A stretch of DNA of 27,849 nucleotides from a virus (IMGVR_UViG_3300046779_000728:1-27849); one strand, 5' to 3'. Counted from the stretch's first letter, positions 1 through 27,849 are shown. The notes: generated by a model not told the origin, from the letters alone. Translations and numbers: made by a program.

Positions 1-2
1 GT

Positions 3-497
3 GCTGTTATAGAATTTAAGATTGATTCCAAAGACAAGCAAGAAATCGCAGCAACTTTCTTTAAGAGAGTTACTCAAATTCTTAAGAATGAACAAGTTGA
101 ATTTGATGCAAAAGTTGTTGCTGAAGTCATCACAAAACATTTCCCTGATTATCGTAGAATCCTAAACGAACTTCAGCGTTATTCCGTTAGTGGTAAGATC
201 GATTCTGGTATTCTTGTTAATATGTCAGAGGAATCTTTTAAGTCTCTTATCAACTTAATGAAAGAAAAGAACTTTACTGAAGTGCGTAAGTGGGTTGCTA
301 AGAATTCTGATTCTGATGCAGCTACATTGTTCAGAGAATTGTATGATACTGCCACTAACAATATTGATGTATCAAGTATTCCTCAGCTTGTTCTTATTCT
401 TGCAGACTATCAGTATAAAGCAGCATTCGTTGCTGACCAAGAACTAAATATTATGGCTGCATTAACTGAAGTTATGGGTAACTGTAAATTTAAATGA
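3..497 (+). CDS. gp44: Clamp loader large subunit (T4 gp44-like AAA+), 5'-truncated by window edge
   Basis: The frame is open from position 3 (AVIEFKID...KHFPDYRRILNELQRY...LADYQYKAAFVADQELN), with an RFC sensor-2-like PDYRR motif; synteny with gp62 and regA. Confidence 0.93.
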   Translation, partial: AVIEFKIDSKDKQEIAATFFKRVTQILKNEQVEFDAKVVAEVITKHFPDYRRILNELQRYSVSGKIDSGILVNMSEESFKSLINLMKEKNFTEVRKWVAKNSDSDAATLFRELYDTATNNIDVSSIPQLVLILADYQYKAAFVADQELNIMAALTEVMGNCKFK

Positions 498-504
498 GGA
501 CGAC

Positions 505-828
505 ATGGAATTGTTTATTATTTTTGTTGTTCTAGTTATTGGATTCTCTCTTGGTTGGAACACAAGAGAGAAGTATGCTGAGTATAAAATGCAATCTCTT
601 TTGAAAAAGATTAACAGTCAGATAGAAGAAGAGGAAGAAAACAAAGAAGACTTCTTAATCATTACAATTGAGAAACACAAGGATATTCTTTTTTGTTATG
701 ATAAAGATACAAGCAGTTTTCTGACTCAAGCCAACACCAAAAAAGAGTTAGAAGAAAATCTCCGTAAGATGTTTCCTGGAAAAAGATTTTATGCTAGCCA
801 AGAAAATCTGAAAGAAATCGAATCATGA
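505..828 (+). CDS. Hypothetical membrane-anchored protein
   Basis: GAGGA SD before the ATG; hydrophobic N-terminus (LFIIFVVLVIGFSLGW); ATGA overlap with gp62. Confidence 0.75.
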   Translation: MELFIIFVVLVIGFSLGWNTREKYAEYKMQSLLKKINSQIEEEEENKEDFLIITIEKHKDILFCYDKDTSSFLTQANTKKELEENLRKMFPGKRFYASQENLKEIES

Positions 829-1202
829 GTCCATTTGATTTTATTAACTCTATAAATTTTGATAAAAAAGATCTGTTTAAGGATGATCCCCAAGCGCACA
901 AAGATTATGTTCCCTACATAATTAACAGAGGGTTATCGTATTTTCCAGATACAGTTTTGTATGCTAATGAAATGAATCTACATCATGGCATTCCTAAAGA
1001 TTGGCAATTTTCTTTTTTCCTAAATACTATTTCTAAGAAGAAGAGATTTAGTAAATGGGCTAAGAAAGATGAGTCCGAAGATCTCCTCTTAGTAAAGGAA
1101 TACTTTGGATATTCTTCTGATAAGGCTAAAGATGTATTGAGTGTCCTTACAGATGAACAGTTATCCATTATAAAACAAAAATTATACAAAGGTGGAAAAT
1201 AA
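825..1202 (+). CDS. gp62: Clamp loader small subunit (gp62-like)
   Basis: YVPYIINRGLSYFPDT...ANEMN...KKKRFSKW...VKEYFGYS pattern; located between gp44 and regA. Confidence 0.92.
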   Translation: MSPFDFINSINFDKKDLFKDDPQAHKDYVPYIINRGLSYFPDTVLYANEMNLHHGIPKDWQFSFFLNTISKKKRFSKWAKKDESEDLLLVKEYFGYSSDKAKDVLSVLTDEQLSIIKQKLYKGGK

Positions 1203-1621
1203 TGACTGTCGAAATGATTTACTATGACTGGAAACCAGATTCAATGCTTGAGGTGAGTTTGCCAGAGCCAGATAACTTCCTAAAGGTTAGAGAAACTCTA
1301 ACTCGCATCGGAATCGCTTCCAGAAAAGAAAACGTATTATATCAATCTTGCCATATTTTACATAAGCAAGGTAGATACTTTATTGTTCACTTTAAGGAAT
1401 TGTTTGCTCTTGATGGAAAAGAGTCTAACATTACTTCAGGTGACATCGAGCGAAGAAATGCTATCGCTGGTCTATTGCAGGATTGGGAATTGCTAAAGAT
1501 TCTCCATCCAAATCAGGCAGAACAGAAAGCATCTTTGTCTCAAATTAAGGTGGTCTCTTATAAAGAAAAAGACCAGTGGGATTTAGTTCCAAAATATAAC
1601 ATAGGAAAGAAAACAAAATGA
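1202..1621 (+). CDS. regA: RegA translational repressor
   Basis: DNFLKVRETLTRIGIAS, LYQSCHILHKQGRYFIVHFKELFALDG and WDLVPKYNIG signature segments. Confidence 0.97.
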   Translation: MTVEMIYYDWKPDSMLEVSLPEPDNFLKVRETLTRIGIASRKENVLYQSCHILHKQGRYFIVHFKELFALDGKESNITSGDIERRNAIAGLLQDWELLKILHPNQAEQKASLSQIKVVSYKEKDQWDLVPKYNIGKKTK

Positions 1622-1785
1622 TTAAACTTGAATTGACGATCGATGAAGTGAATACTATTCTTCGTACACTTGGGAAACATCCTTTCGAAGAAGTTGTTCT
1701 TCTAATCAATAAAATTAAACAGCAAGGTGAACCACAGGTCGCCGAGTTAGCTAAACAGGAACAACCAACCCCAGCATCTGTTTAA
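1618..1785 (+). CDS. Small hypothetical protein (55 aa, not in ORF track)
   Basis: ATGA overlap with the regA stop; AGGA SD upstream; MIKLELTIDEVNTILRTLGKHPFEEVVLLINKIKQQGEPQVAELAKQEQPTPASV fills the intergenic gap. Confidence 0.75.
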   Translation: MIKLELTIDEVNTILRTLGKHPFEEVVLLINKIKQQGEPQVAELAKQEQPTPASV

Positions 1786-1802
1786 TTGTAGTATAATTTG
1801 TT

Positions 1803-2741
1803 ATGAGAATATTGGGAATAAACATATCACATCATCCATCTGTTTGTCAATTGATTGACGGACAGGTGGATTTTTATTTTGAAGAAGAACGATTTAATAG
1901 AAAGAAACATAGCATTCCACCATTTAAATCTGGTAAGTTTATTTCTTTAGAAAAATATTTAAAACAAAAACCAGATTATGTCATTTATGCTTCTTGGGAT
2001 AGAAGCATCCCATCTGGAATTGTTGCAAAATCAGGAATTCATCCAACAGATGAAGAAATAATTCATCAAACTACTTTACAAATAGACAGTTTGGTTGGTG
2101 AACACAATTATATTTTTGAAATAGAACACCACTTATATCATGTGTATTGTGGTTATTATTTTTCTAAATTTGATGATGCTATTTGTATAGTTATGGATGG
2201 TGGTGGTGCTAAAAATGTTTCACAATTCCCAACTTACCAGGAGATTGAAAGTATCTATTACATTGATAAAAATAAATGTGTTCCGAAATATAAAGCATAT
2301 AGTGATTTTAGATTTTCTAACTTGAATACTGAAACTGTTAAAAATATTAATGATATAGAATTTAATTTTTCTAGCAGGTCAAGCAGTGGAATGAAATTTT
2401 CTGCACTATCAGAAGAAATACTTGGGGTTTCAGAAGAGGCTGGAAAGATAATGGGTTTGGCTAGTTACGGAGATTTATCTGGTTCTAGACCAGAAGATAA
2501 AGCAAGACAGTTACAAGAAGAAACTAAGAATCATACAATTGAATTAATAAGAAAGGCTATAACATATTCTGACACAAAGAATATAATACTTTCTGGTGGA
2601 TATTCTTTAAACTGTGTAAACAATTATGAATATTTGAAACACTTTCCAGAATATAATTTTTTTGTAGACCCAGCAGCAAATGATTCTGGCACAGCTATTG
2701 GTGCTGCTCTATGGCTTGAAAGAACTTTACATGATCGTTAA
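1803..2741 (+). CDS. Carbamoyltransferase N-terminal (Kae1-like) half, NodU/CmcH/TobZ family
   Basis: ILGI..SHH, EEERFNRKKH, EHHLYH, DGGG, AGKIMGLASYG, SGGYSLNCVNN and PAANDSGTAIGAA motifs. Confidence 0.9.
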   Translation: MRILGINISHHPSVCQLIDGQVDFYFEEERFNRKKHSIPPFKSGKFISLEKYLKQKPDYVIYASWDRSIPSGIVAKSGIHPTDEEIIHQTTLQIDSLVGEHNYIFEIEHHLYHVYCGYYFSKFDDAICIVMDGGGAKNVSQFPTYQEIESIYYIDKNKCVPKYKAYSDFRFSNLNTETVKNINDIEFNFSSRSSSGMKFSALSEEILGVSEEAGKIMGLASYGDLSGSRPEDKARQLQEETKNHTIELIRKAITYSDTKNIILSGGYSLNCVNNYEYLKHFPEYNFFVDPAANDSGTAIGAALWLERTLHDR

Positions 2742-3261
2742 AGATAAACATACCGTAGTAGAACTTTTATTACAACAAAAAGTTGGTGCTATTTTTCAAG
2801 GATCTAGTGAGATTGGTCCACGTGCACTTGGAAATAGATCTATCATATTTGATCCTAGAAATCCCAATGGTAAAGAAATAGTAAACATCGTTAAAAAAAG
2901 AGAATGGTATCGTCCATTTGCAGGAACTATTATGTTAGAATATGTTCATGAATATTTTGAAATGCTGACACTAAAAGAATCTCCTTGGATGTCATTTGCT
3001 GTAAAGGCTAAACCAAAAGCATACAAAGATATTCCTTCTATTGTTCATGTTGATGGGACATGTAGAATACAGACTGTAACTAAAGAACAGAATAAATATT
3101 TCTATGAACTAATAGAAGAATTTTATAAAAATACTGGAGTTCCAGTGATATTTAATACATCATTTAATCTTGCAGGTGAGCCTCTTGTAGAAACCATAGA
3201 AGATGCTCTCAATACTATAAATAATTCAGATATTTCTTTTTTATATTTGCCAGAAAATTAA
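2731..3261 (+). CDS. Carbamoyltransferase C-terminal (YrdC-like) half
   Basis: EIGPRALGNRSI, VKKREWYRPFA, HVDGTCRIQTV and NTSFNLAGEPLV motifs. The ATG at 2731 overlapping the end of the N-half is preferred over 2680. Confidence 0.9.
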   Translation: MIVKDKHTVVELLLQQKVGAIFQGSSEIGPRALGNRSIIFDPRNPNGKEIVNIVKKREWYRPFAGTIMLEYVHEYFEMLTLKESPWMSFAVKAKPKAYKDIPSIVHVDGTCRIQTVTKEQNKYFYELIEEFYKNTGVPVIFNTSFNLAGEPLVETIEDALNTINNSDISFLYLPEN

Positions 3262-3266
3262 TATTA

Positions 3267-3273
3267 CTAAATA
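3267..3273 (+). promoter_or_regulatory. T4-like late promoter (CTAAATA) upstream of the hsp20 leader
   Basis: Intergenic CTAAATA, a variant of the T4 gp55 consensus TATAAATA; the same heptamer recurs before several other genes. Confidence 0.6.
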
Positions 3274-3285
3274 ATAAGAATTCAC

Positions 3286-3414
3286 CTTAGGACCACTAAG
3301 TTACGAATCGTCTAAAGCTGACAATACGTTAAGTTGTCGCTGGAGTCAGTAACCAGCAAAGCTGACATGCCTTCGGGGTGTCAATATTTTAACTCGCTTA
3401 ACAAGGAGACTATT
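3286..3414 (+). promoter_or_regulatory. Structured 5' leader of hsp20 with ROSE-like RNA thermometer
   Basis: Hairpins CTTAG/CTAAG (3286-3300), GACAA/TTGTC (3320-3338), GCTGG/CCAGC (3339-3357) and TGACATGCC-TTCG-GGGTGTCA (3363-3383). CTCGCT (3393-3398) pairs with SD AGGAG (3404-3408), leaving a bulged G. Confidence 0.6.
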
Positions 3415-3903
3415 ATGTCACAAATGACATTTCCATATGCATTCTCAACACTAGGTAAAGACTTCGACAAATTTTTTGTTGGATTCGACGACCAATTCCG
3501 TCAACTACAAAAGTTGCACGACGATGTTACTAAAAACATCCCTAACTATCCTCCATACAACATCAAGAAAATTGATGACACACATTACGTCATCGAGATG
3601 GCTGTAGCTGGTTTCGGTCAACAAGATATTGAGATCGAGATTGATGGTGGTAAGTTGGTTGTTAAAGGTAATGTATCTGCAGATACTGCTGAGCAAGAAG
3701 AAAATTTCTTGTTCAAAGGAATCGCTGCTCGTGCATTCACACGTTCTTTCGCACTTAATGATCAAGTTGAAGTGAACAATGCTGAACTCTTTAATGGTAT
3801 GCTAAAGATTGCTCTTGAGCGCATCATTCCAGAAGAGAAGAAGCCAAAGAAAGTCGAAGTGAAAACACGTGGAGAAAAGACTCTTCTTAAAGAAGGAGAG
3901 TGA
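3415..3903 (+). CDS. hsp20: Small heat-shock protein (Hsp20, IbpA-like)
   Basis: NYPPYNI, IEMAVAGF, KGIAARAFTRSF, AELFNGMLKI and IPEEKKPKKVEV motifs; the ATG at 3415 follows AAGGAG. Confidence 0.95.
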   Translation: MSQMTFPYAFSTLGKDFDKFFVGFDDQFRQLQKLHDDVTKNIPNYPPYNIKKIDDTHYVIEMAVAGFGQQDIEIEIDGGKLVVKGNVSADTAEQEENFLFKGIAARAFTRSFALNDQVEVNNAELFNGMLKIALERIIPEEKKPKKVEVKTRGEKTLLKEGE

Positions 3904-3905
3904 AC

Positions 3906-4043
3906 GTGAAATCATTCCTTTGCCGTATTAAATGTGTTTTTATGGCAATTGGTTCCGCACGTGCAGCAGCGCATCTATCCAGAAATGGAAGACACGAAGA
4001 AGCAAAAGACTTAATGCTTAAATCGGGGAGATGCGAATGCTAA
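3906..4043 (+). CDS. Small hypothetical protein (45 aa, not in ORF track)
   Basis: AGGAG (3894-3898) lies 7 nt before a GTG; MKSFLCRIKCVFMAIGSARAAAHLSRNGRHEEAKDLMLKSGRCEC. Confidence 0.6.
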   Translation: MKSFLCRIKCVFMAIGSARAAAHLSRNGRHEEAKDLMLKSGRCEC

Positions 4044-4120
4044 ACTGGATTCCAATGACTGATGATGACTGGGAATGGTTAAACGCACCAGCGAAGAAAC
4101 CTGAACCTCTAAAGTCGTAA
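4037..4120 (+). CDS. Putative 27-aa micropeptide
   Basis: GGGGAG SD at 4025-4030; overlaps the previous stop; MLNWIPMTDDDWEWLNAPAKKPEPLKS ends just before a hairpin. Confidence 0.45.
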   Translation: MLNWIPMTDDDWEWLNAPAKKPEPLKS

Positions 4121-4127
4121 GTGTATG

Positions 4128-4147
4128 GGGAGAGATTCGTCTCTCCC
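4128..4147 (+). terminator. Perfect 8-bp hairpin (terminator-like or transcript-stabilising)
   Basis: GGGAGAGA-TTCG-TCTCTCCC; no U-tract follows. Confidence 0.5.
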
Positions 4148-4153
4148 TAAATA
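4147..4153 (+). promoter_or_regulatory. T4-like late promoter (CTAAATA)
   Basis: CTAAATA lies 5 nt before the ATG at 4159. Confidence 0.55.
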
Positions 4154-4158
4154 CATTT

Positions 4159-4365
4159 ATGATGAAAGCAAAAATATCACCAAACTTGATTTCGTTCGTC
4201 ACAGTCCGTCGTGGAGAATGGATTTTAAAAGTATCTGTCTTTAAAAATAGACAGATAATGGTAATTGCACACCATTGTTATGATGTTGAGCGTGTTCTTA
4301 TAAAATGTTTCTATGATCAGAATGCTGCAGCTGACTACATAGAAAGGATTGTAGAAGAAAGTTAA
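4159..4365 (+). CDS. Hypothetical protein
   Basis: 68-aa ORF in operon arrangement after a late-promoter motif. Confidence 0.7.
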   Translation: MMKAKISPNLISFVTVRRGEWILKVSVFKNRQIMVIAHHCYDVERVLIKCFYDQNAAADYIERIVEES

Positions 4366-4367
4366 TT

Positions 4368-4898
4368 ATGCCCTTTGTTTATAATTTGACAATTGATGAC
4401 CCAAAAATGACTGCTGATATTATTAGAGTGATTGATGATCAACAAGATAGACAGAATCATTCTACCAATGTCAAAGCACAGATGACAGAATGGAAAATGC
4501 AAGACCAAGATGGGTTTAAAGAACTTTGTTACTATATTAATAATGCCGTACATCAAGCATCTATTATAAAATATAAGAGAGATTTTAATCCATTTATTTT
4601 CTCTATGTGGGGATTAAAATATAAATCTTCAGAATATGCAGTTGAGCATTCTCATTATCCTGCTACATGGGCATCTGCTTATTATCTAAATCCACCAGAA
4701 GGTTGTCCTGGAATTGAATTTCAAAATGAAAATGGTGGATGGTTGGAATTCCCAGTACATCATGGACTGTTATTAATTTTTGAAGGTAACACTACTCACA
4801 GAGTACCTAAAAAAGAATTTGTTGGCGACAGATATGTTGTCTCTAGCAATATTATGCATGACTTTACTCAAACTTTAGAATGGAATGAATATGAATAA
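4368..4898 (+). CDS. 2OG-Fe(II) oxygenase-like protein (double-stranded beta-helix fold)
   Basis: HSH..ATWASAYY, GLLLIFEG..HRV and DRYVVSSN match the Hx(H/D)...H...RxxxS(F)N pattern of phage 2OG oxygenases. Confidence 0.75.
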   Translation: MPFVYNLTIDDPKMTADIIRVIDDQQDRQNHSTNVKAQMTEWKMQDQDGFKELCYYINNAVHQASIIKYKRDFNPFIFSMWGLKYKSSEYAVEHSHYPATWASAYYLNPPEGCPGIEFQNENGGWLEFPVHHGLLLIFEGNTTHRVPKKEFVGDRYVVSSNIMHDFTQTLEWNEYE

Positions 4899-5190
4899 TA
4901 TAAAAGTATTTAAACTTATCAGTGGTGAAGAAATTATTGCTGAAGTGTTTAATCAATTTGATCAATACCTCGAACTAAAATCCCCAGCAACAATCGTGAT
5001 TCAACAAACACAACAAGGTGTTGGTGTCGGATTGATGCCATATATGGCGTATGCAACTGGAAATGTTCAATTGTATAAAAACGCTATTGCTTCTGAGGCA
5101 TCACCAGATGTTAAGATGGTCAACGAATACAATCGCATTTTCGGATCTGGTATCCAGATCGCCTCAGCAGGGTCGATTCCACGAGTCTAA
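4885..5190 (+). CDS. Conserved T4-like hypothetical protein, possible Sm-like fold
   Basis: KVFKLISGEEIIAE...P...GLMPYM...YNRIFGSGI pattern typical of small beta-rich T4-like proteins. Confidence 0.6.
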   Translation: MNMNNIKVFKLISGEEIIAEVFNQFDQYLELKSPATIVIQQTQQGVGVGLMPYMAYATGNVQLYKNAIASEASPDVKMVNEYNRIFGSGIQIASAGSIPRV

Positions 5191-5221
5191 CCCTCTCTCC
5201 TACATGCTCTAGCCTCCCTGC

Positions 5222-5246
5222 AAACCCTCTCTCGTAGAGGGTTTTT
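5222..5246 (+). terminator. Rho-independent terminator
   Basis: AAACCCTCT-CTCGT-AGAGGGTTT followed by TT, downstream of the 5190 stop. Confidence 0.65.
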
Positions 5247-5305
5247 ACGTTCCCAGAACCCTGTATCTACAAGGGTTTCTAATCCCCTCAAGTCTGTAGG
5301 GTTAT
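5225..5305. repeat. Array of three CCCT-N9-AGGG palindromes
   Basis: CCCT at 5225, 5259 and 5285, each followed by exactly 9 nt and then AGGG. TAATCCCCTCAAGTCTGTAGGGTTAT recurs with one mismatch near 21998-22023. Confidence 0.8.
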
Positions 5306-5316
5306 CCAGAAAGTTG

Positions 5317-5345
5317 TTGTCTTTAATTGCAACCTGAGGCATAAT
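5317..5345 (+). promoter_or_regulatory. Sigma70-type early/middle promoter
   Basis: TTGTCT-17 nt-CATAAT; the spacer contains TTGCAAC. Confidence 0.75.
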
Positions 5346-5376
5346 AACTCTTATGATGAATGAGAAAGGAACTGTG

Positions 5377-5685
5377 ATGAAATACGCAATCTACCAACTC
5401 CCCTTTGAAAACCAAAATTCTCGTGACTTGTACTTCATGAATGCCAAACAGATCGAAGAGATCTCTGATCAGTTTGAAATGGTGGCTCATGTGGAAGCAC
5501 GAACGATGGATGAAGTCTTCCGAATTGCAAACTTTATCTGCGAGTCAGATGCAGATCTGATTGAAGTTGTTGGTAAGATGCATAGTCTGTCAGTCGGTGA
5601 CATTGTTCACAACCTAGAGACAGATGAGACTTTTGTGGTGGCTAGTTTTGGATTCGATAAAATTGATATGAAGGAGTGTGCATAA
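5377..5685 (+). CDS. YodL-like domain protein
   Basis: YAIYQL at the N-terminus and MHSLSVGDIV...FVVASFGF match the YodL signature. AAAGGA SD precedes the ATG at 5377 (alternative start 5353). Confidence 0.65.
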   Translation: MKYAIYQLPFENQNSRDLYFMNAKQIEEISDQFEMVAHVEARTMDEVFRIANFICESDADLIEVVGKMHSLSVGDIVHNLETDETFVVASFGFDKIDMKECA

Positions 5686-5930
5686 TGAAGAAGAGTGAAA
5701 AGAAGTTGATTGTTGCAACGATTTACAACAAACCTGTGATGACCAAAGCTGAAGCACGTGCTGAGTCTGATAAAGCGATGAAAGCATTCTTGCGAAAGGG
5801 TGGAACTGTGACTGTGGAGAAACCCCAACGTGTGAAGAAGACTACGATGGCTGCAAAATCCTCGAAGGGTTTTGTGACTGGGACTTCTGGATTTGCAAAC
5901 GGATATCCTCGTCGTAGTATCGGTGCTTGA
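5685..5930 (+). CDS. Small basic protein with SutA-like motif
   Basis: AAGGAG SD and TAATG coupling. KAEARAESDKAMKAFLRKGGTVT resembles the SutA RNAP-binding helix plus GG motif. Confidence 0.6.
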   Translation: MKKSEKKLIVATIYNKPVMTKAEARAESDKAMKAFLRKGGTVTVEKPQRVKKTTMAAKSSKGFVTGTSGFANGYPRRSIGA

Positions 5931-5959
5931 TTGTCTTGCAACTTTATTTGATGTATAAT
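5931..5959 (+). promoter_or_regulatory. Sigma70-type early/middle promoter
   Basis: TTGTCT-TGCAACTTTATTTGATG (17 nt)-TATAAT, followed by a GGAG SD. Confidence 0.8.
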
Positions 5960-5981
5960 TGAATCTACTGGAGAAAACATT

Positions 5982-6311
5982 ATGATGATTGTGATTGCTA
6001 CCCAAGATCGTGAAAATTATGCTGCTCACACTGGCTTCACTGGTGAGTACTATTGGAAGATGAAGGGTGGTTCAGAATACAAAATCACTGATGTTCCTCT
6101 CAACATCGATTATGCTTCTGTGGTTGAGATGGTGCGTGGTCAGATTGAAGATCTAACCAACGATTACTTTCAGACCGAGATTATCGACTGGAGTGTCGAA
6201 AGCGATGACTACATGTCTTGGTTCGAGAAGTCTCAGTTGGAATATGATGGTGAGATTACATGCAAAGAACCAGAGATTGAGTATGGCGAATTGAATGCGA
6301 GGTATGCATGA
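5982..6311 (+). CDS. Hypothetical protein
   Basis: GGAGA SD; TQDRENYAAH...YWKMKGG; 109 aa. Confidence 0.8.
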   Translation: MMIVIATQDRENYAAHTGFTGEYYWKMKGGSEYKITDVPLNIDYASVVEMVRGQIEDLTNDYFQTEIIDWSVESDDYMSWFEKSQLEYDGEITCKEPEIEYGELNARYA

Positions 6312-6523
6312 TCCTTATTAAAGAAACCACTAAGTGGGATGTTGAGTATCGTCAACCCAATCATACATATCTTGCTGATGATAAAATGCACAAAGTGTAT
6401 GGCTACTTTAAATGGCACAACCCAAAAGATTTTATGATGTTTAAAAATCCTATGCGTCTTGACAAAAGATATCGTCAGTTTAAAATCATCAAGACTGGAT
6501 TGAAGATGAAAGGTGTAGAATGA
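6308..6523 (+). CDS. Hypothetical protein
   Basis: GAGGT SD; ATGA overlaps at both ends. Confidence 0.78.
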   Translation: MILIKETTKWDVEYRQPNHTYLADDKMHKVYGYFKWHNPKDFMMFKNPMRLDKRYRQFKIIKTGLKMKGVE

Positions 6524-7833
6524 ATTTGAATCAGTTTTTCGAGAGTCTTGCTGCCAACAGTTCTCGTAATTTCAAAATCGAGCAACTACAAGCGAACAGC
6601 GACAACGAAATCCTGCGAGAAGTAGTGCGCTTGGCTCTCGACCCATTTACGAATTTTTATGTTCGTAAGATTCCTCAGTACAAACAGATCGATAATACTG
6701 ATATTGGTCTGGAGGAAGCATTGAGTCAATTGTATCTTCTATCAAGCAGAACAGTGACAGGCAATGCAGCAATTGAACACCTAAGAAGTATTCTCTGTAA
6801 TCTACCAGAGGATAAGGCTAAAGTTATTGAGCGCATTATTCAAAAAGATTTAAAGTGTGGTGTTCAAGTATCAACAGCAAACACTGTTTGGTCTGGTCTC
6901 ATTAGAGAATATCCAGTTATGTTGTGTTCACCATTTGAACAACGACTGTTGGATAAAATAAAATATCCTGCATTTGTGCAGACAAAAATGGATGGTATGC
7001 GATTTAATGCCATCGTTAAAGATGGTAAAGTAGAATACAGGAGTCGTAATGGTAAAGAAATTCAGTTGCTCGGAAATATCGATCAAGACTTTATTGACAT
7101 GGCTGGGATGGTCGATTGTGTGTTTGATGGCGAGTTACTCGTGGTGGGTGCTGATAATCTCCCCATGGATCGACAAACTGGTAATGGCATTTTAAACAAA
7201 GCGAATAAAGGAACCATCTCTGCCAAAGAAGCATCGATGGTGCGTGCGATTGTTTGGGATATTATTCCCTATGCATACTTTGTTGATGGTTATTGCCCCA
7301 CTCCATACTCTACTCGTTTTGATTCATTGTTTGTTTTGGTGCATAAGCACCGACCTAAGAAAATAAAATTGGTTGATAGTTGGAAAGTTGATACGCTAGA
7401 AGAAGTCAATACTCTATTTGAAGGATTACTTGCCAATGGTGAGGAAGGTATTATCTTGAAAGATAGAACTGGAATCTGGGAGGATAAACGTGCAAAGCAT
7501 CAAATTAAATTTAAAGGCGAGATGGAATGCGATCTTGAAATCACTGAGGTGGTTGAAGGAACAGGTAAGTATGCAGGTAGACTTGGTGCTTTGGCATGTC
7601 GCTCCCGACAAGAAAACGGGATCTCGATTACCGTCAATGTTGGTAGTGGTTTCAATGACGATCATCGAACTGACCTTTGGGCTATTCGTGATTCTCTCAT
7701 TGGTAAAATTGTGGCAGTAAAATACAACATGCGTATTAAAAACAAAGCAGGTGAAGAAAGTCTCTTTCTGCCAGTCTTTGTTGAAGTAAGAGATGATAAA
7801 GATATAGCAGATTCTATTGGAGATATAAAATGA
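6520..7833 (+). CDS. gp30: ATP-dependent DNA ligase
   Basis: Motif I QTKMDGMR, SRNGK, motif III FDGEL, motif IV EGIILK, motif V KFK, and OB-fold VGSGF and LFLPVF. Confidence 0.96.
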   Translation: MNLNQFFESLAANSSRNFKIEQLQANSDNEILREVVRLALDPFTNFYVRKIPQYKQIDNTDIGLEEALSQLYLLSSRTVTGNAAIEHLRSILCNLPEDKAKVIERIIQKDLKCGVQVSTANTVWSGLIREYPVMLCSPFEQRLLDKIKYPAFVQTKMDGMRFNAIVKDGKVEYRSRNGKEIQLLGNIDQDFIDMAGMVDCVFDGELLVVGADNLPMDRQTGNGILNKANKGTISAKEASMVRAIVWDIIPYAYFVDGYCPTPYSTRFDSLFVLVHKHRPKKIKLVDSWKVDTLEEVNTLFEGLLANGEEGIILKDRTGIWEDKRAKHQIKFKGEMECDLEITEVVEGTGKYAGRLGALACRSRQENGISITVNVGSGFNDDHRTDLWAIRDSLIGKIVAVKYNMRIKNKAGEESLFLPVFVEVRDDKDIADSIGDIK

Positions 7834-8195
7834 AAGTTGTAATCAATCGTTGCTTTGGTGGGTTTGGTCTTTCTGATCAAGCGTTTGAACTTTTTATGAC
7901 CAAAAAAGGTATCGAGTTTGACAAGGTTCCATCCAAACATTCTTTTCGATCAGAAAAATCTGATTATTACATCAAAGGGCATGCTGGTGAAGATGAACAT
8001 TTTCTTTATTACTTTGATTTGTGCCAAGATCGATCTGATCCTATGCTTGTTGAGGTCGTCGAAGAACTTGGTGATAAAGCAAATGGTTGGGCAGCAGAAC
8101 TTTTTATTGTAGAAATTCCTGATGATGTCAAATGGCACATTCATGAATATGACGGTATCGAGCATGTCGCTGAAGACCATCGCACTTGGAGTTGA
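7830..8195 (+). CDS. Conserved phage hypothetical protein
   Basis: MKVVINRCFGGFGLS...RSDPMLVEVVEELG...EYDGIE; GGAGA SD. Confidence 0.82.
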   Translation: MKVVINRCFGGFGLSDQAFELFMTKKGIEFDKVPSKHSFRSEKSDYYIKGHAGEDEHFLYYFDLCQDRSDPMLVEVVEELGDKANGWAAELFIVEIPDDVKWHIHEYDGIEHVAEDHRTWS

Positions 8196-8197
8196 TT

Positions 8198-8359
8198 ATG
8201 GATTATATCTTAGAAGAAATCAGACTAAGTCGTGCATTTGCTTGCCAATTCGAAAAATTTTGGCGAGAAAATCCAGATAAAGTCACTAAAGAGTTACTTA
8301 CTGTTTATCTACAGTTGAAGAAACATTATGACGATTGTATTAGTAAGGAGTTATCATGA
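8198..8359 (+). CDS. Small hypothetical protein (53 aa, not in ORF track)
   Basis: GGAG SD; MDYILEEIRLSRAFACQFEKFWRENPDKVTKELLTVYLQLKKHYDDCISKELS; ATGA overlap with 8356. Confidence 0.7.
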   Translation: MDYILEEIRLSRAFACQFEKFWRENPDKVTKELLTVYLQLKKHYDDCISKELS

Positions 8360-8910
8360 GAGAAGAATTAGATGCTAAACTAGTAGCAAAGTATCCACAG
8401 ATCTTTAAAAATAGATTTGGAGATATGCGAGAAACTGCTATGTGTTGGGGTTTTGAATGCGGTGATGGTTGGTACAACATCATCGATGTTCTTTGTGGTC
8501 TAATGACTAGCGAGTATCGTCAGCGAAAAGAGAGTTACGAATTCGCCAAAGAATGTTTGGAAAAACATGGTGGTAAATTTCCTTGGGGCGGTGATAAAGA
8601 AGTAACTGCTAAAGAAGTTGAAGAGAAACGACTAGCAATGGAAGAAGCAGCTGCTCGAATTCCAGTAGCATCTCAAGTCAAAGAAAAGTTTGGTGGTCTA
8701 CGATTCTACGTTCAAGCAGCAACTGACAAACATTATAACTATATCACCTTTGCTGAGAATATGAGTTATCACACATGTGAAGAATGTGGTAAACCTGGAA
8801 CTTATTATCCTTTTGGATGGCATCATGTTTCTTGTGATGAACATGCTACTGAAGAAGACAAAGAAAACCTACGACTGCGAGAGCAAGAAGGCGAGGATAA
8901 TGATGAGTAA
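8356..8910 (+). CDS. Conserved phage hypothetical protein with C-terminal Cys/His cluster
   Basis: ECGDGWY...QVKEKFGGLRFY...CEECGKPG...CDEH; AAGGAG SD. Confidence 0.82.
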   Translation: MREELDAKLVAKYPQIFKNRFGDMRETAMCWGFECGDGWYNIIDVLCGLMTSEYRQRKESYEFAKECLEKHGGKFPWGGDKEVTAKEVEEKRLAMEEAAARIPVASQVKEKFGGLRFYVQAATDKHYNYITFAENMSYHTCEECGKPGTYYPFGWHHVSCDEHATEEDKENLRLREQEGEDNDE

Positions 8911-9229
8911 GTATGTTTTGGTTGAAACTATTTCTCAGCATCGTATGCGTTATGTGATTGAAGTGCCACTTGATCATAATGAACGTGAATATCCTTGCAC
9001 TGCTATTCAGTGGGCAGAAGATACTGTCACAATGGAAGAAATGAAAGAGTTTTCTCAGAAGTGGCTTGGTGAAGTTATTAGTAGTTCTAGAGAACTAACT
9101 AAAGAACAGGTGCTTGAACTAGTCAATGAAGATAATGATTATTGTACTGGTAAATATGGTGAACCATGGAGTGATGAGAAAAAGATGGAAGTCTTCGTCA
9201 CACCAATTGGATATAAGAAAGAAGAATAA
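8903..9229 (+). CDS. Hypothetical protein
   Basis: GAGGA SD before ATG 8900/8903 (the 8777 start would overlap the previous gene heavily); YVLVETISQHRMRYVIE...EFSQKWLGE. Confidence 0.78.
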   Translation: MSKYVLVETISQHRMRYVIEVPLDHNEREYPCTAIQWAEDTVTMEEMKEFSQKWLGEVISSSRELTKEQVLELVNEDNDYCTGKYGEPWSDEKKMEVFVTPIGYKKEE

Positions 9230-9798
9230 TGTTTCTATTTGATGTAGAAACTCTGGGTGTTGAATCCAATGCTGTCGTTCTATCGGCAGCATTGATTCAT
9301 TTTGATCCAGAGAAACGACCAACATATCAAGATCTATTAGACAATGCATGCTTTGTTAAGTTTAATGCAAAAGAACAACTTGATATGGGTCGCACTGTTT
9401 CAAAGTCTACTCTTGAGTGGTGGAAAGAACAACATGAGTATGTTCGCAAACTTGCACTTGAACCATCACGAGAAGACATGACTGCAGAAAATGGTATTGC
9501 AAAACTAAAAGCATACATGAATAAGTTTCCAAATGCAGAGAAACAAACTATGTGGGCACGTGGATCTCTCGACCAACTTGTAATTGATTCACTCTGTGTT
9601 AAACTTGGCGTGCAAGAAATTACTGGGTATAATATGTGGAGAGATGTCAGAACTGCAATAGACATTCTTTATGGAACTACAAATGGCTATGTAGATGTAG
9701 AGCATCCACTATTCAAACGACATGAAGTTATCAAACATCATCCTGTCCACGACTGCGCACTTGATGCAATGCAATTAATGTATGGAAAAACTGTTTAA
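9229..9798 (+). CDS. dexA: DEDDh 3'-5' exonuclease (T4 DexA-like)
   Basis: FDVETLG (ExoI), TLEWW, WARGSLD, WRDVRT and HHPVHDCALD (ExoIII). Confidence 0.8.
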   Translation: MFLFDVETLGVESNAVVLSAALIHFDPEKRPTYQDLLDNACFVKFNAKEQLDMGRTVSKSTLEWWKEQHEYVRKLALEPSREDMTAENGIAKLKAYMNKFPNAEKQTMWARGSLDQLVIDSLCVKLGVQEITGYNMWRDVRTAIDILYGTTNGYVDVEHPLFKRHEVIKHHPVHDCALDAMQLMYGKTV

Positions 9799-12284
9799 TG
9801 GAATTTTATACCACTGCCCAACCATGGGGTGACAAGATCCTCGTTCGAGGATACGATAAAGGTAGACCATATATGCGTAAGATAGATTTCTATCCTACGC
9901 TTTTTGTGCCTTCTAAGACTCCAACAAAGTGGCGCACACTTGAGGGTTCGTATGTTGATGAAGTAAAACCTGGAACAATCAAAGAGACAAAAGAGTTTGT
10001 CAAGAAGTATGAAGATGTTTCTGGCTTTAACATCTATGGAAACACCAACTATTCATATCAATATATCAGTGATACATATGAAGATGATGTAAACTGGGAT
10101 ATGGAAATGATTAAGGTGTTCACAATTGACATTGAGACTGCTACTGAGTATGGTTTCCCAGACATTCGTAATGCCAACGAAGAGATTCTCCTGATTACTA
10201 TCAAAGATTTACAAACAAAAAATATCGTCACATGGGGTTCAAAGCCATACAATAATCAAAGAAAAGATGTCACTTATCATGAATTTGATAGTGAGCAGAA
10301 ACTTCTTAAACACTTCATGATTTGGTGGCAAGAAAACTATCCAGATGTTATTACTGGTTGGAACACTGACTTCTTTGACGTGCCATATCTGATCAATCGA
10401 ATCAATCGAGAGTTGGGTGAAACATTCGCAAAGAAAATGTCTCCATGGAGTATTATCAATCAACGTAATACATTCATCAAAGGTAATGAAGAACAGCACT
10501 ACGATATCTCAGGTATCAGTCAGCTAGATTATCTCGAACTGTATAAAAAGTATACATACAGTAAACAAGAATCATATCGTCTTGATTACATTGCTGAACA
10601 AGAACTGGGTGACAAGAAAAAAGAGAATCCAGGAGATGACTTTCGAGATTTCTATACCAACTATTGGCAGAAGTTTGTTGAGTATAACATTCATGACGTA
10701 GAGTTGGTTGACAAGATGGAAGACAAGATGCGTCTAATTGAACTGCATCTTACCATGGCATACAACGCAAAAATTAATCCAGAGGATGTTTACTCTCAGG
10801 TTCGTATGTGGGATACGATTATCTACAATCACCTACGTAAGAAGGGTATCGTAATTCCAATGAATACTAGTAGTTCAAAGTCTGAACAATTTGAAGGTGC
10901 GTATGTTAAAGACCCACTCATTGGTCAGCACAAATGGATGGCATCGTTTGACTTGAACAGTCTGTATCCTCACCTGATTATGCAATACAACATCAGCCCA
11001 GAAACTCTGACTGATGAAAAGATTCCTGTCACTGTTGACAAACTTCTCGAAAAAGAGATTGATACTTCATATGCAAAACGCAGAGACCTAGCATTGTCTG
11101 CAAACGGATGGTGTTATCGTAAAGACATCAAAGGATTTATGCCTGAGTTAATGGAAATGATGTATGCGAATCGTTCTAAGTTTAAGAAACAGATGCTAAA
11201 AATTCAGCAGGAATATGAAAAGGATAAGTCTCAAAAGCATCTGTTAAAAGATATCTCTCGTCTTAACAATCTGCAGATGGCGATGAAGATCGCACTAAAC
11301 TCTGCTTATGGTGCAATGGGTAATCAATACTTCCGTTACTATGACCTTCGTATGGCAGAGGGAATCACTTTGTCTGGTCAGTTATCCATTCGTTGGATGG
11401 CGAACAAGTTGAATGCATTCCTCAACAAAACTCTTAAGACTCAAGACCAAGACTTTGTAATTGCGATTGACACTGACTCAATCTATCTAAAGTTGGAAGA
11501 ATTGATTGAGAAAGTTTGTGCTGGAAAAGATACTGAAGCCAAGATTAAATACATGGATAGAATTTGTGAAGAAGTTTTTCAACCATTCATTGATCAAGGT
11601 TATCAAGAGTTAGCAGATTACATGAATGCATTTGCTCAGAAGATGCAGATGAAGCGTGAGGTTTTGGCTGACAAGGCAATCTGGACTGCAAAGAAACGCT
11701 ATGTTATTAATGTTCACAACTCAGAAGGTGTTCAATATGCGAAACCTAAGATCAAAGTTATGGGTCTTGAAATGGTCAAGTCGAGTACACCTGCTGTTAT
11801 TCGTGACAAACTTAAAGATTCGTTACAAGTTATTCTGCATGGCACTGAGAAAGATCTTCACAAATATGTAATGGATTTCAGAAAAGAATTTGACAAGATG
11901 CCTGTTGAAGATATCGCATTTCCTCGATCATGTAATGGTGTGAAACAATATGCAGGAAGTCCAATCTATATCAAAGGTACACCAATTCAAGTTCGTGGCG
12001 CACTGCTTTACAATCATCATCTGAAACGACTTGGTCTTGATAAAAAGTATCAACCAATTCGTGATGGTGATAAGATTAAGTTTGTCTATTTACGCACACC
12101 AAATCCTATCCAAGAAGATGTTATTGCATTTAGTCAGCATTTACCAAAACAGCTACAATTGGAAGCATACATAGATTATGATAAACAATTCGAAAAGGTA
12201 TTTCTTGATGCGCTTCAGATTGTTATTGAACCACTAGGTTGGAAGACTCAAGAAGAAACATCACTGGAGGATTTCTTTGGATAA
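9798..12284 (+). CDS. gp43: Family B DNA polymerase
   Basis: DIET (ExoI), GWNTDFFD, YNIHDV, SFDLNSLYP (motif A), KIALNSAYG (motif B), IDTDS (motif C), KKRY; C-terminal SLEDFFG. Confidence 0.98.
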   Translation: MEFYTTAQPWGDKILVRGYDKGRPYMRKIDFYPTLFVPSKTPTKWRTLEGSYVDEVKPGTIKETKEFVKKYEDVSGFNIYGNTNYSYQYISDTYEDDVNWDMEMIKVFTIDIETATEYGFPDIRNANEEILLITIKDLQTKNIVTWGSKPYNNQRKDVTYHEFDSEQKLLKHFMIWWQENYPDVITGWNTDFFDVPYLINRINRELGETFAKKMSPWSIINQRNTFIKGNEEQHYDISGISQLDYLELYKKYTYSKQESYRLDYIAEQELGDKKKENPGDDFRDFYTNYWQKFVEYNIHDVELVDKMEDKMRLIELHLTMAYNAKINPEDVYSQVRMWDTIIYNHLRKKGIVIPMNTSSSKSEQFEGAYVKDPLIGQHKWMASFDLNSLYPHLIMQYNISPETLTDEKIPVTVDKLLEKEIDTSYAKRRDLALSANGWCYRKDIKGFMPELMEMMYANRSKFKKQMLKIQQEYEKDKSQKHLLKDISRLNNLQMAMKIALNSAYGAMGNQYFRYYDLRMAEGITLSGQLSIRWMANKLNAFLNKTLKTQDQDFVIAIDTDSIYLKLEELIEKVCAGKDTEAKIKYMDRICEEVFQPFIDQGYQELADYMNAFAQKMQMKREVLADKAIWTAKKRYVINVHNSEGVQYAKPKIKVMGLEMVKSSTPAVIRDKLKDSLQVILHGTEKDLHKYVMDFRKEFDKMPVEDIAFPRSCNGVKQYAGSPIYIKGTPIQVRGALLYNHHLKRLGLDKKYQPIRDGDKIKFVYLRTPNPIQEDVIAFSQHLPKQLQLEAYIDYDKQFEKVFLDALQIVIEPLGWKTQEETSLEDFFG

Positions 12285-12828
12285 TATTAGAATCATTAAA
12301 ACTGGAATCAATGTTAGCAAGATACTTAAACAATTAAAACAGTATCCAGAAGATTGGGGTGCACAAAAGAACATTGATGGTGTTGGTGATCTAGTAGATG
12401 AATGGGGGTTTCCTGCAGTCCAAGCTGGTGTGTTACAGTTGGTCATGGGTGCTGTTAAGACTGCAGATGAATATGTTGGTGATAGTGAACTGTGTGTTCC
12501 TACCCCTGCAATCCATCATCATACGGAAATTGTTGCTTTCCTTAAACGCAACTTTAAGAAGTTTAGTCGTTGTGGGTTTTTATCTCTACCAGTTGGTGGA
12601 GAAGTTGGATCACATATTGATATTGGTACATATTATCTTACGAGAGATAGATATCATCTTGCAATACAAGGTGTGTATGAATACACTGTTGGAAACGAAA
12701 CTGCAAGAGTAGAGCCAGGAACATTACTTTGGTTCAATAACAAATTACCACATGCCGCAAAAAATGTTGGAGACTGCGTTAGAATTAACTTTGTTTTTGA
12801 TGTGCCACATTCAAAGAATAATCCTTAA
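12277..12828 (+). CDS. Asp/Asn beta-hydroxylase-like 2OG-Fe(II) oxygenase
   Basis: HID...RYHL...GTLLWFNNKLPH..KN....RINFVFD. The TTG start follows a GGAGG located inside the end of gp43. Confidence 0.78.
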   Translation: MDNIRIIKTGINVSKILKQLKQYPEDWGAQKNIDGVGDLVDEWGFPAVQAGVLQLVMGAVKTADEYVGDSELCVPTPAIHHHTEIVAFLKRNFKKFSRCGFLSLPVGGEVGSHIDIGTYYLTRDRYHLAIQGVYEYTVGNETARVEPGTLLWFNNKLPHAAKNVGDCVRINFVFDVPHSKNNP

Positions 12829-12857
12829 TTGTCTTGCAACATGTTACCGTGTATAAT
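12829..12857 (+). promoter_or_regulatory. Sigma70-type promoter for uvsX-gp41 (and probably the modification operon)
   Basis: TTGTCT-TGCAACATGTTACCGTG (17 nt)-TATAAT. Confidence 0.8.
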
Positions 12858-12884
12858 ACATATCTCTAATATAAAGGAATTACT

Positions 12885-13937
12885 ATGGGTATTTTAGATA
12901 AAATTAAAAAGAATTCTACCATTAAAGAAACAGCTATTCTTTCTGAGTCGAAATTCTTCACAAAGAAGGATATGATTCCTACTACTATTCCAGTCATCAA
13001 CGTGGCTCTTTCTGGTCGTCTTGATGGTGGTTTGACACCTGGACTTACAATGTGGGCTGGTCCATCGAAACATTTCAAAACTGCTTTCAGTCTATTAATG
13101 GCAAAGTCATATCTAGACAAATACGATGACGCTGCATTGTTGTTTTATGATTCAGAGTTTGGAACACCACAGAGTTATTTTGAAGCATTTGGTATTGATA
13201 TGGATAGAGTTTTACATACTCCTATCACAGACATTGAACAGTTAAAGTTCGACATTATGCAACAACTACAAAACCTAGATCGATCTGATAGAGTTATGAT
13301 TGTTGTTGATTCAATTGGTAATCTAGCGTCAAAGAAAGAAGTCGAAGATGCATTAGATCAAAAAGCAGTTGCTGATATGTCACGTGCCAAACAATTGAAA
13401 TCATTATTTCGTATGGTTACACCTCATCTGACTATGAAAGACATTCCGATGGTTGTAGTGAATCATACATATAAAGAGATTGGTCTGTATCCGAAAGACA
13501 TCGTTGGTGGTGGTACTGGTTCTTATTATTCTGCTGATAACATCTTCATCCTTGGTCGGCAGCAAGAGAAAGATGGAACTGAAATCACTGGTTACAATTT
13601 CATCATTAACGTAGAAAAGAGTAGATATGTTAAAGAAAAATCTAAAATACCTGTTAGCGTATCTTTTGATGGTGGCATTAGTAAGTGGTCTGGCTTACTT
13701 GACCTTGCGCTCGAATCTGGACATGTCATCAAACCTTCCAATGGTTGGTATCAAAAGGTAGGTGAAGAACAGAAATATCGTATCAAAGATACTGATACAA
13801 AAGATTTCTGGATGCCAATTTTGATGGACAAATCCTTTTATGATTTTGTCAAAGCAAAATACTCAATTGGAAATGTGCAAATGGTAAACTCAGAAGAGTT
13901 GGATAAAGCACTTGAAGAGTTAGAGTTCGATGAATAA
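12885..13937 (+). CDS. uvsX: RecA-like recombinase UvsX
   Basis: Walker A AGPSKHFKT, YDSEFG, VDSIGNLASKKE, DMSRAK, NHTY and GGGTG. Confidence 0.97.
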   Translation: MGILDKIKKNSTIKETAILSESKFFTKKDMIPTTIPVINVALSGRLDGGLTPGLTMWAGPSKHFKTAFSLLMAKSYLDKYDDAALLFYDSEFGTPQSYFEAFGIDMDRVLHTPITDIEQLKFDIMQQLQNLDRSDRVMIVVDSIGNLASKKEVEDALDQKAVADMSRAKQLKSLFRMVTPHLTMKDIPMVVVNHTYKEIGLYPKDIVGGGTGSYYSADNIFILGRQQEKDGTEITGYNFIINVEKSRYVKEKSKIPVSVSFDGGISKWSGLLDLALESGHVIKPSNGWYQKVGEEQKYRIKDTDTKDFWMPILMDKSFYDFVKAKYSIGNVQMVNSEELDKALEELEFDE

Positions 13938-14259
13938 TCTACCAATTGTAGTGATGGAGAGTAAGAATACTGGTCTCCAAGCAATTAAATTGACAGAAGG
14001 TCCATTTGAGGGTATAATATTCACTTATGGTAAAGTTGAATTTGATGAAGATGAAACGAATGATAGAGTTAGCATCAAATTCGAATATGAAATCTTAGAC
14101 TATGCAGAAAAAGGTCTAACAGATAAAAAACCTTTTGAAAAATATATTGGCGATATCTTGACTGAGTTAATTCATCAAGGTATTGCTAACAACGATTTAG
14201 TTTATACAGGCGGGATTGATGAGAATCGAACAGAAAATTCTAAGCAGTCTGATTCATGA
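13930..14259 (+). CDS. Conserved T4-like protein at the gene 40 position
   Basis: Lies between uvsX and the helicase, as T4 gene 40 does; function not supported by motifs. Confidence 0.6.
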   Translation: MNNLPIVVMESKNTGLQAIKLTEGPFEGIIFTYGKVEFDEDETNDRVSIKFEYEILDYAEKGLTDKKPFEKYIGDILTELIHQGIANNDLVYTGGIDENRTENSKQSDS

Positions 14260-15610
14260 TGAACAGTATTGTCGTAAAGTTATTCCATTTATAAAAAGAG
14301 ATTATTTTGCAGACAGAAAAGAATCTATCATCACACATGAGATTGTAGAATTCTTTAACAAATATAACAAACCTATTTCCAAAGAGATCCTCTCTATCGA
14401 ACTATCAAATCGCAAAGATTTGAATGACAAAGAACTTGTTGAAGTCAATGAATTTGTAAGTAGTCTTGAGCACGAACCTTCTAACCAAGAATGGTTATTG
14501 GAAAACACAGAAAAGTTTTGTAAGGATCGTGCAGTTTATAATGCAATCCTAGCATCAATTAAAATTATTGATGGAGGAGATAAGGTTCATACTAAAGATG
14601 CGATACCTCATATACTATCTGATGCACTTGCCGTTTCATTTGATAATCATATCGGTCACGACTATTTGGATGACCATGATTCGAGGTATGATTTTTATCA
14701 TAGGGTTGAAGAGAAGATTCCTTTCGACTTGGAGATGTTCAACAAAATCACCAAAGGTGGACTGAGCAAGAAAACACTAAACATTGCACTCGCAGGAACT
14801 GGTGTTGGTAAGTCTCTGTTTATGTGCCATGTTGGTGCAGCATGTTTGGTGCAAGGTAGAAATGTTTTATACATAACTATGGAAATGGCAGAAGAGCGAA
14901 TCGCTGAACGTATTGATGCGAATCTTCTAAACCTAACCATGGATGAATTAAAGGTTATCGACCGAGACATTTACGAGAATCGTATTTCTAAGATTCAGAA
15001 TAAAACTCAAGGTAAGTTAATCATTAAAGAATATCCTACAGCTGGTGCTCATGCTGGTCATTTCCGTGCTCTGTTGGAAGAATTGAAGTTAAAGAGAGAG
15101 TTTAAACCTGACATTATCTTCATTGATTATTTAAACATCTGTGCAAGTCAGCGAATGAAACAAGGTGGAAGTATTAACTCTTATACATATGTTAAGGCAA
15201 TTGCAGAAGAACTGAGAGGTTTGGCAGTTGAGTACAATGTTCCGATTGTATCAGCTACGCAAACAACTCGTTCTGGTTATACTAATAGCGATCCAGGATT
15301 GGAAGATACTTCTGAATCGTTTGGTTTGCCAGCAACTGCTGACTTTATGTTTGCTTTGGTGAGTAATGAGGAACTCGAAGCATTGAATCAAATCATTGTC
15401 AAACAGTTGAAGAATCGATATAACGATCCAAGTTTTTATAAGAGATTCGTTATTGGTATTGACAGAGCAAAAATGAAACTATACGACACCGAAGCGTCTG
15501 CTCAAGTTGGATTGTCTGATGCTGGTAAAGATGACGACACACCAATGTTTGATAAGACTTCATTTGGTAGAAGACAGAAAACAGAATCGTTTGAAGGATT
15601 TAAGTTTTAG
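14219..15610 (+). CDS. gp41: Replicative DnaB-like helicase
   Basis: AGTGVGKS, TMEMAEE, IKEYPT, IDYLNIC, ELRGLA, SATQTTR, SESFGLPATAD and QLKNRY. Confidence 0.97.
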   Translation: MRIEQKILSSLIHDEQYCRKVIPFIKRDYFADRKESIITHEIVEFFNKYNKPISKEILSIELSNRKDLNDKELVEVNEFVSSLEHEPSNQEWLLENTEKFCKDRAVYNAILASIKIIDGGDKVHTKDAIPHILSDALAVSFDNHIGHDYLDDHDSRYDFYHRVEEKIPFDLEMFNKITKGGLSKKTLNIALAGTGVGKSLFMCHVGAACLVQGRNVLYITMEMAEERIAERIDANLLNLTMDELKVIDRDIYENRISKIQNKTQGKLIIKEYPTAGAHAGHFRALLEELKLKREFKPDIIFIDYLNICASQRMKQGGSINSYTYVKAIAEELRGLAVEYNVPIVSATQTTRSGYTNSDPGLEDTSESFGLPATADFMFALVSNEELEALNQIIVKQLKNRYNDPSFYKRFVIGIDRAKMKLYDTEASAQVGLSDAGKDDDTPMFDKTSFGRRQKTESFEGFKF

Positions 15611-15619
15611 GAGAAATAA

Positions 15620-16936
15620 ATGGTAAAGGTAATTGTAGCACAAACTAAACATGATTGCGAGCATTTGCTTGGTCAGTTTCTAGATGAAAGTCATTATGAC
15701 ACTCTAGTAGAAGAAGACTGCGATGTTTATGCTCCATCTTCAATTGGTGGAGAACAAAACGAGAAAAATATTATTTTCAAGTTCCGCAAAAATTTCTTCA
15801 ATAAAGAAGAACAAAATCAGGCATACATTGGTCTGCGTGAAGCAGCAACTGAAACACAGAATCGTGGTATGGCTGCAGGTCCAAGAAAAGAATCTCTTGG
15901 CAATCGTGAGTGGGTTACTGAATATGAATCTGATGTTCTAGATTATTTCTTGGATCCAAAAGCATCACTTGATGGAGATCCAATTGAGATTTTAAAAGAG
16001 AAACACAAGAACAAAACTGATAAACCATCTACACGAAACAATGTTTGGGGTATTCAAGCAGTTAAGCGTGACAACTTTTTATTTGCTGAGTGGGTTGAAA
16101 AGACACGCAAACTAGAGCCATCTGATATGATTAAAGAAGCACGTCGTGTAGAAAAGAATTATGTTTGTGCAACTACATATGCCAATGGTGTTATGTCTGG
16201 TATTGCTGGCTGGTACGATCGTTATCCACGCATTCCGTATGGTCGTGCTACATCTTACACTGCACGTGAGCCAGAGAAGTTTGCGATGGCATTTCCATTT
16301 CTACAATCTCTTGCTCGTGGTTTCAAAGAATTGCTTCCATGGCGTTATAACAATCAGATGGAAGCTGCAAAGAAACTCGATCCAGCATTCTTGGTTCCAG
16401 GAACACCATTCACTACTATTACTGTCAATAAGACATTCAGAACTGCAGCCCATCGTGATGCTGGCGATCTGGATACTGGTTTGTCTAACCTTCTTGTTCT
16501 TTCAAACAATGGTAATTTCACTGGTGGATATTTGATTGCACCTGAGTATCGTGTAGCAGTGAATGTGCGTCCAGGAGATCTACTATTGATTAACAACCAC
16601 GAAGTTATTCATGGCAACACTCCAATTGTTCTTGGTGACGAAGATGCAGAGCGTGTCTCATTGGTAGTTTACTTCCGTGAGAAAATGCTTGAACTTGGTA
16701 GCAAACAATACGAAGATTGTCGTTATGACTTTGTTGAGTCACGTAGAACTAACAAAGAACATCCAGGACAATTCTATGAAGATGGATCAATGCGTCACTT
16801 GTGGAATGGAGTTTCTCCTGGAATGTGGGATTCTCAAGAATGGTATGATTACTGCGAACAGAAACTTGGTCGTGAAGAACTGTTGAAGTATCATCCTGAA
16901 GCAGAGAAAAATAGTCTTGAGGAGTTCTTTGGATAA
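15620..16936 (+). CDS. TET/JBP-family 2OG-Fe(II) DNA base dioxygenase
   Basis: PFTTITVNKTFRTAAHRDAGD (HxD), GGYLIAPEY..AVNVRPGDLLL, HGNT (distal H) and ERVSLVVYFREKM (RxS..Y.R) give the TET/JBP pattern; C-terminal SLEEFFG. Confidence 0.82.
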   Translation: MVKVIVAQTKHDCEHLLGQFLDESHYDTLVEEDCDVYAPSSIGGEQNEKNIIFKFRKNFFNKEEQNQAYIGLREAATETQNRGMAAGPRKESLGNREWVTEYESDVLDYFLDPKASLDGDPIEILKEKHKNKTDKPSTRNNVWGIQAVKRDNFLFAEWVEKTRKLEPSDMIKEARRVEKNYVCATTYANGVMSGIAGWYDRYPRIPYGRATSYTAREPEKFAMAFPFLQSLARGFKELLPWRYNNQMEAAKKLDPAFLVPGTPFTTITVNKTFRTAAHRDAGDLDTGLSNLLVLSNNGNFTGGYLIAPEYRVAVNVRPGDLLLINNHEVIHGNTPIVLGDEDAERVSLVVYFREKMLELGSKQYEDCRYDFVESRRTNKEHPGQFYEDGSMRHLWNGVSPGMWDSQEWYDYCEQKLGREELLKYHPEAEKNSLEEFFG

Positions 16937-17619
16937 TGTGTGCTGTCATAGGAACAATCGTTCAGAATCCATCTATTAATCAGTTAGAGATGATCAAACG
17001 TGTAATCTTCGAGTCTAAGATTCGAGGAATGCATGCTACTGGTATCTCATATGTTAAAAAAAATAGTATTGTTACGCAGAGACTTCCAGTCTCTGCTGAC
17101 AAGTTTCCATTTAACTTTGAATCATATCTAAATGAAGATGGTAATTTGTATATGATTGCTCACTGTCGATATAGCACCAGCGATCTAGAATACAATCAAC
17201 CACTTTTTCATGATACAAAAAGTATTGTTCACAATGGAGTTATCACGCAAGAGTTACCAGAGAATTGGAAAGAGTTATATGGATATGATTGCATTACTAA
17301 AAATGATAGTGAGTTAGTTTTGCATTCAGAAGATCCTTTGCAAGAATTTCCAAATATGTCTATGGGTGTTTGTGAACTTCGAGTTGATAAAACTTTGCGA
17401 TCTTATCGTAATGGTAAGCGTCCGTTATACTTGACAACTTTCAATAATGGATGTATAATTACTTCTACAAAAGACATTCCATATCGTGCAGGTGTTGATG
17501 GGTTCACTACAGAATTCCTAATGAATACATATGTCACATTTGATGAATATCTTGCAATGAGCGTTGAGCGTAAACCTATTACAAATGCAGTAGACTATCA
17601 ACATTATGAACTTTGTTAA
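16936..17619 (+). CDS. Class II (Ntn) glutamine amidotransferase-like protein
   Basis: N-terminal nucleophile MCAVIG, RGMHATG, HCRYSTS, NQP, HNG, NDSE and RPL; TAATG coupling to the dioxygenase. Confidence 0.88.
   Translation: MCAVIGTIVQNPSINQLEMIKRVIFESKIRGMHATGISYVKKNSIVTQRLPVSADKFPFNFESYLNEDGNLYMIAHCRYSTSDLEYNQPLFHDTKSIVHNGVITQELPENWKELYGYDCITKNDSELVLHSEDPLQEFPNMSMGVCELRVDKTLRSYRNGKRPLYLTTFNNGCIITSTKDIPYRAGVDGFTTEFLMNTYVTFDEYLAMSVERKPITNAVDYQHYELC
17431..17459 (+). promoter_or_regulatory. Perfect sigma70 consensus promoter inside the amidotransferase gene
   Basis: TTGACA-17 nt-TATAAT, about 150 nt upstream of the GNAT start. Confidence 0.65.
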
Positions 17620-18247
17620 TTCTACAAAAGTAGAAGAACTAATTAAGAATAGCCCAGCTGGTAAGAATACAAAATTCTTATCAGCAGCACATTCATTGTG
17701 GTATCGTTTTCACAATTACGATAAAGCACCACCAATGGCTTATGAAGATAATGGAGAAATTGTTTCATTGATCTTTGCGACGCACAATCGTGATGGTTAT
17801 GCAAATCTTTATGAAATTGTAACACTTGAGGGTAAAGAAGGAAAAGGATATGCTTCAAAATGCTGGGACAGTTGGATTAAATACGCAGTTGAAGAACGTA
17901 AGTCCCAACGACTTAAGATCTCATGTACTCCGTCTTCCGTTACGTGGCACAATAAAAATGGTCTCATCTTCTGGGCAGTCGATCCAACTGGCTCTCTCAG
18001 ATCTGACCAACCACTATTTCCTACGAGATCAGAACAAGTAACATACAGAAACAATGCTATTGTAAATCCATTACAAGCACTTCCACCTTACAAAGCCAGA
18101 GAACAATTCCGTGCCGAAGGTTTAGAATCCTACAAGTGGGGTGAGAAAAAGAAAGCCAAAACACAAGCTGCTATTGATGCAGTCGGTAAAGCATGGTTGC
18201 GTGATGCTTTAATGGAACAACCATCACTTGAAGAATTTTTAGTATAA
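17606..18247 (+). CDS. GNAT-family acetyltransferase
   Basis: LYEIVT...EGKGYAS (acyl-CoA motif A) and WHNKNGL (motif B-like); C-terminal SLEEFLV. Confidence 0.72.
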   Translation: MNFVNSTKVEELIKNSPAGKNTKFLSAAHSLWYRFHNYDKAPPMAYEDNGEIVSLIFATHNRDGYANLYEIVTLEGKEGKGYASKCWDSWIKYAVEERKSQRLKISCTPSSVTWHNKNGLIFWAVDPTGSLRSDQPLFPTRSEQVTYRNNAIVNPLQALPPYKAREQFRAEGLESYKWGEKKKAKTQAAIDAVGKAWLRDALMEQPSLEEFLV

Positions 18248-19266
18248 TGGATTATCGTTTAGCAGAAAATCGTAAAGAAGCATTTATTCGTTGGTATGCA
18301 TGGTCGTTAAAATATGATGACTGTGACCCAGCAGTATGGATGACTAATTATCTACACAAGCGTTATGAACATAATGACGAACAGCGTCTTTGGTTTGCTT
18401 GGTTGTATGGTAATACGTATTATGCGCCAACATCATGGATTCTATTAAATGAATTTCCAGACTTTGAATTGGCTACTGTAGATCGTATTACTCAATGGAA
18501 TGCAACTAACTATAAAAGACTGCGTTACCAAACAGATACAAAGTGGAACAAAGGTCACTTGCCAGCCATGTTCGCTTCCTATCAAAAATTTATTGGCAAT
18601 AAAACACAACGTGAAGTATTGGAGAGTTATTATGGAGACACAGAAGAAGCAAACTTTAATGCTTTGTGGACAAGCATTAAAAGTGGGTTGCACAAGTTTG
18701 GTCGTTATTCCACTTGGTTTTATCTTCAGCATCTTAAGCATACTGCTGGCATTAGGATTACTCCTACTAGCCTCATGCTTGATGATTTTGATGGCTCTCG
18801 CTCTCATCGTAATGGACTTCTGTATGCCCTTGCACAAGAGCACGATCTGGATAGAAAATTGTCTGGAGGAGATTATGCGAGACTTGAATCACAGGCGAGA
18901 GAGATTCTCGAGGAGACGAAAAGCAGGTTCCCTGAGATAGCCAATGTTGTGGACTATTTCACTATGGAAACTTGCCTCTGTTCTTTTAAAAAGATTTTTA
19001 GGGAACATCATGGTCGATATCTTGGTTACTACCTTGATCGACAGGCTGAAGAAATTATACAAGTCGAAAAAGACGGATGGTATGGAATAGACTGGGATGT
19101 TCTTTGGCAAGCAAGAAACGAAACTATCGATCTTCGTTTGGATGATAAACGTGGTATTGATAAAGAAAGATTTAGTTCTTTTTTAAGAACTGGTAAACTT
19201 GAAAACTTAGAATGGATGTTTGATGATGAAGAACCACTACTTGAAGGATTGGAGATGTTCGCATGA
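18247..19266 (+). CDS. Amino acid:DNA transferase (aGPT-PPlase clade 2-like, HhH-glycosylase fold)
   Basis: DCDP, KFGRYSTWFYLQHL (HhH-like), SHRNGL, ETCLCSFKK and RYLGYYLDRQ; co-located with a P-loop kinase as in thymidine-hypermodifying phages. Confidence 0.78.
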   Translation: MDYRLAENRKEAFIRWYAWSLKYDDCDPAVWMTNYLHKRYEHNDEQRLWFAWLYGNTYYAPTSWILLNEFPDFELATVDRITQWNATNYKRLRYQTDTKWNKGHLPAMFASYQKFIGNKTQREVLESYYGDTEEANFNALWTSIKSGLHKFGRYSTWFYLQHLKHTAGIRITPTSLMLDDFDGSRSHRNGLLYALAQEHDLDRKLSGGDYARLESQAREILEETKSRFPEIANVVDYFTMETCLCSFKKIFREHHGRYLGYYLDRQAEEIIQVEKDGWYGIDWDVLWQARNETIDLRLDDKRGIDKERFSSFLRTGKLENLEWMFDDEEPLLEGLEMFA

Positions 19267-19685
19267 ATGATGATTTAATGACTAACTCTGTAACTTATCC
19301 ATCTATGGCTGATGGAACTATTGATATAAACAAAATTACCATATCAAGCACCAATAGTAATATTCTTACTGCAAATACTGTATATGGATCTATTGCAATG
19401 GAACTTATAACTGACGAAATTTTAGATCGTTACTCTTTAAATAAGATTACAATTGATCACAAAGTGCAGGAACAAGAGTTACTAAAACTTAAAGAAACTG
19501 TTCCTACATATGCAGACGAGATTAAAGAAAATTTGGCTCGCAATATGTCTCGTGATATAATGAAGAAGATGACATTCACGAAAAGGCATGATAAGGATGC
19601 TGATGTCCACCATTTCCTTGGTCGAGTTTGGGTATTCACTGAGGATGAATTAAAGAATCTTATTCAAGAAATAAAGAACGCATAA
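19263..19685 (+). CDS. Hypothetical protein within the modification operon
   Basis: GGAGA SD, ATGA overlap with the transferase, and a 1-nt gap to the kinase. Confidence 0.75.
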   Translation: MNDDLMTNSVTYPSMADGTIDINKITISSTNSNILTANTVYGSIAMELITDEILDRYSLNKITIDHKVQEQELLKLKETVPTYADEIKENLARNMSRDIMKKMTFTKRHDKDADVHHFLGRVWVFTEDELKNLIQEIKNA

Positions 19686-19686
19686 T

Positions 19687-20295
19687 ATGCCAGTCGAGAA
19701 ACTAGCCTTTACTGATAAAATTTCAATGTCTGTTACTACAAGAGAGTTAAAAGTGAGAAAACTAATTGCTGTTGGTGGGAGTCCTGGAACTGGTAAAACT
19801 ACTCTATTCCGTAAGTTTATGGAAGGTAAAACATGGATCGAATGTGAGCCAGCCAAACTGATTTCCGCCATGTATAATGAGGAAATGGATCTCTATATCC
19901 TAGGCAAATATCAGGAAGGTGAGACTTTTGCAGGAACCGATCGCCTATCGATGGCAGTCCAGCCAGAGGTGCAAAAATGGATTCAAACCCATAACTGTAA
20001 TGTGCTATTTGAGGGAGATCGAATCTTCAATCAGTCTTTCCTAGAGTTCGCTATGGGACTCGACCAGACCGACTTACAGGTGGTCTATCTAAAAGCACCT
20101 AAAAATGTCCTAGTACAACGCTATATCGATCGTGGTTCCGACCAGTCGGAGCAATTCCTAAGAGGTCGAGAAACTAAATATAGTAATCTACTATCAAATT
20201 TTGAGTTGATGCCCTATATCACTGAGTTTAATAATACCAACTTAGAGGAGCAGGGAAAGATTCTTGCATTTTTGGAGAAACAACTAGTCCAATAA
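19687..20295 (+). CDS. P-loop kinase, 5-hydroxymethyluracil-DNA-kinase-like
   Basis: GGSPGTGKTT, LGKY...FAGTDRLS, FEGDR and R..RGS.Q lid; gene context with the amino acid:DNA transferase. Confidence 0.75.
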   Translation: MPVEKLAFTDKISMSVTTRELKVRKLIAVGGSPGTGKTTLFRKFMEGKTWIECEPAKLISAMYNEEMDLYILGKYQEGETFAGTDRLSMAVQPEVQKWIQTHNCNVLFEGDRIFNQSFLEFAMGLDQTDLQVVYLKAPKNVLVQRYIDRGSDQSEQFLRGRETKYSNLLSNFELMPYITEFNNTNLEEQGKILAFLEKQLVQ

Positions 20296-20320
20296 TGTAG
20301 GCATCTTTCTAGGATGTAAA

Positions 20321-21037
20321 ATGAATTTCCTAGAAAAATCTGACTACGATTGGCTGGATCTTCTCAATTTCAATGAGAGACCATTCAGGGCTAAACTCAA
20401 CCCTTCTAAGGTCTGGAAAGACCTAGACCGATATCGCAACGATTCGGTTGGACTTGTAAACTACTGTAAGAAATGGCGAACAAAAGTAGAATTTCGTAAA
20501 GAGAAATCTAAAGCGAAATTTTACGAAAAATATATCGCCATTGGTGGGGAATACGATCCAGAGGACAGACAGTGTATCATTCAGATATACACTGATTACT
20601 ACGACAAATTCAAATTCACAGATACTACTTGGGACAAATTTAAGTTTAAGTTCCTACAAGTCTTAATGCATGAGATGATTCACTTCATGCAATATGATAG
20701 AAGATATGATGAATGGAGCAACTATGTCGTTCCTTATAAAAAGATCGGTCATGTAAAGAAAGACGCAGAGAGAAGATATCTCTCTGAGTTTGATGAAATT
20801 CAAGCATATGCTCACTGCATTCTTTTAGATTATAAAATGCTTCGACCAAATGTTCCAATCAATGAACTACTTTCTAGATTCAAAACTAAAAAAGACTCTA
20901 AAACTTTCAATTATATTTTGCGTGTGTTCAATAATGATCATCGCAATAATCATGCAATTCACAAAATAATTCAACAGATAGGCAAGTGGGACAGAAAGTA
21001 CGACAGAGCGATTCGTGCTAATCGAAGACCTAAATAG
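20321..21037 (+). CDS. Zincin-like (HExxH) putative metallopeptidase
   Basis: LMHEMIHFMQ plus downstream YL...DEIQAYA (third-ligand E). Confidence 0.65.
   Translation: MNFLEKSDYDWLDLLNFNERPFRAKLNPSKVWKDLDRYRNDSVGLVNYCKKWRTKVEFRKEKSKAKFYEKYIAIGGEYDPEDRQCIIQIYTDYYDKFKFTDTTWDKFKFKFLQVLMHEMIHFMQYDRRYDEWSNYVVPYKKIGHVKKDAERRYLSEFDEIQAYAHCILLDYKMLRPNVPINELLSRFKTKKDSKTFNYILRVFNNDHRNNHAIHKIIQQIGKWDRKYDRAIRANRRPK
21030..21036 (+). promoter_or_regulatory. T4-like late promoter (CTAAATA)
   Basis: CTAAATA lies 5 nt before the ATG at 21042. Confidence 0.6.
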
Positions 21038-21041
21038 TTGT

Positions 21042-21986
21042 ATGAAAACATTTAGGGAATTTATTTTAGAGATGGCAACAGCGAATACAGTATTATCTGA
21101 TATTAATGAAATCTATACTGGTTATGTTCTTGCAGGAAATAAGTGGTTTGACAGTTCTGCTAAACTACAATATGAACAGCGAGTAAAACAAGCACAACCA
21201 CATGAGGTAGATGATGCTATAGGCAAATCAATTGCTATGGCAGCAGAGTTTGTTAAGTGGGCTAAAGAGAATGGTTATAAACTACCAATAAAACAAGTTT
21301 GGTGGACAGCAAGACCTGGATCGATGTCTTCTGCTTTCGGTGAACCTGTTGATCAAAGAAAAAATCCTACTGATATATTAGTTAAGTTTTCAGATGGTCC
21401 AGCTAAAGGTTTCCTTGGATTATCTGCTAAAGCAACGCAAGGATCTGGAGATATTGGTTTTAAGAATCCAGGTATTGGTACAGTTGATAGAAGTTTAAAT
21501 ATTACATTAGCTGATGAATATAAAAATCAACTAGATCAAACAATAAAGAAATTTAATCTACCAGTTGGTGCCACAGAACGTAAATTATACATTCGTGCTA
21601 ATCCAAAAGTTAAAGTAGAAACTGAAAAAATTGGTGTGCAGATTTTAGCAGCAATGCGTGATGAATTATTTGTTCGCATCAATAAAATGAATCAAAAAGA
21701 ATTAATGAAGTATCTGTTATCAGATTGGATGGACGCAGAAATTCTACGACCACCATATATCAAAGTAACAGGACAAGGTAATAAACCACCATATAAAGCT
21801 ACAGTGATGGATCCAGTGAAAAACGAGAAACTTGAAGCACTCGGAAAATATCCTATCACTCTAGAAAAGGTCGGTAACGAATCCATTGGAGTAAAGGCAG
21901 GGGAAAAAAAGATTATGAAGATTCGATTTAAATTCGAGTCAGAAAAGATGGCTTCCTCCGTAAAACTCTCTGGAGACCCTTGGTAA
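21042..21986 (+). CDS. PD-(D/E)xK-like putative endonuclease with capsid-targeting-like N-terminus
   Basis: Starts MKTFREFILE; N-terminal helix INE; NPTDILV...GLSAK (D...xSxK variant of the restriction-endonuclease-like active site). Confidence 0.6.
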   Translation: MKTFREFILEMATANTVLSDINEIYTGYVLAGNKWFDSSAKLQYEQRVKQAQPHEVDDAIGKSIAMAAEFVKWAKENGYKLPIKQVWWTARPGSMSSAFGEPVDQRKNPTDILVKFSDGPAKGFLGLSAKATQGSGDIGFKNPGIGTVDRSLNITLADEYKNQLDQTIKKFNLPVGATERKLYIRANPKVKVETEKIGVQILAAMRDELFVRINKMNQKELMKYLLSDWMDAEILRPPYIKVTGQGNKPPYKATVMDPVKNEKLEALGKYPITLEKVGNESIGVKAGEKKIMKIRFKFESEKMASSVKLSGDPW

Positions 21987-22023
21987 TACAGGGGTTATAA
22001 TCCCCTCAAATCTGTAGGGTTAT
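21977..22023. repeat. Two CCCT-N9-AGGG palindromes, 26 nt apart
   Basis: CCCT-TGGTAATAC-AGGG (21977) and CCCT-CAAATCTGT-AGGG (22003), with the same spacing as the copies at 5259 and 5285. Confidence 0.8.
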
Positions 22024-22025
22024 TG

Positions 22026-22054
22026 TTGTCTTTTATTGCAACTTAGGGTATAAT
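22026..22054 (+). promoter_or_regulatory. Sigma70-type promoter
   Basis: TTGTCT-TTTATTGCAACTTAGGG (17 nt)-TATAAT; very short leader to ATG 22067. Confidence 0.75.
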
Positions 22055-22066
22055 AATAGTAGAAAA

Positions 22067-23296
22067 ATGAAGAGTCTAAAGAGTTTTATCGTTGAACAAA
22101 AGAATACCCATATGACCCATGTGGAAGATTTGGTATTCGATGGTGGTGTAGATGGCACACGCAAGGCTATCAATTTTCTACGTGACCTACGTGATATGCT
22201 CGCTGGTAATGCGACAAACAAAATTACCGCAACAGTAAAATGGGATGGTGCACCTGCCGTGTTTGCTGGAATCGATCCAACAGATGGCAAGTTCTTTGTA
22301 GCAAAGAAAGGTGTCTTCAATAAGAATCCCAAAGTCTATAAAACTCCAGCAGAGATTGATGCAGACACGCAAGGTGATCTTGCTGTCAAACTCAAAGTGG
22401 CACTCGCTGAGTTCAAGAAACTCGGAATCAAGTCTGGAGTTTATCAGGGTGACCTGATGTTCACTGACGACAAACAAGTCGTCACTATCGATGGAGTTAA
22501 ATATGTGACATTCCATCCAAACACTATCGTGTATGCAGTTCCACTAAACAGTCCACTTGCTGCTCAAATTATGAAAGCAAAGATTGGCGTGGTGTGGCAT
22601 ACAACATACACTGGTAGTTCCTTCGAAGAAATGAAAGCATCATTCGGGCAGTCTATTGTTTCACATATGGCAAAAGTTCCTTCTGTCTGGATGGATGATG
22701 CAAACTACAAAGACTATTCTGGCACTGCCACTTTCACTGCAGCAGAAACTATTCAGCTGACCAATATCCTATCAAACGCTGGAAAGATTTTCCAGTCAAT
22801 CCCCGCAGCAACTCTGAACGCTATTAAAGATGATGAAGAGTTAAATGCTGCAGTAAATACCTATAACAACTCTAAAGTTCGTCAGGGACTACAAGTTACC
22901 AATACTCATGCTCATGTAGTTGGATTATTTAACTATATCCACGACAAGTATCAGGCAGAGATTGATAAACTAAAGACTGAAAAAGGTAAAGCAGGAAAAG
23001 ACGAAAAACGTAAACGTGTTCTGAAGTTCTTCACTGACCATGACCAAGCAGAAATTATTAAGATCTTTGATCTGGTAAATCTTCTTGCTGCAGCAAAACA
23101 GATGATTGTGGATAAGATGAATGAAGCAGGACACATCAATACATTTCTACGCACTACTAATGGATACAAAGTTACTGGTGTGGAAGGATTTGTGGCAATT
23201 GACCATTTAACTGGTGGTGCTGTGAAGATTGTCGATCGCCTCGAGTTTAGTAAGTCTAACTTCTCACCAGATATTATAAAAGGATGGCAACGATGA
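22067..23296 (+). CDS. Ligase-like nucleotidyltransferase (RNA-ligase-like; resembles DUF6267 of T4-like phages)
   Basis: Motif I TVKWDG, motif III YQGDLMF, motif IV EGFVA and motif V VKIV; N-terminus MKSLKSFIVE. Confidence 0.65.
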   Translation: MKSLKSFIVEQKNTHMTHVEDLVFDGGVDGTRKAINFLRDLRDMLAGNATNKITATVKWDGAPAVFAGIDPTDGKFFVAKKGVFNKNPKVYKTPAEIDADTQGDLAVKLKVALAEFKKLGIKSGVYQGDLMFTDDKQVVTIDGVKYVTFHPNTIVYAVPLNSPLAAQIMKAKIGVVWHTTYTGSSFEEMKASFGQSIVSHMAKVPSVWMDDANYKDYSGTATFTAAETIQLTNILSNAGKIFQSIPAATLNAIKDDEELNAAVNTYNNSKVRQGLQVTNTHAHVVGLFNYIHDKYQAEIDKLKTEKGKAGKDEKRKRVLKFFTDHDQAEIIKIFDLVNLLAAAKQMIVDKMNEAGHINTFLRTTNGYKVTGVEGFVAIDHLTGGAVKIVDRLEFSKSNFSPDIIKGWQR

Positions 23297-23634
23297 AATT
23301 ATTTGCTGTAGCATTTTCTGTTCTATTAACTGGATGTTCTTTCATCCTACCAATTCCACACGATGGTGCGCTGTTTGACAATCTAGTTCAGGTTAAGGTT
23401 GCCATTGATAAGACAAATTGTCAAGATAAAGATTGGAATAAATTATTTGGTAAAGTAGAGCAACTAAAGGTTTATGCTTCTCTTAGAAAAGACCCACAGG
23501 CGAAAGCCATCGAAGAATTAGAGTCTGCTTTAAAGAAAGCCAATGCATCTAGTAATGAAAAGTTTTGTGAGTCAGTTCTTAAAATCAATCGTGTCCGAGT
23601 TGACACTGTAGCAGACGCATGGAGAGGAAGATGA
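23293..23634 (+). CDS. Putative lipoprotein
   Basis: AAGGA SD; MKLFAVAFSVLLTGC signal peptide with LTGC lipobox; ATGA overlap with the previous gene. Confidence 0.75.
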   Translation: MKLFAVAFSVLLTGCSFILPIPHDGALFDNLVQVKVAIDKTNCQDKDWNKLFGKVEQLKVYASLRKDPQAKAIEELESALKKANASSNEKFCESVLKINRVRVDTVADAWRGR

Positions 23635-23867
23635 ATTTATTCAATGAATTAAGAGAAATGGCTGGACAAGAAGGTCCAGCAGGAAAGTTAGCTGCAGATC
23701 TAGTTGCTTTTAGAGAAGATTATGCTAAAGGGGATCTTTCTAGAGAAGAATATGAATTCTTGGTTAGTGAGGTCGCTTCAGTAAGAGCACAACAAGAATT
23801 GGCTTCCGATGAAGTCGCTTGTCGTTGGATTTGCGCTGCAGCAGAGGCAATGCTAAGCCTAGCGTAA
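23631..23867 (+). CDS. Small helical hypothetical protein
   Basis: GAGGA SD and ATGA overlap with the lipoprotein gene. Confidence 0.72.
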   Translation: MNLFNELREMAGQEGPAGKLAADLVAFREDYAKGDLSREEYEFLVSEVASVRAQQELASDEVACRWICAAAEAMLSLA

Positions 23868-23879
23868 GTTTCAAAAGTC

Positions 23880-23886
23880 CTAAATA
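23880..23886 (+). promoter_or_regulatory. T4-like late promoter (CTAAATA)
   Basis: Intergenic CTAAATA about 30 nt before ATG 23916. Confidence 0.6.
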
Positions 23887-23915
23887 ATAGGCACTATTTT
23901 AGATTGATGGATCAA

Positions 23916-26795
23916 ATGAAAGATTATAGACAACTAATTAAAGAGTTACCCTCTAAGACTGTAGTATTTGCGTTCGGAAGATTTAATCCTCCGACGATTG
24001 GTCACGAATTGCTTGTCAAAGCTGTCAAAAAACTGGCTCAGCAGAAAAATGCTGACCACGTAATCTACGCATCCAGATCCCAAGATTCTAAAAAGAATCC
24101 ACTAACTGTGGATAAAAAGGTTAAGTATTTAAACCTTATGTTCAGAAATACTAAGTTTGCTGCGGCAAACGAACATGTTCGTACTTTCATAGAAGCAGCA
24201 AAAGAATTAAATAAGCGTTACAAGAATATCGTTATGGTTGCTGGTAGCGATCGTGTTCCAGAATTTAAAAGATTGCTAAACACCTATAATGGCAAAGAGT
24301 TTAACTTTGATACAATCGAAGTTATCTCTGCAGGTGAAAGAGATCCAGATGCTGATGATGCTTCTGGAATGTCTGCTTCTAAAATGCGTGCGCTTGCAGT
24401 GAAAGGTAATTATTCAGAATTCAAAAAAGGATTGCCATCTACTGTCCGTGATATTGATGGTAAAAGATTGATGAATGATATTCGTGAGGGTATGGGACTT
24501 GAATCAATTAAAGAACAGATTGTTTTAGTAAAAGACGATCTTCGTGAAAAATACTTTCGTGGAGAGATTTTTAACGAAGGTGATATTGTAGAATCAGATG
24601 GTGAAAAGTTTACAATTGTTAAGCGTGGTTCGAATCATTTATTACTAAAAGAACAAACTGGAGCATTAGTTTCCAAATGGATTCATGATGTGCAACCAAC
24701 GGAAGAAAAAGATATGAACGAAGCACTAACCGACAAGACATTAAAACCGAATGACAAACTAAAAGTCGCTCGTATTATTGCGACCATGCTTGGTGTTGAA
24801 ACTGCAGAGACATCATCAAATCCTGACATGCTTATTAATCAGGCTTTACGTCGTGTGCGTACTAAATCATTGAACCCAGAAGCACTGGCAATTCTTGATA
24901 AAATGTTAAACTTAGCAACTGAACAAGGTATTCAGTATGATGCTACATTGAAGCCAACAAAATTAAAAGAAGCTGTGACACAACCAAATGGTACAGACAA
25001 GATCTCTGTCACAACTGACTCTCCAGTAGTAAATAAAAAATCAAAATATAATTTTGCCAAAGACGTTCTTCGCTTTAATGACTTTAAGAAATTACAAAAA
25101 GTTCAAGAACAAGAACAAGATTATGAATATGCGTCACACTCAATGGCTGATAATAAAAAAGACAATGAATCAGATTATGATTATGAGCATGCAGTTAAAA
25201 TTACAGATCCAACAGAAGTTGGTCATACATTAGTTCATCCAGGTGGTCAAGATAATTTACGTCGTCGTAAAGTAAAGTACCATCTTGGTGAAGGATTCCC
25301 TATGTCTGATTTACCAAACTCTGACCGAACAGATAGAAAAGGTGCTTCGTATAATCCTTTTAGAAAACAAAAAACTGCAGATGACATAAAGAGAATTAAT
25401 GCAGCAAAAGAACGTGAAGCCAAACAAACTGGATTATATAAAAAGCAATCACCTGCTCAAAGACGTGAAACAGTTAAACAGTACATGGATTTAGTAAAAC
25501 ATATTGGAGAAGAACAAATTGATGAAGTTTCATCTGATCTAGTTAAAAAGGCAAGAGATGTTGCTTTTGCTAAAGGTAAAGATGATCAAGGACATCGTTT
25601 CGTCAAGAAAGCATATGAGAAGGGTCAGAAAGAATCTGATGCTATGGCAAAGAAATTGTCAGAAGAATTAGATGAATCTGCATCAGCAGGTTTAGCTGCA
25701 AAAGCGCAAAAGTCTGGTGTGTCACTATCAACTCTTAAGAAAGTCTATGCACGTGGTGTTGCTGCATGGAACTCTGGTCATCGTCCAGGGACAACTCCAC
25801 AACAGTGGGGTATGGCTCGTGTAAACTCTTACATCACAAAAGGCAAAGGCACATATCATGGTGCTGACAAAGATCTTCGTGAGGAAGAAGAACTTGAAGA
25901 AGCAAATCTTCCAGAAGTGCCGAAAGACAAAGAGTCTGGTCTTCCAAAGAAATATGTAGCAGGTTTATCTGCTGCAACTGCAAAAGCAAGAGCAGCACAT
26001 TGGGACAAGATGGATAAGAAAAGCGACAGCGATCCATCAGCATATGAACCAGCCCCTGGAGATGCTACTGCAAAGACTAAAGAATCAAAACATACAAAGA
26101 AATATCGTGCAATGTTTGGTGAAGACATGGACGAAGAAATCTATGAAGCATGCTGGGTAGGTTATAAGCAGGTCGGTATTAAGAAAAAAGGTAACAAGTA
26201 TGTTCCAAACTGCGTGAAAGAAAGTGCAGTAGATGTTTCTGAATACGAAGAAAATTGGGAAGAGCATATTTTTGCAGATGAAGAACCTTCAGAAGAAGAA
26301 CTCGATCACTATATGAATCATATCAGCGATGATGACATCTATGATCTATATGATGAAGAGGAAATAACTGTTGTTGATGATGAAACTGGCGAAGAACTAC
26401 CAGAAGATGAAGAAGAAAAAGAATTAGAAGAAGAAACATTAATGGAAGTTCTATCACGCATTGAGCGTATGAAAGCAAAGTTTCGTATTCGTCGCACCAA
26501 AGCAAAGCGTGAACGTGCAACTAAGATTGCATTAAAGCGTTATTCAAACACAAAGACAATTAATAAGCGTTCACGTCGTCTAGCAGTTAAACTTATGAAG
26601 AAGCGTCTATTGCGTGGACGTGATCCAAGCAAAATCTCTGTAGCTGAAAAAGAAAGAGTTGAAAAAGTTATTCAAAATAGAAAACAAATCATCAATCGTT
26701 TAGCGATGAGACTTGCTCCAAGAGTTAGAAAAATCGAGAAGTCTAGATTGTCTCATACTAAAATGACAAAGGGGTCTGGCAATGTTGCGTTTTAA
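23916..26795 (+). CDS. HIGH-superfamily (cytidyltransferase-like) nucleotidyltransferase fused to a long modular C-terminus
   Basis: FGRFNPPTIGH, KNPL, VAGSDR and MSASKMR in the first ~200 aa, then small modules separated by acidic linkers and a very basic C-terminus; MKDYRQLIKE start. Confidence 0.8.
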   Translation: MKDYRQLIKELPSKTVVFAFGRFNPPTIGHELLVKAVKKLAQQKNADHVIYASRSQDSKKNPLTVDKKVKYLNLMFRNTKFAAANEHVRTFIEAAKELNKRYKNIVMVAGSDRVPEFKRLLNTYNGKEFNFDTIEVISAGERDPDADDASGMSASKMRALAVKGNYSEFKKGLPSTVRDIDGKRLMNDIREGMGLESIKEQIVLVKDDLREKYFRGEIFNEGDIVESDGEKFTIVKRGSNHLLLKEQTGALVSKWIHDVQPTEEKDMNEALTDKTLKPNDKLKVARIIATMLGVETAETSSNPDMLINQALRRVRTKSLNPEALAILDKMLNLATEQGIQYDATLKPTKLKEAVTQPNGTDKISVTTDSPVVNKKSKYNFAKDVLRFNDFKKLQKVQEQEQDYEYASHSMADNKKDNESDYDYEHAVKITDPTEVGHTLVHPGGQDNLRRRKVKYHLGEGFPMSDLPNSDRTDRKGASYNPFRKQKTADDIKRINAAKEREAKQTGLYKKQSPAQRRETVKQYMDLVKHIGEEQIDEVSSDLVKKARDVAFAKGKDDQGHRFVKKAYEKGQKESDAMAKKLSEELDESASAGLAAKAQKSGVSLSTLKKVYARGVAAWNSGHRPGTTPQQWGMARVNSYITKGKGTYHGADKDLREEEELEEANLPEVPKDKESGLPKKYVAGLSAATAKARAAHWDKMDKKSDSDPSAYEPAPGDATAKTKESKHTKKYRAMFGEDMDEEIYEACWVGYKQVGIKKKGNKYVPNCVKESAVDVSEYEENWEEHIFADEEPSEEELDHYMNHISDDDIYDLYDEEEITVVDDETGEELPEDEEEKELEEETLMEVLSRIERMKAKFRIRRTKAKRERATKIALKRYSNTKTINKRSRRLAVKLMKKRLLRGRDPSKISVAEKERVEKVIQNRKQIINRLAMRLAPRVRKIEKSRLSHTKMTKGSGNVAF

Positions 26796-27048
26796 AGAGT
26801 GGCTCGCCGAAGCAGAATATCAAGGAAGAGAAGTTCCTCTCAATAAACCTATGGCTGGTGATGTAAAGAAGTCTAAAGTTTTTGTTAAGAATGCAAATGG
26901 TAATGTTGTCAAGGTTAACTTTGGCGATAAGAATATGACTATCAAGAAACATATTCCTGGTCGTCGTAAGTCTTTCCGTGCACGACACAACTGCGATAAT
27001 CCTGGTCCAAAAGATAAAGCAAGATATTGGTCTTGTAAGGCATGGTGA
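26782..27048 (+). CDS. Small basic conserved viral protein
   Basis: MLRFKEWLAE start; KKSKVFV...KVNFGD...RRKSFRARHNC...ARYWSCKAW. Confidence 0.78.
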   Translation: MLRFKEWLAEAEYQGREVPLNKPMAGDVKKSKVFVKNANGNVVKVNFGDKNMTIKKHIPGRRKSFRARHNCDNPGPKDKARYWSCKAW

Positions 27049-27053
27049 TTTAA

Positions 27054-27539
27054 ATGTCTAAAATACATGTACTAAAAAACACAGAGACAGAAGCAGTAAT
27101 TAAAGTATATACTACTGAGCCTTCTGGTGAATCTATAGATCTAAGTCTAAGCACTTGGTTGACAACACCAACTCAAGTTTATGTTACTGGAACAAATGAT
27201 GCGCCAGAAACAGATGGACATTTTGCACAATATGCTGGATCCCATGCATTCATTGCTGCCATCTGGTGGGGTCTTAAGAAAGACAAACAACTTGATATCA
27301 CTCGTATTTTAGATGCTGGTGCAGGAACTGTTCACAGTCACTATTATCTAATAAATGGTGGCCAATATGAATTCGACCATCATGGATTTGTTGATCGAAT
27401 TTATGCTAATAGAGATCTACGTTTCACTTTCGATGGACCAGGACATTGTATTGTTAAATTACGTAAACATGGTTGGGACTCTAAAGTAGAAACACCGCAG
27501 TTCTCAATTTACGACAATGAAAGTCTAGTTGGCAGTTAA
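27054..27539 (+). CDS. Hypothetical protein (beta-rich)
   Basis: 161-aa ORF in the late operon, with a GGTGA SD-like sequence. Confidence 0.75.
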   Translation: MSKIHVLKNTETEAVIKVYTTEPSGESIDLSLSTWLTTPTQVYVTGTNDAPETDGHFAQYAGSHAFIAAIWWGLKKDKQLDITRILDAGAGTVHSHYYLINGGQYEFDHHGFVDRIYANRDLRFTFDGPGHCIVKLRKHGWDSKVETPQFSIYDNESLVGS

Positions 27540-27541
27540 GA

Positions 27542-27548
27542 ATAAATA
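27542..27548 (+). promoter_or_regulatory. T4-like late promoter (ATAAATA)
   Basis: Intergenic ATAAATA, then GGAGA SD and ATG 27573. Confidence 0.55.
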
Positions 27549-27572
27549 ATAAGAATAAAACGGAGACAGTTT

Positions 27573-27849
27573 ATGAAATCTTATACACAATTTTTAGAAG
27601 CACTTAAAGGTAAGCAGCACAAGATCGATAAGAATAAGAATGGTAAAATCGATGCGCACGACTTTAAACTTCTAAGAAAAGAAGAATCAGAAGAACTAGA
27701 GATCGATGAAGCTGCAGATCGTATGGCACGTTCTGACTATAAAGTTGGTCCATCTGGTCGCAAATCTCACAAAGAAATTGTTTTTGATAACTCTGAAAAG
27801 AAAGATGACAAAGAAGAAATGAAAGAGCAAGCACCTGTTGCTCCAGTTC
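27573..27849 (+). CDS. Hypothetical late protein with EF-hand-like loop, 3'-truncated by window edge
   Basis: Open to the window end: MKSYTQFLEALKGKQHKIDKNKNGKIDAHDFKLLRKEE...; DxNxNGxIDxxD loop. Confidence 0.75.
   Translation, partial: MKSYTQFLEALKGKQHKIDKNKNGKIDAHDFKLLRKEESEELEIDEAADRMARSDYKVGPSGRKSHKEIVFDNSEKKDDKEEMKEQAPVAPV

Follow-up and report, generated by a model that had tools for sequence, protein, structure and literature searches.

A predicted glutamine-dependent amidotransferase in a probable DNA base modification cluster of an uncultured T4-like phage

The window analysed is the whole assembly of an uncultured T4-like phage (IMGVR_UViG_3300046779_000728, 27,849 nt). A T4 gp41-like helicase (14216..15610, plus strand; Pfam DnaB_C), part of the replication module and the fixed upstream neighbour of TET in related loci, is directly followed on its 3′ side by six plus-strand ORFs (15620..20295), as the earlier note had described. 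They encode a TET/JBP (5mYOX) dioxygenase of 438 aa (15620..16936; Pfam Tet_JBP), a stand-alone class II (Ntn) glutaminase of 227 aa (16936..17619; Pfam GATase_6), a GNAT acyltransferase of 213 aa (17606..18247; Pfam Acetyltransf_1), designated GNAT1 as the GNAT of this lineage, an amino acid:DNA transferase (AADT) of the AADT/aGPT-Pplase2 family with 339 aa (18247..19266; Pfam ADDT), the 140 aa product of ORF5, an ORF call with no family (19263..19685), and a 202 aa P-loop kinase (19687..20295; Pfam Ploopntkinase3). Four of the five internal junctions are overlaps of 1–14 nt and the remaining one is a 1-nt gap. Five of the six ORFs exceed curated Pfam cut-offs; these are the five families that the earlier note had named (TET/JBP, class II GATase, GNAT, AADT and P-loop kinase). 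The PHROG label ‘terminase small subunit’ for the kinase and the GenBank label ‘SNF2’ on TET homologs are misannotations.

The gene order of the cluster is kept across many IMG/VR contigs. About 680 IMG/VR stretches match Ntn patterns, and a GTDB scan gave one locus, on a phage-like contig within a MAG. The expected co-occurrence of these genes in other genomes was found and exceeds chance: the Ntn gene lies between TET and AADT in 105 of 106 locus records spanning TET to kinase, a redundant set in which the window itself is counted. The sole exception is Caulobacter phage Cr30, whose AADT, used as a query, retrieved two loci only. ORF5 was detected in 56 of the 68 clusters having the kinase in view; it has no family match in Pfam, PHROGs, NCBIfam or ESM Atlas and is not essential to the cluster.

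The Ntn protein scores 29.4 bits with GATase_6 (cut-off 27). In an alignment to E. coli GlmS (4amv), residues C2, R30, R78, T81, N100, G101 and D124 correspond to Cys1, Arg26, Arg73, Thr76, Asn98, Gly99 and Asp123; all seven are invariant (78/78 clusters), whichever tailoring gene follows. Apart from the Cys, Arg26 and Trp74, the GlmS residues are taken here to have their usual catalytic roles. Judged by this alignment, the protein is one that keeps the full GlmS glutamine site, and the invariance of the site rules out a vestigial Ntn. A module-specific pocket was also considered for both the AADT and Ntn, and no discriminating alignment columns were found.

The kinase scores 32.1 bits with Ploopntkinase3 (cut-off 27), has its Walker A at residue 30 and has G-x-Y, DR and EG positions in common with YuA gp13 (24% identity) and PaMx11 gp49 (26%). 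The kinase helical domain, PF18723, gave no match anywhere, controls included, and is therefore uninformative. The protein, linked to an AADT, is predicted to be a 5hmU-DNA kinase (5-HMUDK). The AADT is assigned with 77.8 bits (ADDT cut-off 26.2, E = 1.4e-21); its E241, T242 and C245, the metal ligands and catalytic Cys of the E-T-x-x-C motif, correspond to PaMx11 E243, T244 and C247. In glycine-type AADTs (YuA/M6/PaMx11), the glycine carboxylate is bound by the lysines K159 and K248 of YuA. Both lysines are replaced in the window AADT, by F158 and S246, in a pocket mapping that is a sequence alignment at 15–17% identity only; F158 and S/A246 are each present in 78/78 clusters. Glycine is ruled out as donor by the loss of both lysines. 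The residues K248, K249 and R265 of the window AADT are invariant across clusters and could bind a carboxylate, which counts against ammonia. The structural model of the AADT is of low confidence (pLDDT 58) and gave no Foldseek match at E ≤ 0.001, and phmmer found no AADT in the PDB. Kinase and AADT chemistry via the exocyclic methylene is in print for relatives only. A diamine transferase shows no more than marginal activity with small monoamines (PMC13458397), and use of ammonia is not reported for any AADT; both points count against ammonia. The reaction proposed for the window AADT is nevertheless the removal of phosphate from 5-PmdU by elimination, with ammonia added in its place.

The Ntn–AADT complex was predicted with a score of 0.89, a model confidence only, compared with 0.00 for the best of three controls; the mark that this score passes is reached by 116 of 157 solved pairs, as opposed to 2 of 215 mismatched ones. 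Between runs, at least 92% of the contacts were the same, and the partner pLDDT was at least 88. The predicted interface covers the Ntn face equivalent to the ammonia-exit face of GlmS, and on the Ntn side it includes R30 and Y79, aligned with GlmS Arg26 and Trp74, two residues that PMC7000685 connects with communication between domains and with the channel for ammonia. Natural Ntn–AADT fusions, with the glutaminase N-terminal, make up 8 of 150 AADT-family representatives; each comes from a separate 50% cluster and has 35–43% identity to the window sequences. The AADT interface motif R39/E41/E69/P71 is kept in 8/8 fusions and is absent from the AADTs of ViI, YuA, PaMx11 and Cr30; a search for close relatives of Ntn gave no match in the ViI, PaMx11 and Cr30 records. 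Against this, the motif is also present in 42 of 110 unfused AADTs, the gene neighbours of which are out of view. The fusions and the predicted complex suggest that Ntn is physically coupled to the acceptor domain, and the role predicted for Ntn is to supply ammonia as a subunit of the AADT enzyme.

GNAT1 scores 23.1 bits with Acetyltransf_1 (cut-off 20.7), has a motif-A-like GKGYAS at residue 79 and reaches an ESM Atlas score of 0.99 to GNAT clusters. It carries about 100 extra C-terminal residues; its model is of low confidence, and the Foldseek matches listed for it are all GNAT-type acetyltransferases. Its predicted role is N-acylation of the amine newly formed on DNA. Sister phages have an amidoligase-like gene next to Ntn, and GNAT1 and the amidoligase were found together in none of 186 loci. 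Four complete GNAT1 genomes contain no amidoligase, so that Ntn has none to feed here, and the idea that Ntn works with an amidoligase encoded at another site of the genome is rejected. In phages resembling PaMx11, an amidoligase can likewise take the GNAT slot, downstream of the FAD enzyme. In PaMx11 itself, this enzyme (gp47) makes 5-aminomethyl-dU (5-NmdU), which a different GNAT, gp48, acetylates; GNAT1 has no detectable similarity to gp48 (E = 2.2). Among 20 loci with a gp47-like FAD enzyme, 6 have a gp48-like GNAT, 12 an amidoligase, 2 neither and none both, and none has Ntn; this exclusivity points to the same swap downstream of a known aminomethyl handle. Across 225 locus records, the interval from Ntn to AADT never contains an FAD gene. 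Pairs of amidoligase and GATase exist in phages such as PaP3, and the amidoligase of phage Simon, used as a query, retrieved no viral loci. The complex prediction, the fusions found in nature and the exchange of modules all point to one mechanism, that of an Ntn–AADT amidotransferase. Two proposals of the earlier note, the supply of ammonia from Gln by Ntn and N-acylation by the GNAT, thus gain support from genome context, fusions and the predicted complex.

An unlikely alternative is that Ntn works on the same complex as a γ-glutamyl hydrolase, following the logic of EgtA/EgtC: the AADT would install a γ-glutamyl donor (Gln via the amide nitrogen, or γ-Glu-X) and Ntn would remove glutamate before GNAT1 acts. 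The earlier note had offered hydrolysis of a Gln/Glu adduct as an option; it would leave 5-aminomethyl-U only if the linkage is through the side-chain amide nitrogen, and it is retained as a lesser alternative. The conserved Ntn pocket suits any free α-amino-acid γ-amide, an Ntn–AADT complex or fusion is equally compatible with such a hydrolase, and the amidoligase-like gene adjoins Ntn in sister phages. An amide nitrogen, however, is a poor nucleophile by established chemistry, the GNAT1 genomes have no ligase, amidoligases also occur after the FAD enzyme without any Ntn, and the interface is predicted to lie on the face that in GlmS opens onto the ammonia channel. Slightly less probable is transfer of an amino acid by the AADT, with GNAT1 acetylating its α-amine and Ntn serving amidation or another reaction. 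The donor would be serine-like, as in ViI, whose serine transferase gp247 is the closest characterised AADT (26% identity; Ackermannviridae matches reach 28–29%), and both the invariant basic residues of the AADT pocket and the amidoligase–GATase pairs of PaP3 and similar phages are in keeping with it. This scheme is opposed by the intact Ntn site in GNAT1 genomes despite the missing amidoligase, by the fusion of Ntn to AADT in eight clusters and by the common occurrence of amidoligase loci without Ntn.

A perfect sigma70-type promoter (TTGACA-17-TATAAT; 17431..17459, plus strand) lies inside the Ntn gene and is matched at 11/12 positions or more in 56 of 70 clusters examined. At Leu166 of Ntn, TTG accounts for 64 of the 65 Leu codons, against a background of 19%; at Ile174, ATA accounts for 66 of the 67 Ile codons, against 11%. 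The promoter would drive GNAT1, AADT, ORF5 and the kinase. Another common feature is a C-terminal tail resembling that of the family B DNA polymerase, SLEDFFG (12261..12281, plus strand, motif match); TET ends in SLEEFFG, GNAT1 in SLEEFLV and AADT in GLEMFA. With a pattern composed after inspection of the tails, the motif is found in 25/29 unique tails of the polymerase, 66/74 of TET, 26/27 of GNAT1 and 77/80 of AADT, and in 0/105 of Ntn and 0/77 of the kinase. A short acidic–hydrophobic C-terminal motif is described for the T4-type sliding-clamp ligands gp43, gp55 and gp33 (PMC2988020). By analogy, TET, AADT and GNAT1 may ride the sliding clamp.

It is rather improbable that the amine forms as proposed and the end product is other than 5-AcNmdU, either through another acyl group or with most amines left free. 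GNAT1 is unrelated to gp48, has the extra C-terminal region and is replaceable, which would suit such an outcome; the GNAT fold, the motif-A-like sequence and the polymerase-like tail of GNAT1 speak against it, and acetyl-CoA is the commonest GNAT donor.

The TET enzyme scores 92.6 bits with Tet_JBP (cut-off 34.9, E = 2e-26), and its HxD…H…R iron/2OG residues, H278, D280, H331 and R345, are invariant in 96/96 sequences. Its RYPRIPY and FTTITVN motifs are, in a comparison by eye, common to constructs 5mYOX177-197 of O'Toole 2026. Thymine oxidation is in print for clade C1/C2 phage 5mYOXs, relatives only. O'Toole 2026 (PNAS, PMC13229309) demonstrates T-dioxygenases of phage origin and connects clade C1 with GATases, P-loop kinases and AADTs; it also describes low activity in many tested 5mYOX homologs and inactivity of some ParB-less clade C1 enzymes. 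The window has no ParB-like gene, and PF02195 (0/6 complete relatives) and a ParB-like query (0/7) found none with a type of search that missed a known Ntn gene; a nuclease/ParB-like ORF is present in some amidoligase-type loci. That gene was missed in a genome search with PF13522; negatives from family searches that lack a positive control from phages are therefore weak. ThyX is present in all six complete or near-complete relatives. In the same six, no hydroxymethylase of the thymidylate synthase family was found by a search that recovered the ViI, PaMx11 and Simon enzymes (3/3), and no C5-MTase was found. Thymine is thus the likely substrate, as the earlier note had favoured; its remark that the window lacks a C5-methyltransferase and a dUMP hydroxymethylase agrees with profile searches of the window, which found neither. 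TET, with its clade C1-like motifs, is predicted to act on T in DNA and yield 5hmU. Oxidation of T as well as of 5mC is within the reach of phage 5mYOXs, and many tested homologs had low activity, but a substrate other than thymine (e.g., host-made 5mC) or largely unmodified DNA is very improbable, given the lack of a C5-MTase in the relatives, the invariant catalytic residues and the action of characterised kinase/AADT pairs on 5hmU (Lee 2022, PMC8989533).

In the proposed pathway, 5hmU would arise in phage DNA through oxidation of thymine by TET, and the P-loop kinase would phosphorylate it in place to phospho-5hmU. The two-subunit Ntn–AADT amidotransferase would then exchange the phosphate for Gln-derived ammonia to give 5-aminomethyl-dU, and GNAT1 would N-acylate the amine, probably to 5-acetamidomethyl-dU; the modification may protect against host nucleases. 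This whole post-replicative line is given a probability of about two in three, and its end product is probably the base of PaMx11 reached by another route. A more specific proposal stands at even odds: Ntn and AADT would form a class II glutamine amidotransferase with a base in DNA as acceptor, within a clamp-tethered and wholly post-replicative line that reaches 5-aminomethyl-uracil independently of PaMx11, the amine being a shared hub that is acyl-capped here and converted to an amide-linked, possibly γ-glutamyl, base in the amidoligase sister phages. If true, a glutamine amidotransferase acting on DNA would be a new enzyme type, convergent routes would lead to one modified base, and a DNA chemistry would be predicted for a widespread uncultured T4-like group. 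A primary amine placed enzymatically in three steps on the thymines of any DNA would be a useful labelling handle, and the two groups listed by Lee 2022 (PMC8989533), amidotransferases and amidoligases, both gain a specific, cheap test.

The fully post-replicative route of the earlier note is supported by genome context, fusions and the predicted complex, but not as a novelty: Lee 2022 (NAR 50:3001, PMC8989533) already describes metavirome contigs with TET_JBP, 5-HMUDK and AADT and co-associated amidotransferases and amidoligases, and O'Toole 2026 (PMC13229309) the GATase links of clade C1. The gene families are those found here (TET/JBP, P-loop kinase, AADT, GATase), and T oxidation in DNA is deduced there as well, with no hydroxymethylase or C5-MTase. 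Lee 2022 counts amidotransferases and amidoligases beside thymidine-hypermodification genes among activities awaiting discovery; as far as the accessible text of both papers goes, the GATase is given no function and no product is named, whereas both are assigned here as predictions. The window lineage differs from the clade C1 neighbourhoods of O'Toole 2026 in showing no ParB (a weak search) and in a TET of 438 aa compared with constructs of about 300–330 aa. In the part of the literature covered, neither the product nor the GATase role is reported for such clusters, and no ammonia-supplying glutaminase–transferase type acting on DNA is described; earlier work may note GATase–AADT links or fusions.

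The 5-AcNmdU pathway of PaMx11 consists of gp46 (AADT), gp47 (FAD oxidoreductase), gp48 (GNAT) and gp49 (kinase). The kinase, the AADT catalytic core and a GNAT are common to both systems, 5-NmdU is the predicted intermediate, the end product is likely the same, and the GNAT/amidoligase swap recurs among PaMx11 relatives. In PaMx11, however, 5hmU is made at the nucleotide level and the amine comes from glycine and the FAD enzyme, whereas the window has TET, Ntn and an unrelated GNAT, and its lineage lacks both the dUMP hydroxymethylase and the FAD gene in the searches given above. The 5-NeOmdU pathway of ViI, home of the nearest characterised AADT, differs in its hydroxymethylase and PLP decarboxylase, as well as in having neither the interface motif nor an Ntn match. 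With the class II glutamine amidotransferases (GlmS/GFAT, PurF, AsnB), the cluster has in common the N-terminal Cys nucleophile and the glutamine pocket, and the fused homologs match their glutaminase-then-acceptor architecture. Unlike in GlmS, PurF and AsnB, the acceptor here is an HhH-type DNA transferase, the predicted substrate is a DNA base and, in the window, each of the two parts has a gene of its own.

The six-gene feature is confirmed and belongs to a kind already described. The window, which is the entire 27.8 kb assembly of the virus record, carries a T4-like replication module comprising clamp loader subunits, RegA, ligase, a family B polymerase, UvsX and a DnaB-type helicase. The helicase is followed, after a 9-nt gap, by six ORFs with overlapping junctions (15620–20295), bearing out the tight coupling described in the earlier note; five of the six exceed the curated Pfam cut-offs for Tet_JBP, GATase_6, Acetyltransf_1, ADDT and Ploopntkinase3, in agreement with its family assignments, and the 140-aa ORF has no Pfam family match. 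In the proposed mechanism, to which we give roughly two chances in three, 5hmU would arise in phage DNA by the action of the TET/JBP-type dioxygenase (TET); the class II glutaminase (Ntn) and the amino acid:DNA transferase (AADT) would install an amine directly, yielding 5-aminomethyl-U, and the acyltransferase GNAT1 (17606–18247) would acylate this amine on DNA, probably giving 5-acetamidomethyl-U.

After the kinase, an ORF containing an HExxH motif is conserved in most loci (20321–21037 in the window). The next slot (21015–21986) holds variable ORFs without Pfam families, several of them PD-(D/E)xK-like by eye, which may be nucleases sparing modified DNA. A NodU/NolO-like carbamoyltransferase is present as two overlapping ORFs for its N- and C-terminal domains (1803–2741 and 2680–3261), versus one long ORF in locus record L151; the split may reflect a frameshift or a misassembly.

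An origin of 5hmU in DNA is favoured by the gene content of six relatives with complete or near-complete genomes, four of the GNAT type and two of the amidoligase type, to which the gene search suggested in the earlier note was applied. ThyX is encoded in all six; a thymidylate-synthase-family protein was found in none by a search that recovers the hydroxymethylases encoded by phages ViI, PaMx11 and Simon, and a C5-methyltransferase was likewise found in 0/6, with cellular genomes as the only controls. These phages therefore probably synthesise normal dTTP, which leaves DNA itself as the place where 5hmU would have to form. TET residues H278, D280, H331 and R345 are kept in 96/96 sequences, and, by eye, TET has motifs in common with clade C1 constructs listed in the O'Toole 2026 supplement. 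No ParB was found in the relatives, a weak negative, as the same type of search missed a known Ntn gene. Many amidoligase-type loci have a ~440-aa ORF 5′ of the AADT gene with weak homing-endonuclease and ParB-like matches (L204:9495–10811, L273:9468–10790 and L281:9503–10822); it was not found in six complete relatives.

In an alignment with E. coli GlmS, Ntn retains the Cys nucleophile and the complete glutamine pocket, and these residues are invariant in 78/78 clusters (95% identity). As Ntn itself lacks an acceptor domain, one has to ask which of the neighbouring proteins it serves. The predicted Ntn–AADT complex scored 0.89, whereas none of three controls exceeded 0.00 (116/157 solved and 2/215 mismatched pairs reached the mark for this score); at least 92% of contacts were common to the runs and partner pLDDT was at least 88. 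The model thus supports a putative binding of Ntn to the AADT. The predicted Ntn interface comprises residues 28–33, 79–81 and 101–107. Two of these, R30 and Y79, correspond in the alignment to Arg26 and Trp74 of GlmS, residues described in PMC7000685 as mediating domain communication and opening the ammonia channel. Conservation is higher at the interface than in the rest of the protein (AADT, 0.96 versus 0.82; Ntn, 0.90 versus 0.68), in a comparison that includes active-site residues and is not confined to the surface.

When 1.84 billion representatives were searched with a profile, 395 AADT-family clusters emerged; the best 150 include eight Ntn–AADT fusions, all with the glutaminase N-terminal. 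Six begin with MCG and one with MGCG; the start Cys is absent in one. The AADT interface motif R39/E41/E69/P71 is kept in all eight, as are, where aligned, R30, Y79, R162, P163, S177 and T178 of the Ntn part. The motif is absent from the AADTs of ViI, YuA, PaMx11 and Cr30 and occurs in 42/110 AADTs, including 34 unfused proteins whose neighbouring genes are not visible. At the sequence level, the fusions are evidence for the putative partnership that is independent of complex prediction. Other fusions are LMW phosphatase–AADT, AADT–kinase and TET–AADT (cluster representatives P0002, P0004, P0045, P0053, P0088 and P0119).

Gene co-occurrence, which the earlier note had named as open to refutation, holds in other genomes. 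The IMG/VR loci listed were 80 of 215 confirmed for the AADT query, 22 for Ntn and 80 of 171 for TET. Ntn lies between TET and AADT in 105/106 records spanning TET to kinase (the records are redundant), and in two more distant T4-like loci (L273 and L281; AADT 55–58% identical) TET, Ntn, AADT and kinase remain together in a different order. The single exception is the cultured Caulobacter phage Cr30 (L001:9001–17894), which, like L292, has TET, AADT, a TET-associated glycosyltransferase-like gene, inositol-1-phosphate synthase and kinase, and no Ntn match; Cr30 would be a convenient phage in which to look for a further unknown base. Among cultured phages, TET homologues occur in nine records; the four TET neighbourhoods examined contain no cluster-type Ntn or GNAT, and a comparison of the GNAT with 50,697 phage records gave no match. 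A few loci (L146, L147 and L154) carry radical SAM genes inserted between AADT and kinase.

The slot between Ntn and AADT is variable. It holds GNAT1 in 144 of 225 locus records, an amidoligase-like gene in 80 and a GNAT1–nuclease fusion in one, proportions biased by the use of the amidoligase itself as a query in one search. The amidoligase-like gene, which is accompanied by an LMW phosphatase or by a GNAT of another type, has weak matches (Pfam, E = 0.017; PHROG amidoligase, E = 7.5e-5 to 0.003) and an ExE/HxH/ExR pattern, which we take to be an amidoligase signature. Among the 186 loci in which both Ntn and AADT are full-length, a set from which 39 shorter records had been removed, none has GNAT1 and amidoligase together, and the amidoligase is absent genome-wide from four complete GNAT1 genomes and present in a control genome. 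Slot content changes 13 times on a quick AADT tree, at least five changes for GNAT1 being forced by well-supported branches, and no AADT or Ntn column discriminates the two types; the Ntn–AADT step is thus constant and the following step exchanged. In Vibrio phage 2.275.O (L283:8896–14104), a related amidoligase adjoins a stand-alone Ntn and genes of the queuosine pathway; members of this family may thus also modify 7-deazaguanines.

The same exchange is seen in PaMx11-type loci. In the unannotated record of phage Simon (PQ683277.1; L282:5882–13561), the place of the gp48 acetyltransferase is taken by an amidoligase plus an LMW phosphatase, both with relatives in the amidoligase-type sister loci; the cluster also has a gp47-like FAD enzyme (42%), a kinase and a gene of the hydroxymethylase family. 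No GATase was found in Simon by a sensitive search that included two positive controls. Twenty IMG/VR loci with a gp47-like gene, some near-duplicates and one PaMx11 itself, carry a gp48-like GNAT (6), an amidoligase (12, ten with phosphatase) or neither (2), never both, and none has Ntn or TET. The amidoligase therefore needs no GATase. PaMx11 gp47 was demonstrated to form 5-aminomethyl-dU (Lee 2022; Wen 2024), so that either a GNAT or an amidoligase can follow a step known to create the amine. By analogy, the simplest reading is that Ntn–AADT would make the 5-aminomethyl-dU amine directly; the Simon-type cluster predicts an undescribed amide-linked thymine base.

Three points count against direct amine formation by the AADT: its closest characterised relative is the serine transferase of ViI, basic pocket residues are still present, and a characterised diamine transferase is reported to have barely used small monoamines (PMC13458397). 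The AADT mechanism is described in Wen 2024 and PMC13458397, according to which K159 and K248 of the YuA enzyme hold the glycine carboxylate; F158 and S246 stand at these positions in the window's AADT, which retains E241, T242 and C245 for metal binding and catalysis, and both lysines are present in the glycine-type AADT of Simon.

Direct amine formation followed by acylation would take place on DNA, and the protein termini bear on this. The C-terminal motif of the polymerase, a pattern defined after the tails had been inspected, also ends 66/74 unique tails of TET, 26/27 of GNAT1, 77/80 of AADT and 12/43 of GNAT2, versus 0/105 for Ntn, 0/77 for kinase, 0/35 for amidoligase and none for every other family with at least four tails. 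In T4, such tails are reported to bind the sliding clamp (PMC2988020), which suggests by analogy that GNAT1 acts on DNA and that Ntn gets there via the AADT. The only two perfect sigma70 consensus promoters of the window lie within coding sequence, one 5′ of the helicase (13990–14018) and one inside the Ntn gene (17431–17459). The latter is maintained by synonymous codon choice and appears placed to drive whichever tailoring gene occupies the slot.

The pathway had been put forward as new in kind, a claim that the literature overtakes. The text of Lee 2022 (PMC8989533) describes contigs in which TET_JBP occurs together with kinase and AADT, and leaves amidoligase and amidotransferase neighbours unexplained; that of Burke 2021 places kinase and aG/PT-PPlase beside TETs, and that of O'Toole 2026 (PMC13229309) reports T oxidation by phage enzymes and ties clade C1 to GATases, kinases and AADTs. 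No report of a GATase role or product name was found in the text covered; the figures, Iyer 2013 and the Burke 2021 supplement, outside that scope, may already note the link. Set beside these systems, the new element is likely a glutamine amidotransferase acting on DNA, which would open a second route to 5-aminomethyl-U and probably to 5-acetamidomethyl-U.
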